NCBI GenBank assembly: GCA_024233875.1
Contig: JACKPB010000009.1
Span: forward strand, 149,191-208,773
Origin: Leptospiraceae bacterium
GTDB lineage: Bacteria; Spirochaetota; Leptospiria; Leptospirales; Leptospiraceae
Length of the DNA stretch: 59,583 nucleotides
Reading direction: 5' to 3'
A model generated the notes under the pieces. It was not told where the DNA came from and made no database searches. It saw only the letters and a program-made list of their open reading frames with translations. This document shows, piece after piece, positions 1 to 59,583 of this stretch; position 1 is the first letter of the stretch, and every line of letters begins with the position of its first letter. Made by a program: the position numbers and the translations under genes.

Positions 1-193
1 GCTTTAAACAATTGATTCCCCTTTCTATAGCGTCAGGTGTAATGATTTCTTGAGTTCCGGCTCCACTTCCCAATCGGACAGATTCTTTTTCTTTTCCGAG
101 AGATTCATAGGAGCCGTCTTCTTTTACCTTTACAATGATCAAATGGAACGAATTTGTTCCTAAATCAATTGCAGCTAAGTTTTTTTCTTTCAT
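1..193 (-). CDS. Ppx/GppA-family exopolyphosphatase, N-terminal fragment; the gene runs off the window
   Basis: Reverse translation from the ATG at 191-193 gives MKEKNLAAIDLGTNSFHLIIVKVKEDGSYESLG. This has the AIDLGTNSxH actin-like ATPase N-terminus typical of Ppx/GppA. The gene lies 15 bp upstream of the co-oriented gene at 209-1429. Confidence 0.6.
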   Translation of the reverse strand, partial: MKEKNLAAIDLGTNSFHLIIVKVKEDGSYESLGKEKESVRLGSGAGTQEIITPDAIERGINCLK

Positions 194-208
194 TAAAAAA
201 TTTAGAAC

Positions 209-1429
209 TTATCTTCTTCCACTGGATATCTTGGTTTCTTTGGCTGTCATTTTTTGATAGTACTGAACTAGTTTTTCAAGAAGTCCCAGGTCAGCACAAC
301 GAATTACATCACCTTCAATTCGGAGAAATTTATTCGTTTCAAATAATTTATAGACAATTTTTTCATCACGGTTTTCAGCCAAACCCACCATTTTCAAAAC
401 ATCCGGAACACTAACCTGGAATGTATAGGGGGTTTTAGGAGCAATTTTTGCTCTATTTTTCTCAGCGAGAGTAAGCAGAGTATCAGCAATCCTTCCACCC
501 GGATCGTTGATCATCAAATTGGCTAATTGTTTGTAAGCTATCCAAATTCTCTCAGAAAGGAGAGTGATCAACTTGGTTGCAAGTTGAGGTTGAGCCTTTA
601 CCATTCCCTCAAAATTTGCCTTGTTGATAGCAAGAACAGTCACATCACCAAATGCTACAGCTGAAGCTGATCTGGGTTTATTGTCCAGGATTGCCATTTC
701 TCCGAAGATATCACCATTTTCCAATACAGCCAGCATAACTTCATTTTGATTTACGATCTTGGAAATTTTAACTTTTCCGGATTGGATGATGTAAAGTTCC
801 TTTCCTGGTTCATGTTCGCAGAAAATAACCTGATTGTCATTGTAAAAACGGTTGAATTTTGTCTCATCCACCTCAGCCATTTCTGCAGGTTGACCCAAAG
901 ACATTAATTTTTTCTTCGCTAATGGTGAGAATTGACCATTGGGCAGATATTTTAAATAAGCTTGATATGCATAAACGGAATGATCTATTTTACCGGTATT
1001 GAAGTAAAACTCACCCATACTATAAAGCTGATTTAAATCTTCACTTACAGTATTTTTAAAAGAAAGACGTGTTATGGTTTGATCAAACTGTCTCAATTTC
1101 ATCGAGAAATAACGAATGATTTTCATCGCAACCGGGGTATTTCTCTGAATCAAGGTTCCAAATTGATCATAACTAACCTGGATGAGGGAGACATTTGTCA
1201 TGGCACTGGCTGATTCAATCTGAGGGTGTTGACTCATTGCTGCAACTACACCAAAAAAATCACCCGGTCCCAAAACCTGGTTAGGATCTTCTCCTACCAC
1301 TGGATTTTCCCGACTTACTTTTACTTTTCCTTCCCGAATGATAAAAAAGTTATAAGCTTCTTTCTTGCCTTCTACTATGATATATGAATTTGCTTGATAA
1401 TTTACAATATTAAAGCTGGGAGCAGCCAT
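209..1429 (-). CDS. Protein with two tandem cyclic-nucleotide-binding (CAP effector) domains
   Basis: Two repeats carry the cNMP-binding signature: GDFFGVVAAMS..PQIESASA and GDIFGEMAIL..KPRSASAVA. 406 aa. Confidence 0.7.
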   Translation of the reverse strand: MAAPSFNIVNYQANSYIIVEGKKEAYNFFIIREGKVKVSRENPVVGEDPNQVLGPGDFFGVVAAMSQHPQIESASAMTNVSLIQVSYDQFGTLIQRNTPVAMKIIRYFSMKLRQFDQTITRLSFKNTVSEDLNQLYSMGEFYFNTGKIDHSVYAYQAYLKYLPNGQFSPLAKKKLMSLGQPAEMAEVDETKFNRFYNDNQVIFCEHEPGKELYIIQSGKVKISKIVNQNEVMLAVLENGDIFGEMAILDNKPRSASAVAFGDVTVLAINKANFEGMVKAQPQLATKLITLLSERIWIAYKQLANLMINDPGGRIADTLLTLAEKNRAKIAPKTPYTFQVSVPDVLKMVGLAENRDEKIVYKLFETNKFLRIEGDVIRCADLGLLEKLVQYYQKMTAKETKISSGRR

Positions 1430-1514
1430 TTACAGTCTCCCTGTAGATTTATTTTTTAATGTGGGATAGATGATCATAATTTTTTTTTACTATTTTCTAT
1501 TTTTTTAAGAAAGC

Positions 1515-2000
1515 CTATTCTATTTCAAGGATTTTTATTTGTTCGATTTCAATTTCCGCATCTTTTGCTAATTTTTTTGAGTACATTTGGTTCTGTATGG
1601 TTTCTAATATTTTTTTTCCTTTTTTTACCCTTCCCATTTTAATATACTTTCTAGCTGCATTCAAATAGGAATTCAAACCTTCTTCAATTGTTGGATAATT
1701 TCTGTAAATTTCAATATCAGTTTCGATTGATTTCAATGATTGATCATCTTCCCAATAAGCTTCACTCAATAGTTTCATGACTTTCATTCGTAATTGATGA
1801 TTGGGATACAGGAGTAAAAAATCTCTATTCTTTTCGATGCAAGCTTTGTAATTTTTTTCTGAAAAGTACTTAGAAGCCTGTTCAAAATATAGATTTCCTT
1901 GAGAAATTCGATTTTCTTTAAAAACTTCCTTCATAGAAGATTTATCTTCTGAAGCCAGAAGACCTGATAATATTGTAATTAGGACAATAATATATTTCAT
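1515..2000 (-). CDS. Secreted hypothetical protein, TPR-like
   Basis: N-terminal signal peptide MKYIIVLITILSGLLAS followed by a helical repeat-like sequence. No specific family recognised. Confidence 0.45.
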   Translation of the reverse strand: MKYIIVLITILSGLLASEDKSSMKEVFKENRISQGNLYFEQASKYFSEKNYKACIEKNRDFLLLYPNHQLRMKVMKLLSEAYWEDDQSLKSIETDIEIYRNYPTIEEGLNSYLNAARKYIKMGRVKKGKKILETIQNQMYSKKLAKDAEIEIEQIKILEIE

Positions 2001-2043
2001 AGGTACTCCTTACTAATTACGACTTTTTTTGAATGATCAAATA

Positions 2044-2460
2044 CTATAATTCTTTCTTCTCGAGGTTTTTTTCGAATATTATGTCTCTATCCAGCAACTC
2101 TCTCAGATGAATGCAGGAAAGACTGATTATTGGTATCATAATCAATTCCGAACAATTTGCCTGAATTATTTCTGAGTAACATGAAATAGCAGCAGTTTGG
2201 ATTTCTATAGAATGTGAATTTACCTTTTTTTCATATCCTTTCAGAATATTTTTTTTACAATCTTCTAATCCACTCTCCTGTAAAATATCCGATGGAAAGG
2301 TTCTATAGATATAATTGAAGCAAGTTTGCATTTTCTTACAGGTGATTTCAGATACCACTGAATGCATTTCCGGATAATTCATTTTATTTAGATCCGGTAC
2401 TTTCTCTTTGCAGGAAGAAAATACCAGTATTGAAAATAAAATCAATCGAAGATATTGCAT
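2044..2460 (-). CDS. Putative lipoprotein, Cys-rich hypothetical
   Basis: Signal peptide plus spirochete-type lipobox LVFSSC-KEK. The 19-nt overlap with the upstream gene suggests an operon. Confidence 0.45.
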   Translation of the reverse strand: MQYLRLILFSILVFSSCKEKVPDLNKMNYPEMHSVVSEITCKKMQTCFNYIYRTFPSDILQESGLEDCKKNILKGYEKKVNSHSIEIQTAAISCYSEIIQANCSELIMIPIISLSCIHLRELLDRDIIFEKNLEKKEL

Positions 2461-4142
2461 TCCAATTCTCCCTTTCGATTCATATAAGAATCCAAAATTG
2501 TAAAATCTATTTGCGTATCTCCATATTCTTTCATACTTTTCAATTTTTCCAAGTATTCTTCCTCTGAATCCCGTAATCCAATGAGTAAAGAATTTTTAAT
2601 TATATCTTTCTGTAGGATATCTCTAACCGGATTCACCCAGGATCTTTTGTAGTTCTTTAAATACCATACCTGATATCTCTTTATCACCTTACCATCTACT
2701 ATTATATCCTTCTCCGGGAATTCTATGACTTCTTCAAACATCATTTTTAAAAAAGTTTGGAAAAATATAAAAGATTTCTGACAGGGCTTTTCTTCGATGT
2801 AATACAATAGATAATTTTTACCTATTTTGATATCTAACCAATAATTGTATTGGTTCTTTTGCAAAATATTGAAACTTTGAATGAAGGGCTTTCCATCTGC
2901 AAACCAGGAACCGATAGCGGCATCCTGATATCTATTTGCGATAAGTTCGGCGTCAGAATATTTTGTATTACGAAAATTTTCAATTTCTTTAATTATTTCT
3001 TTGAATCCTTCAGTTCTATACCCCGGAACATAATGGGAATTGAGAGGAATATTAAAATTTTTCACTATAGGTACTGATAGAATAGAAAATACGTTCATCA
3101 ATGCGCAAATAAGGAAAGTGATATAGATTAAAATTTTATATTTTTTTTGATGTTTAGAAATGATCTTTTCTAAAAATTCAGCCATGAATATAGAAAGGGG
3201 TAGATAGGAAGCAAAAACCCAATTTGCCTGAATGACCTTCTGAATCGAAAGAATCAAGAAAAATATTGGTAGAACTAATGCATTTATGCCTAAAAAATAA
3301 CGAATCTTTGTGCTAGCATTGATCTCAATTGAAGGAAATTGAATCAAATTCTTTAAAGACTGAAAAAACAATCCGATTCCTATGAGGAAGAAACCCGGGG
3401 ATAAGGTTAGGATCTGACCGGCTAGATAGGAACCTGTATTGAACTTCTTGACATTCACTCCACCTGCAGAACGCAAATTAATGATAGCGTCGATATTATC
3501 CCAATTGTTCTGAGTATTCCAGATGATTATAGGTGATATAACCAAGGCCGTTATGCATATGGCTAAGTAAGATTGATATGATTTGAATATTGCAAATTCA
3601 TCCCGAAATAGAATTAACCAGATAAAAATACTTATTAAGAAAAAGACCATTGTATGCTTTGAGAGAGCACCTAGGCCCACAAAAAGAAACAATAGGTATA
3701 GATCGAAATCTTTTCTTTCTTTTATGTATTTGGAAAAAAAATATATTCCACCAGACCATGCGATCAATAGAGGTGAGTCATGCATGATAAGCATACTTCC
3801 TGTAAAGAATCCGGGTATCAGGAATAGAATGAACAAGAGGAAAGTCTGAGCTAATTTAGAAAAATTTAGCAAACTTGAAGTCAAGAAAATGAATATTGTT
3901 GTTAAGAACCCCGCAAAGTTGGATGCTAAACGAAGTGCAATCAGATTGTCACCAAAAAGTTTAGTAAAAAAGTATATGTAATACGCAACTCCAGGACCCT
4001 GATCATAATAGGAAAAATCCAATTTTCTTGACCATTCCCAATAATAAGCTTCATCCGGAATCAAATCGAAGGTCAGAGATAAAAAGAATTTTAAGAGGTA
4101 AAAAAAGAATACTATAAGAATCCCTGAAAATGGATTTTTCAT
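2442..4142 (-). CDS. ArnT/PMT-like (GT39/GT83-type) integral-membrane glycosyltransferase
   Basis: The N-terminus PDEAYYWEWSRKLDFSYYDQGPG matches the DEAYYW..WS..L..GYYD motif of 4-amino-arabinose / dolichyl-phosphate-mannose glycosyltransferases. More than 10 hydrophobic segments. 566 aa. Confidence 0.7.
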   Translation of the reverse strand: MKNPFSGILIVFFFYLLKFFLSLTFDLIPDEAYYWEWSRKLDFSYYDQGPGVAYYIYFFTKLFGDNLIALRLASNFAGFLTTIFIFLTSSLLNFSKLAQTFLLFILFLIPGFFTGSMLIMHDSPLLIAWSGGIYFFSKYIKERKDFDLYLLFLFVGLGALSKHTMVFFLISIFIWLILFRDEFAIFKSYQSYLAICITALVISPIIIWNTQNNWDNIDAIINLRSAGGVNVKKFNTGSYLAGQILTLSPGFFLIGIGLFFQSLKNLIQFPSIEINASTKIRYFLGINALVLPIFFLILSIQKVIQANWVFASYLPLSIFMAEFLEKIISKHQKKYKILIYITFLICALMNVFSILSVPIVKNFNIPLNSHYVPGYRTEGFKEIIKEIENFRNTKYSDAELIANRYQDAAIGSWFADGKPFIQSFNILQKNQYNYWLDIKIGKNYLLYYIEEKPCQKSFIFFQTFLKMMFEEVIEFPEKDIIVDGKVIKRYQVWYLKNYKRSWVNPVRDILQKDIIKNSLLIGLRDSEEEYLEKLKSMKEYGDTQIDFTILDSYMNRKGELECNIFD

Positions 4143-4161
4143 TTAGTCAAATAAGAATGGT

Positions 4162-5013
4162 TTAAACCCAAACTTCTCCTTTAAAAACAGTTGTTGCCGG
4201 TCCTTTCATAATAATATTTCCTGATTCCAGCCAATCTATGTATAGAGTACCGCCCAATAAATCTATTCGTACAGACCTTCCTGATCTTCCTGTAAGGTGA
4301 GCCGCTACTGCCACCGAGCAGGCTCCGGTACCGCAGGCTAGAGTCTCTCCTGCTCCTCGCTCCCATGTTCTTTGAAAAAAATGATTCTCACCTATCTTAC
4401 TAACAAATTCAACATTAGTTCTCCTGGGAAAGAGTTTATGATTTTCTAAAATAGGACCGACTTCTCTCACAGGAAAGGAATTAGAGTCTTCAACAAAAAT
4501 TACGGTATGTGGATTTCCCATACTTACATTGGTCATTTTTAAGTTTTGTCCGGAAATCTCGATCTCTTTGTCCAAAATAGGATTTTTCGAATCGATCAGA
4601 ACGGGAATTTTTTCAGCATCCAGAATCGGTTCCCCCATATCCACAGTTACGTACGATACTTTTTTCTCATCATCCAAATCAAATTTTAATTCCAGGACAC
4701 CTTTTCCGGTCTCTATTTTAGGATTCAGGGAATCTGTAAGTCCTTCATCAAAAATAAATTTTCCCAGACATCGAATTCCATTACCGCACATTTCCGAGGA
4801 ACTACCATCTGAATTGTACATATCCATTTGGAAATCTGCTATTTTGCTCTTGCGAATAAAAATTACTCCATCACTTCCTATTCCAAAATTTCTATTTGAT
4901 AAGTGTACGATTTGATCCGGTGTCAACCTTAGATCTTCCTTGGTCGCATCGATATAGATGTAATCGTTGCCGATCCCTTCCATTTTTATGAATTGAATTT
5001 TTTGTTTTTTCAT
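4162..5013 (-). CDS. dapF: Diaminopimelate epimerase
   Basis: [11 protein letters not shown]-terminal motif. Both catalytic cysteines are present (MCGNGIRC and CGTGACS). Typical length of 283 aa. Confidence 0.85.
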
Positions 5014-5068
5014 ACGAATTTTCCTAGTAAAATCTAAAAGTTCATCCTATATTTCAGTTCTATCAAGA

Positions 5069-5794
5069 TTATATCAAAGTTCTCAATTGTTTATCAAACA
5101 AATGGGGAATTGTATTGATTTCCCCGGGATAGTACACCCTTCCTTTTTTTAGAATTGTACTGATCGAAGAATTCCATAGGGAAGGTATCCAAAACAATTC
5201 ATTTTCTTCGTTGATTTTCAAGAAATAAGATAGCAATATACTTATTGGAGTCGCAGAGGTAAATACCAATACTGATTTTTTATCTCCCCGCAAACTATTA
5301 AGATAATCTGCAAAATGTACAACCCTTTCTTTAAAATCGAAAAAGGATTCTTCTCCATAAGGAGTGAATCCATTTTTCCATTCAAGAATACATCTTTCCA
5401 TTAATTTAAAAAAGTATGTGTGTTTAAGAATTGAATTTTTTTCGTTAATTTCTGAATACTTTTTATAGATTTTTTGGATTGGTTTGTCTTCGACTGTGAG
5501 TTTGGAGACTATTTTTTCGAAAAGGTCAGGTGAGAATTCATTTAAATCATCAGTTTCAACAAAGGAAATATTTTCAAAATCCTCTTCATCCACCATAGAA
5601 AGTTTATCCAAGTATGGGAACATTGTCTGTTTGTGTCGGATCAGGGAGCCGGTACATATGAGAACGGATTTTCTGTACTTTTGGATAAGATAATCAGACA
5701 ATTTCTCTGATTGTTTTTTCCCTATGGTGGAGAGTTCATCATAGTTGTCCTCACCAAAACTAGCCTTTCCATGACGGATAAAAACGATTTCCAT
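5069..5794 (-). CDS. Histidine phosphatase (phosphoglycerate-mutase-like) family protein
   Basis: Begins FIRHGKASF, an RHG catalytic motif. 241 aa. Confidence 0.6.
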   Translation of the reverse strand: MEIVFIRHGKASFGEDNYDELSTIGKKQSEKLSDYLIQKYRKSVLICTGSLIRHKQTMFPYLDKLSMVDEEDFENISFVETDDLNEFSPDLFEKIVSKLTVEDKPIQKIYKKYSEINEKNSILKHTYFFKLMERCILEWKNGFTPYGEESFFDFKERVVHFADYLNSLRGDKKSVLVFTSATPISILLSYFLKINEENELFWIPSLWNSSISTILKKGRVYYPGEINTIPHLFDKQLRTLI

Positions 5795-5820
5795 TAGCGA
5801 CTCCCGAAGTCAATTTTTAT

Positions 5821-6606
5821 TCAAGCCGCATGGTTGTCATTTCCCTTTCTCTCCATTTTTCTTATGCATTCATTGGTATCCCTGAGAATTCTCTCTCTTT
5901 TTATCCTAAATACCTTACTCAGTTCTTCACTTGTAAACAAGACTTCTCTCTTCCGCAAACGTCGACTCAAGAGTTTTTTTCTCTGAACTAAATTTTTGTA
6001 TTTCTCGTTATCATTGACTCTGAACAAGGATCGATTGTACTTTACGATATCCCCTATAATTTTCTTTTGTTTGGTTTTCAGGTTTTCTTTTCGGATGAGT
6101 AATTCTCTTCTAAACTCTAAAGGAGAGAGATTGTATCTTTTCAAATATTTATTCAAATATCTATAGGCAACCGGATCAATCTCTATATTGTATCTTAAGT
6201 AAACAAGTAAGCGGGTGATGGGACGAGTTTGCCTCAAAAGACTCCATACTTTCTCTTCCTGGATATTTGTTATTAAATTTTTTTGACCCGGTTCATTCCA
6301 GAGTTTTAGAAAATCATCACTTTCTTCCACTTCCATTTTCTTTCTGACATTTCGATAGATATTTTTTGTAAATATATAAAGAAATCCAATAAGGGATTTG
6401 ATTTCTCGCTCCTGATAAAGTTCAACAAACCTTTGTAGTTTCTCGGAGAGTCGGATGTAAACTTCAGAAATGCATTCTTCTTTGATTTGGATTTTGTATC
6501 TTGCTTCCTCTATCAACCAATGACTTACAGTATTCCTGAAATCCTCGATCTCTCCACTTCTGATAAATTTATTTAAAGTTATATTTAGTCTTTCTTCAAT
6601 ATTCAT
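5821..6606 (-). CDS. Divergent ECF/sigma-70-like protein (putative)
   Basis: SLIGFLYIFTKNIYRNVRKK resembles sigma region 2.3-2.4 (WLyrIarN..iD..Rk). C-terminal VLFTSEELSKVFRIKRERILRDTNECIRKM resembles the region-4 helix-turn-helix. Assignment by eye only. Confidence 0.35.
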   Translation of the reverse strand: MNIEERLNITLNKFIRSGEIEDFRNTVSHWLIEEARYKIQIKEECISEVYIRLSEKLQRFVELYQEREIKSLIGFLYIFTKNIYRNVRKKMEVEESDDFLKLWNEPGQKNLITNIQEEKVWSLLRQTRPITRLLVYLRYNIEIDPVAYRYLNKYLKRYNLSPLEFRRELLIRKENLKTKQKKIIGDIVKYNRSLFRVNDNEKYKNLVQRKKLLSRRLRKREVLFTSEELSKVFRIKRERILRDTNECIRKMERKGNDNHAA

Positions 6607-6678
6607 TACATTTTCTCTATATAAGATATATGTAATGTCTTGATATGTATAGAAGTGTAAAGGAAAAAGAAAATTTCT

Positions 6679-6719
6679 AATTACACGTTAGTTTGGTTTT
6701 TGAATTCTAACGTGTAATT
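6679..6719. promoter_or_regulatory. 13-bp perfect inverted repeat AATTACACGTTAG-N15-CTAACGTGTAATT, between the stop of the 6732-7391 gene and the start of the sigma-like gene
   Basis: Read directly from the sequence. It could be an intrinsic-terminator-like hairpin or an operator for the downstream sigma-like gene. Confidence 0.4.
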
Positions 6720-6731
6720 TTTGAAAAAAAA

Positions 6732-7391
6732 TTAGAATCTTCTGGAAGTATCTGTGAGAAATTGGTTGTAATCTTTAAATTGTACTATAGCAGAAGACTT
6801 TACTCTACCATTTTGGAGCATTTTTAATACAATCTTATCTTCTACTTTACTCTCTTCGATGGAGATTTCTTTTAAACTGTTTTCGTATGGTAGAAAAATT
6901 TTTCCTGGTTGGTTCCTTAAAAAGACGATTGTATTCAAAGATTGATTATTGATAAAATCTACATCCAATCTTTCTCCAAAGTTTGAATATGTTAATTTTA
7001 ACTTTTCATTTTCATTTTCGAATACTCTAACATATGTCCCATTTTTATCATATTCATTATAACCTATGGGATTTTCGCCATTCCAAAATTCTAAAAGGTT
7101 AGCGATGAAAAAATCACCTACATATGCCCAAGCGTATGGATTGAATGCAAGAAGAGGTGTCATCCAAAAAAGCCAGAGAAGAGAACTTCTCACTACACCA
7201 TTTAATTTTTCATTGGAATCTGAAACTTTTATTCCTTCATGAAATTCATATACTTTCTTAACTAATGCAAATTTTCCGAAACAGTTTGTATTCAAGAGCA
7301 TTGCAATGATTAATAATCCGATCAAACCAACTCTTTTTTTGCTAATTCCCATATTTTCTCCCTTAAATAATTTCATAGATTTTGCCCTCAA
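6732..7391 (-). CDS. Membrane/secreted hypothetical protein
   Basis: Hydrophobic N-terminal segment LIGLLIIAMLL plus a second hydrophobic helix. Overlaps the murB stop by 4 nt, so likely an operon. Confidence 0.45.
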   Translation of the reverse strand: MRAKSMKLFKGENMGISKKRVGLIGLLIIAMLLNTNCFGKFALVKKVYEFHEGIKVSDSNEKLNGVVRSSLLWLFWMTPLLAFNPYAWAYVGDFFIANLLEFWNGENPIGYNEYDKNGTYVRVFENENEKLKLTYSNFGERLDVDFINNQSLNTIVFLRNQPGKIFLPYENSLKEISIEESKVEDKIVLKMLQNGRVKSSAIVQFKDYNQFLTDTSRRF

Positions 7392-8344
7392 TCCATGCTA
7401 CCAAAAAATTCAATTTCTTTCTCTAATTGAATGTTAAATTTTTTAAATACTAAATCTTCAATTTTTTCAATTAAAATTTTTACATCCCGGGAAAGAGCAT
7501 TTCCATTATTTACTATAAAATTACAATGTTTTTCTGAAACCTGAGCATCACCTGAGACAGCTCCCCTCATTCCGACTAAATCTATCAATTCCCAAGCCTT
7601 CCATTTCTTGTCTTTTTCTTTGATAGAATCCGGGTTTTTAAAAACAGATCCTGCACTTTTTTTGTTTTCCGGTTGTGATGAATTTCTTTTTTCTCGAAAT
7701 TCTTTCAATTTAAACTCGATTTCTTTTGAATCACCTTGCTTTAGATTCATTACAATCCTGGTAATTATAGTATTTTTGTTTTTTAAAAACTCTGTACTCC
7801 TGTATCCGTACTTAATTTTTTCGACAGGTAAGGAGGTATAATTATTATTTTGTATTACATCAACCGATTGAATAAAATCAAAGATTTCTCCTCCATAGCA
7901 ACCGGCATTTTGAATCACAGCCCCTCCCACCCATCCGGGAATCGTACTCAAAAACTCTACACCTTCATAACCTAAATTAGATATTTTGCGGAAAGTAGGT
8001 GTTGTGTTGATAGCGGAGCCTATTTCAAATCTTCCCTCAGATTTCTCATGAAATTCTTTGAATACCCCTCCCAAACGAAGAGTTATGAAATCATTCGGGT
8101 AGTCTGAAATCAATACATTGGATCCTCCCCCCAACACTTTGTAGGGAATTCCAAAGTTTTTAGAATAAGATAGGAATGAAATCAGGGTTTCTTCATTTTC
8201 CGGTTCTACCAGTAAGGGAGCTATTCCTCCGATTTTAAAAGAACAGAGTTTTGAAAGGTCAAAGTCTTTCGCAAAAGGAATCTTCCTGAAAAGTAAATCA
8301 GATTCAATTTTTGAAAAATCTATACCGGAGATTTCTTTTTTCAT
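7388..8344 (-). CDS. murB: UDP-N-acetylenolpyruvoylglucosamine reductase
   Basis: FAD-binding GGGSNVL, substrate-region SAGSVFKNPDS, and a C-terminal MurB domain. 318 aa. Confidence 0.85.
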   Translation of the reverse strand: MKKEISGIDFSKIESDLLFRKIPFAKDFDLSKLCSFKIGGIAPLLVEPENEETLISFLSYSKNFGIPYKVLGGGSNVLISDYPNDFITLRLGGVFKEFHEKSEGRFEIGSAINTTPTFRKISNLGYEGVEFLSTIPGWVGGAVIQNAGCYGGEIFDFIQSVDVIQNNNYTSLPVEKIKYGYRSTEFLKNKNTIITRIVMNLKQGDSKEIEFKLKEFREKRNSSQPENKKSAGSVFKNPDSIKEKDKKWKAWELIDLVGMRGAVSGDAQVSEKHCNFIVNNGNALSRDVKILIEKIEDLVFKKFNIQLEKEIEFFGSMD

Positions 8345-8346
8345 TT

Positions 8347-9138
8347 TTAAAAAAGTATATCATATTCTTTTGCAGGTTCTCTGTATTTTTCCCGATAAGA
8401 ATCTTCTAGTTTATTCTTAATCAAACCAATTACTTTTTCTCTCGTTTTTCCTGTTGTTAGAGAAAAAACATCCAAAAGATCATCCATTTTGTTCATATCT
8501 ACTGAAGCTCGGATCAACCCTAAAATTTTTGTATCAATATAGAGATCCAATAGCTCGGACATTCTTTCTCTTTTGGTAATGAATTCAAGGATCAGTACCA
8601 TATCAGGATTGTCTACTTCCATAGATATTTTATGGATGTGCTGCATAGGTGTGTAATCGATCAAAGCACCAATTAGGTAGTAATTTTTTCTTTTCCGTAA
8701 TTCATGGACAGCTTTGCGAATAAGATCAGCATTTGACTCTCTGATGATCGGTTCCACTTTTTCAGGTATTACATGCTCCAGTACATCGCAGAAGAATTTC
8801 GTAGAAAAATAATTAGCTATACTAATGGCTTCTTTGGGTGGTACATGGTAGGTTATGTTTGCAGTGATACTTGGTCCCAAGATGTCTTCTGATACTTTTG
8901 CATTCAAAAAATTCGGCATAAATTTTGTCACTTTTGCCAATGGTTCCCAAGTCTCAGATTGTTCTTCCAATATTGCATGGGTAATTTTTAATCTCAGATC
9001 GGTCAATTGTTCATGAGTGTGTGAATTCAAGTATTCCATAGTTTCTTCACTTGAATGAAGTAAATGGACTATTTTCTGAATTTCTGATTTTTTATTTGAA
9101 TCTTCAAATGAGTGCATAATTTTCCTCAATCTAGACAA
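8347..9138 (-). CDS. Hypothetical protein
   Basis: Intact 263-aa ORF with no recognised motif. The 3-nt gap to murB implies co-transcription. Confidence 0.45.
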   Translation of the reverse strand: MSRLRKIMHSFEDSNKKSEIQKIVHLLHSSEETMEYLNSHTHEQLTDLRLKITHAILEEQSETWEPLAKVTKFMPNFLNAKVSEDILGPSITANITYHVPPKEAISIANYFSTKFFCDVLEHVIPEKVEPIIRESNADLIRKAVHELRKRKNYYLIGALIDYTPMQHIHKISMEVDNPDMVLILEFITKRERMSELLDLYIDTKILGLIRASVDMNKMDDLLDVFSLTTGKTREKVIGLIKNKLEDSYREKYREPAKEYDILF

Positions 9139-9233
9139 TTAGTATATAGGAACGGAAAATCAATCCCTTTTATTCATTCTTTTATACACTTTTTTTGTTT
9201 ACTCATCAAAATGAAATTATATGAAGGAAGGAA

Positions 9234-10247
9234 ATGAGTTCAGAACTCCCCAAACGTATGTCTAAAAGAAACAAATTCAAATCTTTATTTATAGAATCAT
9301 ACAATCATGTAAAACACCAGAACAAGGCAATAGCTGTTTGGATTCAAGAACATAGAGAGCTTCTGAGAAAACGGGGTAATTCACATTTTACCTTCATGAT
9401 CATTCCTCATTCTGAAAAAAAATCTATTAAAATTAGCATCTCTTATCGCTCGATTACTCTATTTGGTATTATCATTGGACTTCTAACTTTTTTTAGTGCT
9501 TTCATTGTACTGAAATTTAGCGGGATGAATCATGAACTCAATGAACTTCAAATTTCTAATGAAGATTTTATTATCCAATCAAAGAGATTGAAGACTGAAA
9601 TGAAAACCCTCCACGAACATTCATCACTCTATTACGAAAAAATTTTAAATCTCTATATCAAATTGGGAGGAGATCCCCAAAAAATTTACCACCTTCCGGA
9701 TCGTGAGATCATAGGGTTCTTGGAGCCTAATTCGGATGTCTTTCCGGAAACATACAGACTTCAATCTGATATTTACAATCTCAATACCGCTAATCTACTT
9801 ACAAAAGAAATCATCAAAATTATAAAAGATAAAAACAATATAATCCAAAACACTCCCTCTCTCTGGCCGACCAAAGGATACATTCTGTATCCATTTGGAA
9901 AATACTTTTCCCCGGTTGCCGGAGGTGAAGTCATCAATTATGGAGTAGACATCGGAACATTTCCCGGAGCACAGGTAATAGCTACAGCTCCAGGTGAAGT
10001 TTATGAATTGGGGTATTCTCAAAGTACTGGTTATTTTATTAAAATCTCACATAAATATGGTTGGAAAACGATCTATTCAAATTTAGAAAGGATTCAGGTT
10101 AAAAAAAATCAGATTATAAAAAAGGGTGAAACTATTGGTTTTGCCGGAAAGACTTCATTAAATCCTACCTATCTTTTGCACTATGAAGTTCACGTAGGAA
10201 CAAGTCCGCTCAACCCCCATTCATTTTTAAATCAGGTTCAAAACTAG
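9234..10247 (+). CDS. M23-family (LytM-like) metallopeptidase with N-terminal membrane anchor and coiled coil
   Basis: The C-terminal domain GYFIKISHKYGWKTIYSNLERIQVKKNQIIKKGETIGFAG...HYEVHV follows the M23 pattern H..x..Y.HL/HxH. A TM segment is near residue 75. Confidence 0.75.
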   Translation: MSSELPKRMSKRNKFKSLFIESYNHVKHQNKAIAVWIQEHRELLRKRGNSHFTFMIIPHSEKKSIKISISYRSITLFGIIIGLLTFFSAFIVLKFSGMNHELNELQISNEDFIIQSKRLKTEMKTLHEHSSLYYEKILNLYIKLGGDPQKIYHLPDREIIGFLEPNSDVFPETYRLQSDIYNLNTANLLTKEIIKIIKDKNNIIQNTPSLWPTKGYILYPFGKYFSPVAGGEVINYGVDIGTFPGAQVIATAPGEVYELGYSQSTGYFIKISHKYGWKTIYSNLERIQVKKNQIIKKGETIGFAGKTSLNPTYLLHYEVHVGTSPLNPHSFLNQVQN

Positions 10248-10254
10248 GAAAACA

Positions 10255-10608
10255 ATGCAAGAAGATAGCAAATATTTTGAAGAATTCATAGTCAATAGTA
10301 TCATAGGTGAAGGATCCGAATTCGAAGGTGAGTTTAAAGTAGATGGACTCATTAGAATAGATGGAAAATTCAAAGGTTTGATTCAAACTAACGGTAAGGT
10401 CCTGATAGGCAAAACCGGAGTTGTGGATACTGATATCAAAGCCAGAATCGTGGTTTCAGGCGGGCATATCAATGGAAACATCTATGCATCTGAACGAGTT
10501 ATCTTGCTCTCTACCTGCAAACTTTACGGAGATTTGATCACTCCAAATTTAATTCTAGAGGATGGAGTACTTTTTCACGGCAAATGTACTGTAACCCCTA
10601 ATCCATGA
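10255..10608 (+). CDS. Bactofilin
   Basis: A 117-aa beta-helical repeat protein. GKFKGLIQTNGKVLIGKTGVVDTDIKARIVVSGGHINGNIYASERVIL matches the bactofilin/CcmA DUF583 repeat. Confidence 0.8.
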   Translation: MQEDSKYFEEFIVNSIIGEGSEFEGEFKVDGLIRIDGKFKGLIQTNGKVLIGKTGVVDTDIKARIVVSGGHINGNIYASERVILLSTCKLYGDLITPNLILEDGVLFHGKCTVTPNP

Positions 10609-11072
10609 AAATATTCAATACAAACGAACCCATCAAAAGTACAAGAGATCGAAAAACTCCCACCAGAAAATCTGAGGGAGGTGCCTCTGTTTCAGGCAAG
10701 GACCAAACCTTCCTGGAAATTCTGGAATCAATAGTACCATCTACTAACGAAACGACACGGGAAATCAATGAATACTGGCAACTTCTACCGGATGCTGAAA
10801 AAGATTTTTTAAGAGAACCCAGTAAGAAAAATTTAGAATCTTATAAATCTTTAATCAAAAATATCACCAATGCAATTTTAAAGAATAATGTGGAATTGGT
10901 TCAAGCCAGACAGAGAGGAAGGAATGACAAAAAAGTATTGATGACAATCAAAATCATCGATGAAAACATTCAAATTCTAGCCAAGACAATGCTCAGTCCA
11001 AACAATTCGGCCTTTCATCTTTTGAAACAAATAGAAAAAATTCGAGGCCTACTATTGGATCTTCAAAAGTAA
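10605..11072 (+). CDS. Hypothetical protein, translationally coupled to bactofilin
   Basis: Its start overlaps the bactofilin stop by 4 nt. 155 aa, helical, no family recognised. Confidence 0.45.
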   Translation: MKIFNTNEPIKSTRDRKTPTRKSEGGASVSGKDQTFLEILESIVPSTNETTREINEYWQLLPDAEKDFLREPSKKNLESYKSLIKNITNAILKNNVELVQARQRGRNDKKVLMTIKIIDENIQILAKTMLSPNNSAFHLLKQIEKIRGLLLDLQK

Positions 11073-11073
11073 T

Positions 11074-11973
11074 TTAAATCTTTATTCCCATCTTTTCCAT
11101 CAACCTTTCCAATTCATCCATATCATTATAACTCAAAGAAATCTTTCCTTTTCCAGTTTTAGAATTGTGCTGAACCATAGCTTTGATCGAAAATTTATTT
11201 CTAATTTTTCCTTCTAGATCAAGGATGGATGGATCTTTATCGATTTGGATCTTTTTATTCTCCTGATTTTTGCCATCAACTAATTCGGATACATAATCCT
11301 CTACTTGCCGAACAGTCATCTGTTTTTCCACGATCATTCCGGCTACTTCTTCGAGTTTCTTTTTATCTCCGATGGTAAGTAGTGGTCTGGCATGACCTTC
11401 CGATAGCTTACCTGAGGATACTAAATTTTTTACGCTTTCAGGGAGTTGAAGAAGTCTGATCAGATTAGCGATGGTAGATCGATTCTTTCCTAGTCTGGTA
11501 GCCACTTCAGTAATTTTCAAATTCAATCTTTCTGAGATTGTTTGGTAAGCCATGGCCTGCTCAATTGGGTTCAAATCTTCTCTTTGAATATTTTCCAGTA
11601 GAGCAATTTCTATTGATTCTTTCTCAGAATAGTTCTTTATGATCGCGGGAATTTTAATGTATCCTGCTTCCTTACAGGCCCGTAGCCTTCTCTCTCCTGC
11701 AACCAGTTCATAACCATTTTCGATTTTCTTCACAATGATTGGCTGTATCAATCCATGAACTTTGATTGTCTCAGCCATCTCTGTAATGGTTTCTGCTGAA
11801 AAAGTTTTCCGGGGTTGATTCGGATTCATTTGAATTTCTGATATTTTTATTTCTATAGAATTCGAATCTTTGACTTCCCCTGATCCGGAATCCGAGATTC
11901 CAGTAGAAGTATTTTTATTTCCACCCGGTATGAGATTGCCCAGACCCCTACCCAACACACTTGGTTTTGTCAT
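11074..11973 (-). CDS. parB: Chromosome partitioning protein ParB (Spo0J)
   Basis: ParB box HGLIQPIIVKK..YELVAGERRLRA, an HTH region and a C-terminal dimerisation region. 299 aa. Confidence 0.9.
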   Translation of the reverse strand: MTKPSVLGRGLGNLIPGGNKNTSTGISDSGSGEVKDSNSIEIKISEIQMNPNQPRKTFSAETITEMAETIKVHGLIQPIIVKKIENGYELVAGERRLRACKEAGYIKIPAIIKNYSEKESIEIALLENIQREDLNPIEQAMAYQTISERLNLKITEVATRLGKNRSTIANLIRLLQLPESVKNLVSSGKLSEGHARPLLTIGDKKKLEEVAGMIVEKQMTVRQVEDYVSELVDGKNQENKKIQIDKDPSILDLEGKIRNKFSIKAMVQHNSKTGKGKISLSYNDMDELERLMEKMGIKI

Positions 11974-11982
11974 TCCTTTCTC

Positions 11983-12747
11983 CTACTGATTCTTTTTAAT
12001 AAACTCTTCTGCAAAAGCTAAGTAACTCTTAGCTCCTATTCCATCCGTATCATACACATTGATAGGCTTTCCAAACGAAGGTGCTTCCCCCAGTTTTATA
12101 TTTCTGGGAATCATTGCTTCAAATACTTTTTCCTGAAAGTACTGTCTAACATCTGAAGCAACCTGGTTGGCTAGATTAGTCCTCTTATCATACATTGTAA
12201 GAAGAACTCCCTCCAACTCTAATCCGGAATTCAAATTCTCCTGAACCAGGGAAATGATCTTCATCAGTTGGCTTAGCCCCTCTAAGGCAAAGTATTCTGT
12301 CTGCAAAGTTATTATGACACTATCAGCAGAGGAAAGTGCATTCAAGGTAAGAAGTCCGAGAGATGGAGGACAATCGATGAGAACATAATCAAAATCATTT
12401 TTAATAGATTGAATAGCATCCTTAAGGGCAAATTCTTTTCTCTCTACATTTGCCAGGTCTATTTCAGCTCCACTCAAATTGATATTTGCCGGGAGTATAA
12501 ATAAATTTTCATAATCAGTTTTGATGATTGATTCTCTTATTGAGATTTCCTTCAATAGAACCTCATAGGTTGTTTTTTGAATTTGATTTACATCGATTCC
12601 CAAACCGGAACCTGCATTGCCCTGAGGATCAATATCGACTACCAAAATTTTCTTCCCCATCGATGCGAGATTCGAGGAAAGATTTATAGAAGTTGTCGTT
12701 TTCCCAACGCCCCCTTTTTGATTACTGATTGCAATAATTTTACCCAT
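11983..12747 (-). CDS. parA: Chromosome partitioning ATPase ParA (Soj)
   Basis: Deviant Walker [16 protein letters not shown]. 254 aa. Confidence 0.9.
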
Positions 12748-13522
12748 TGTATTCCCGAATCTCCTTTTGAATGACTTTCCAAAGTCTAGCTTTACCTGTC
12801 TCTTTCTGAACTCTCTTTTTCAAGACTTTTACATTTCGTTCCCCCAAAAAATTCAATTCAGGAATCGAAAATTCACTCTGCTTATCAAATCCCATTCTTT
12901 CTAAAATTTCACCTTCTATACGATCTAGATTTTTCAATTTTCCTAAATATGGAACAAAGCATCCACCCTGTTTGACCAAACCAGAGCAAACTTCCACCGA
13001 CCACGGATATGGGATAGCAGCTCTCATACTCACAAGATCGAATTTCTTTTTTACATTCTCTGCTCTGTCATAGATAAACCTAGGTTCACCGGGTAATTTC
13101 TGATTTCTAGCAAACTCTTCCAGATGTTTCATTTTTCTCTTCTGAGAATCGATAAAGGAAACACTCTTAAACTTTCCTATTAAGAAAAATAGATATCCGG
13201 GCAATCCGGGTCCAGTTCCTACATCCGCGAATTCTGTTTCACGTGAAACACGAAGAACATCCAGAACCTTAGCAGCAAAGAAATAGGAATCCATGATATG
13301 TCTTTCTAAAATTAAATCTGAATCGGATTTAGAAAAGAACCCACCTTCATGATTTTTTAGAATTAAAAATTCATAAAAATTTTGGAGGTGAATCCAAAAT
13401 TCCTCTTTTTGGGATTCTTCGCTAAGACCGGGAAAACGGGAAATGAATTCATATTTAACAGTGAGCATAGTTCTACCTTGGTAAGTTAAGTTTAAAAAGA
13501 GAATAGCTTGAAGACGACACAA
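12740..13522 (-). CDS. rsmG: 16S rRNA (guanine527-N7)-methyltransferase RsmG (GidB)
   Basis: SAM-binding motif VGTGPGLPG in GidB context. The track start is a TTG at 13520-13522. The real start is more likely the ATG of MLTVKYEF near 13471, which gives about 243 aa. Overlaps parA by 8 nt. Confidence 0.8.
13235..13250. other. parS centromere-like site, TGTTTCACGTGAAACA, a perfect 16-bp palindrome, inside rsmG
   Basis: Exact match to the bacterial parS consensus tGTTtCAcGTGAAAca. It encodes VSRET within the RsmG frame. Confidence 0.8.
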
Positions 13523-13524
13523 TG

Positions 13525-13540
13525 CGTTTCACGTGAAACA
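13525..13540. other. parS centromere-like site, CGTTTCACGTGAAACA (15/16 palindromic), just upstream of rsmG
   Basis: Second copy 290 bp from the first. It is flanked by an extended imperfect palindrome CGACACAAT...ATTATGTCG. Confidence 0.75.
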
Positions 13541-13556
13541 TATTATGTCGTATATA

Positions 13557-13877
13557 TTACGGAAGGAGTGGAATTTTTTTAGGATTGAATTTGGGGTTAA
13601 ACCCCTGTTCGAGCAAACTGGATATCGCTTGTTCAATTGTCATAGCAGGTTTGAGGTTGGAGGCAAAAATAGCTAAATTTTCGAATGCTTGCTTGGAGAC
13701 TTCAACGTTTTGAATCTTGATTTTTTTGGTATCCAACATCACATTCACAAGACCCTGCCCGATAGTCTTTTTCTTAGCAGATACTGTTTGTGGTTTTTTC
13801 TTAACTTTGGATTTTTGGGCAACTCTCTTCTTGGATACCTGTTTTCCCTTTGCATTGGCTGGAGTATTTTTGGGCAT
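13557..13877 (-). CDS. Small basic protein with Lys-rich N-terminal tail (possible nucleoid-associated protein)
   Basis: 106 aa. The N-terminal 45 residues are about 40% K/R (KGKQVSKKRVAQKSKVKKKPQTVSAKKK), followed by a globular domain. Co-oriented immediately upstream of parS-rsmG-parAB. Confidence 0.4.
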   Translation of the reverse strand: MPKNTPANAKGKQVSKKRVAQKSKVKKKPQTVSAKKKTIGQGLVNVMLDTKKIKIQNVEVSKQAFENLAIFASNLKPAMTIEQAISSLLEQGFNPKFNPKKIPLLP

Positions 13878-16053
13878 TGCTGGTCACCACCGTTTTATTT
13901 TTAATTTCGGTAGAACTTGAAATTTCCAATGAGTTATTTTAAAGAACCTGATAGATTTGAAACATCCGGAAGAAATAGTCTTATGTTTCACTCTATTTAA
14001 AATAGAAACTTATGTTCTTAGTAAAGATTCCATCTCCAGAGAAAGGCCCCAAAAAGAGAAAATCTTGAAAATCTACCCTGTGGGTACTACAGGCCGAAAT
14101 ATCAAAATTTTCCAAATTTTGGGTATTCTCATATCAACGGAGAAACGAAAATTTCAGCAAATAGTTTACTAACTCACATTACGCAAAGAAGTGAAATGTG
14201 AGGTTGCAGGGAGCCTGCGGACAGCTTGGGCTATCGCCTAAACCCATATTTTTATTGATTTATTAGCAAAAAATGATTTTGATTTTAAACTAAAAAAAAT
14301 TTGAAAAATAAAATACTGCGTAGGATGAGTTACTAATTCATTGCAAAGGGGCATTAGGACTTTTCTCTAGTAGAACAAATATCCTAGCCTCTAATTAGGT
14401 TTCATCAGCCATTCTGACCTTGAACTAAGATTTTAGAGTAAACACAGAAGAGATCTTTGCTCATTAAATAAAGAAGAGGAAATAATTTTCCTCAAATCAC
14501 AAAGAGGATACAATTCAAAAAAATTAAACACCAATTCCCAAATTGCAATAATAGAAGAGATCAAGCATTCGTGACTGATGGAATAGATCTTATGATTTTT
14601 CAGGGAGATGAAAATTTTTATTTATAGTCATTTTCAGAAGGTTTGCGCATTCACAGAAGAATCATCTATAAAACGGCTACAAACCTTACGAAGAAATACG
14701 TAAGTATTTATGAAAACCGGTATAGAAGAAACTCAAATCCACTCTTTCATTCGAACTTTACTTTCCGAACATCCAAAAAATATTTCATTCTATGGATTTT
14801 TAGGAGCTGAGTGATGAAAAACAAAAAATTCCAGGAGTCTTGATAATAGATTACTTTAGAAAGATACAAATTGCATATTCAATTCAAAGTTGATGTATAG
14901 CTAGAAAATAGTACGCAACCCACCCACTCCAAACCGGAGACTACTTTGATTGGAAACTTTAGACCCTTGATTTCGTAACCGAATCTTTTAAAGAAAAATA
15001 CAATAGGATTTCAGATAAGAACCCAAGTTTCATTTTTGAGTGCTTGAAAATAAATATGGATGAATTGAATTGCTTCATTAGTTTACAAAAGCAGAAAGGA
15101 AAATATGAGTACATCGACTTAGAAGACACCCTATATCCATTTTGAGGTAGTACTGAGGAATTCATATTTTGCTAAAAAGAGAGAAACTGAATTGGGAAGG
15201 AAGGAATTTTTAGAAAAAAGGATAACTATCAATACTTAGAAAAATAATCTAAAGTAGATGGAAATGCTTGAATCCTATTTTTTCCGATGAAGTAGGACTT
15301 TGCATTCTGAAGAAATCTCTCCTGTTTAAAATGAAACCTGAATGGTGTTAAAAAGATTGTTCCACCCGCTCTCAATAAGTTTTAAGAATACAATTGCTAA
15401 AACTGAAATTCACAGACAACCGGAAGGTCCAGAAGAACAGTTCAGCGACCCTTCCCCAAACCTCACTCTATTACAGGCATAGAAATAAAATGAAAATTTA
15501 AAAGGCTACTGGATTTGAATTATAAGAAATAAGGATATCAAATAGAAACTTTTGAATGAATTGAACAAACCGTTTGGAATTATTTTCTTTTTGATCTTTT
15601 GAAAAACCGAAATTCATTCTGTTTTTTATTTAAACCATCTTATCTATATGTGCATACATCTAAAAAATTTTCAAATGGGTCGTGATTTTAAAAAAAAGAT
15701 ACATTCCGAAAAAATAAATTTCTTCATTTTTTCTCAATTTTAGATAGAATACTTGCCTATCAACAGAATAGAAGCCTAATGAAGGTTTGTACCAGAAGCA
15801 TGAAGATTTTAAAGAAATAATGGAGTTTAAGCACAAAATCAATCTGATTGAAAAGAATTTAAATTAGATTTTTTAGTAAAAAACTCAATATTTTCCCATA
15901 TTTTTACTATGTCTCATTAAAAAAAAGTACACATTCTAAAAAAATATTATTTATTGGATTGACCTTGCATAGGGCATTTCCGATATTAATTACGGGATAG
16001 ATTTATTTATAAGTCTGTCTTAAATATTGAAAGAGAGTTAAAGGTATAACAAG

Positions 16054-16959
16054 ATGAAGATTTTCAATAGACTAGTCATTCTCTTAGTGCTGATCAACTT
16101 TGGTATTCTATATGCTCAGGATCCAGCTCCTGCAGGACAACCAGACAAAGCTGCAGCAAATAGTGAAGAAGAAGTTACCATTAAGGGCGAGCTTGTTCCG
16201 GATGATGATGCTAATCTTTCCGATGAAGAAAAAGCAAGAAAGAAAGAAATCATTAAGCAAGAAGCTATGTGGAAGAACCCCGACTTTGCTGGTTACAACA
16301 AAGCATTCGAGGATTTACACAAACTTTCCAAAGCTTTTGCTAACAATAAATACAGACTTGCACTTTCCGCTTACCAGTCTGGTATGAACACTATTCTCAA
16401 GATGAGAGAAAACATCGAGCAATACAGAAAAGAGCAATCTGAAAAGAAGCGTCTTGATGAAAAATGGTACTGGCAAAAAATCGATAGAAAAGCTAACGAA
16501 GAAAGATATATTCAACGTGAAAAAATGGCTGCTAAATTAGCTGCAGTTACTTATTTCACTAAAGCGATCAATCACCTCGATGAAATAAAAAATCCTGACC
16601 TCAGAGAAGAGAAAGCATACAAAACACTTCTTTCTTCTGTTTACAGAGCATGGATTATGGCTGAATATGATACACAGAATTATCCTCAGTGTATTCCTAT
16701 CATAGAGCTTTACCTCGAGCTTGATCTTAACGAAAAAGAGTACCCTGCTCATAAATACCTGGCTAGCTGCTATTCTTTCGAAGAAAACACTTTGAAAAAA
16801 TACAAAGCCGGTAGCGATGACCAAGTACAAAAACTCAAGAACAAGAAAAACGTTCACCTTCTTAGAGCAACTGAGCTGAAGTATGGCAAAGGTTCTGTAG
16901 AATACAAACACATTGTAGACATGGTGAATAGAGACGAAGTAATTTCTGTCACTCCTTAA
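16054..16959 (+). CDS. Secreted hypothetical protein (non-lipoprotein signal peptide) with expression-optimised codon usage
   Basis: Signal peptide [23 protein letters not shown] with no Cys. Codon choice differs markedly from neighbouring genes: CTT/CTC, TAC, AAC, TTC, GCT and AAG are preferred. A strong terminator follows. Confidence 0.6.
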
Positions 16960-16984
16960 TAACTTGCTCTTTCAATTTTAATAG

Positions 16985-17010
16985 AACAGCCCCGAAAGGG
17001 GTTGTTTTAT
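16985..17010 (+). terminator. Rho-independent terminator
   Basis: AACAGCCCC-GAAA-GGGGTTGTT forms a stem-loop followed by TTTAT. Confidence 0.6.
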
Positions 17011-17104
17011 TAAATTGAAATCCCCTCCCCCTTACCACCTCCAATGAGAAATAAAAAACACTGTTGAGGTTACTCAAACCTGAACTAATCTCAACAGATT
17101 ATCC

Positions 17105-17968
17105 ATGCATCCAAAAGACTCTATACTTTATGTTTTAAGAAAATCCCAAGCTTTCTTGAAAGATAACGGAATCGAATCTTCTCGATTGGATGCTGAACTT
17201 TTATTATCAGAAGTTTTGAACTTCAATCGCGTTAAACTCTACACACATTTTGAATACAAACTTACAGAAGAGCAAAAAGACAATTATAGAAAATTATTAA
17301 AAGAGAGAGCTAAAAAGGTTCCTATTGCTTATCTCACTAAAAAGAAAAATTTTTATAATTCTACATTTTATGTAGATCCTTCCGTATTGATACCAAGACC
17401 CGAGACTGAAGAACTTGTAGAATGGGTTCTTAAAGATACTCCATCAATAGAAGAATACACCGTCTTAGATTTGTGCACCGGATCGGGTTGTTTAGGGATT
17501 TCTTTAAAGAGAGAAAGACCCAATTGGATACTGCATTTTTCTGATCTATCTATGGAAGCGCTTGAAGTTTGCAAAAAAAACTATTTCAGTATAATAGAAG
17601 ATGATTCGTTCAATAATTTTTATATTTCAGATTTATTTGATAGCATCCCTATTAAAAAATTTAACCTTATCACTATCAACCCTCCTTATATACCCAGTAC
17701 CGAAAAGGAACTTCTATCAGCGGGTGTGTATGAATATGAACCCCATCTAGCTTTATTCCTGGATCATCATGAAGAATTTCTTACGAAATTAATTAAAAAT
17801 CTCGATAATTACATAGAAGACACAGGAAATTTGTTTATGGAAATTCATCCTGATTGGGAACCCATATTGAAGAAAATTGTATTACAAAGCAATAAACATA
17901 TCGTATTTAAAAAAGACTATAGCAATAAAATAAGGATGGCAAAGATATCTAATGAGCTTACTCAATAA
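17105..17968 (+). CDS. prmC: Release factor glutamine N5-methyltransferase
   Basis: Catalytic NPPY motif in ITINPPYIP, and the SAM motif DLCTGSGCLGISL. Confidence 0.8.
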   Translation: MHPKDSILYVLRKSQAFLKDNGIESSRLDAELLLSEVLNFNRVKLYTHFEYKLTEEQKDNYRKLLKERAKKVPIAYLTKKKNFYNSTFYVDPSVLIPRPETEELVEWVLKDTPSIEEYTVLDLCTGSGCLGISLKRERPNWILHFSDLSMEALEVCKKNYFSIIEDDSFNNFYISDLFDSIPIKKFNLITINPPYIPSTEKELLSAGVYEYEPHLALFLDHHEEFLTKLIKNLDNYIEDTGNLFMEIHPDWEPILKKIVLQSNKHIVFKKDYSNKIRMAKISNELTQ

Positions 17969-18398
17969 ACCGGCACCGGATTTTTCCTTAATAAATTCAG
18001 AAGGAGCAAAGGTATCTTTATCAGATTTTAAAGGAAAAAAAGTTCTTTTAGTGTTTTATCCCGGAGATGATACAGCTGTTTGCACCAAACAACTTTGCTC
18101 TTATAGTAGCGGATTTGAAGAATTTCAAAATTTAAACATAGAGATTCTGGGTATCAATAAAGATAGTGTAGAATCTCATAAAAAATTTAAAGAGAAATAC
18201 AAATTGAATTTAAATCTATTGAGTGATCCCGATGGAAAGGTATGCAAAACATACAATGCATTAGGACTCATTGGGGTCAATAGGACTACTTACTTAATTG
18301 ATGAAGAAAGTAAAATCATTTTTGAAAACACGGTACTCCCAATATTTTACAAAGACAAAGATGATATAATGACTTCTATTAAATCTTTGATTTCATAG
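17952..18398 (+). CDS. bcp: Peroxiredoxin Bcp (thiol peroxidase, thioredoxin fold)
   Basis: KKVLLVFYPGDDTAVCTKQLC has the peroxidatic Cys motif and a resolving Cys five residues after it. 148 aa. Confidence 0.8.
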   Translation: MSLLNKPAPDFSLINSEGAKVSLSDFKGKKVLLVFYPGDDTAVCTKQLCSYSSGFEEFQNLNIEILGINKDSVESHKKFKEKYKLNLNLLSDPDGKVCKTYNALGLIGVNRTTYLIDEESKIIFENTVLPIFYKDKDDIMTSIKSLIS

Positions 18399-18404
18399 TT
18401 TACA

Positions 18405-19616
18405 ATGGATAAGTCAATCCCTTACATCCCTCCTATTTCTAGATATACCCGCCAGGTATCTTATGAAGATTGGTTTCTCTCAACAGAATACTTTGAGAAA
18501 AAAGATTATTACAATTCGTTTAAATACTTACTAAAATACATTAATGCTCCAATAGATATACCGGATTCAGACACTCTTGATCTAACAGTTCCCCAGGGTT
18601 CTGTCTATCTTCGTATCAAAGCAGATAAAGAGAAGTATTCATTTTCAATTCCATTTTTGAAGTTCACTAAAGATTCGAATCGAATAGCGGCTATGCGCAG
18701 AATGATTGAGCAGAATTTTTCATCTTTGATATTGAGTCAGATAGTGCTACGTGAGGATGAATTGTATTTTCACTATGAAGATAATATTTATAATGCAGAG
18801 CCTTATAAAATCTATTTTACTCTTGATGAGATGTCCACTGAAGCTGACAACACAGATGACTATTATATAGATAGATTCAATCTGGAACATATCATTAAAC
18901 CTGATTTAGATTATTTTACCAGCGAAGAATATGAGAAATCAAAAGAACTCTTCTATACTATTCTGAATGATAGTATTGCAGGTTCGGAATACTTTGAAGG
19001 TAAGAGAAATTATAATTCAGCCTGTGATTATTTGGCTCTATGTTTATTTAAGATAAAATATGTGATTTTTCCTCAGGGAATTTTAGGAAGAGAAATTCAA
19101 GAAATCTTAAATTATATGTATTCTAATGAAGGTGTTAATACAATACTAAACAACACCAGATTGAAAATTAAAAAATTAATAGAAATTGAAGAATCCAAAT
19201 TCAAAGACAGTCTTTTTCATCCAAAATTCTTTATACCTATCAAACCGCGATTAGATTTGATTAAATTGCAGGAAATACTAAAACCCATCCAAGAAAAAAC
19301 TCAAGAGATTATAGGGAATAAAGCCTACCAGGAATCAGGAATCTATATTCTCTACAATTTGTACTATATCTTAGATGGATACTCGATAAATTCTCACCTT
19401 CAGGATTCCATAGAGCATGCTCTATCAGATGTTTCACAGAAAGACTGGAAGTTTACATCTGATTATTTATTAAAATTAATTAATAATATTATGATTATTA
19501 AACTAGATGAGGAAGGAAATATCACTTCAGGTACACTCGATATATTTGAGACAAGCAAAGAGAAGAAAAGTAAAATGAATTCGATTTTTTCAAAAATCCG
19601 AAATATTTTCAAATAA
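18405..19616 (+). CDS. Hypothetical protein with N-terminal YbjN-like (T3SS-chaperone-like) domain and about 230-aa uncharacterised C-terminal region
   Basis: Residues about 60-170 (VYLRI..YSFSIPFLKF..NRIAAMRRMIEQNFSSLILSQIVLREDELYFHYEDNIY..YFTLDEMSTEADNTDDYY) are recognisably paralogous to the C-terminal domain of the next gene. The YbjN assignment comes from pattern memory only. Confidence 0.45.
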   Translation: MDKSIPYIPPISRYTRQVSYEDWFLSTEYFEKKDYYNSFKYLLKYINAPIDIPDSDTLDLTVPQGSVYLRIKADKEKYSFSIPFLKFTKDSNRIAAMRRMIEQNFSSLILSQIVLREDELYFHYEDNIYNAEPYKIYFTLDEMSTEADNTDDYYIDRFNLEHIIKPDLDYFTSEEYEKSKELFYTILNDSIAGSEYFEGKRNYNSACDYLALCLFKIKYVIFPQGILGREIQEILNYMYSNEGVNTILNNTRLKIKKLIEIEESKFKDSLFHPKFFIPIKPRLDLIKLQEILKPIQEKTQEIIGNKAYQESGIYILYNLYYILDGYSINSHLQDSIEHALSDVSQKDWKFTSDYLLKLINNIMIIKLDEEGNITSGTLDIFETSKEKKSKMNSIFSKIRNIFK

Positions 19617-19637
19617 TGTCTAGAGGACTTTTATATA

Positions 19638-20732
19638 ATGAATGAATTAGAATCCATATTCCCTGCAATTATAAAAATAAATACATCCGAGGGTAGCGGA
19701 AGTGGATTGTATTACAAAAAATTACATCTTATCATAACTAATTTTCATGTTATATCCGGATTTCGACGTGTAGCTTTTGAAACACAATCGAAGGAAACAA
19801 TTTCTGCTGATGTAATAATAGTAAATCCACTGATAGATATAGCCATTTTAAAACCTCATAAGCATTTAGACTCAATGCCGGAAGTTTCTTTTTTAAAACA
19901 TAAGTACTTAAAAAATATGGACAAAGTTTCGGTACTAGGATATCCATATGGAATGCCTTTTACGATTACTGAGGGGATTATTTCTTCAGTTAACCAACTT
20001 TTAGGCGGGCAAAAGTACATCCAAACAGATGCTGCAGTCAATCCAGGTAACAGTGGAGGACCACTAGTCAATAATAATGGTAAAATTATCGGTATTACAA
20101 CTTCTAAATTTAGCAATGCTGACAATATGGGATTTGCTCTACCTATTGACAGAGTCATTGATGAACTAGATGCTTTAGATCAAAACCCAAACTATATTTA
20201 TTCAGTAAAATGTCCTTCCTGTAATTTTCCCCTCTATGAGGAAACTGAATATTGTCCAAACTGTGGAAATGAATTAGATATCGAAAATCTCTTTAAAGAA
20301 ACTCCTAAGACATATATCGCTGTATTTGTAGAAGAAGTCTTTAAGGATCTAAATTTAGATCCAGTGATAGCCAGAAAGGGATTGGATTACTGGGAATTTT
20401 ACCAGGGTAGTGCTCAGGTAAGGTATTTTGTTTACAGAAATAATTATTTATTTGCTGTGAGTCCTCTCAATAAGCTCCCAAAGAATAGATTATTAGAACT
20501 TTATGAATACATATTAAGCAATAAGGTTGAGCCATTTTTATTAGGTATAAGCGATTCAGTCATCTATATATCTTATCGTATCAATCTTTCTGATATTCAG
20601 GGAGAAGATAAGTCAAAAATCCAGAAAAATCTTGTTAATTTAGCCTTAAAAGCTGATGAGATGGACAATTTCTTTTATGAAAAGTATCAATGTGAGTACT
20701 ATGATAATTCAAAACTTGATATTCAAACTTAA
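19638..20732 (+). CDS. Trypsin-like (S1/S1C) serine peptidase fused to a zinc ribbon and a C-terminal YbjN-like domain
   Basis: Catalytic-region motif GNSGGPLVNNNGKIIGITTS. The zinc ribbon is CPSCNFPLYEETEYCPNCGNE, which has a CxxC...CxxC arrangement. C-terminal VRYFVYRNNYLFAVSPLNKL..NRLLELYEYILS..FLLGISDSVIYISYRINL..LALKADEMDNFFYEKY is a paralogue of the upstream gene's domain. Confidence 0.65.
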   Translation: MNELESIFPAIIKINTSEGSGSGLYYKKLHLIITNFHVISGFRRVAFETQSKETISADVIIVNPLIDIAILKPHKHLDSMPEVSFLKHKYLKNMDKVSVLGYPYGMPFTITEGIISSVNQLLGGQKYIQTDAAVNPGNSGGPLVNNNGKIIGITTSKFSNADNMGFALPIDRVIDELDALDQNPNYIYSVKCPSCNFPLYEETEYCPNCGNELDIENLFKETPKTYIAVFVEEVFKDLNLDPVIARKGLDYWEFYQGSAQVRYFVYRNNYLFAVSPLNKLPKNRLLELYEYILSNKVEPFLLGISDSVIYISYRINLSDIQGEDKSKIQKNLVNLALKADEMDNFFYEKYQCEYYDNSKLDIQT

Positions 20733-20846
20733 TTTTTTTCTTAATTTAAATATTCTTCTTGTATAAATATTCCAAAAAACTCAGATATTATAAGACTCTT
20801 AAAAACTTCATTTAGAGACTAAATTCACAAAAATCAAGGAGTAAAG

Positions 20847-21776
20847 ATGAAAAAAATTCTTACACTTTTCATTTTATTAATGTTCTTTTCCTATTGTAAA
20901 GCAAAGGAAAAGGTAACCATTCTAACCGGTAGTGCGGATGGAAATTATTACAAAGGTGGTATGGTACTTAAAAAGATTTTAGATAAGAACTTTGATTTGC
21001 AAGTGATGGAATCAAATGGTTCCTTTCAAAACATTGAGGATTTGAGTGCAGGAAAAGCTGATTTTGCTTTTGCTCAGTTTGATACAATTCTAGTCTTTGT
21101 TGGTATGGGTGGTGAGTACAAAGATAAGGTCAATAAATGTCTGGCTGTTGCCCCTATAGACAACGAAACTGTTCATATACTAGTTAACAATAATTCAGGA
21201 ATCAATAGTCTGGCTGATTTAGCTGGAAAGAAAGTAGCTATGGGTGAAGAAAAATCCGGAACTTGGATAACTACAAAAATTATAGCTAAAACTATTCTTG
21301 ATGTTGATGTAAATGCAGAAGGATCCGGATTTCAATACATGGAAGATGCTGAAGCTCTCAAGAAACTCATCGATGGTGAAATTGATGCAATGTTCTTGGT
21401 TTCTGCAATGGGAACTCCTCTACTCAAATCAGTTGATGCTGACGCAGGTGAGAAAATCAGACTTTTATCTTACACAAAAGCTGAAATTCCTAACACTCTA
21501 GCTTCCAGATACATTGCTATGACTATCAATAATGGAACCTATCCATGGTTGAAAGAAGAGATTGAAGTACCCGTTACTGCATCTTTCCTTTTAGTAAATG
21601 AAACTGTAACTCCTGAAAAACTTGAAGCTATAGGTAAGTTGATATATGAAAATGATGACGCAATGGATGAAGAAAGTAATACGTTTCTTTCTAGAGGTAA
21701 AGAAATTGCTCTCAAACAAATTGATATCGGAATTCCTTACCACAACTCCATCAAAGCATATCTAAAGAAAAAATAA
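20847..21776 (+). CDS. TAXI-family TRAP-transporter solute-binding lipoprotein (orphan)
   Basis: Lipobox FFSYC-KAK. VTILTGSADGNYYKGG and the overall pattern match COG2358/TAXI receptors. No DctQM-like membrane gene is nearby. Confidence 0.65.
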   Translation: MKKILTLFILLMFFSYCKAKEKVTILTGSADGNYYKGGMVLKKILDKNFDLQVMESNGSFQNIEDLSAGKADFAFAQFDTILVFVGMGGEYKDKVNKCLAVAPIDNETVHILVNNNSGINSLADLAGKKVAMGEEKSGTWITTKIIAKTILDVDVNAEGSGFQYMEDAEALKKLIDGEIDAMFLVSAMGTPLLKSVDADAGEKIRLLSYTKAEIPNTLASRYIAMTINNGTYPWLKEEIEVPVTASFLLVNETVTPEKLEAIGKLIYENDDAMDEESNTFLSRGKEIALKQIDIGIPYHNSIKAYLKKK

Positions 21777-21787
21777 TTTTTTAATTT

Positions 21788-22603
21788 TCAGGGTAATATA
21801 TCATTACCCTGATTTTCCTCTTCAAGAGTCTGAGCAGTAATACGATCTAAATCTAATTCTTTTACATGTTTTTCCATTTCTTTTAAAAGCTTAATATTCA
21901 ATTCTCTTGATATTTTACCAATTACTTCATTTTCTACGGTTTCAATTATTACATTAGTGATGTCATTTGACAACTGATCGGATAATCCATTGAATAAAGG
22001 ATTGGAAGTTATTTTACCTATAGAAGTTTTATTATCTAATGAATCTTTAACTACTATTTTAAGATTTTCTCTATTTGATTCTAAGATTGGTCCGGAGAGT
22101 TTAGAAAAATCTAATCTTTCTACGACCTCATTAACACGTTCTAAGGATCTTAAAAATATTGCATCAGAGATTGTATCTATAAATAAATCCATAAATGAGA
22201 AATTAATCTCTTTATCTATAAAGATAGCTGCATTTTTCTCTCCTCTTCTTATAAATTTATAAATGAGAATAGATTGTTTTAATGTGATTAAAAATAAGAA
22301 AAATCTAAAGATTGGAATAGGAAATATCCCAAGAAGATGATACCATCGATCCTGAATGTATCTAAATTTTTCTTCCCGTCCATGAATTCTTTTTATAAAC
22401 TCTATACCCCAAATAGAAGCTACAATGAAATCAAAGAAAAATATGAACAAGTTTAGATTATTAGGAAAATACAATTCATATGATGTTTTCAATAAGAGAA
22501 GAAGCAAATCAATAATCAATAAAATATGAAAGAAATATTCTTTTTTGGAAATAGGTAGGTAAGTAGACCACTCTCGAAGTTTACTTTTTCTTTTATTTTT
22601 CAT
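21788..22603 (-). CDS. Membrane protein, hypothetical: about 3 TM helices plus a cytoplasmic domain
   Basis: Hydrophobic helices HILLIIDLLLLLL, LFIFFFDFIVASIWGIEFI and LGIFPIPIFRFFLFLITL. It is the last gene of the opp-like operon and overlaps the preceding gene by 11 nt. Confidence 0.45.
   Translation of the reverse strand: MKNKRKSKLREWSTYLPISKKEYFFHILLIIDLLLLLLKTSYELYFPNNLNLFIFFFDFIVASIWGIEFIKRIHGREEKFRYIQDRWYHLLGIFPIPIFRFFLFLITLKQSILIYKFIRRGEKNAAIFIDKEINFSFMDLFIDTISDAIFLRSLERVNEVVERLDFSKLSGPILESNRENLKIVVKDSLDNKTSIGKITSNPLFNGLSDQLSNDITNVIIETVENEVIGKISRELNIKLLKEMEKHVKELDLDRITAQTLEEENQGNDILP
21789..21811. terminator. Hairpin CAGGGTAAT-ATATC-ATTACCCTG flanked by T-runs, between convergent genes
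   Basis: Perfect 9-bp stem. It overlaps the last codons of the minus-strand gene. A possible bidirectional terminator. Confidence 0.35.
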
Positions 22604-22937
22604 ATAACTTTAACTTTTTTTCTAACCAATCTTTTGCTAATATAGTTTGGTTGTCCTTTGTTTTTATTTTGTAATAGATTCCGGTGATTGAAGATTTTGT
22701 AGCTAATATCTCAATAAAGTCTTCTACTGAATTTATTTTTGATTCATAATAATTGTATTTTGATTCGAGATGGCTTCTTGCTTTTTGGGAATCATACTCA
22801 ATTCCATTTCTAATGAAAATAAGATTAGATTCCGAAATTGACTTCAACAAATAGTCAATTTTTTGCTTCTCCTGAACAGACGGCTGAGAATATAGGATTG
22901 AAAAGGATAGTATAAATAGAGATATAAAATGCTTCAT
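22593..22937 (-). CDS. Small secreted hypothetical protein
   Basis: 114 aa with signal peptide MKHFISLFILSFSILYSQ. Overlaps oppF-like by 4 nt. Confidence 0.45.
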   Translation of the reverse strand: MKHFISLFILSFSILYSQPSVQEKQKIDYLLKSISESNLIFIRNGIEYDSQKARSHLESKYNYYESKINSVEDFIEILATKSSITGIYYKIKTKDNQTILAKDWLEKKLKLYEK

Positions 22938-23908
22938 TTAGAATTAAGAGGATAATGACAGTAAGTAGATTGAGTTCCTGAAATTTTAGTTTCTATGGGA
23001 ACTTCATGACTGCATCTTTCTTTGGCATAAGGACACCTGGTATGGAAATAACAACCTGTTGGTTTGTTTATTGATCCCGGTATTTCACCTTTCAATAAAT
23101 TGACTTTTTGACCTCTTTTAGAAATGTCAAATATACTTGAAAACAAAGCTTTTGTATATGGATGAGTGGAATTATTAATAATATCTGATTTAGTTCCAAC
23201 TTCTAATATTTTTCCTAAATACATAACTGCAATATAATCGGAGAAATAGCTTATTATATTTAAATCATGACTAATAAACAATATAGATAATTTTAACTCT
23301 TTCTTAAATTCATTTAATAGGTTAATTATTTGTGCTTGATTGGATACATCTAGAGCTGAGGTGACCTCATCGCAAACTAAAAATTCTGGATTTAAGATTA
23401 ATGACCTTGCTATGGAAATTCTTTGTCTTTGACCACCTGAAAATTCATGCGGATATCTTTGAAGAATGTCTTTTTTTAAATTAACTCTAGTTATAATATC
23501 CATAGATTTATCTATTGATTCCGCTTTTGAATAATTATAGTGAATGTCCAAACCTTCTTTAAGGATTTCAAAAATAGTCATTCTAGGGTTTAAAGATGAA
23601 TATGGATCCTGAAATACAATTTGAAGTTTTTTTCTTAGGCTAGACATCTCTTTGTTTGTAAATTTTAGAATATCATTATCATAAAAATAAACTTCCCCTT
23701 CTGACGGTTCAATCAATCGAAGTATACTTCTTCCTAAGGTTGATTTTCCACATCCAGATTCACCTACCAAACCCATTACTGAATTTTTAGGAATTGTTAA
23801 ATTTACTTTTTCAACAGCTTTCAGTATATTTTTTTTAAATAAATTCTTGGATTTTAGAGAAAATTGTGTGGATAAATTTTGAATTTTAATCATGGCTTTT
23901 ATCTCCAA
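22934..23908 (-). CDS. Oligopeptide/dipeptide-type ABC transporter ATP-binding protein (OppF/DppF-like)
   Basis: Walker A GESGCGKST, signature LSGGQRQR, Walker B LLVCDEVTSALD, and a C-terminal Opp-type extension with Cys residues. Confidence 0.85.
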   Translation of the reverse strand: MEIKAMIKIQNLSTQFSLKSKNLFKKNILKAVEKVNLTIPKNSVMGLVGESGCGKSTLGRSILRLIEPSEGEVYFYDNDILKFTNKEMSSLRKKLQIVFQDPYSSLNPRMTIFEILKEGLDIHYNYSKAESIDKSMDIITRVNLKKDILQRYPHEFSGGQRQRISIARSLILNPEFLVCDEVTSALDVSNQAQIINLLNEFKKELKLSILFISHDLNIISYFSDYIAVMYLGKILEVGTKSDIINNSTHPYTKALFSSIFDISKRGQKVNLLKGEIPGSINKPTGCYFHTRCPYAKERCSHEVPIETKISGTQSTYCHYPLNSK

Positions 23909-24866
23909 ACAAGAAACAACGAATTTTTCGATGTTTTAAGGACAGATACTCAGGTTTTTTGTGAGAACATATATCTATAGATTTAGAACATCTATCCTGG
24001 AAGTGGCATCCCTGAGGGTAGTCCTGGGGAGCAGGAACAATACCCTGTATACTTTCTAGTTTTGATCCATCTTTGATTTTATCTAAGGATGGTATGGAGT
24101 TTATCAATGCATGAGTGTAAGGATGCAAAGGATTTTGGATGATATCCAAGTAATTTGATTCTTCTATAACCTGTCCTGCATACATAACAACGATTTTATC
24201 AGCTATATTTGAAACTACTCCAATATCATGAGATATAAAAAGAATCGACATTTGATTCTCATTTTTTATATCCATCAATAGTTCAATGAGTTGCGATTGG
24301 ACACTCACATCCAGAGCAGAAGTTGGTTCATCCGCAATCAGAAGAATAGGATCACACATTAACGCCATTGCTATAGAAATACGTTGGAGGATTCCTCCAC
24401 TCATTTGACCGGGATAGGATTCTAAACGAGTTTTTATATCGTTAACTCCTACTTTATTTAACAAAAACTCCGCTTTCTCGATAGCTTCCTTTTTGTTCTT
24501 AGAAATATGAATGATAAAAGACTCAATGATCTGATCTTTGATTTTTTTAATTGGATTTAATGAAGTAAATGGATCCTGAAATATATAAGAAATTTCCTTT
24601 CCCCGTACATTCATTAATTGTTCGTTGGTATAATTCAGAATATCTTCACCTAGAAAATTAATAGATCCACTAGTGTATCGGGTAATCTTTTCAGGTAATA
24701 GTTTTGTTATAGATAAAGCTGTTAAGGATTTTCCACAACCTGATTCTCCTACGATTGATAAAACTTCACCTTTTTGAATAGATATATCTATATTTTGTAA
24801 AATCGGAAGGTAAATAGATTGAGAAAGTATATCTACTGATAGTTTCTTTATTTCTAATATATTCAT
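23886..24866 (-). CDS. Oligopeptide/dipeptide-type ABC transporter ATP-binding protein (OppD/DppD-like)
   Basis: Walker A GESGCGKSLT, signature MSGGILQR, Walker B LLIADEPTSALD, and a C-terminal CxxxC tail. Confidence 0.85.
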   Translation of the reverse strand: MNILEIKKLSVDILSQSIYLPILQNIDISIQKGEVLSIVGESGCGKSLTALSITKLLPEKITRYTSGSINFLGEDILNYTNEQLMNVRGKEISYIFQDPFTSLNPIKKIKDQIIESFIIHISKNKKEAIEKAEFLLNKVGVNDIKTRLESYPGQMSGGILQRISIAMALMCDPILLIADEPTSALDVSVQSQLIELLMDIKNENQMSILFISHDIGVVSNIADKIVVMYAGQVIEESNYLDIIQNPLHPYTHALINSIPSLDKIKDGSKLESIQGIVPAPQDYPQGCHFQDRCSKSIDICSHKKPEYLSLKHRKIRCFLFGDKSHD

Positions 24867-25903
24867 TAATCTACCTTCCTCGAATCAAAAGAATCCCTCA
24901 GCCCCTCACCAACAAAAGATGTAAGTTGAATGGTTAAAAATAATGCTAATGATGGAAATCCAATCAACCACCAGGCGGATAATCTTTCTCTACCCTGCCC
25001 GATCAATTCTCCCCAGGATGGATTGGGAGCAGGTATGCCATATCCGAGAAAATCTAAGGCTGAAAGGATTGAAATAGATCCTATGATTGAAAAAGGAAGA
25101 AAGGTAACAATAGGAGTCAGGGCATTAGGCAAAATATGTTTAAAAATTATTTTATAAGTAGGAACTCCAAGAGCTCTTGCTGCCTCAACGAATTGAGAAT
25201 TTCTTAGTTTATAAAACTCTCCCCTCATATAAAAACTAATTCCTATCCATGCAAATACAGAATAAGTAATTAGTAATATGAAGAAACTTCTACCGAAGAA
25301 AGATCCCATAATTAAAATCATATACAAAAATGGAATTGATGAGAGAATTTCGATAAACCTTTGCATAGTTAAATCAACAATGCCGGAAAAATATCCCTGG
25401 ATCCCACCAATCATTATTCCGATTAGAATTTCAAAAAATATTAGTATAAAACTAAATGTTAAAGAAATCCTATAACCATAAAAAATCCGGGTAAACACAT
25501 CTCTTCCACGATCATCAGTGCCCATCCAATGTTTTTTGTCCGGGGCAGTTGGAGGATATTCATTTTCTTTAAAATCTTCAAGATGACTTTCATTTATGCC
25601 ATAGGGAACTATAGGAAATAAAATTGTATTTTTACCTGATTGAAAATCTTCTCTTTGGCTTAATTTTTTATAGTTCGGCTCCGTTAATCTCTCTCCACCA
25701 AAATTCTTTTCAGGGTAGAAAAATAGTACCGGAAAATATAGTTTATTATCATATTTAATTAGCAGAGGAACATCATTTACAAGTAATGGTGCGAATATTG
25801 AAATAATATAGGTAACCATTATAATTAAAAATGAATAATAAGCTCTCTTGTTATTTTTAAATTTAAGGAGTCTTCTTTTGGTTGTTGGATTCAAAATATT
25901 CAT
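24866..25903 (-). CDS. ABC transporter permease (OppC/DppC-like)
   Basis: Six TM helices with EAA-like loop [21 protein letters not shown]. 345 aa. Confidence 0.8.
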
Positions 25904-26910
25904 TCAAATTTTATCCTGGGATCAATTAAAACATAACATAAATCCGATAAAATATTTCCGGATAGAGAGAGAAAACTTTGAATTAGCAATAATCCCATCA
26001 TCAAATCAGTATCACGTTGCTTAACCGCAGTGAAGCTCAGAAGTCCCATTCCATCAATATTGAAAACTAATTCAATGATCAATGACCCTGCCATGATCAG
26101 TCCTAGATTACTTCCAAAGCCGGTAGCTATTGGTATCAGAGAATTTCTAAATGCATGACGGTAAACTGCTTCTTTAAAGTTCATACCTTTCGAGAGAGCA
26201 GTGCGAACATAATCTTTGCTTATTTCTTCAAGTAGAGAATTTTTCATCAAAATTGTCAGCACCGCAAAAGAATGAAAAGTATAACAGAACACTGGTAAGA
26301 ACATATGATGCAAACGATCTACTATTCTATCCCAGGTATCCAGACTTTCATAATAGTCAGAAACTTCATGACCGAGTGGAAAAAGGGAGAAAAAATTACC
26401 TGAAGCTAGAAAGTACAATAATAGCATAGCCAGAGCAAAAGTTGGAATAGAATAGGTAAAGAAAATAATAAAACTTGAAATGATATCAAACTTTTCTCCG
26501 TTTTTCATAGCTTTCATTATCCCGAGAGGTATACAGATTAAATAAGATAAAATAAACCCTGACAGGCCAAATGAAAGGGAAATGGGTAATTTTTCTAATA
26601 CTAAATCACTTACTTTTTTATAATTGATTCTTGATTCTCCCAAATCAAACTGTATGATTTGACCTAACCAATATAAATATGCAATAGGAATAGGTTTATC
26701 TAAATGCAATCTCTTCTTAATTAGGTCAATCTCTTCCTGGCTGATTTGCTTTTGACTAGCTCCGGATTCACTACTCAGAGCTTTCAATTTAGACAATTCA
26801 GCCTCTAAAGGACCCCCGGGAGCCAAATGAGAGATCAAGAAAACAACAAATGTAATACCAAGTAAAGTGGGAAAGAGTAATAAAAATCGTTTTAAAAAAT
26901 AATTATTCAT
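25900..26910 (-). CDS. ABC transporter permease (OppB/DppB-like)
   Basis: The TM profile and [23 protein letters not shown] match the BPD-transporter permease signature. 336 aa. Confidence 0.8.
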
Positions 26911-28303
26911 TTGAATCCGTCTGATTTAATGCATCAATAATAGCATATCTATACAACTCGTGAAATGTTGGAAAATTATAAATCATAGAGTGAATCTTTT
27001 CCAGTGTCATCTTACTTTCTATCATAAGTACACCGAAATGTATCAATTCAGTAGCTAATTCACCTATAATATGAACACCCAAGAGGTATCTTGAATTTCT
27101 ATCATATAAAATTTTTAAAAATCCATCTTCAATTCCCTGGATTTTACTCTTAGGTATATTTTTATAATAGGCTTTCCCTATTCCATAATTAATTTTAGAT
27201 TTCTTTGCCTGATCTTCAGTTAATCCTGCCATAGAAATTTCGGGTACTGTATATACACCGTAAGGAAAGATACTTGTAATTGTTTCGTTTTTAGTTACTG
27301 AAAAAATATTATTCACCGCAGAAACTCCCTGACTCATTCCTGTACTCGCTAACCCAGGAAAACCGATTACATCTCCAGCAGCAAATATATTTGGGATATT
27401 TGTTTGATAATTAGAATTTACTAATATATTGTTTCTATCTCCCGTTTGAATGCCTAATTTATCCAGATTCATTCCGGATATTTTTGCATTTCTTCCATTG
27501 GCAAATAGAAACATATCAGAACTTATTTCTCTACCGGAGTGGAAATATATTTTTAGATTAGTCTCTGATGCTTCAGGATTGTATATATCTTTGATTTCCT
27601 CATTAAATAAAAATTTAATACCTGATTTCTTCATAATATGAAGCATTTCATTGGAAACCTCATTATCAAGAAAAGGCAAAATAGTATTACCGGAATCCAT
27701 AAGGGTTACCGGAATTTTTTTTAGAGCAAACATGGATGCAAATTCACATCCAACGATTCCTGTACCGAATATACTTAGTGATTTAGGAAATCTTTTTAAG
27801 TTTAAAATAGAATCTGAATCATGAATCTTTTCAAAATCAAAAGGAATATTGGAAGGATGAAAAGGATATGAACCTGTAGCGATTAAAATATAGTCTCCTC
27901 TTATCTTAGTCAATTTTCCACGGTTGTCTATGGAAATCGTATTCTGATTTTCTAGCTTTGCCCATCCGGTATAATGCTTAATCCCTTTAAGAAGTATTTC
28001 TTCTAAAATTGACTTTGTTTCAGAGTTTATTGAAAATTTTTTCCTATAATACAGGTCATTGATTTCTTCTAAATTATCTGTACTATCGGCTTCGAATCGA
28101 TTCGATTTTCCTCCACAGTTGAAGAATAAAATCGTTTCTCTAAGGATTTTTGAAGCTAAAGAACCATTTGTAACTACAGCACCACCGAGTTCTTTATTGA
28201 ATTCCACCAGAGCTACTTTCTTCTTAAGTTCAGCTGCTCTTCTGGCTGCTTTTTCGCCTGTCGGACCCCCACCGATAATAATTAAATCATATTGAACCAT
28301 CAA
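26903..28303 (-). CDS. sthA: Soluble pyridine nucleotide transhydrogenase-like flavoprotein (SthA/UdhA family, class I pyridine nucleotide-disulfide oxidoreductase fold)
   Basis: 466 aa. Contains [12 protein letters not shown] (FAD GxGxxG), [16 protein letters not shown] and [14 protein letters not shown] (NAD site). It is collinear with E. coli SthA as I recall it. The active-site CxxxxC is absent ([13 protein letters not shown]), which is expected for transhydrogenase-type members rather than lipoamide dehydrogenase. Confidence 0.65.
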
Positions 28304-28309
28304 TAACCT

Positions 28310-29230
28310 TTAGTAAATTTGAGTGACCCAGTCATTGTATGAATTGCTTTGGTTGGTAACAATTTGGAAGTATGCATTCTGAATCTTTTCAGTGATAGGA
28401 CCAATAGTACCATTTCCAATAGTTCGTTTATCAACTTCACTAATCCATGCTACCTGAACACCTGTTCCACAAAAAAATAATTCATCAGCTACATACAATT
28501 CACTTCGGGAGATAGTTTTTTCTACTACTGTATAACCCAAATCTCGAGAAATTTGGATAATAGAACGTCTCGTAATACCTTCTAAAATCGATGAAGACAA
28601 TTGGGGGGTATAAAGAACACCATCTCTTACCAGAAAAATATTCTCTGCAGATCCTTCTGATACAAATCCACTGGAGTCTAAAAATATAGCTTCATCAAGT
28701 CCATTTTGAACTGCTTCAGATTTAGCCAATGCTGAATTCACATATCCACCGGAAGCTTTAGCCATAGTAGGTATAATATTATCTTCTATTCTCCTCCAAC
28801 TGGATACCATAGTTTTTAGACCTTTTTTCGTATCTAAATAATCATTTAATTTCAAAATATAGATTGCAATATCTGTTTTGACATCATGAAACCGGGGTGA
28901 TAGCTGAAGAGCAGATGTGTAAATATAAGGTCTTATGTAAATATTTTCGTGATAATTTGATTCTTTAACTAACTTCAGAGTGATTTCAACCAATTCTTCG
29001 GGTTTTTTAAAAAACTGCAATTGCATAATTTTAGTTGAGTTGATTAATCTTTTATAATGATCTAAAATTCTGAAAATATATAGATTTTTTTTATCTTTAT
29101 TGTAGTACCCACGTATTCCACCAAATACAGCAGTACCATATTGTAATGCGTGAGTTTGAATACTAAGCTTTGCCTGGTCCGAGGGAACAATATTTCCCTC
29201 AAAGTATGATAATTCTTTGAAATCCATCAA
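28310..29230 (-). CDS. ilvE: Branched-chain-amino-acid aminotransferase (class IV PLP enzyme)
   Basis: 306 aa. The N-terminus YFEGNIVP..SIQTHALQYGTAVFGGIRGY and overall length match IlvE. Confidence 0.8.
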   Translation of the reverse strand: MMDFKELSYFEGNIVPSDQAKLSIQTHALQYGTAVFGGIRGYYNKDKKNLYIFRILDHYKRLINSTKIMQLQFFKKPEELVEITLKLVKESNYHENIYIRPYIYTSALQLSPRFHDVKTDIAIYILKLNDYLDTKKGLKTMVSSWRRIEDNIIPTMAKASGGYVNSALAKSEAVQNGLDEAIFLDSSGFVSEGSAENIFLVRDGVLYTPQLSSSILEGITRRSIIQISRDLGYTVVEKTISRSELYVADELFFCGTGVQVAWISEVDKRTIGNGTIGPITEKIQNAYFQIVTNQSNSYNDWVTQIY

Positions 29231-29295
29231 TTCATTCCTTAAGTTTATGAAGGAGACTCAATCGGATTGTACAAATCCGATTGATATTATTATTT

Positions 29296-30564
29296 TTATT
29301 TGTCGTTAAGAGCCGCAACACCCGGAAGAACTTTACCTTCAACTAATTCCATAGATGCTCCTCCTCCGGTAGAAATATGGGACATTTTATCGGCAACACC
29401 TGCTTTGTTCACAGCTGAAACTGAATCCCCACCACCAATCACAGTGATAGCACCGGATGCACCTGCTAACGTATTAGCAATTTCTATAGTACCTCTTGAA
29501 AATTTCTCTAATTCGAATACTCCTACAGGTCCATTCCAAAAAATAGTCTTTGCATCGGAGAGAGCTTTTTTGAATAGTTCAATAGATTTTGGTCCGATGT
29601 CCAAACCCATCATGTTAGAAGGGATACTATCTATATCGACAGTTTTTGTTTCTGCATCATTAGAAAACTCGGAAGCAACTATAGCATCAGTTTGAAGAAT
29701 GAATTCGACATTTTTTTCTTTAGCTTTTTCTAATGTAGTCTTTGCGACATCCAGTTGATCATCTTCACAGAGGGAACCACCAATTTCTTTTCCCATAGAT
29801 TTGAGAAAAGTAAACGCCATTCCTCCTCCAATGATAATACGATCGACTTTTTCTAATAATTTTTCAATAACTGTAATTTTTGAAGAAACTTTCGCTCCTC
29901 CAACAATTGCTACAAATGGTTTCGCAGGTGATTTAACAATTTTTTCTTCCAGGAATTCTAATTCTTTTTCCATTAGAAACCCGGCTACAGCAGGAAGATA
30001 TTTGGCTACAGTTTCTGTGGAAGCGTGTGCACGGTGTGCGGTTCCGAAAGCGTCATTAACATACACTTCACCATATTTGATCAATTCTTTTGCTAGTGTT
30101 TCCCGTTCTGACGCTTCCTTAGAAGTTTCTTCCTTATGGAATCTAGTATTTTCAAGTAAAATAATCGCTCCATTAGAGGAATTATTTACAAGCTGAGCTA
30201 TCTCTTCTCCGATGCAACTTTTGGTAACTTCGACCGGTTTTTTCAACAAACCGGAAAGGTGGGATCCGATAGGGGCCAATCGATGATGACCATCAATATA
30301 AGATGCTTCATCAAATTCTTTGCCGGATTTTTCAGCTTTCTCTTTATTTTTTTTAGAATCTTTTTTGGGATCTCCTAAATGTGACATCAAAACTATGGAT
30401 TTCGCTCCATTGTCTAATAAGTATTGAATCGAAGGTAGAGCAGCTTTGATTCTGGTATCATCCTGAATCACTCCATTTTTTATAGGTACGTTGAAATCAA
30501 CCCTCATCAAAACTCTTTTGCCGCTTACATCTATATCTTTTATCGTTTTTTTTGAAATGGACAT
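29296..30564 (-). CDS. pgk: Phosphoglycerate kinase, with a Lys-rich insertion of about 20 aa
   Basis: RVDFNVP hallmark. A hinge and C-terminal domain are present. 422 aa, versus a typical length of about 395. Confidence 0.9.
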   Translation of the reverse strand: MSISKKTIKDIDVSGKRVLMRVDFNVPIKNGVIQDDTRIKAALPSIQYLLDNGAKSIVLMSHLGDPKKDSKKNKEKAEKSGKEFDEASYIDGHHRLAPIGSHLSGLLKKPVEVTKSCIGEEIAQLVNNSSNGAIILLENTRFHKEETSKEASERETLAKELIKYGEVYVNDAFGTAHRAHASTETVAKYLPAVAGFLMEKELEFLEEKIVKSPAKPFVAIVGGAKVSSKITVIEKLLEKVDRIIIGGGMAFTFLKSMGKEIGGSLCEDDQLDVAKTTLEKAKEKNVEFILQTDAIVASEFSNDAETKTVDIDSIPSNMMGLDIGPKSIELFKKALSDAKTIFWNGPVGVFELEKFSRGTIEIANTLAGASGAITVIGGGDSVSAVNKAGVADKMSHISTGGGASMELVEGKVLPGVAALNDK

Positions 30565-30966
30565 CCTATTCCCATCCTCCTTAAGATTCGAAATAATTAT
30601 TTTTCTTCTGATAAGAAAAGTTATGAAATTTCTTCTTTCAAAGTAAAAAAAATGACCTAAAAAAGAAAAGCAATTACTCTAAACTCGGGTTCAAATTTTA
30701 GTAAATGAAAAATGAATCTAAGTACAAGACAAAAAAAACAAAAATATCGGTGAATTGAATCTTAAAAAATATTACAGATAATCTATAATTTTTTAGAATC
30801 ATTAGATTTTCCTAAATTAATTCCTATAGAATTCAGAGAGATTTTAGAGGAAAATATCAGTTATATTTTATTTACCTGTAAATAAGTCCGTAAACAAGTA
30901 TTGTAATAGGTAAATTTCTAGTGAACAAAGTGTTAATAGGACATAATTAAGATTTATTGTCTCTTA

Positions 30967-30993
30967 GACATAATACTGATTACGAATTATGTC
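30967..30993. promoter_or_regulatory. Inverted repeat GACATAAT-N11-ATTATGTC, with an extra direct half-site GACATAAT at 30940-30947, about 145 bp upstream of dnaN
   Basis: Read directly from the sequence. Candidate operator in the dnaN leader or oriC-candidate region. Confidence 0.35.
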
Positions 30994-31136
30994 GTTTATT
31001 GAAAAAGTTATTTTCAAAAAATATGTCGCATATTTTCTATAAAAAAATGTAGTTTCTTGGGGTTAGTTACTTATACACACCGCTAATTATTATTACTATA
31101 TAAGAAAGTTAAATTAAATATATAAGGAGTTTTGCT

Positions 31137-32258
31137 ATGAAGTTCCATGTCAAAACTGGAGATTTTCAAAAAGCTATTTCTGCAGTAGAAGGGGTAATCA
31201 CTGTTAGAGAAATAAAATCTGTCCTCTCTAATTTGAAACTGGAGGCTGAGGAAAACAGAGTTTCTATTTCAGCTACAGATTTGGAAATCTCTATTAAAAC
31301 ATCTATAGCATCAAATACTCATGTTGTTGGAAGTGGATCCATTCCCGCTAAGCAGTTGAGCAATATTTTGAAAGCAATTAATTTCAGTGAAACATCATTA
31401 GAAAATGTGAATGAAGGTGAAAATTCAGCTAAGACTATAATCACCGACGCTGAAAACAAGGTTGATTTCAAAATGATGATCAATGGAATCGGAGGAGAAG
31501 AAATCAAAACGATCTCTACGATAGATGATTCAAGAACATCAGGATTTCAGTGTAATACACTCTCCAGTATGATTAAGAAAACATCTTTTTCTGTTGCTCT
31601 AGAAGACACCAGGTTTGTTTTTAATGGACTGTATGTCAAAAGCTTTGAAAACAAAATAGTTGTAGTTGGAACAGATGGTAGAAGATTAGCTAGAGTAGAA
31701 AGAGAATTTACTAATAACTTACCGTTTCAAAATGGTGTGATTATTCCTCACAAGGCTATAAAAGAGATTTTAAAAATAATAGATCATAATGAATCAGGAA
31801 GAATAGGTTTAATTGATAACCAAATCTATATTAAAATTAATGAGATTGAGTTATTATGTAAATTGATAGATGGAAATTATCCTGACTACGAAGCTGTAAT
31901 CCCAAAAGAAACTCATAATAATATCAAGATGCCAAAAGATAAATTCTTGGTAGCTCTACGTCAGGCTCTGATAGCTGCAGAAGAACCATCCAGACAATTA
32001 AGATTAAGATTCAATGATAATAACTTACATATCAATGCGTCAACTCCGGGGACTACTGAGGCAAACATCAATATTCCTGTGGATTATTCAGGTGAAGATA
32101 CTACTATTGCTTTCAAAGGTGATTTTTTATTAGATATAGTAAAATCTATAGAAGATCAAGAAATCATAATTGAATTCAATAATTCTAATGCACCGGTTGT
32201 CTTTAAAGATCCATCAGATCCACAATATATTTCAGTTGTTATGCCAATGAAATTATGA
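31137..32258 (+). CDS. dnaN: DNA polymerase III beta sliding clamp
   Basis: 373 aa with three-domain clamp architecture. The N-terminus MKFHVKTGDFQKAIS is typical of DnaN. It is followed directly by recF. Confidence 0.9.
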   Translation: MKFHVKTGDFQKAISAVEGVITVREIKSVLSNLKLEAEENRVSISATDLEISIKTSIASNTHVVGSGSIPAKQLSNILKAINFSETSLENVNEGENSAKTIITDAENKVDFKMMINGIGGEEIKTISTIDDSRTSGFQCNTLSSMIKKTSFSVALEDTRFVFNGLYVKSFENKIVVVGTDGRRLARVEREFTNNLPFQNGVIIPHKAIKEILKIIDHNESGRIGLIDNQIYIKINEIELLCKLIDGNYPDYEAVIPKETHNNIKMPKDKFLVALRQALIAAEEPSRQLRLRFNDNNLHINASTPGTTEANINIPVDYSGEDTTIAFKGDFLLDIVKSIEDQEIIIEFNNSNAPVVFKDPSDPQYISVVMPMKL

Positions 32259-33364
32259 AGATAAACTCTATTCTCATCAATTCATTTAGAAATTATGAGT
32301 CTGTGCAATTAAAGTTTAATTCCAGATTAAATTTTTTCATTGGTGAGAATGGAGAAGGTAAGACAAATCTCCTGGAAGCGATTCAAATGTTTTCTACATT
32401 GAAAAGTTTTCGGGACAATACAGATGATGAAATACTTAACTGGGATAAGGATACGTATTACCTCAAAGCAGAGATTCAGAATGCTGATGATGTAGACGAA
32501 TTCGAGATAGGCTTTACAAAATTAGGCACTAAGAAAAAGAAAATCAAACTTAACGAGAAAGAAATAAACCGAAAATTAGATTTTATAGGAAATTTTATAA
32601 CAATTACTCTATCCCCTATAGATTTAAAAATTATCGATGGAGGTCCTGCGGAAAGGAGAAAGTTTATAGATTCGTTCCTTTCGATCTATAACCGTGAATA
32701 TTTAATCAATTTATTGGAATATAATAAAATACTAAAACATAGAAATGCTTTATTGAAATCACAAGCTAAATCTGAAGTTGAACTGGTTACCTGGGACAAT
32801 CTTTTGGTGGAAAAAGGAATTTTTCTTATTTCAGAGAGAATCGGGGTGATTGCCTCTCTCAATGAAATTTATAGGGAAAATCTCAAAATACTAAGCGGTG
32901 AGAAAGATATTTTTGAAATCATATACAATCCTAATGTAAATTCAGAAGAATCCTTTAGGGATAAATTACAAAAGCGAAAACATCTGGATTTAAAATTGGG
33001 ATATACAACAGTCGGACCTCATAGGGACAATTTATTCATTGGTAAAGATTCTAAAGATATTACTGAATTTGGATCCCAGGGACAAAAAAGAAGTTCTGTG
33101 ATAGCCATGAAAACAGCTCAATTTAAACACATAAAAAAAATAAGAAATCAAACACCTGTGCTTTTGATTGATGATGTCATACGAGAATTGGATATAAAAA
33201 GGAGAAATTACTTTCTGGAATTGTTAATGGAAAGCGGACAATCTTTTTTTACAACTACTGATTTAGACGGTCTGGATGATTTTTTAAAAAACTTCCGAAA
33301 CCAGATTTCTATATTTGAAATTAATAAGGGTAAGGTAAAGGAGAATCATTATGAATTCGTTTGA
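32255..33364 (+). CDS. recF: DNA replication and repair protein RecF
   Basis: Walker A GENGEGKTNLLEAI and SMC-like signature. Overlaps dnaN by 4 nt. Confidence 0.9.
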   Translation: MKINSILINSFRNYESVQLKFNSRLNFFIGENGEGKTNLLEAIQMFSTLKSFRDNTDDEILNWDKDTYYLKAEIQNADDVDEFEIGFTKLGTKKKKIKLNEKEINRKLDFIGNFITITLSPIDLKIIDGGPAERRKFIDSFLSIYNREYLINLLEYNKILKHRNALLKSQAKSEVELVTWDNLLVEKGIFLISERIGVIASLNEIYRENLKILSGEKDIFEIIYNPNVNSEESFRDKLQKRKHLDLKLGYTTVGPHRDNLFIGKDSKDITEFGSQGQKRSSVIAMKTAQFKHIKKIRNQTPVLLIDDVIRELDIKRRNYFLELLMESGQSFFTTTDLDGLDDFLKNFRNQISIFEINKGKVKENHYEFV

Positions 33365-33788
33365 TATGGAATCTGATGATTTTTCTAGTTTATTAAGTAA
33401 ATTAGAGATAGATTTTGAGAAATTAAAATCTGAGGTAGAATTTCGTGCGATATCCGATCACTGGAAGGATATAGTTGGTTTGGAGTTTTATAAATTTTCT
33501 AGGCCAAAGAAAATTATTCGTGATACATTGTACATAGGTGTTTATAATTCAGCTTATAAGATGGAACTTCAGTTTGTATCCAATTTATTGATTCAAAATA
33601 TAAATAAATATTCCAAAAATCGAATTTCAAAAATTAGATTGGATTTGGATACAAATATCATTATTCCAAAAGTTGTTGAAAGTAAGAAAAATCATCTAGA
33701 TGGGAAGGAAAATTTAATCTGTATCACGGAAAGAGAAAAAGATGAAACAACAAGAAAAAAACTTTTGTCTCTAATTAAAGTTTTTTAA
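33351..33788 (+). CDS. DUF721 / DciA-like protein
   Basis: 145 aa. It sits immediately after recF and overlaps it by 14 nt. W..IVG......S.P..I.D..L.IGV.NSAY..EL follows the DUF721 pattern. Confidence 0.5.
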   Translation: MNSFDMESDDFSSLLSKLEIDFEKLKSEVEFRAISDHWKDIVGLEFYKFSRPKKIIRDTLYIGVYNSAYKMELQFVSNLLIQNINKYSKNRISKIRLDLDTNIIIPKVVESKKNHLDGKENLICITEREKDETTRKKLLSLIKVF

Positions 33789-33830
33789 TTGATCGTATTA
33801 TTAAAATCGAATATAATAATACTATAAGCA

Positions 33831-34367
33831 TTAAAATAATTTAGATCCCTGCATCGAAAATCCCACAAAAGCACAGGCCACAGCATCCCATGAATCATCC
33901 AATCCCTTGAGATCTTCAATTTGAAGTAGAAGTTTTAAAGATGATTTTATTTGATTCTTATCCGCTTTTCCTGAGGTTGTGACACCTTTCTTTATTTGAC
34001 TCACAGTAGGTTCAAGAATCGGGATCGCTCTCTCTGCAAGAGTAAGTAAAATCACACCTCTGGATTGAAAAACTTTTGCTGCTGTTTTTACATTTTTACT
34101 AAAGAATAAGTCTTCAACGCTAGCTAGCTGGGGTTTGAAGTCATCAACAAGAGAAATCAATTCTTTCCTGAGTTGAATCATTGCTTCGCCAAACTCAGTT
34201 TTGGGAGGAATTTCAATTGTACCGTACTTTAGGATTTGTATTTTTTTAGATACATTTTTCTCTAAAATCGCAAAACCAATGCGATGTGATCCCGGATCTA
34301 TTCCTATGATTCTGGAATGTTTTGATTGATTCATAACTTCTCTTTTTTCATTATTATTGTTATACAA
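33831..34367 (-). CDS. ruvC: Holliday junction resolvase RuvC
   Basis: [17 protein letters not shown] (catalytic Asp motif). 178 aa. Not accompanied by ruvAB here. Confidence 0.8.
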
Positions 34368-34682
34368 ATTCTCTTAAATATATATACTTTTCATATTTTG
34401 CAATGTAGCCATTTTATAAATAATTCTTATGTGAATACGCAAATACTTTTGAAAGTGACTGTAAGCTGAAAAACAAATAAAATAAAAATTTGAGTGAATA
34501 AAAACTTCTACTAATTTTCAAAAAGATCTTCATTTGCAGTAGTGAATCAGTAATAAAAAGAATAAATTTTGTAAATTGAAAAATTAAATTTTATCTGAGA
34601 ACTAATAATTATCAACTCGATAAAATAGACTCTTCAATATACTATAAAAATTCATTGCAATCTGAATGAAAGATTTCAAAAA

Positions 34683-35240
34683 ATGAATATGAAATATTTT
34701 ATACTTATACCACTCCTCTGGATTATGACATTGATTTCTTGTTCGAAAAAGTACATGGTTTCTGAAGTGAAAAATGGAAAAAATATCAATACTTCAGAGT
34801 TGGTAGATCCTGATTTTTTTTTCCAGAAAAGAATGGAAAATAGGATAAAAAAAATCCTGGGACGAATCTGGGAAATCATATATGAAGATGGCCAATATGT
34901 GTACTTTGGATACACAAAGGGAGATTCACATGAATCTATGTATATGGAGACTCTCTATAGGGTAGAGAAATCCAGCCTTGAAAAGTTTTTCCCGGGATAC
35001 AAATGGATAACCGGAATAGAACTAAATCGAGCAGTTCATCAATCAGTTACTGAAAAATTAAATTACAATTCCACTTTGATTCAAGATTATAAAAAGAACT
35101 GGAAGATTAAGGATGGAGAAATTCAGGTTGATTTGATTTGGATTTATTCTATGGATGGAGGATCAGAAAACCAAAAGAAATATTTCTTAAGATTTTCTGC
35201 AAGTACTTTGGACTTGATTGAAAAGAAAGTACTTCCCTGA
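34683..35240 (+). CDS. Putative lipoprotein, hypothetical
   Basis: Signal peptide plus lipobox LISC-SKK. 185 aa. Confidence 0.45.
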   Translation: MNMKYFILIPLLWIMTLISCSKKYMVSEVKNGKNINTSELVDPDFFFQKRMENRIKKILGRIWEIIYEDGQYVYFGYTKGDSHESMYMETLYRVEKSSLEKFFPGYKWITGIELNRAVHQSVTEKLNYNSTLIQDYKKNWKIKDGEIQVDLIWIYSMDGGSENQKKYFLRFSASTLDLIEKKVLP

Positions 35241-35263
35241 ATCTAAACTGCCAAAACCCGAAT

Positions 35264-37201
<1,938 letters not shown>

Positions 37202-37487
37202 TCATAGCTATTTGAACGCAAGTGATTTCCCAATACTCAGCTGTTTTCTCTTTATTATTCTCAATGAACCGACATATGATGGTTTTCGAAATACTTACCT
37301 ATTTCTTCTGAAATTACGTAGCCGATTTATAGCTGATTCTTCAGTGAGTGAGCAAATACTTTTGAAAATGACTATAAATTCGGAAAAAACAAATTGAAAA
37401 AAAAAATTCGATAAATTTATCCTACTGATAAATCTGGTTAGAGAAATTGATCAAATTCTAATCTGTACTTTTCAATAGAGGATAATT

Positions 37488-38231
37488 ATGTCTGGACACT
37501 CAAAATGGGCGACAATCAAACGAAAAAAAGAAGCTCTGGATGCCAAAAGAGGGGCAGTTTTTACTAGAGTTGCTAAAGAATTAACAGTAGCAGCCAGGAT
37601 GGGGGGCTCTGATCCGGAAACCAATCCCCGATTGAGACTAGCCGTGTTGAAAGCCAAATCCGCAAACATGCCTAAAGACAATATCGAAAGGGCTATAAAA
37701 AAAGGAGCGGGTGAGCTGGAAGGAGTGACCTATGAAGAATGTCTCTATGAATGCTTTGCGCCCGGAGGAGTAGGGATAATGGTTCAGGTGGTTACGGATA
37801 AAAAATCCAGAACAACTCCCGAAATCAAAAATATCCTGACAAAAGGTGGGGGTTCTCTGGGAAATCCGGGTTCGGTCAGCCGCCTGTTTGACAAAAAAGG
37901 AGTGATCACTTTAAAAAATGAGCAGATCTCCGAAGAAGAATTGATAGATTTGGCTGCCGGAGCAGGAGCGGAAGATGTAGTACTGGAAGATGAGCTATTT
38001 ACTGTAACTACTTCCACTGATGATTTTGAAAATGTTCTTTCTGAGATCAGCAAAAAGGAACTCGAAGTGGTTGAGTCCGGAATTAAGTACATCCCCATGG
38101 TAAAAGCTGACGTGAATGATCAATCTACAGCAGAGAAAGTAATTAAAATATTAGATTTGTTAGAATCCCATGATGATGTCCAGAGCGTAAATTCAAACTT
38201 TGAGCCTTCTTCAGATCTGGAGTTATCCTAG
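37488..38231 (+). CDS. yebC: YebC/PmpR-family DNA-binding regulator
   Basis: [15 protein letters not shown]-terminus. 247 aa. Confidence 0.85.
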
Positions 38232-39508
38232 TGAAAAAAATCGGGGTTGGGATCGTTGGAGCCGGAACAGTTGGATCCGGTCTGATACAAATCCTTTTGG
38301 AAAAAAGGCAGGATATCGCAAAACGTTCCGGTGTAGATTTGGAACTACTCTTTGTTTGTGATAAAAACAATTCAATAAAACAAACATATCCACAATTGGG
38401 TTTTACATCCGATTATTTAGAATTGATATCAAATAAAAATATTGATTTGATAGTCGAGTTAGTTGGTGGGACCGGAATTGCCTACAATATTGTCAAAGAT
38501 TCTATAAAAGCCGGAAAAACTGTTGTCACAGCAAACAAAGCACTTCTTTCAGAGAAAGGGGATGAGTTGTTTTCTCTTGCTAAAGAAAATTCTGTTGAAA
38601 TAGGATACGAAGCGGCTGTTGCCGGAACAATCCCTATCATTCGCTCATTAAAAACAGGTTTGGTAGCAAATGAATTTAAAGCAGTCTACGGTATCTTGAA
38701 TGGTACTACAAATTTCATACTTTCTAAGATGGAGAAAGAAAATTGGGATTATGAAAAAGCTTTGCAAGTAGCACAGGATTTGGGATTTGCAGAAAAAGAT
38801 CCCACTTTTGATGTTGAAGGTATTGATGCGGCTCACAAAGTTTCATTACTCACGGGTCTTGCATTCGGTAAAAGAATTGATATCAAAGATATTTACATCG
38901 AAGGGATAACAAAGATCAGTCAATCTGAAATTCAAACAGCCAAGCAATTGGGCTACAGAATCAAACTCTTAGGGATATCCAAAATGATATCAGGGAATAT
39001 TGAAGCAAGAGTGCAACCTACGATGGTTCCTCTTAAGCATTCCCTTGCCAGCGTTATGAATGAAATGAATGCGATCTATATTGAATCCGATTTTGCGGGA
39101 TCGCTAATGTTTACCGGAAAAGGTGCGGGATCATTGCCAACAGCGAGTGCAGTGGCATCGGATTTGGTTTATTATGGTAGTAGACGGGGGAATCATGATT
39201 GTTTTGAAGACAATATATTCGATAAAGGGAATATAATTCCTCACGGTCAGGAGACTTCCAGGTACTATATTAGATTCAATACTGTTGATAAACCGGGTGT
39301 AATTGCTGAAATATCCAACCATTTAGGTAAAAATAATGTATCCATTGCTTCTGTCCGACAGGATGAATCGGAATCAGAACCGATTGAGGTCATAATTCTT
39401 ACTCATAGATGCAAAGAGCAGGATGTTCATAGATCCATAGAGGTAATTGATAATTTATCTATCATTTTAAAGAAATCTGTAATGCTGAGATTAGAAGATT
39501 TGCATTGA
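38231..39508 (+). CDS. hom: Homoserine dehydrogenase
   Basis: GTG start. Rossmann motif GVGIVGAGTVGSG, a catalytic domain and a C-terminal ACT domain. 425 aa. Confidence 0.85.
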   Translation: MKKIGVGIVGAGTVGSGLIQILLEKRQDIAKRSGVDLELLFVCDKNNSIKQTYPQLGFTSDYLELISNKNIDLIVELVGGTGIAYNIVKDSIKAGKTVVTANKALLSEKGDELFSLAKENSVEIGYEAAVAGTIPIIRSLKTGLVANEFKAVYGILNGTTNFILSKMEKENWDYEKALQVAQDLGFAEKDPTFDVEGIDAAHKVSLLTGLAFGKRIDIKDIYIEGITKISQSEIQTAKQLGYRIKLLGISKMISGNIEARVQPTMVPLKHSLASVMNEMNAIYIESDFAGSLMFTGKGAGSLPTASAVASDLVYYGSRRGNHDCFEDNIFDKGNIIPHGQETSRYYIRFNTVDKPGVIAEISNHLGKNNVSIASVRQDESESEPIEVIILTHRCKEQDVHRSIEVIDNLSIILKKSVMLRLEDLH

Positions 39509-39834
39509 GATACACAATATCCTATCACAATACAGAAATCGGTGACCATTTTGATCTTTTTTTAGAAAATTCAGGTGATTCTCTGTATACCTATGAGTTC
39601 CGGACTGAGTTGTTTTTAAATTTTTTGCGGGGGGAAGAAATTTCAGCTTCAAAAAAAGAAAATCACAGATTGAAGTATCTGGATTTCGAAGGGGATATCT
39701 CCGATGGTAGAGGTTTTGTTAAAATAGTAGAGAAAGGAGAATATTGGAGTCAAATTTCTGAAAATTTTAAAAAAATCTGTATACAAAGAAAAAAATTTGA
39801 GTTATTCTTAAGAGTATGCGCGGAAAAAAACTAA
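39505..39834 (+). CDS. Hypothetical protein
   Basis: 109-aa ORF overlapping the hom stop by 4 nt. No family recognised. Confidence 0.4.
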   Translation: MRYTISYHNTEIGDHFDLFLENSGDSLYTYEFRTELFLNFLRGEEISASKKENHRLKYLDFEGDISDGRGFVKIVEKGEYWSQISENFKKICIQRKKFELFLRVCAEKN

Positions 39835-39843
39835 AGGAAGCTT

Positions 39844-40212
39844 ATGCCTATTCATTCATATGAAAAATTAGAACTCGAGCATGAAACTCAGCTCAAAGAT
39901 GGAAAAGAAATAATTATCCTGATTTTTCGGGGGGTAATCAATCATGAAAACGTTAGTTTGATAAGTGACGATTTGGATGCTATTTTGGATGCTTCTACTA
40001 ACCGAATCATTGTTGATCTTGTAAAATTAGAATACATAAATAGTTTGGGGCTTGCTCTATTCCTCACAATCGTTAAGAGGGTAGAAGAATCTGATGGTAT
40101 TCTAGGAATAGGTGGGACAAGTAGAGTCCTGAATACAATCATTCAATTAGTTGAAATTTCTGAAAAAGTCAGGATCTTCAATTCAGTTGAGGAAGCGTTA
40201 AAATCATTGTAG
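39844..40212 (+). CDS. STAS-domain anti-sigma-factor antagonist
   Basis: 122 aa. [19 protein letters not shown] matches the SpoIIAA-like fold pattern. Confidence 0.7.
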
Positions 40213-41721
40213 TTTAGCGTTCCATAGGGTAGTCTCAATTAGGTTTAACAAGTCATCCAATCCGGTTTTGTTCAACGATGAAATTTTTATTTCATTTTCA
40301 GGAATAATTACATTTTCATTCAAAATATCAATTTTGTTATAAATTTGAATTCTGTTTATATTCGACAAATTCAACTCAAAAAGAATCTTTTCCACAGATT
40401 TAATGTGTTCCAAATAATTTGGGTTAGATGCGTCTATAACGTGCAATAATAGATCCGAATCTCCCAGTTCTTCCAATGTAGCTTTGAAGGCATTGGTCAG
40501 TTCAGGTGGGAGATCCTGAATGAACCCGACTGTGTCTGATAAAATAATTTCTCTTTCTTCAGGAAAACGTATTCTTCTTGTAGTAGGGTCCAGAGTAGCA
40601 AATAGTTTATTCTCAGCTATCACTTCTGAATTAGTTAACGAATTCAATAAAGTCGATTTTCCTGCATTTGTATATCCTACTATAGCAACAACAGGGATAA
40701 GATTCTTGTTTCGTCTCTTTCGATTCAATTCTCTTCTTTTTTTTAATTGCTTAAGTTCTTTTTCGAGTCTATTGATTCTATCTTCTACTCTTCTTTTCCC
40801 AATTTCAAGTTTTGTTTCACCCGGTCCTCTTCCCCCTATTCCCCCTGTCAGTCTTGACATATTGTCATCGAGTTCGGAAAGGCGACCTTTGAGATATTTT
40901 AATTGTGCCAATTCAACTTGAAATTTCCCATCTCTACTTTTTGCATTTCGTGCAAATATGTCTAAAATCAATTGTGTTCTATCAATTACTTTTACATCAC
41001 AATAGTCAGAAATTTTTTTAGCCTGAGAAGGGGTTAGTTCCAAATCAAAGACAAGAAGTTCAATATTTTTTTGTACGGCTTTGAGAAGGATTTCTTTAAG
41101 TTTTCCTTTACCCATTACTGTGGTTGGATCCAGCGATTGTCTTTTTTGGATAAAGTCACCTACAACGAATATATCGGCAGTTTTACATAACTCTTTTATT
41201 TCAGAAATTGAAAAATCTATACTTCTCTGGGGAGTATTCTGTTTGTAAACTCCTAAAACAAAAGCTCTATTTTCTCTTTGGAAATTAACTATTTTTGTCG
41301 CATGTTTATTGAATTCATCTTCTAAAGCATACAAAACTTCTGAAAAATCAAATTGCAATTGGCTAAAATGTTTCTTTTCCTGTAAAATCCATGGAATTTC
41401 TGCTTCGGGATCGGGATTTATGTGTGCTGAATATAAAAATTTCGGAAATCCTTCATCATCTATGGTTACAGCTGAAATAGAATCCAGTCGTAGTAGTACT
41501 AAATCAGTTAAGTCTTCTTCTGAAAGACCTTCATCAAATAAATGCGTATGAATTAATCTTAGACCCCGTAGACGATTTGAAGTTGATCTTGTTCTTTCAA
41601 GGTGGGGTATTTCGATGGATTTGCTATCTCCAAGTACTACATGCACAATTTCACCGGAGCGATTTAAAATTATGCCTAATTGTCGATACATTTCGTGAGA
41701 AAGTTGAGAAATATATTTCAA
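40204..41721 (-). CDS. hflX: GTPase HflX
   Basis: HflX N-domain. G1 [19 protein letters not shown]3 DTVGF and a coiled-coil linker. 505 aa. Confidence 0.8.
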
Positions 41722-41930
41722 TAATTCAATAGATACAATACTATCTTCCCGATTCCTTTTTTCAGATAGTGATTTTAACTTTTTAATTTGATTAGGCTTC
41801 AGATTACTGAAGCTTCCGCTTATTTTATTGATAGATTTTCTCCATTTTTTATAATTCTTATTGAAAATTTAATGCTATAATAAAAGGCTATATATAAAGT
41901 CAATAGTTATTATAAGGAACAAACTAATTC

Positions 41931-43418
41931 ATGAAATTTCTTCTCTGTTTAATCTTATCGATATTTACTTTTTCCTTATATTCGAAAGATAATATAAAAG
42001 AAAATAAGGAATCAAATGAAAATGGGAAGTTTTCAAATTTTTTGAAAAACGGCCCTGAAGAAGTTTTATATTCAGAAGATGACGATGATGATGTCGATGA
42101 AACTTCTCCTAAAACAAGCTTAAACAATGTCACTGTTCCTACTGCACCCAAAAGCTCAAAAGAAACAAATGCTCCCAAATTACCTTCTGACAGTGTAGGT
42201 GATTGGAAGAATTCAAATGAAGAAATAGATACTGAAGCTAAGCGAATAGAAATTGAATCTTCTCTAAAAAAGCTAAGAGAATACTCAGCACGAGGAAATA
42301 GTTCATCTATAAAGCAAATTTCCAGAATCTTATTAAAGCACAAATATCCTGAAGTAAGAGCTGAAGCCGCCAGATCCCTCGGTCGACTCAAATCCGGATT
42401 GAAGTACTTACATAAAGCAATAGAGAATGACGCCTACGAAGTCAAGCAGCAGGCATACAGAGCGATAGAAGGAATTGGTTCACGAAAGTCTTTAAAGTAC
42501 TTTCGTGCCGGAATCAACTCTTCCGATGAAGATATCCGAATTTCTTCCTTTAAAGGATTAGGAAAGTCTAAAACTAGCCAGGGAAGAGATTTGATTTTGA
42601 GATACGGTCTGTACTCTGACAATTCCAAAATCATTTCAGCAGCATTGGAAGGTCTGGGAAATTATTCCAGATCTGAAGACTTGGATGTATTTCGCAAGTT
42701 TTTACAATCTGATGTGATTGCTTTACGAAGCGGAGCAATAGCCGGTCTCGGAAATTCAAAACAAAATGGATCTGTAGATTTATTACTGACAGCTTATGAG
42801 AACAATCCGGATCTAGCCCCTGAAGTAATCATTGCCTTGAACCAAAAAACCAATCTAGCGGGAACTCTAGCTTTGATAAAACTTCTCCACGCTATAAAAA
42901 ATGAAAATTATCAAAATCTAATTAAGAAAGAACTCTATAGAAGAAAGGCATTCGGTCAATATGCAATCGTATCAAATCAATTGGCTTCTATGAGATACAG
43001 CCCCAGACCCAATTCAAAAAAAGTAACTATCCTAAGAATGGGTGATGTAGCCAAAGTTAAGAATATAACCAGTAAGTATTTCAAAGCTAAAATGAACAAT
43101 CAGATAGTAGAAGATAGATACTTTCAGCTTTTGGCTGTGAACCGTGATACAAATCAATCAAAGCGAAGTATCGTTCAGGGTTGGGTATTCGGACCGAAGA
43201 TTGAAGTAATCTCCTTGAACAATCCAGGAAAAGAGTACTACCAGAAAAAAGGTAAAGGTGAAAATTCAGAGGATGAAGATAGTGAAGATGAAATCATTCC
43301 CGGTGATATTTTTACCAAACAACAAAAGCAACCAGCTATAAAAATTGAGACTAAATCAGACAAAGTAGAAAAAGTAGAAGAGAAAAATCAGGAACTAAAT
43401 GATCTAGAAGATGAATAA
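41931..43418 (+). CDS. Secreted HEAT/PBS-lyase-repeat protein with C-terminal SH3-like domain and acidic tail
   Basis: Signal peptide. Repeated ..VRAEAARSLGRL.. / ..VKQQAYRAIEGIG.. / ..IRISSFKGLGK.. units. The C-terminal segment from VTILRMGDVAKV is SH3b-like. Confidence 0.55.
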   Translation: MKFLLCLILSIFTFSLYSKDNIKENKESNENGKFSNFLKNGPEEVLYSEDDDDDVDETSPKTSLNNVTVPTAPKSSKETNAPKLPSDSVGDWKNSNEEIDTEAKRIEIESSLKKLREYSARGNSSSIKQISRILLKHKYPEVRAEAARSLGRLKSGLKYLHKAIENDAYEVKQQAYRAIEGIGSRKSLKYFRAGINSSDEDIRISSFKGLGKSKTSQGRDLILRYGLYSDNSKIISAALEGLGNYSRSEDLDVFRKFLQSDVIALRSGAIAGLGNSKQNGSVDLLLTAYENNPDLAPEVIIALNQKTNLAGTLALIKLLHAIKNENYQNLIKKELYRRKAFGQYAIVSNQLASMRYSPRPNSKKVTILRMGDVAKVKNITSKYFKAKMNNQIVEDRYFQLLAVNRDTNQSKRSIVQGWVFGPKIEVISLNNPGKEYYQKKGKGENSEDEDSEDEIIPGDIFTKQQKQPAIKIETKSDKVEKVEEKNQELNDLEDE

Positions 43419-43457
43419 GGTTATTTAATAAATTCGGCTTTTTAACTATCTAAAAAG

Positions 43458-43498
43458 GAATCCACGGTAAGCATTAGCAAACCGTGGATTTTTTTTTA
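43458..43498. terminator. Bidirectional rho-independent terminator between convergent genes
   Basis: AATCCACGGT-AAGCATTAGCAA-ACCGTGGATT forms a stem-loop followed by T9. Confidence 0.6.
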
Positions 43499-44767
43499 TC
43501 TTTTGTCTATACCTACATACTTTCTGTTCATTTCACCGGTATAAATTTGGCGGGGTCGAGCTTTTTTGTAATTATTATTGACTCTCAATTCTCTCCAGTG
43601 AGCCAACCATCCGGGTAATTTCCCGATAGCCTGCATTAGTGTGAACATGTTTTTAGGGATACCCATACTATAGAACATGACTCCGCTATAGAACTCCAGG
43701 TTGGGATACAAATTTCTTTCAATAAAATAGGGATCGTTAAGGAAATAATTCTCAACTTTTTTAGCAACATCTAAAATAGGAGAGATGTAATTTCCACAGA
43801 ACTCTTTAAAAATCTCTCTGGCTACTAAGGCTCTCGGACTGGTCTTTTCATATGCTGAATGTCCGATGAAAGTAGGAACCATATCAGAATTTTTCATTTC
43901 TTCTATGATTCTTTCAAAATCACCATTGTTTTCCAAGATTTCTTCTAATAATTCTACTGCCGCAACACTCTGACCACCTTCCCGCGAACCCCAGAGAGCG
44001 GAAATTCCAGCGCTAATCGAGGCAAAAAGATTGGCTTTTGTGGAACCCACCAATTGAACTGTAGTAGCTGCTACATTCTGTTCGTGTTCTGCGTATAGAA
44101 TCCAGAGTTGATTCAAAAGTTTTTCATAATACGGGTCAACATTATAACTTTCAGCAGGTACAGAGAAAAGCATGTGAAGAAAATTTGAACAATAAGGCAA
44201 TCGATCCAAAGGATAGATGAATGGTTGACCGATCATTTTTTTATAGGAAAATGCACTGATTGTTCGAACTTTTGCAAGAAGCCGTGATACTTGATCCACT
44301 CCCTTATCTATCGATTCTTCGTATTCCTCTGAATAATAGCTTGAAAGAGACATAACCATGGTTGATAGAACTGCCAGAGGATGGGCTTTTCCGGGAAATC
44401 CATCGAATAGGTTCACCATATCTTCATGGATCAATGAATGTTTGGAGAGTCTTTTGGAAAAATCAGTTAATTGTTCCTTCTTGGGTAGATCTCCATAGAT
44501 CAAAAGATATGCGGTTTCTACGAATGTAGAGTTTTTTACCAGGTCACCTACATCGTATCCCCGATAGGTTAAGGTACCTTCGGAAGCATCTCTACGGGAG
44601 ACCCGACTGTTTCCGACAGCAGTATTGAAAAATCCGGGATCTACTGCTACATATCCAGTTTCTTTATAAAGATTGGATATGTCTATACCACTTCTTCCGT
44701 CTGTTCCGGTGAAAATGTCCAGTTCGTATTTTTTTCCTTTGATAATCAATTCTGCTTTTTGAGACAT
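43496..44767 (-). CDS. gltA: Citrate synthase
   Basis: 423 aa. KGKKYELDI..GTDG..GIDISNL N-terminus and the conserved His/Asp catalytic regions. Confidence 0.9.
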   Translation of the reverse strand: MSQKAELIIKGKKYELDIFTGTDGRSGIDISNLYKETGYVAVDPGFFNTAVGNSRVSRRDASEGTLTYRGYDVGDLVKNSTFVETAYLLIYGDLPKKEQLTDFSKRLSKHSLIHEDMVNLFDGFPGKAHPLAVLSTMVMSLSSYYSEEYEESIDKGVDQVSRLLAKVRTISAFSYKKMIGQPFIYPLDRLPYCSNFLHMLFSVPAESYNVDPYYEKLLNQLWILYAEHEQNVAATTVQLVGSTKANLFASISAGISALWGSREGGQSVAAVELLEEILENNGDFERIIEEMKNSDMVPTFIGHSAYEKTSPRALVAREIFKEFCGNYISPILDVAKKVENYFLNDPYFIERNLYPNLEFYSGVMFYSMGIPKNMFTLMQAIGKLPGWLAHWRELRVNNNYKKARPRQIYTGEMNRKYVGIDKR

Positions 44768-44947
44768 TAGCCTAATACTCCTTTACAGACAAGGTAGGAG
44801 TTCATAGGTTTCTGGACAAATAAAAAATCTCCTGACCTAAGGTGGTGGAAATCAAGTTTTTTGGTTCTACCTTCCGTTTTTCTAATTTAAAGAGTAAAAT
44901 CGTGTACCTTACTTGAATTTGGAGAATCCTGAAAGAACCTGTAAAAT

Positions 44948-45979
44948 ATGAAGAAATTGATATTGATTCTTTCCTGCCTTTTGATGGAAAATTGTCTTTC
45001 TTATTTAGGTCATCTGGCGATCGGTCAATTGCAGATCTTAGCCAAAAGAGAAAAATTAGAACTTGCGATTGAAAGTAGCGAGGATCCCACTATTCAGGAG
45101 AAACTGAAATTGATCCAATCAGTAAGGCAATTTTCCATTGATCAATTGGGTCTAAATCCGGGAGGAGGGTTTGAGTACTATACACAATTGGATAGAGAAG
45201 AAATCGGTTGGCATGTGACAGCGTCTTACCCTTTAAAAATGCAATCCTATACATGGTGGTTCCCGATTGTTGGGGAAGTGCCTTACAAAGGATTTTTCCA
45301 AAGAGAAAAGGCTATCCAATTGCAGGAAGATCTAAAAGAAAAAGGTTTGGATACAAAACTGAGGATCACCGCAGGATATTCTACCCTGGGTTGGTTTTCC
45401 GATCCGGTCCTCTCTCCGCAATTGAAGCTGAGTGAACCTGACCTGGTGGGACTGGTCATTCATGAAATGTCCCATTCTACGATCTACTTTCCGGGGGATT
45501 CTCTGTTCAATGAGTCATACGCTTCATTTGTGGAGGATAAGGGAGTAGAAATTTTTTATAATACAACTTTTCCCGAAAGATCAGAGTCGATACTAAAGAT
45601 ATGGAAAGAAAGAAAAAAGCTTAAAAAAAAATTGGTGGAAGAGTTCTTGATTACAGGAAGAAAATTAGAATTTGAGTACAACTCAGAAAAGTCAGATGAG
45701 GAAAAATATCAGGCTAAAAAGACTATACTGGATTCTTTTAAATCAAAAATTCATGAAATGAATCAAAGCAATCCCTCTAAAATTTTAGAAAGACTCGAAC
45801 ACTCTGAAATCAATAATGAAACATTTATTGGATTTTTGAGATATGAATCAGGTGAAGAGTACTTTCAGAGGGTTTTTAGTGATGTTGATGAAAAATTTAC
45901 TGCCTTCCATAATGAAATTAAAAAGTTAGAACTTGTACCGGAAGAAAAAAGAAAAGAACTTTTGCTAAATGCAAAATAA
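44948..45979 (+). CDS. Putative secreted zinc-dependent peptidase (HExxH; COG4324-like predicted aminopeptidase)
   Basis: Signal peptide and zinc motif VIHEMSHST. 343 aa. Confidence 0.5.
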   Translation: MKKLILILSCLLMENCLSYLGHLAIGQLQILAKREKLELAIESSEDPTIQEKLKLIQSVRQFSIDQLGLNPGGGFEYYTQLDREEIGWHVTASYPLKMQSYTWWFPIVGEVPYKGFFQREKAIQLQEDLKEKGLDTKLRITAGYSTLGWFSDPVLSPQLKLSEPDLVGLVIHEMSHSTIYFPGDSLFNESYASFVEDKGVEIFYNTTFPERSESILKIWKERKKLKKKLVEEFLITGRKLEFEYNSEKSDEEKYQAKKTILDSFKSKIHEMNQSNPSKILERLEHSEINNETFIGFLRYESGEEYFQRVFSDVDEKFTAFHNEIKKLELVPEEKRKELLLNAK

Positions 45980-46003
45980 TTCAATGAGAGGAATTCTTAC
46001 TAT

Positions 46004-46639
46004 ATGAAAATCTTAAAAAGATATTTTCTAATAAATACTTTGTTTGTTATCTCTATTCTTTTGTTATCAAATTGCTCCACCGTGAGTGTGAGTATCGCTG
46101 AAAACAAAGAACAAATCCAATCCATCCATAAAGTAGCTATCATTCCCTTTGACTTTAAAGGAAAAGAAAATATTGGCTATGAATTTGCAAACTCCTTATC
46201 GATTTACTTCATTCAAAACAATAGAATAGAAATCGTGGAGAGAAACAAAAATCAATTGGATAAAATCATTCAGGAGCAAAAGTTTTCCAGATCCGGACTG
46301 ATAGATGAAGATACCGCAGCAGAAATGGGTAAAATCCTGGGAGTAGATGCAATCCTGATCGGTGAAGGGGAAGCCATGACTCTTGGAGAATCGAAAGATA
46401 TAGTAAATAAGTTTAAATTAAAATTGATAAATGTTGAAAATGGAGTGATCATACTCGGAGTCATCAAGAATCCGGGTGTTGAATGGACTCCGGGGATGGT
46501 TTTTAAATACATCGTAGGCTTTACTTATATTTGGAACAAATCTGACCTTCTGGTACAATCCTCTCATCCTGATTTTATTTCAGAAGTAACTGTGAAGAAG
46601 GTTTTGTCTGCAATTGGAAAAGTTGAAAGAAAGAAATGA
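46004..46639 (+). CDS. Lipoprotein with CsgG/LpoB-like periplasmic domain (putative)
   Basis: Lipobox LLSNC-ST. VAIIPFDFKGKEN...ILGVDAILIGEGEAM resembles the CsgG-type fold pattern. Confidence 0.4.
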   Translation: MKILKRYFLINTLFVISILLLSNCSTVSVSIAENKEQIQSIHKVAIIPFDFKGKENIGYEFANSLSIYFIQNNRIEIVERNKNQLDKIIQEQKFSRSGLIDEDTAAEMGKILGVDAILIGEGEAMTLGESKDIVNKFKLKLINVENGVIILGVIKNPGVEWTPGMVFKYIVGFTYIWNKSDLLVQSSHPDFISEVTVKKVLSAIGKVERKK

Positions 46640-46647
46640 AGACTGTC

Positions 46648-48147
46648 TCAGGTTAAGAGACCGTTGCTCCTGGCAACTTTGAAGATATGTCCAACTTTTT
46701 TTTGCTCTTTGATCAATTCGGGGTTTGAAAGAATTTCAAAGACGATATCTTCATGCAGGTCTTTCATTGATTCAAACTCATCCCTGTATTGCAATACGCT
46801 AATCTTATTGAATAAAATGAAAGCTTGAAATTGCCAAATTTGATGTGCGAGTAGGAATCTAAGAGTTTCAATATCTTCTACCGCTTCAGCAGTGATGACT
46901 GCTTCCCGGTTGTCTGCTAATTTTTTGCAATAGTCTATGAAAGCTAGATTGTCGAGAAACTTCACCTTGTCTTCTTTCACTTTGAATTTGAAACTAATTG
47001 GATCTAACTTAAACTCCTGAATCATCAAACCCAGATCAAGTACAACCTGATGGCTGGAGCTCTTTACCCCAAAATCGTCGGCTGCAAAACTAAAACCGTA
47101 GTCCCAAAAGCACTGGCATACATCTTTCAGTTGAATTTCGGTTTCTTCGTAATGTTTTTCTATGAGTTCAAATCGCACATTTTGTGGGAGCAAACCTTTG
47201 GATCGAATCAGAGTGTTGAATCTACTGACCTTTTCAAAGTTTGCAAAGGTATCGATGAGAGATTGGGGTGAAATATTGAATTTTAAGAGTCCCGGTGCAT
47301 GGTCGCAGGCAATGATAAGTTTTTCTAGGATGAGTAATTCTATTCGTTTGAGATCCTGGTCGTTGGGAATGTCACTGATAAGATCTTTGTAACCTTTATA
47401 AGCACCCCCACCAACAAAAACTTCTCCACCCTTTACTGAAAAAGTCTTTTTCTTATGATCATAGTATACAGTCGGTTGGATCATAGCCTCATGAAAGGTT
47501 CCTGAAATGTATGAATTGGCCTTATTGAAATATGTCCAACTCCATCGAACCAGATTGTCGTTTAGATTCTTTTCAGCAGTCCGGAAGAGATCGTTAAAAA
47601 TTTCATTAGTAGTGGATATAAAATTACTCTGTGTACGCGAAATGCCATAATCAAATGTACAAACATTCTTTTTGTTGCATTCCTGATGGAACTTCCCCAG
47701 GGAGTTGTCTACATTCGGCATCTGCTCAATAGAAGATTCCAATTGTATTACTAAACCCATCAAAAGACTCTGTTTGCTTTCTATGAAATAGAAACCGGTA
47801 TCAATGTCCTTACATTCCAAAATGATTTTTATGTCTCTTTTTAGGATGTTGATAAAATCTATTAAGCTTTTGCCATGGATGTTTTCGAATCTGATGAGAT
47901 AGATAGGTCTGCCGCGATTGAGATCAATGAACGTTTTCTTGAAACTTTCCAGATCCTGAAGATCCTGAAGTGTTTCTTTTTCGATCTCATCCTGGTCTTT
48001 GTTTATATAGTTTTCTTCAGATTCACTTTTTTGCATAAAATCGATCTTGAGTAAGTTTACAGGATATTTAATACCATTGTACCATATGTCAATAGAATAA
48101 TAAATGAAAAAATAATTATCTATTGATTTTCTATAAGGCTTTCTCAA
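46648..48147 (-). CDS. EAL-domain protein (c-di-GMP phosphodiesterase-like) with uncharacterised N-terminal half
   Basis: The C-terminal half carries the EAL-family motifs in order: E(K)L, FNISPQ (N.S), RFELIE (ExxE), FAADDFG (DDFG) and EFKLD (K.D). The track start is probably too far 5'. Confidence 0.5.
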   Translation of the reverse strand: MRKPYRKSIDNYFFIYYSIDIWYNGIKYPVNLLKIDFMQKSESEENYINKDQDEIEKETLQDLQDLESFKKTFIDLNRGRPIYLIRFENIHGKSLIDFINILKRDIKIILECKDIDTGFYFIESKQSLLMGLVIQLESSIEQMPNVDNSLGKFHQECNKKNVCTFDYGISRTQSNFISTTNEIFNDLFRTAEKNLNDNLVRWSWTYFNKANSYISGTFHEAMIQPTVYYDHKKKTFSVKGGEVFVGGGAYKGYKDLISDIPNDQDLKRIELLILEKLIIACDHAPGLLKFNISPQSLIDTFANFEKVSRFNTLIRSKGLLPQNVRFELIEKHYEETEIQLKDVCQCFWDYGFSFAADDFGVKSSSHQVVLDLGLMIQEFKLDPISFKFKVKEDKVKFLDNLAFIDYCKKLADNREAVITAEAVEDIETLRFLLAHQIWQFQAFILFNKISVLQYRDEFESMKDLHEDIVFEILSNPELIKEQKKVGHIFKVARSNGLLT

Positions 48148-48156
48148 TTAAAGAGT

Positions 48157-49113
48157 ATGCGTCCTTCTGTCTTGCTTCCCAGGCTCATTAAAAATTTTGA
48201 TTCTAAACTGGATGAAATCATTCAGGAAGATTTACCTATCCTAAAGAAGATAAAGAAACATGTCATCCAATCCGGTGGAAAACGAATTCGACCTCTTACC
48301 CATTATTTTCTCTGTCAACTTCACGATTACAAAGGTAGTATCTGGAAGGACGTCGGAGCAATTGCTGAGTTGATCCATGGTGCCAGTTTGCTGCATGACG
48401 ATGTAGTCGATTTGTCTGAGTTGAGACGTGGCAAGCCTACAGTGGGAGCCCTCTATGGGAACAAAACCGCAATTCTCGGAGGAGATTATCTTCTGGCTTG
48501 TGGAATCGACCATTTGAATCGATTGAATCAGCCGGAGATTATGGCGGCATACACAAAAGTGATTCGGGATCTGAGTGTGGGTGAATTGATCCAAATGGAA
48601 TGGGAGAAGAATCCCAAAATCACTCTTGCTATTTATGAATCAGTAATCTACGGAAAGACTGCTTCCTTATTTGGAGCTGTATCTATTTCTGCAGGTATTC
48701 TGAGCGGATTGAAGGGCAAACCTCTGGAAAAGATTCATAATTTTGGAATTCAGATGGGACTTTTGTTTCAGAGAAAGGATGATTACATCGATTACTTTGA
48801 TGATTCAAAAAAATCGGGAAAGATTCCTCTGAAAGACTTTATGAATGGTCTCTATACCTATCCAATTTTATTGCTTCAGGAGAAGTTAAAGAAAAATGAT
48901 CTGAAAATAATTCATGATCTATTGAAAAAAGAAATGAAATCCGCCGAAGACAAGGCAATGATCTTACATTACCTGGAAGCATTCAATATACAATCAGAGT
49001 TATTGACGATGCTAAAAAATGATGGAAATTCCCTAATTCAATATCTGAGTGAATTGCCAGAAAGTGATATTAGAAAATTGTTTATTGAAAAAATTGAGGA
49101 ATTGATAAATTAA
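48157..49113 (+). CDS. Polyprenyl diphosphate synthase (IspB-like, trans-isoprenyl transferase)
   Basis: First DDxxD LLHDDVVD and second [13 protein letters not shown]. 318 aa. Confidence 0.85.
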
Positions 49114-50084
49114 GAGATTCGTTTGATTCCCAAAGCAGAACGAACTTTCTCCAGATTTTTTTGAGCAATCCATCCGGCTTTTTCTTTTCCTTTTTTTAGA
49201 ACAGATTCGATGTAATCCTTATTGCTAATGATTTCTTCCCTCTTTTTTCTATAAGGCTGAAAGTACTCCATAATGCATTCCAATAATTCTTTTTTTATGT
49301 CTCCATATCTGAGTCCCGGTGTCAAAAAACGGGTTCTGAGGTTTTGGGTTTCAGTTTCATTGAGAAACAAACTGTAAATGGCAAATATTGTACTGGTATC
49401 CGGATCTTTTGCTTCATCGATTCCGGCAGAATCTGAGACGATGGACATAACTGCTTTTTTTAAGTCCTTTTCTGAATCGAACAAATTGATAGTGTTTTTA
49501 TAGGATTTGGACATCTTCTGACCGTCTGTTCCCGGTATTACTGCACTGTCTTCATCGATTTCGGGTTCTGGTATTACAAAAACATCTCCATAGTCCTGAT
49601 TGAACCTTCCTGCCATGTCTCTGGTGAATTCTAAATGCTGTTTTTGATCTTTGCCTACAGGTACCACATTTGAATCGAAGGCAAGGATATCTGCTGCCAT
49701 AAGAATAGGATAAATAAAAAGGGATGCATTGGGTTGTAGACCTTTTGAGATCTTGTCTTTATAGGAATGAGCGAGAGAAAGCTGATTCACAGTTATGTAA
49801 TTGCTCAAGTACCAGGTCAATTCTGTCACTTCAGGAACATCCGACTGAATCCAAAATGTAGATTTGTCCGGATCCAATCCCAGGGCCAAAAAATCGGCAA
49901 CAGCATCGTAGGTATTGTTGATCAGGTCATCCCTTGATGAAATGGAAGTCAATGAGTGCAGATTGGCAATAAACAAAAAAAGATCAAAATTATCTTGATA
50001 TTTGATCATTTTCCGCATAACGGAAAAGTAGTTGCCCAGATGAAGTTTTCCGGAAGGTTGAAGACCTGTTAGTATTCTTTTCAA
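49110..50084 (-). CDS. trpS: Tryptophan--tRNA ligase
   Basis: HIGH-region [14 protein letters not shown] and KMSKS. 324 aa. Confidence 0.9.
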
Positions 50085-51952
50085 TTTTCTTCTCTTGATC
50101 CAGATGTAAATTCTTTCCCGGTAAGCCTGAAGTACTCACCTTTGAGTTTATTGAGATCATTTTCTAGCTTATTGTAGCCTACCAATAGGTTAGAAATCGT
50201 TTGATCCTTGAACAAAACAGCGTAGTTGAATAGAAGTTTGGTTAGGTCGTACACTGCATCCTGAACAGTTCTATTCTCTATTCGATTTTGAGTGACGATC
50301 TTAGCAGTTCCGTAGGGTATAAATCTTTGCATGGGTTTCAAATCTTCAAGAGTCTTTTCCCTTGTAGCGTAGGTTTTTTCATTTAGCTCTCCACTTCTTT
50401 CCAGTTCTTTTGCTAAACGATCATTTTCTACGACTACAGCAAGTTTTTTAGCAAATTTACCAAAAAAGTCTGCCGCATCACTGATCAATTTGACAAGAGA
50501 CATTTCTATCTGGTCGGTCGTTCCCTTGGTGAGATCATCGTTGTATTTTTTAAAACTATAACTAAAACTTGGGAATTTTCTATTGAAAGCATCTAGAGAA
50601 CGAAGAATTTGATTGGTTTTGTCTATTTCCGGAAAGAAAAGTCCATTTTGGAAAACCAGTACATCCGACATATTTCCTTTATCTTCTACTTTGATGTATC
50701 CTTCAAAAATTGGTAGGAATTGGGTTTGGATGTCCCTACAGAGCGCTTGAAGCAATTTTGGAGGGGATTGTCTGATAGACTGTTTGATCGTATCCAGCTG
50801 GGAATTGTCAGGATAAAATCGATTGATGTGTTCTGTGAGAATCGCATCAATGAAATCTAAAGAAATTTGATTTTCTTTTTTGAAAGTAAAGTAATTCTTT
50901 CTAACAGTTACCAGTTCCTCAAGACTACCTAATTTTCCGTAAATGTCATTGGATATTTTTGTGGAAGCCATTTCGATTTGCTTCATGATCTCCGGTGAAG
51001 CTGAAAATCTGGATTCATCGATAGGAGTGACTGCTAATTTTTTTTCTATATCTTCCCAGGTGATCAATTTTTTGTTCATAACTACATGAATGGCTATGAT
51101 TGAATCTTTCAAGGTAGGACGACGGGTTTCCAGGGTTAAAATATAAGTCAACCCTCTTACGATCGGTTCCAATTTACCTACTAATTTGGGTTCCATTTTG
51201 ACAAGGTTGGGAATCTTTTCCATGACAATGTCTTTGGTATCGGGTCTCTGAAGAATGCGTACGTAGTACATTTGCATCTTTAAAGATCGTCCCAAGAATA
51301 CTTCAGGGGAAATTTCATCTTTAAAGAGAGAATCGAGGGAGATAAACGCATTGAAAAACCTCCCAAAGTTCACTACTACATTGTACTCTTTGGGTGTCCA
51401 GAATCTCCAGCCTGCCTGTTCACAAAACTTTAGAGCCTGAGCAGTACCGATGATTTCTTCCTCAGATAGGAACTTGAAAATTTTCTCAACATTCACTGAG
51501 AGTGTTGGTTTTCTACCCAATAAACCTAGGTCCAAAGACTTAGATTCTTTTGCAAATTTAGCGATGAGATTGCTTCCTCCAAAAATTCTATCGATCAAAC
51601 TGGCATCATTTTTCTGAGGTTGTTTCTGGGCTTCAGATTGGATGGCGGCTTTTGCAATTTCAGAGGATGGGTTGGCTACTGCTTCAGATCCGGAATTTGA
51701 TCTTGAAGAACCCGAACCGGTAGATCCACCTCCTCCTCCGGAAGGAGCTTTTCTTTTTTCAAGCACCCGTTCTTTTCTTTCGTTCTTTTCAAATTCCTCA
51801 TCTAGTTTTTTGATCATATCAATTCGAATGAACACATCATTCGATCTGGTAATGATTTCGTCTACTTTGGCTTGATGCTCTGCAGAACGACTTTTACGAT
51901 ATAGGTTGGCAAAGATTTTATGTGCTTCGGTTCTACTTACATTTTCATCCAA
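50081..51952 (-). CDS. Large hypothetical protein with Gly/Ser-rich low-complexity linker
   Basis: 623 aa. N-terminal helical region, then [19 protein letters not shown], then a roughly 500-aa domain with no recognised motif. It overlaps trpS and the upstream LolA-like gene by 4 nt each. Confidence 0.45.
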
Positions 51953-51954
51953 AA

Positions 51955-52563
51955 CTATTCCCTCTGGTTCAATGGATTTTCAACTATTTGTGCGCTGGAT
52001 GGAGGGTGATAATTGAAAATACTCGCCGGCAATCCAATATTTGTTTGAACACCCGATAAAGAAATTTCTGTATATGAATCCCTCCCCCTGGGTTTCATTC
52101 GAATACTTCGTAAAATATTGTTAGGAGTCATGGATACAATAATTTCCTCATATGCTTTTTTTTCTGAAGTTAGACGAATAGTGGTTCCTGTAGCACTTAC
52201 ATTTTCATAGCCTGATAGCAAACCGTACAATCCTCCCGAACCGCCTTTTAAATCCTGCTTGCCGGCAATTGCACTGGAAGGGTTGTAAAACCAGAGATGT
52301 TTGCCATTGGCTGATAGAATTCTTCCATCTGAAAGTTTTAAATAAAGGTTGTGAGGCTTTTTATAAGACATAAGTCCGGAAGTGCCATTTATAGTGATAT
52401 TTGCACGAATGCTTTCAAAACTATTCATAGTACTCAATAATACAGAGAGCAATTCTTCTCCGGATTGTGAATATAAGGGAAAAGAGAATAAAAAACCAAT
52501 AAAAATTATCGGAATTTTTTTCTTAATATTTAAAGGAAATATAAGGAAACTTCGGAAAGTCAT
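51955..52563 (-). CDS. LolA-like outer-membrane lipoprotein carrier/sorting fold protein (putative)
   Basis: Signal peptide. About 200 aa, beta-rich, with a pattern like the LolA/DUF4292 family. Weak assignment. Confidence 0.4.
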   Translation of the reverse strand: MTFRSFLIFPLNIKKKIPIIFIGFLFSFPLYSQSGEELLSVLLSTMNSFESIRANITINGTSGLMSYKKPHNLYLKLSDGRILSANGKHLWFYNPSSAIAGKQDLKGGSGGLYGLLSGYENVSATGTTIRLTSEKKAYEEIIVSMTPNNILRSIRMKPRGRDSYTEISLSGVQTNIGLPASIFNYHPPSSAQIVENPLNQRE

Positions 52564-52606
52564 AAAGCTAAGAAATGACCTTCCGAAGAAAAAATAAAGG
52601 AAAAAT

Positions 52607-53566
52607 TTATCCCAGAGCTTTTTTAAATTCTTTTGTCAAAGCGGGAACTACATCAAAGAGATCAGCCTGAACCCCAAAAGTGGCAACTTTGAAAATTGGA
52701 GCATCGCCGTCTTTGTTAATGGCTACAATGTATTTAGAGGATCCCATACCTGCCATGTGCTGGATGGAACCTGAAATACCACATGCTATGTAGCAATTTG
52801 GTGATACAGTTTTTCCTGTTTGACCAACCTGATGAGAGTGAGAAATCCAGCCTGCATCCACTGCGGCTCTGGAAGCTCCCATAGCGGCACCAATCGTGTC
52901 ACAGAGTTCCTGAAGCATAGGAAAGTTTTCTGGACCTTTCATACCTCTACCACCGGAAACTATAATTGATGCTTCTGTGAGTTGGATTTTGTTGCCACCT
53001 GACATTTCAGTTGAAGTGATCTTGGATTTAGTCTCACCCACACCCTGAGAGGTAGCTTCTGTTGCTCCAGCTCCGGCTGTTTGAGTGACTTCTTGAGAAT
53101 TGGGACGAACTGTGATCACCTGAATGTCTGTTGTGACTTTGATATTTGCATATGCTTTACCGGAGTAAATTGGCTTTTTAGCTACTACTTTACCACCGTC
53201 AACTGAAAGACCTACTGCATCAGCTATGATACCTGCATCCAGTTTTACAGCAACTCTTGGAGAGTAATCTTTTCCCATACCTGTGTGTGGCATGAGAACA
53301 ACTTTGGAACCTTTTTCTTTAGCTACAGCCGCGATTAGATTGGCATATCCTTCCGGATTGAAATCTGCTACATTGGCAGTAATGACTTTATCTGCACCAA
53401 CTGCTGCTAATTCGCTAGCAAATCCATCTGCTCCGGCTCCGATAAGGAGAACTTCTACCTGAGATCCTAATTCGGAAGCAATCTTCTTACCTGCGGATGT
53501 AATCTCTTTAGAGATTTTTTTTAGAGCTCCGTCTTTGATTTCACCTACAACTAATACATTAGACAT
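52607..53566 (-). CDS. etfA: Electron transfer flavoprotein alpha subunit
   Basis: N-terminal ETF domain and C-terminal FAD-binding region [15 protein letters not shown]. Confidence 0.85.
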
Positions 53567-53577
53567 AACTTATCTCC

Positions 53578-54339
53578 TTATATAACCTTCGCTTCTTCTC
53601 TGAGTGCTTTTACTAACTGTTGTGCAAAACCATCAGCATCACCTGCTTCAAGCTTCCTTCCTGCTATACGAGCCGGAGGAGGTTCTAAAGAGACAATTTC
53701 TAATTTTCCAGAAGGATTTCCGAGATCTGCTGCATTTACTGTAGTGATCGGTTTCTTCTTAGCTGTCATAATGCCTTTCAAGGAAGGATATCTGGGTTCA
53801 TTCAGACCTTTTTGAGCTGTTAAAAGTAAAGGTAAAGAAGCTTCAACAACTGCTGTTCCACCTTCCACTTCTCTGGTTACTTTTGCACTGGTTCCATTGA
53901 TTTCCAGTTTCAATGCAAGAGAAACATGAGCCCATCCGAGACGTTCTGCAACCTGAACTCCTGTTTGTGAGCTATCGGAGTCAATCGCCTGTCTACCTGA
54001 AATAACGATGTCGGGGTTTTCAGATTTAATAAAATTTGCGATTAATTCTGAGGTAAAAGCTGAATCAAAATTATTGTAACTATCAACTTTGATTTGAACA
54101 GCTTTGTCAACACCCATTGCATAAGCAGTTCTCAGGGCTTCCTGAGTTCTATCGGGTCCAACTGTAACAGCAATGACTTCACCGCCGTTTTTTTCTCTTA
54201 ATTTGATTCCTTCTTCAATGGCGAATTCATCATAGGGAGAGATAATCCATTTAACTCCCGCTTCGTTAATAGATTTATCACCGAGTTTGATGCTGGTTTC
54301 TGTATCAGGAACCTGCTTAACTAGAACTACAACTTTCAT
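53578..54339 (-). CDS. etfB: Electron transfer flavoprotein beta subunit
   Basis: MKVVVLVKQVPDTE N-terminus. 253 aa. Directly upstream of etfA. Confidence 0.85.
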   Translation of the reverse strand: MKVVVLVKQVPDTETSIKLGDKSINEAGVKWIISPYDEFAIEEGIKLREKNGGEVIAVTVGPDRTQEALRTAYAMGVDKAVQIKVDSYNNFDSAFTSELIANFIKSENPDIVISGRQAIDSDSSQTGVQVAERLGWAHVSLALKLEINGTSAKVTREVEGGTAVVEASLPLLLTAQKGLNEPRYPSLKGIMTAKKKPITTVNAADLGNPSGKLEIVSLEPPPARIAGRKLEAGDADGFAQQLVKALREEAKVI

Positions 54340-54657
54340 AATCCTCGTTTCCTCTTCGCTTTTCTTATTTTGGGTCTAATAATACGATTTCTGGAAGTGC
54401 TTGATAAGGAAAAGTCTTTTTTCTCACAGTAACAGTGAAAGAGAGGAATTGATCCGGGAAAGAATATGATTTTTCTCAGGAATACTTAGACAATTAACAA
54501 ATTAGAATATTCGAAAATATAAAAAGAGCTATGAGTTATAAAAATAGAGAGTAAATGTTAACGCGATATAAAAAATAAATATTATATTATGTCTTATTAT
54601 ATTTATTTATACAAATGACTCTACTCTTTTGATATTTCATAAAACTGTATACAGATT

Positions 54658-56253
54658 TTGAGCAATTCATCAGAACGAAAGCATGTATTTTCGATTTACT
54701 CATGGAATCAGGGAGGGTTATTTTTGCAATTTTTGAAAAGTTTGATCTTTCTTTTCGGGTTCAACTTTCTATTTGTTTTTTCTATTCTAAACTCTCAGGA
54801 AAAATTCCCGATTCTCCTTCAAAACTCAGATTCTCTGCTTTTTTGGGAAGTGGTGAATGATTTCCCATTGAACTTCCGTGAGTGGATATTTGCGCCGCAG
54901 ATGAGTAGTCTGCCCGATATCCTGATTGCTATTCTCACTACCGGCGTTCGGAATCCCAATCTTTATCTTTACTTTCATTCTGTTTTCATGCTTTCTCTCT
55001 TCTTTGGATCATTGATTTTATTGAATGGGAAGGATCACTCTCAACCTTTCCGGATTAAAAAGATTCTTCTTTCTTTTTTATTCCCCTTCTTATTTTATTT
55101 TTTGATCTTAGATCAATATTTCCTGGAAAATCAATTGATGTTAAATTCTATCTCTCCCGGTCATCACATGGGTGCTTATGTAAATTCTTTAATCTTATTT
55201 TGTTTGTATCGATCTGAGTTTAAAGGAAAACATTATCTATTAGTTTTTCATTCAATACTTTCTCTTGCATCCTCTTCCTTCTTTTTTTTCTGGGGAATCT
55301 TTCCTGTCTTTGTAGTAGATTTATTTTCTCAATGGAAAAATCTTAAGTTGAAAGATTGGTTGCTCAGGATTCTTGTCTTGCTTTTTGTCTTTTATTCTTC
55401 CTATCGGATTCCAAAGGATTTAAATATTTTAAGATCTTCTTATCTTCTTACAGAGAGGATACTTTTTTCAGGGATTCAATTGCCTTCCGATCTCACTCAG
55501 ATATTAGATGGATCTACATTATTTATGATTTCTATTCTTTTATTGATCTTTTTAGGTTTAGTTTTTAAAAAATGGATACGTATTGTCTCTCCTACCGAAA
55601 AGGCTGAAGTCAGTGAGCATTCACAAAAAATTGATGGTACCCTGGTTCTTTATTTTATTGTTCAATTTGTTTTGAGTTCTCTACTTATTCTCTTTTCAAA
55701 AATATTTTTCAATTTGAATTCGGTACGTTATGAATTTGGTGTTTATTTCTCATTTTTGATTCTTCTGGTGATTTTGATTCCCAAAAAATTGAATTATCTA
55801 TCCTTAGGTTTCTTACCAATATTTATATTTTTTAATTTCAAAAATTCATTTAAAGATTTTATGTACTACACACCAAAATCTTTATCCTGTATCCAGGAAT
55901 TTGTGCCTTACTACAGTGGTTTGGTCCTGAGTGATTACTGGACATCAAGGGAGTTGTTTGTCTATTCTCAATTTTCACTCGAAACTATCCCTCTTACAGA
56001 AAAAGGAGATCAGATGATCTGGCTCGGTAAGCATAGTAAGGCACTAAAACTGGAAAAGGAAAATCCGGAAGTATTGGTCTTCGAAAAAAAAGATTTAAAA
56101 TTTTCAGTGGGGGATTGGGGAAAGCCAATTCAAAAAATGGATTGCGATAAGTATGTATTGGTTCAACTCGATCCCGATCAGAAACAATTCAAATTGAAGA
56201 AGGATAAAATCTTAAAGGATTATAAGCTTTGGAGAAAAGCACTCGGATTGTGA
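54658..56253 (+). CDS. Polytopic membrane protein, hypothetical
   Basis: More than 10 hydrophobic helices and a C-terminal soluble domain. The real start is uncertain. Confidence 0.45.
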   Translation: MSNSSERKHVFSIYSWNQGGLFLQFLKSLIFLFGFNFLFVFSILNSQEKFPILLQNSDSLLFWEVVNDFPLNFREWIFAPQMSSLPDILIAILTTGVRNPNLYLYFHSVFMLSLFFGSLILLNGKDHSQPFRIKKILLSFLFPFLFYFLILDQYFLENQLMLNSISPGHHMGAYVNSLILFCLYRSEFKGKHYLLVFHSILSLASSSFFFFWGIFPVFVVDLFSQWKNLKLKDWLLRILVLLFVFYSSYRIPKDLNILRSSYLLTERILFSGIQLPSDLTQILDGSTLFMISILLLIFLGLVFKKWIRIVSPTEKAEVSEHSQKIDGTLVLYFIVQFVLSSLLILFSKIFFNLNSVRYEFGVYFSFLILLVILIPKKLNYLSLGFLPIFIFFNFKNSFKDFMYYTPKSLSCIQEFVPYYSGLVLSDYWTSRELFVYSQFSLETIPLTEKGDQMIWLGKHSKALKLEKENPEVLVFEKKDLKFSVGDWGKPIQKMDCDKYVLVQLDPDQKQFKLKKDKILKDYKLWRKALGL

Positions 56254-56394
56254 ATTTTTTTAAGTTCACTATATCTTTTGCAATTGATTGGAGGAACTTC
56301 AATTTGAGGAAGATTCACTTTTCTTTCCAATTCACATCGGTTCTCTGACGATAAATGGATTGTTCAAGAAATCAAAAAGAAAATCAAATTACGG

Positions 56395-57210
56395 GTGCCT
56401 GAGCATTTTGCGATGAAAAAATATCTTTTTACTCTAGTTCTTTTTTTAATTTTATTCGGAGGTATCTTGAAATTGTTAAAATTTTTGGAACAATCACTGA
56501 TTTTTTATCCCGAAAAACTTCCTCCGGAGCATTCTTTTCAATATGATTCTCCCTTTGAAGAGATTACTTTAGCTATGCAGGATGGGACGAAAATCAATTC
56601 TTTATATTTCAATTCACAGGAATCAAAGGGGATCATACTCTATTTCCATGGAAATGCTGGAAGTCTGCGTTCCTGGGGAGATGTGTACAGAGAATTTCTC
56701 CCCAATCATTGGGATCTATTTATCACCGATTATCGAAGTTATGGAAAAAGTGATGGAAAACCGGATGAAGACTTATTGTATTCGGATGCATTGGAACTCT
56801 ATGAATACTTAGTTCAAAAATATCCGGGTAAGGAAATCATTCCCTATGGAAGATCTATAGGAACAGCGATTGCCGCCTACCTTGCCAATCATAAAAAAAC
56901 AAAGAGATTAATATTAGAGACACCTTACACTGATTTTCCCGCTATCGCAAAGAAATACTTTCCTTTTGTCCCAGGTGTGATACTGTCATATCGCCTGGAG
57001 ACTAAAAAATATGTCGATAGTTATGGTGGTAATACGTTAATCTTACACGGAGATCGTGATGAAATCATTCCTGTGGAAATGGGAAGGGAAATCGGCAGGT
57101 TGTCTGAAAGAATTAGGTATGTTGAAGTCAAAGGAGGGTATCACAATAATCTTTCCACTTTTCGTGATACACTGAAGGCAAGAAAGGAATTTTTAAATTT
57201 GGAATTTTAA
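56395..57210 (+). CDS. Alpha/beta-hydrolase fold protein
   Basis: Nucleophile elbow GRSIGTA (GxSxG) and an HG oxyanion motif YFHGNAG. The start is likely the internal MKKYLF. Confidence 0.7.
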   Translation: MPEHFAMKKYLFTLVLFLILFGGILKLLKFLEQSLIFYPEKLPPEHSFQYDSPFEEITLAMQDGTKINSLYFNSQESKGIILYFHGNAGSLRSWGDVYREFLPNHWDLFITDYRSYGKSDGKPDEDLLYSDALELYEYLVQKYPGKEIIPYGRSIGTAIAAYLANHKKTKRLILETPYTDFPAIAKKYFPFVPGVILSYRLETKKYVDSYGGNTLILHGDRDEIIPVEMGREIGRLSERIRYVEVKGGYHNNLSTFRDTLKARKEFLNLEF

Positions 57211-57476
57211 ATGCTTTGAGAAAACTTGAAGTTGGTTTTTTTTTATTCAAAATTATATTTTACTTATAAATCAATAAAAATAAGGATTCGGAGATGATGA
57301 TTTCCCATTCTGTCGACGGATCCACGGAAATCTACTCACCTTTCGCATGAAGTGCATAAGGTGAGTTACTTAAAGTCAATATCAAAAATATTTTCACTTT
57401 CATAAAGAACTCAGCTATAAAATGGCTACATACCCAAATAGGAAATCTGTAATTATTTATGAGAATTAGTACATTC

Positions 57477-58400
57477 TTACCAGGGAATATTTAAATTTAG
57501 GTCTTTTAGCTTTTCCTCAAGTTCTTCCCGTTCCCGATTTTTCTTTACAGATCGATCAGAATTTAACATTCCGAAACCGATTGCTTTTTGAATGGCGGAT
57601 TCAGTATTTCCCGAAGTGATTTCTTTGAGAATTTCCATTTCCATACGGGTAAGGCTGGAGCTATGTACAACATAGTCCTGAAAGGCTTCCCATGCGATAG
57701 GACACCAACGCTTTACAATTTCTTCACCAATTGTTCTGGCGTACTGTCGGATTTCTAGTTGAGCGTGGGAGTCCATTCTCAGAGCAAGAAAATGCAGGAG
57801 GTTGTGAAGGTCAACTTTCCAGTAGGCTTCTGTGTATGTGGAAAGGGGAAGATCTTTTCTTGCCTGTTCTCTGGCGATTCCCTTTTCTATTCGTTCGTTG
57901 TAAATTTTTTGTGAAAGATTGTGGAATTCTTTTTCCTGGTCAGTCAGTAGTTTTCCATCTTCAGGAGAGAAAAATCCGGAACTTCCCTGTTTGTTGTCTG
58001 AAGATTGTTTTCTCCATTCTGAGGGGGAAGTTTTTTGAGAAGAATCGATTGCCACTGAATATCTTGTACTGTATTCATTCACATTTGCTGTTCTATGTCG
58101 GATCCATTGTCTCCAGGTGTCCATGGGAACGCGAACATGCAATTTGATTTCACACATTTCAAAAGGAGTTGTGTGCTTGTGGCGGAGTAGGTAGCGAATC
58201 AGTCCTCTGTCTTCATTGACTTTCTTGGTTCCCTTTCCATAGGAAACTCTGGCGGCCTGAACTATAGCTTCGTCTGTGCCCATATAATCAATTACCCGAA
58301 TGAAACCATCATCCAGTACCCGAAACGGCAATCCCAGAACCTCATCCAGATCAGGTGAGGACAATCTGGATAGTTTTTCAGATGTATCTGCAGTACTCAA
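57477..58400 (-). CDS. thyX: Flavin-dependent thymidylate synthase ThyX
   Basis: ThyX signature RHRTANVNEYS (RHR-x7-S). 307 aa. Confidence 0.7.
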   Translation of the reverse strand: MSTADTSEKLSRLSSPDLDEVLGLPFRVLDDGFIRVIDYMGTDEAIVQAARVSYGKGTKKVNEDRGLIRYLLRHKHTTPFEMCEIKLHVRVPMDTWRQWIRHRTANVNEYSTRYSVAIDSSQKTSPSEWRKQSSDNKQGSSGFFSPEDGKLLTDQEKEFHNLSQKIYNERIEKGIAREQARKDLPLSTYTEAYWKVDLHNLLHFLALRMDSHAQLEIRQYARTIGEEIVKRWCPIAWEAFQDYVVHSSSLTRMEMEILKEITSGNTESAIQKAIGFGMLNSDRSVKKNREREELEEKLKDLNLNIPW

Positions 58401-58467
58401 TCAAATCTCTCCTTTTTTTTTACATTCAACAAACTTCGCTTGACAGGATACCTATACCCCTTAGGGT

Positions 58468-58728
58468 ATGTGCATGAATCAAACAGAACTCATCCATAGA
58501 CTAAACAGAATCCAAGGGCAGATAGAAGCAATCAAGAGAAATTTGATCGATCAGCCATCTGACTGCAAGAAAAACATTCAATTATTAAAAGCTGCTACCA
58601 ACGCCCTTAAAAAATTCGGACAGGCTTATGTGGAAGAGCATATGCAACAATGCCTGAATACAAACATTGATCCCAAAGAAATCGAATCTGATCTTAGAAA
58701 TGTGATTTCATCAGCTTTTTCTCTCTAG
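58468..58728 (+). CDS. CsoR/RcnR/FrmR-family metal-sensing transcriptional repressor
   Basis: 86 aa. LIHRLNRIQGQIEAIKRNL, a helix typical of the family, and a C-x-H-x-C arrangement (C33...H..C). Confidence 0.7.
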   Translation: MCMNQTELIHRLNRIQGQIEAIKRNLIDQPSDCKKNIQLLKAATNALKKFGQAYVEEHMQQCLNTNIDPKEIESDLRNVISSAFSL

Positions 58729-58736
58729 TTTTCTTC

Positions 58737-59583
58737 CTAGATCGGTCCTCTGTTTAGAACCACACCTTCTCTGCTATTTTGTTTTAAGAGTTTGGATAGT
58801 TTGTTCAAGTTTGAACTTCCCGGATTGCTTACCGAAATGAGTTCCAGAATTTCATTTCCTATTTCATCCTGTTCTAATCTATCAATAAAGTAAATAGTAG
58901 AGACTCCTTTTTTCATCCAGAAATCTGTCCATTTCATATAATCTTTCGCCAGAACCCTGCTTGTCGATTCCTTAAGAATGGTATTTGTAATCAGGATAGC
59001 ATTGGGCAGATTGCGATCATCAACTCTTCTCTGCAACTTTTCAAACCGGACATTTGAATTTCCACACTTCCAGGAATAGGATTCGATAGAATTTGAACTT
59101 CCCGAAATTTTAGAATCAAACTCCTGAAAATTCCAAATTTGGAGAGTGTTGGAAAGATTCAAAGTTTTGGTTCCTTCAAAATAATCCGAAGGGAGATATT
59201 GGATTTTTTCAAGTTTATCTGTTTGAGAACACTCGGCAGTTACCGGATTCAATTGAGTCTCAGAAGAGTCTGAATTCGTTTGAAAATTATAAAACAGTTT
59301 GATATTATAGGAAATCTTATTCTTTCTGAGGATTTGATAGAGTTCTGCTCCCTGTTGATTCAAATAAATTTGAAATGAGTTGTCACCTTCTATCCATGGA
59401 AATGAAGAAATAATTTTTTCGTAGTACTCTACACTTCCATATTGTTTTTCAGAAAAATTTAGAATACTCCACCGATAATTTGCTTTTCTATCCGGTTTGT
59501 AAGCGACTACATAAACCTTGCCATTGAAAGGAATTACTGCCAGAAAAGGAGTTTTGATCTTATTTAATACTTTATCGTCAAAC
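58737..59583 (-). CDS. Hypothetical protein, 5' end beyond the window
   Basis: The ORF track starts at a TTG at 59363. The reading frame stays open upstream to the window edge, continuing DDKVLNKIKTPFLAVIPFNGKVYVVAYKPD... No family recognised. Confidence 0.45.
   Translation of the reverse strand, partial: FDDKVLNKIKTPFLAVIPFNGKVYVVAYKPDRKANYRWSILNFSEKQYGSVEYYEKIISSFPWIEGDNSFQIYLNQQGAELYQILRKNKISYNIKLFYNFQTNSDSSETQLNPVTAECSQTDKLEKIQYLPSDYFEGTKTLNLSNTLQIWNFQEFDSKISGSSNSIESYSWKCGNSNVRFEKLQRRVDDRNLPNAILITNTILKESTSRVLAKDYMKWTDFWMKKGVSTIYFIDRLEQDEIGNEILELISVSNPGSSNLNKLSKLLKQNSREGVVLNRGPI

Follow-up and report, generated by a model that had tools for sequence, protein, structure and literature searches.

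Two predicted parS sites at the rsmG-parA-parB locus of an uncultured Leptospiraceae bacterium, near a likely chromosomal origin

In Bacillus subtilis, one of the parS sites lies inside spo0J itself. Bacteria at large have reportedly been covered in the broad survey of Livny et al. 2007. PMC2346475 traces the Spo0J parS sites of B. subtilis to Lin and Grossman 1998 and gives the published parS consensus as TGTTNCACGTGAAACA. In mycobacteria, two perfect parS sequences are found in or near gidB-parA, 1-2 kb upstream of parB and near oriC; one of the two lies upstream of gidB in Mycobacterium bovis BCG and in the 5' part of gidB in M. smegmatis, and no further copies were found in those genomes (PMC2346475). 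Among the spirochetes, Borrelia burgdorferi has a single canonical parS near oriC, at which ParB recruits SMC according to ChIP-seq and imaging data (PMC9712426). Its ParB is missing the LG(R/K)GL motif that stimulates ParA, and ParA is controlled by ParZ (PMC9712426). The literature searched yielded no other spirochete ParB-parS system with experimental data and no paper on parS in Leptospira chromosomes.

The locus described here lies in a stretch of 59.6 kb from an uncultured Leptospiraceae bacterium, hereafter the window. The first site, parS-1 (13235-13250, no strand assigned), is TGTTTCACGTGAAACA, a perfect 16-bp palindrome inside rsmG. Read on the minus strand, its codons GTT TCA CGT GAA ACA specify V74, S75, R76, E77 and T78 of RsmG, three residues ahead of the D-x-G-x-G-x-G SAM-binding motif. 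The second, parS-2 (13525-13540, no strand assigned), is CGTTTCACGTGAAACA, which agrees in 15 of 16 bases and has a perfect 14-bp core; on the minus strand it reads TGTTTCACGTGAAACG, the sole mismatch falling on the outermost base. It occupies a spacer of 88 bp, in which 57 nt separate it from the rsmG ATG (at 13468) and 16 nt from the stop codon of a 106-aa open reading frame (ORF) that lies upstream on the same strand. The starts of the two sites are 290 bp apart. An earlier, sequence-only reading had reported both 16-mers at these coordinates, with a perfect palindrome encoding VSRET inside rsmG and a consensus match for each copy. Direct inspection bears this out, with 16/16 and 15/16 positions of TGTTNCACGTGAAACA for parS-1 and parS-2, respectively, and both cores perfect. 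That reading placed parS-2 in the rsmG leader, a term that is acceptable for the 88-bp spacer, although its status as a leader is not proven.

With as many as 3 mismatches to the 16-mer allowed, a scan of the window returned only parS-1 and parS-2, and so did one that allowed as many as 2 to the 14-mer core. At the composition of the window (34% G+C), the expected number of exact copies of the 16-mer in it is 2.2e-5; for copies with at most 1 mismatch in the 500 bp on either side of parS-1, the expectation is 1.9e-5. A chance origin of the pair is excluded, as had been claimed. Scattered copies, which would have spoken for a dispersed repeat, were found neither in the window nor in the 20-kb loci of relatives, and the count of two in 59.6 kb stands beside 0-2 per 14-21 kb locus of Leptospiraceae relatives. 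Positions 1 and 6 distinguish the Noc-binding site (NBS) from parS (bioRxiv 10.1101/724823), and an NBS identity was rejected, as both sites fit the parS consensus and the window ParB scores under the Noc cut-off. Judged by their sequences, parS-1 and parS-2 are genuine chromosomal parS sites, an ordinary and expected feature.

The likeness to the described systems is close in some respects and not in others. The B. subtilis 16-mer TGTTTCACGTGAAACA is identical and is present in few copies near the origin, which the two copies in the 59.6 kb of the window would match. In contrast to B. subtilis, the two sites seen in the window are both at rsmG with none in parB, and the host is a spirochete, with no Noc paralogue or sporulation context. 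The perfect mycobacterial 16-mer is likewise identical to parS-1, and the mycobacterial pair is found at gidB-parA-parB as in the window. However, the second site of M. bovis lies in parA, unlike the window, the phylum differs and the promoter architecture is not comparable. The gidAB-parAB region of Pseudomonas aeruginosa (DnaA-regulated, oriCII; PMC13438810) contains the same rsmG-parA-parB block with origin-type repeats upstream, but Pseudomonas parS lies 10-20 kb from parAB and not in rsmG. The Pseudomonas boxes are canonical, with demonstrated DnaA binding, whereas the window motif discussed below is a computational prediction.

The genes next to the sites confirm the claimed partition locus, comprising rsmG (GidB), parA and a parB of full length and chromosomal type. 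At the head of the operon, rsmG (gidB; 12740-13468, minus strand) encodes 242 aa and scores 78.6 bits against Pfam GidB (cut-off, 27), while its 67 bits against NCBIfam TIGR00138 are under the cut-off of 99.5; its product is matched exactly by the NCBI entry MCB1142500.1, which bears the name "MAG: Leptospiraceae bacterium". It is followed by parA (soj; 11983-12747, minus strand), which encodes a deviant Walker ATPase of 254 aa with KGGVGKTT (Pfam AAA_31, CbiA and ParA), and by parB (spo0J; 11074-11973, minus strand), which encodes 299 aa (Pfam ParB_N, HTH_ParB and ParB_C). Since the end of rsmG overlaps the start of parA by 8 nt and only 9 nt separate parA from parB, this tight packing indicates an rsmG-parA-parB operon. 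The parS pair lies at its 5' end, 1.3 kb from parB.

The encoded ParB has the N-terminal peptide LGRGLGNLI, the CTP-binding motif GERRLRA, a helix-turn-helix and a C-terminal dimerization domain. It passes NCBIfam TIGR00180 (183.8 bits; cut-off, 58.45), fails the Noc model TIGR04285 (237 bits; cut-off, 315) and aligns with the B. subtilis Spo0J chain 6sdk_A at an E value of 2.3e-53. Four positions set the specificity for parS versus NBS, and in Noc these are Q, K, K and R (bioRxiv 10.1101/724823). Aligned to Spo0J and Noc, the window ParB carries R, L, Q and G there, the parS type and the same DNA-specificity residues as Spo0J: the R and G of Spo0J are kept where Noc has Q and R, and L and Q stand where Noc has K and K. 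Two of these positions, R173 and G201 (Caulobacter numbering), make contact with parS and do not vary among ParB proteins (bioRxiv 10.1101/724823). The Caulobacter ParB contacts Q162 and S172 appear as T and N in an alignment read by eye. Because the window ParB, unlike that of Borrelia, keeps LGRGL, a classical ParA-ParB interaction is expected.

The window also contains murB, dapF, pgk, dnaN, recF, gyrB and citrate synthase, and these housekeeping genes place the locus on the main chromosome. Named ParB homologues at 59-69% identity are labeled as Leptospiraceae metagenome-assembled genomes (MAGs), and named Leptospira species are near 55%. When the GTDB genome collection was scanned with ParB, the sole match was a distant locus from Omnitrophica, at 42% identity and without parS; the species or genus of the window is apparently absent from that collection.

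We consider the two palindromes, with a probability of about 0.9, to be ParB nucleation (loading) sites of the chromosomal ParABS system of this uncultured Leptospiraceae bacterium. The observations behind this reading are the site sequences, their uniqueness in the window, conservation at the DNA level, the cognate genes with their motifs and the position near the origin; ParB binding, spreading, segregation and SMC loading would follow from established ParABS biology. By the textbook scheme, reviewed in PMC7333895, ParB dimers encoded 1.3 kb away would recognize each 16-bp site through their helix-turn-helix domains, bind CTP, close into clamps and slide onto the flanking DNA. Such spreading would produce a partition complex over rsmG-parAB, about 17 kb from the origin. 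The LGRGL peptide of ParB would stimulate the ATPase of nucleoid-bound ParA, by which new origin regions would be moved apart, and SMC would probably also be loaded by ParB at the parS sites.

A further role can be proposed for parS-2, which may act mainly as an operator at which ParB, 57 nt ahead of the rsmG start, would repress or modulate transcription of rsmG-parA-parB. Its place in the spacer directly before the first operon gene fits this proposal, and M. bovis BCG has a gidB promoter whose -10 element overlaps with a parS, for which regulation by ParB has been proposed (PMC2346475). Vibrio cholerae ParB is described as a transcription regulator (PMC4010829). However, no sigma-70-like promoter that overlaps parS-2 emerged from a consensus scan, and the 106-aa ORF that ends 16 nt upstream on the same strand makes read-through transcription possible. 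The comparison with relatives, for which eight loci were fetched through ParB homologues (51-68% identity) blind to parS, points both ways. An upstream parS recurs in L009 (68 nt before the rsmG start, with 1 mismatch) and in L011 (99 nt, perfect), but it is absent in the closest relatives, L008 and L015. We regard the operator role as possible but unlikely to be the main one; it is compatible with the centromere reading.

The proximity to the origin that the sequence-only reading claimed did not follow from parS alone, and it is now supported by independent features. Between pgk (29296-30564, minus strand) and dnaN-recF-dciA (31137-33788, plus strand) lies a 572-bp gap of 23.8% GC (30565-31136, no strand assigned), which carries four CGACATAAT-type repeats at 30939-31028 and a fifth at 30589. 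The plain cumulative GC skew proposed as a check follows gene orientation and is ambiguous. Because of this confounding, we adopted the G-C skew at third codon positions (GC3 skew), calculated on the plus strand for 58 genes, with orientation and breakpoint fitted together. A sign change of the GC3 skew at about 29-31 kb accounts for half of the variance and was equaled in 0 of 2000 permutations, while the effect of gene orientation is almost nil (-0.03). Left of the break, the skew is -0.125 for plus-strand and -0.045 for minus-strand genes; right of it, it is +0.101 and +0.143, respectively, and such a switch from negative to positive is of the origin type. The best-fit break is located one gene (pgk) to the left of the gap, and breaks up to 31.5 kb fit almost equally. 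Thus, the orientation-corrected version of the check supports origin proximity where the plain one did not.

The motif CGACATAAT is the most enriched 9-mer in the gap, which holds 5 of its 16 matches in the window against 0.15 expected; window-wide, the 16 matches (12.5 expected) are not above chance. The same motif occurs four to five times in the dnaA-dnaN spacers of the Leptospira-like loci L014 (1146-1248) and L058 (7977-8079). In contrast, canonical DnaA boxes (TTATCCACA, up to 1 mismatch) are scattered over the window without a cluster (16 versus 18.7 expected). There is no dnaA among the window ORFs, and with dnaA outside the window, the assignment of the origin rests on the skew, dnaN and a computationally defined repeat motif. 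Because the skew sign change coincides with an AT-rich gap before dnaN and with repeats common to dnaA-dnaN spacers, the pgk-dnaN gap is likely oriC, as a computational prediction. In addition, CGACATAAT may be a Leptospiraceae DnaA box; the literature searched held no described DnaA box for this family. The parS pair is located about 17.4 kb from the putative oriC. For comparison, dnaA is 5-6 kb from rsmG in L014 and L058, and the distance between parB and the record end is 7-13 kb in two complete Leptospira chromosomes.

Some features of the surrounding gene order can be added. The gene gyrB (35264-37177, minus strand) is found about 1.5 kb past dnaN-recF-dciA, with ruvC and another ORF between them, and no mnmG (gidA) was found upstream of rsmG in the window. 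The order of genes in the origin region differs from that of Leptospira, which in L014 is dnaA-dnaN ... mnmG ... rsmG-parAB.

The claim that the upstream copy sits inside a larger imperfect palindrome is correct, but the structure is restricted to this species. It spans 36 bp (13515-13550, no strand assigned), and the arms that flank parS-2, CGACACAATG and TATTATGTCG, match as complements in 8 of their 10 positions. Within them, CGACACAAT (13515-13523, plus strand) and CGACATAAT (13542-13550, minus strand) represent, in inverted orientation, the repeat that forms the cluster of the putative oriC. Such an arrangement could represent a composite site, in which inverted origin repeats, as candidate non-canonical DnaA boxes, bracket parS so that an origin-binding protein and ParB meet, coupling initiation to segregation. 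The arms match the 9-mer most enriched in the gap upstream of dnaN, the one also repeated in the L014 and L058 dnaA-dnaN spacers. Moreover, DnaA boxes regulate gidAB-parAB in P. aeruginosa (PMC13438810), and Borrelia DnaA may recognize unusual sequences (PMC9879097). Against this, the arm pair is confined to same-species contigs (L002-L006) among the 119 parS-like sites compared in all fetched loci including the window; it is absent in L009 and L011, which have an upstream parS. The motif is at chance level over the window as a whole, the observation was made post hoc and the binding protein is only a candidate. The arms may reflect coincidence or a young composite site, and we judge the coupling of initiation to segregation improbable here. 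If it is true, and the repeat is a non-canonical DnaA box, a composite DnaA/ParB site would tie initiation to partition loading or expression.

The same 36 bp would fold in minus-strand RNA into a predicted 16-bp stem (-17.5 to -18.8 kcal/mol; z-score, -2.76) that starts about 7 nt past the stop codon of the 106-aa ORF, and a hairpin that terminates or stabilizes the transcript of this upstream gene can be imagined. However, the stem is not followed by a U-tract and is missing from the output of the terminator scan, so that an intrinsic terminator was rejected in spite of the stem. The stem consists mostly of parS, which would fold on itself in any context, and its arms are not conserved in L009 or L011. 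We regard a role as RNA as very unlikely.

The 106-aa ORF itself (13557-13877, minus strand) encodes a protein with a basic, lysine-rich N terminus, an invariant KKTIGxGL and a well-conserved C-terminal half. It is an exact match to an NCBI Leptospiraceae bacterium MAG entry and has only 15 homologues among 5.8 billion proteins, labeled at most "hypothetical"; the family has no Pfam or NCBIfam match. The gene adjoins rsmG in the window and in L009 and adjoins fcpA, away from parAB, in L068. A part as a partition accessory, suggested by the resemblance of KKTIGxGL to LG(R/K)GL, was rejected, given its place beside fcpA in a relative and the lack of the basic catalytic residue.

Between this ORF and fcpA lies a 2.2-kb stretch (13878-16053) without an ORF of at least 100 aa. 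It is 99.86% identical in L004, a contig from another sample, and it has no Rfam match; a tblastn search against the ORFs of relatives was empty. Four metagenome contigs from this species break off within it, at about 14199-14332. The stretch was considered as an alternative origin and rejected, as it has no origin repeats and no skew switch. A dispersed intergenic repeat of about 100 nt occurs at 14620-14718, 34363-34488, 37281-37401 and 57369-57471 (70-83% identity; core, GTAGCCnTTTTATAGnTGATTCTTCnGTGAATGCGCAAATACTTTTGAAAATGACTATAA); it has no supported RNA structure, and its copies are not placed consistently with respect to genes. Another repeat, 49 nt long, lies at 14241-14289 and 57240-57288, and a copy coincides with the assembly break point. 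No Rfam match was obtained in the window at gathering scores, nor at E <= 1 in 13400-16100, and the window contains no tRNA genes. Several ORFs had no Pfam or NCBIfam match, namely, 50081-51952 (minus strand; 623 aa), 54658-56253 (plus strand; 531 aa), 18405-19616 (plus strand; 403 aa) and 8347-9138 (minus strand; 263 aa).

With the eight loci of relatives, the window gives nine rsmG genes for a comparison of the intragenic site. The parS core is found at identical rsmG codons in six of the nine (the window, L008, L009, L011, L014 and L015). In these, the 15-nt stretch GTT TCA CGT GAA AC(A/G) is kept, synonymous positions included, while every flanking codon varies. The rsmG of L013 retains 13 of the 14 core bases. 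The rsmG site is lost in L010 and L012 (Leptospira noguchii), where the peptides IKASD and SWKGI stand in its place, and both loci carry parS elsewhere within a few kilobases. Since these two carry unrelated peptides, RsmG does not need VSRET. Since the synonymous positions are fixed while the flanking codons diverge, selection acts on the DNA and not on the protein. The rsmG-internal parS is more constant among relatives than the upstream one. Thus, the reading of the sites as chance matches or as a protein-coding constraint, for which it can be said that one of the two lies in coding sequence, is refuted by the rsmG codon alignment, with its invariant synonymous positions and its two lineages that replace VSRET entirely, together with the chance expectation (about 1e-5) and the non-coding parS-2, and it deserves practically no weight.

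Furthermore, a pattern scan of metagenome contigs, in which the parS core had to be followed by the SAM-motif codons at fixed spacing, returned 52 loci, about 37 of them RsmG genes, with G+C contents from 30% to 60%; because the scan required parS, it shows the existence of such rsmG genes and not their frequency. Its named high-GC members are Leptospiraceae, Leptospirales or Spirochaetaceae MAGs. Three loci of about 60% GC (L040, L044 and L057) have parS at the exact RsmG position of the window with only 27-30% RsmG identity, and their RsmG looks actinobacterial. The V-S-R-E-T codons before the SAM motif may represent a long-lived dual-coding parS slot across Leptospirales, independently reached in a high-GC lineage.

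Other arrangements of parS were seen in the same material. In Leptospira-like loci, a second parS (L010, 5827-5842; L012, 3330-3345; L013, 4411-4426; L014, 7765-7780) is located 46-82 nt from the 3' end of an ORF of 242-273 aa without Pfam match. This ORF precedes rsmG, on the other strand, and no parS-bearing homologue of it was seen in the window. The position of this second parS suggests another conserved intragenic parS slot. Some Leptospirales-like rsmG genes (39-56% GC; L019, L023 and L034) have two in-frame parS sites that encode VSRET, the second 345-366 nt after the first. Four unrelated loci of about 60% GC (L020, L038, L056 and L066) carry 2-4 parS at 99-129-nt spacing in a non-RsmG ORF of 716-782 aa.

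The understanding of ParABS is unchanged by this parS pair, and the extras that the locus offers are modest. The pair, together with the skew switch and the dnaN repeats, provides an annotation anchor for the partition locus and the origin, so that a likely origin, next to dnaN and without the usual dnaA-dnaN pairing, is placed in an uncultured Leptospiraceae genome. The rsmG site, conserved over long times as what may be a dual-coding slot, is a clean example of a DNA-binding site that fixes a pentapeptide, VSRET, in a housekeeping enzyme over long evolutionary distances. Finally, CGACATAAT becomes a candidate origin repeat for the Leptospiraceae.

Follow-up and report, generated by a model that had tools for sequence, protein, structure and literature searches.

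Two adjacent genes in a 59,583-nucleotide stretch of a Leptospiraceae genome (the window) form what is, on balance, probably a conserved operon for a cytoplasmic, ATP-independent protease module, in which YbjN / T3SS-chaperone-like (TY) domains replace the role of PDZ, and the product of the first gene (A) associates with that of the second (B). The genes and their parts are listed in Table 1. ORF coordinates, strand and gap agree with the first-pass annotation, which had described two co-oriented genes 21 bp apart with no terminator between them; our scan likewise returned no terminator-like sites across 16800–21100. A Shine–Dalgarno-like (ribosome-binding-like) AGAGGA site lies within the spacer at 19622–19627, and the neighbours of the pair in the window are housekeeping genes, including prmC and bcp. 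Transmembrane and signal segments were absent from both proteins in a sequence scan. The pair appears to be previously undescribed, as had been supposed at the outset: searches of the literature on TY-Chap families and on YbjN domains combined with proteases turned up no account of it.

Table 1. Coordinates of genes A and B and of their predicted parts within the window
Feature	Position	Strand	Basis or remarks
Gene A	18405..19616	+	ORF call; 403 aa, partner protein, predicted cytoplasmic
A residues 20-46, N-terminal helical hairpin before TY domain	18462..18542	+	AF2: H20-31, H35-46
A residues ~56-160, YbjN / T3SS-chaperone-like (TY) domain	18570..18884	+	topology beta3-alpha-beta2-alpha
A residues 173-363, all-alpha, ~nine helices, no family match	18921..19493	+	
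A residues 385-402, C-terminal helix/tail IFSKIxNxFK	19557..19610	+	alignment, AF2 H385-402
A-B spacer	19617..19637	+	21 bp; sequence, terminator scan
Gene B	19638..20732	+	ORF call; 364 aa, predicted cytoplasmic S1C-type serine protease with Zn ribbon and TY domain
B residues ~10-182, HtrA-like chymotrypsin-fold protease domain	19665..20183	+	
B catalytic codons	His37 19746-19748, Asp67 19836-19838, Ser139 20052-20054	+	
B residues ~189-213, zinc ribbon C192-x2-C195-x10-C206-x2-C209	20202..20276	+	sub-threshold Pfam, Cys conservation
B residues ~224-352, YbjN / T3SS-chaperone-like (TY) domain	20307..20693	+	AF2, profile matches

Pairwise comparison of A and B by BLASTP gives a marginal match (E 0.008, 25% identity over 110 aa, A 64-169 / B 256-361), which is what speaks for dismissing the shared block as a product of chance or of composition in a genome rich in AT. 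That reading is already refuted, and we accord it a negligible probability. The Smith–Waterman score of A47-172 against B240-364 is 75, compared with 31.5 ± 5.6 for shuffled sequences (z 7.7; 0 of 2000 shuffles equal it), and profile–profile comparison reaches an E of about 1e-8: with hhalign, E 8e-4 for 5 A versus 23 B sequences becomes 9.6e-9 for 69 A versus 23 B (95.7% probability, A 47-172 / B 240-362). An HMM of the A family matches 63 of 88 B ORFs, 49 of them at E<1e-3, but, in a set of 1561 ORFs, not one that is unrelated, and the HMM matches are reciprocal. The predicted topologies of the two domains are identical, and both profiles match a single PDB entry, 2PLG. Given the shuffle test, the profile–profile match, the specificity of the HMM and a block alignment that matches that of hhalign, the domains are confirmed as homologous, and the low-complexity artefact named beforehand as a possible refutation does not apply. 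The original block alignment, of A residues ~60–170 with the C-terminal 130 aa of B, is reproduced by hhalign with its first block offset by 2 residues. Its description as paralogous holds in the sense of a common superfamily and not of anything closer, as A and B are about equally near to YbjN/2PLG as to each other.

The match to 2PLG (Tll0839) also supports the YbjN-like assignment that the first-pass annotation had offered. The A-family profile finds this structure at E 8.9e-5 (hmmsearch; hhalign 95.2%) and the B C-terminal profile at E 1.2e-4 (hhalign 86.8%); A matches it by structure as well, and the matched segment is itself recognised by YbjN PF10722 (2e-18) and TY-Chap1 (1e-9). The AF2 model of B carries the chaperone topology alpha-beta3-alpha-beta2-alpha (H226-237, E251-256, E259-266, E270-279, H285-293, E301-305, E308-316, H325-350), so that the chaperone fold of the YbjN / TY-chaperone superfamily (PF10722, PF22551, CesT clan) is present. 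Neither window protein matches the Pfam YbjN or TY-chaperone models, the YbjN threshold not being reached, and among 69 A-family members 31 match TY-Chap1 (PF22551; best 1.8e-6, under the gathering score) and 3 match YbjN. An AD-x-x-DD/N motif in the last helix is common to A, B and the YbjN family. However, known YbjN proteins, such as E. coli YbjN, Erwinia AmyR (5FR7), Deinococcus DR1245 (4H5B) and Tll0839, are small stand-alone dimers of about 130–160 aa, whereas here the domain forms one part of larger proteins of 364 aa (B, joined to a protease) and 403 aa (A, joined to a ~200-aa helical region), which lie outside YbjN sensu stricto. YbjN proteins act through protein–protein interaction, with no enzymatic activity of their own, and the family has been characterized as important yet poorly understood (PMC5398634).

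B is shown to be an HtrA-type (S1C) serine protease with a zinc ribbon and a TY domain where a PDZ domain is usual. The AF2 model is confident (pLDDT 91.3, pTM 0.86), Pfam Trypsin_2 matches residues 21-153 at 2.4e-24, the GNSGGPLV motif of the previously proposed S1-family core is present, and the His-Asp-Ser triad is invariant in an alignment of homologues, which share 50–72% identity over their full length across phyla. The order of protease, zinc ribbon and YbjN-like domain was upheld. For the ribbon, the proposal stands in its four Cys, invariant or nearly so among homologues, but not in its spacing, which is CxxC-x10-CxxC rather than x16; Zn_Ribbon_1 and DZR both match below threshold in Pfam. 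The TY domain is the best-conserved part of the pair (mean p-distance 0.41 versus 0.45 for the protease domain). In the textbook view, HtrA proteases serve quality control outside the cytoplasm and are regulated through PDZ domains. B has the chymotrypsin-fold domain and triad of HtrA/DegP/DegQ/DegS (MEROPS S1C), but no PDZ domain was found by Pfam or NCBIfam, its accessory module is the zinc ribbon plus TY, and it has a dedicated partner gene. It falls far under the thresholds of all NCBIfam HtrA equivalog models (132.9 bits against TIGR02037, cut-off 416.2). B is predicted to be cytoplasmic because it lacks a signal peptide and membrane anchor; its N-terminus is not hydrophobic, and the maximum KD19 of 1.55 is located within the protease fold. 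RsgI9 S1C-NTF2 (7SJY) also combines S1C with a non-PDZ C-terminal module but, unlike B, is an extracytoplasmic anti-sigma sensor with another accessory fold and no partner paralogue.

The partner protein A is likewise modelled with confidence (AF2 pLDDT 94.3, pTM 0.88), except for the C-terminal helix H385-402 (pLDDT 54-73). The window protein has zero matches in Pfam, NCBIfam, PADLOC and PDB sequences, and its C-terminal ~230 aa, described initially as having no recognisable family, gave no match in Pfam, NCBIfam or PDB sequences either. A word-indexed search, which returned 5 homologues only, had made A look like a lineage-specific orphan; an exhaustive HMM search corrected that impression, recovering at least 598 representatives of clusters at 50% identity. 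Most family members stop near profile position 367, and the IFSKIxNxFK tail is restricted in the alignment to a ~400-aa subgroup. The helical region (173-363) evolves fastest within the whole pair, and the TY domains are the slowest-evolving part of each protein.

Related loci were found with the B TY-domain alignment as query. Of the 79 GTDB species loci that could be evaluated, 71 have A immediately upstream of B and in the same orientation; they come from Leptospiraceae, Flavobacteriaceae (including cultured Aureibaculum, Maribacter and Flagellimonas), Saprospiraceae, Chitinophagales, Cytophagales, Desulfobacterales and Peribacteria. The pair also occurs on a separately fetched WOR-3 contig and on further spirochaete contigs. 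The refuting condition named with the first-pass annotation, that the genes are neighbours in no other genome, does not apply: the neighbourhood is kept in about 90% of loci and across phyla, and A and B are shown to be inherited jointly. Over 76 loci the spacer measures 16 bp in the median, and in several of them the stop codon of one gene overlaps the start codon of the other, consistent with co-translation. Only A and B recur: none of the flanking genes of the window is conserved, and flanking genes differ among lineages, with stable synteny within Flavobacteriaceae. In about 10% of cases, among them one Bacteroidota clade and a divergent Bernardetia homologue, B has no A next to it and nonetheless retains a conserved TY domain; it may be that the TY domain of B can function on its own, or that these genomes encode A at another site.

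This last observation bears on whether A and B form a complex at all. The two could act independently, with TY homodimers, A serving as a holdase-type chaperone in the same pathway without a stable complex, and B homodimerising or bridging trimers through its own TY domain, as PDZ does in DegP cages. YbjN proteins and most class I chaperones are indeed homodimers (PMC5398634), and mirror-tree analysis of 69 pairs revealed no TY-TY-specific co-variation (partial r 0.12); the B genes that stand without an adjacent A also speak for this reading. We nevertheless think independent action unlikely, in view of the very tight adjacency and overlapping codons, of co-divergence, and of natural fusions. 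Distances of the A and B domains co-vary with r 0.82–0.93 in the same analysis; the partial r between the A helical region and the B protease domain is 0.50, so that, if anything, it is the helical region of A rather than its TY domain that tracks the protease domain. In two rare, independent fusions (P0198, P0228) a full A is joined to a TY domain of the B type (hhalign 99%, E 3e-19 and 5e-21) with no protease, and one of them takes the place that the A-B pair has in syntenic flavobacterial loci. Both carry degenerate versions of the conserved B motifs QGS and KADExDN, so the fusions could be decaying remnants; the gene that follows P0198 downstream encodes 175 aa and shows no relationship to A or to B. 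Among long A-family members, which include one SUKH fusion, one TM-anchored form and low-complexity tails, there are no full A-B fusions.

Alternatively, A could inhibit B or be its pseudo-substrate in a toxin–antitoxin or abortive-infection-like defence cassette, where a trigger (e.g. a phage protein bound by TY) would free B to cleave essential proteins of host or invader. Several features fit such a role: (i) presence is patchy over distant phyla while B identity is ~50%; (ii) A evolves far faster than B; (iii) the SUKH domain fused to one A homologue is of the SUKH-1/SMI1-KNR4 immunity type; (iv) two MAGs each carry two copies of the pair; and (v) the B protease domain resembles that of the PADLOC RT-Protease_XI and PDC models. 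TY-Chap families, moreover, occur in conflict systems: TY-Chap1/2/3 are predicted peptide-binding chaperones within multi-gene, ARG-centred ADP-ribose conflict systems (Iyer, Burroughs, Aravind et al., Viruses 2022, PMC9503650). Although A and B belong to the same superfamily, their loci lack ARG, Macro and NADAR genes and sit in a housekeeping context (the neighbourhoods examined also hold uvrB, dnaN, RecQ, purine, thiamine and LD-carboxypeptidase genes), none of them a conflict or defence island. PADLOC v2 did not recover the pair as a two-component system; B matches only the generic protease part of RT-Protease_XI, PDC-M35A and PDC-S45, and A has no match. The pair was absent from IMG/VR viral contigs and A from plasmids, where the search for B gave one distant B-like match on a 600-kb Bernardetia chromid. 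Synteny within Flavobacteriaceae is stable, and B, above all its TY domain, shows a degree of conservation that is unusual among defence genes. We judge a defence role improbable, and regulated proteolysis looks the likelier of the two.

A further reading takes the pair as chaperones for type III (or other) secretion, with B processing secreted cargo. We disfavour this as highly improbable: no secretion-system or effector genes accompany the pair, either around it in the window or across about 90 related loci, and by sequence and structure alike the closest match is the YbjN family, which is non-secretory. No injectisome T3SS is known from the host phyla (Bacteroidota, Leptospiraceae, CPR). 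Compared with class I T3SS chaperones, especially heterodimeric SycN-YscB (1XKP), the A and B domains are fused to other modules, and their heterodimerisation is a proposal. Overall, the genomic setting favours regulated proteolysis or protein quality control over secretion or phage defence.

In the protease module that we favour, the TY domains would take over the job of PDZ, binding an extended client segment and presenting it to the protease or gating access. YbjN proteins and T3SS chaperones bind proteins or peptides as dimers and have no enzymatic activity (PMC5398634, PMC9503650). A would associate with B most simply by TY-TY pairing, by analogy with dimeric YbjN proteins and with the SycN-YscB chaperone, and its variable helical region may be an adaptor, regulator or lid that sets when and on what the protease acts. 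More tentatively, the pair could represent a new class of cytoplasmic ATP-independent protease, a possibility we rate as rather doubtful, in which a heteromeric TY pair grips an unfolded client segment and feeds it to an HtrA-type site. If true, this would give the YbjN-type domain its first concrete biochemical role, client capture for proteolysis, and could hint at how stand-alone YbjN proteins act. A widespread cytoplasmic HtrA branch in which PDZ is swapped for a zinc ribbon and TY domain, with a dedicated partner that carries a TY domain too, would solve the problem of substrate capture and gating in a different way, and a YbjN domain hard-wired to a protease makes the question of YbjN binding partners experimentally tractable. 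The A family and the B-type C-terminal domain lack family annotation, and defining them would aid the annotation of marine Bacteroidota and Leptospiraceae.

The partner protein encoded by ORF A and the C-terminal region of the protease encoded by ORF B share a block of similarity that the first-pass annotation had described as a YbjN-like domain (here TY, for the YbjN/type-III-secretion-chaperone-like domain). Pairwise BLASTP between them is borderline (E 0.008, with 25% identity across 110 aa), the real score was reached by none of 2000 shuffles of the two regions (z = 7.7), and the signal grows stronger as the profiles deepen, from an hhalign E of 8e-4 with 5 A sequences to 9.6e-9 (probability 95.7%) with 69. 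The latter alignment pairs A 47–172 with B 240–362, essentially in the register originally proposed. An A-family HMM matches 63 of 88 B ORFs and, in a set of 1561, no unrelated ORF. Together, the shuffle test, hhalign and HMM specificity effectively exclude chance similarity, and the block is a real homology of two TY domains.

The only PDB match to a profile of the 143 C-terminal residues of B is Tll0839 (2PLG; E 1.2e-4, whole domain covered), which the A-family profile also matches (E 8.9e-5); hhalign to the matched segment gave 86.8% for B and 95.2% for A. This segment is itself a clear Pfam YbjN member (2e-18), also matched by TY-Chap1 (1e-9), and the B model (pLDDT 91.3) places residues 226–350 in the α-β3-α-β2-α order of the YbjN/chaperone fold, so the YbjN assignment was right at the superfamily level. 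Single sequences score only below the Pfam thresholds, 31 of the 69 A-family members with TY-Chap1 and a few B domains with that model or with CesT. Because A and B each resemble 2PLG about as closely as they resemble one another, duplication within the operon as the origin of the two domains is plausible rather than compelling.

In B, an HtrA-type protease is followed by a zinc ribbon and the TY domain; in A, the TY domain precedes a helical region. Residues ~10–182 of B form the S1C/HtrA-like protease (Pfam Trypsin_2, 2.4e-24; PDB matches to HhoA and HtrA2 down to ~5e-23), with His37, Asp67 and Ser139 invariant among homologues, and B scores far under the HtrA equivalog thresholds. Pfam and NCBIfam searches found no PDZ domain, and no signal peptide or transmembrane segment is present. 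The zinc ribbon noted earlier has a spacing of x10 and not x16 (C192-x2-C195-x10-C206-x2-C209). Some Flavobacteriaceae B proteins (L026, L033, L039, L048, L067) are extended at the C-terminus by ~55 aa, closing with a stretch that appears SHOCT-like by eye (LKKLKxLFEMxLITEEDYxxKKKxIL), and those of Saprospiraceae (L034, L071) by a helical segment of ~140 aa. Residues 173–363 of A are predicted to be all-helical, the model matching only generic four-helix bundles, and no sequence family is detectable there in Pfam, NCBIfam or PDB. A word-indexed search recovered only five A homologues; an exhaustive HMM search yielded 598 cluster representatives, mostly of 365–400 aa. Among longer members, A is followed by a SUKH-1/SMI1-KNR4 domain (P0247, 569 aa; 2e-19), by a predicted transmembrane helix and a ~230-aa β-rich region lacking a Pfam match (P0204, 670 aa), or by a long Lys/Glu/Ser-rich tail (P0194, 527 aa).

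Coordinates of the genes and regions discussed
Feature	Sequence	Position	Strand	Remark
AT-rich stretch	window	13930–16050		~2.1 kb
Orphan ORF	window	16054–16959		301 aa
prmC	window	17105–17968		upstream of A; overlaps the peroxiredoxin gene by 17 bp
Bcp-type (Bcp/AhpC-TSA) peroxiredoxin gene	window	17952–18398		stops 6 bp ahead of A
ORF A	window	18405–19616	+	403 aa
ORF B	window	19638–20732	+	364 aa
prmC-bcp-A-B	window	17105–20732		probable single transcript
A + B-type TY fusion (P0198)	L093	1818–3383
A + B-type TY fusion (P0228)	L092	147–1760
B without adjacent A	L032	2073–3242
B without adjacent A	L029, L030, L041, L087; also L005, L050, L068, L085; L091

Within the window (G+C ~33%), 21 bp separate A from B, and an AGAGGA site lies 10 nt upstream of the B ATG. 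Given the overlap and short gaps, and with no terminator-like site found by a scan of 16800–21100, prmC, bcp, A and B are probably one operon in this Leptospiraceae genome; the prmC-bcp context is absent from every other locus examined. Further upstream, an AT-rich stretch interrupts the otherwise densely coding window. Its ORFs do not exceed 71 aa, it yielded no tRNA, tandem repeat or Rfam family at gathering score, and such repeats as it has are short and at chance level; either a decayed gene or a long piece of non-coding DNA could account for it. The adjoining orphan ORF, with a signal-peptide-like N-terminus and no Pfam match, encodes a secreted protein or lipoprotein that is lineage-specific and of unassigned function.

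B itself is 100% identical to a protein assigned by name to a Leptospiraceae MAG. In Leptospiraceae, Bacteroidota, WOR-3 and Peregrinibacteria, B-type proteins are numerous and their conservation (50–72% identity over full length) is unusually high. Scanning one genome per GTDB species located the B TY domain in at least 336 species, a minimum given that only fixed patterns are matched. At 71 of the 79 evaluable loci among the best 80, the gene directly preceding B on the same strand is an A-family ORF, so the objection that the genes might be neighbours in no other genome fails. Such loci include cultured Aureibaculum, Maribacter and Flagellimonas, one Desulfobacterales and one Peribacteria MAG. 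Outside this set, the two genes are arranged alike in a WOR-3 contig and in additional spirochaete contigs. The median spacer is 16 bp, with stop and start codons overlapping at several loci. Two separate pairs occur in Saprospiraceae TAG_MAG_00010 (L034, L073) and in MAG SRP163575_co1_75 (L071, L078). Elsewhere, a YdjM-like inner-membrane protein replaces A upstream of B in one Bacteroidota clade, B adjoins uvrB without adjacent A in a Bacteroidia genome, and a 600-kb Bernardetia chromid has a solitary, divergent B-like gene. Across loci, conservation is confined to A and B; the genes that neighbour them in the window are not found beside the pair elsewhere, and the flanking genes are ordinary housekeeping ones. 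The pair is conserved as a two-gene unit in a housekeeping context. Viral contigs gave no match to the pair, nor plasmids to A. An inhibitor-and-protease cassette for defence or abortive infection would suit the patchy distribution, the fast evolution of A and the SUKH fusion, but is unlikely given the housekeeping context, the absence from PADLOC and mobile elements, and the strong conservation of B.

Distances of the A and B domains co-vary strongly (r 0.82–0.93), consistent with inheritance as a unit. It is the protease domain that the helical region of A follows most closely (partial r 0.50), and no TY–TY-specific excess was found (partial r 0.12). Independent action of A and B as homodimers seems improbable. 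The TY domain is the slowest-evolving part of each protein (mean p-distance 0.41 for B TY, 0.45 for B protease, 0.50 for A TY and 0.66 for A helical). In two independent proteins, P0198 and P0228, a B-type TY domain (hhalign 99%; E 3e-19 and 5e-21) is joined to the end of an entire A, and protease and zinc ribbon are missing. An in-frame deletion that removed the protease segment is the probable origin of P0198, since it lies downstream of a CarboxypepD_reg-like gene, the synteny of flavobacterial A–B loci. By Rosetta-stone reasoning, these fusions support a link, functional and physical, of A with the B TY domain; the argument is weakened because the conserved B motifs QGS and KADExDN are degenerate in both.

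In the literature, YbjN proteins and class I chaperones are described as dimeric and non-enzymatic binding proteins, wrapping extended client segments (PMC5398634; PMC9503650). A role in type III secretion is effectively excluded for the pair. Its function we infer entirely: B may be a cytoplasmic HtrA-type protease in which the TY domain and zinc ribbon replace PDZ as a peptide-binding or gating module, and A would bind B, most simply TY to TY like the heterodimeric chaperone SycN–YscB, as an adaptor or regulator in regulated proteolysis or quality control. No family in Pfam, NCBIfam or PADLOC covers A or the C-terminal domain of B, and no description of the pair was found in the literature. 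Unlike known HtrA-type proteases, B has an accessory module that is new and a homologous partner dedicated to it; the two form a clean module, widely conserved and amenable to experiment, which could inform the poorly understood YbjN fold.
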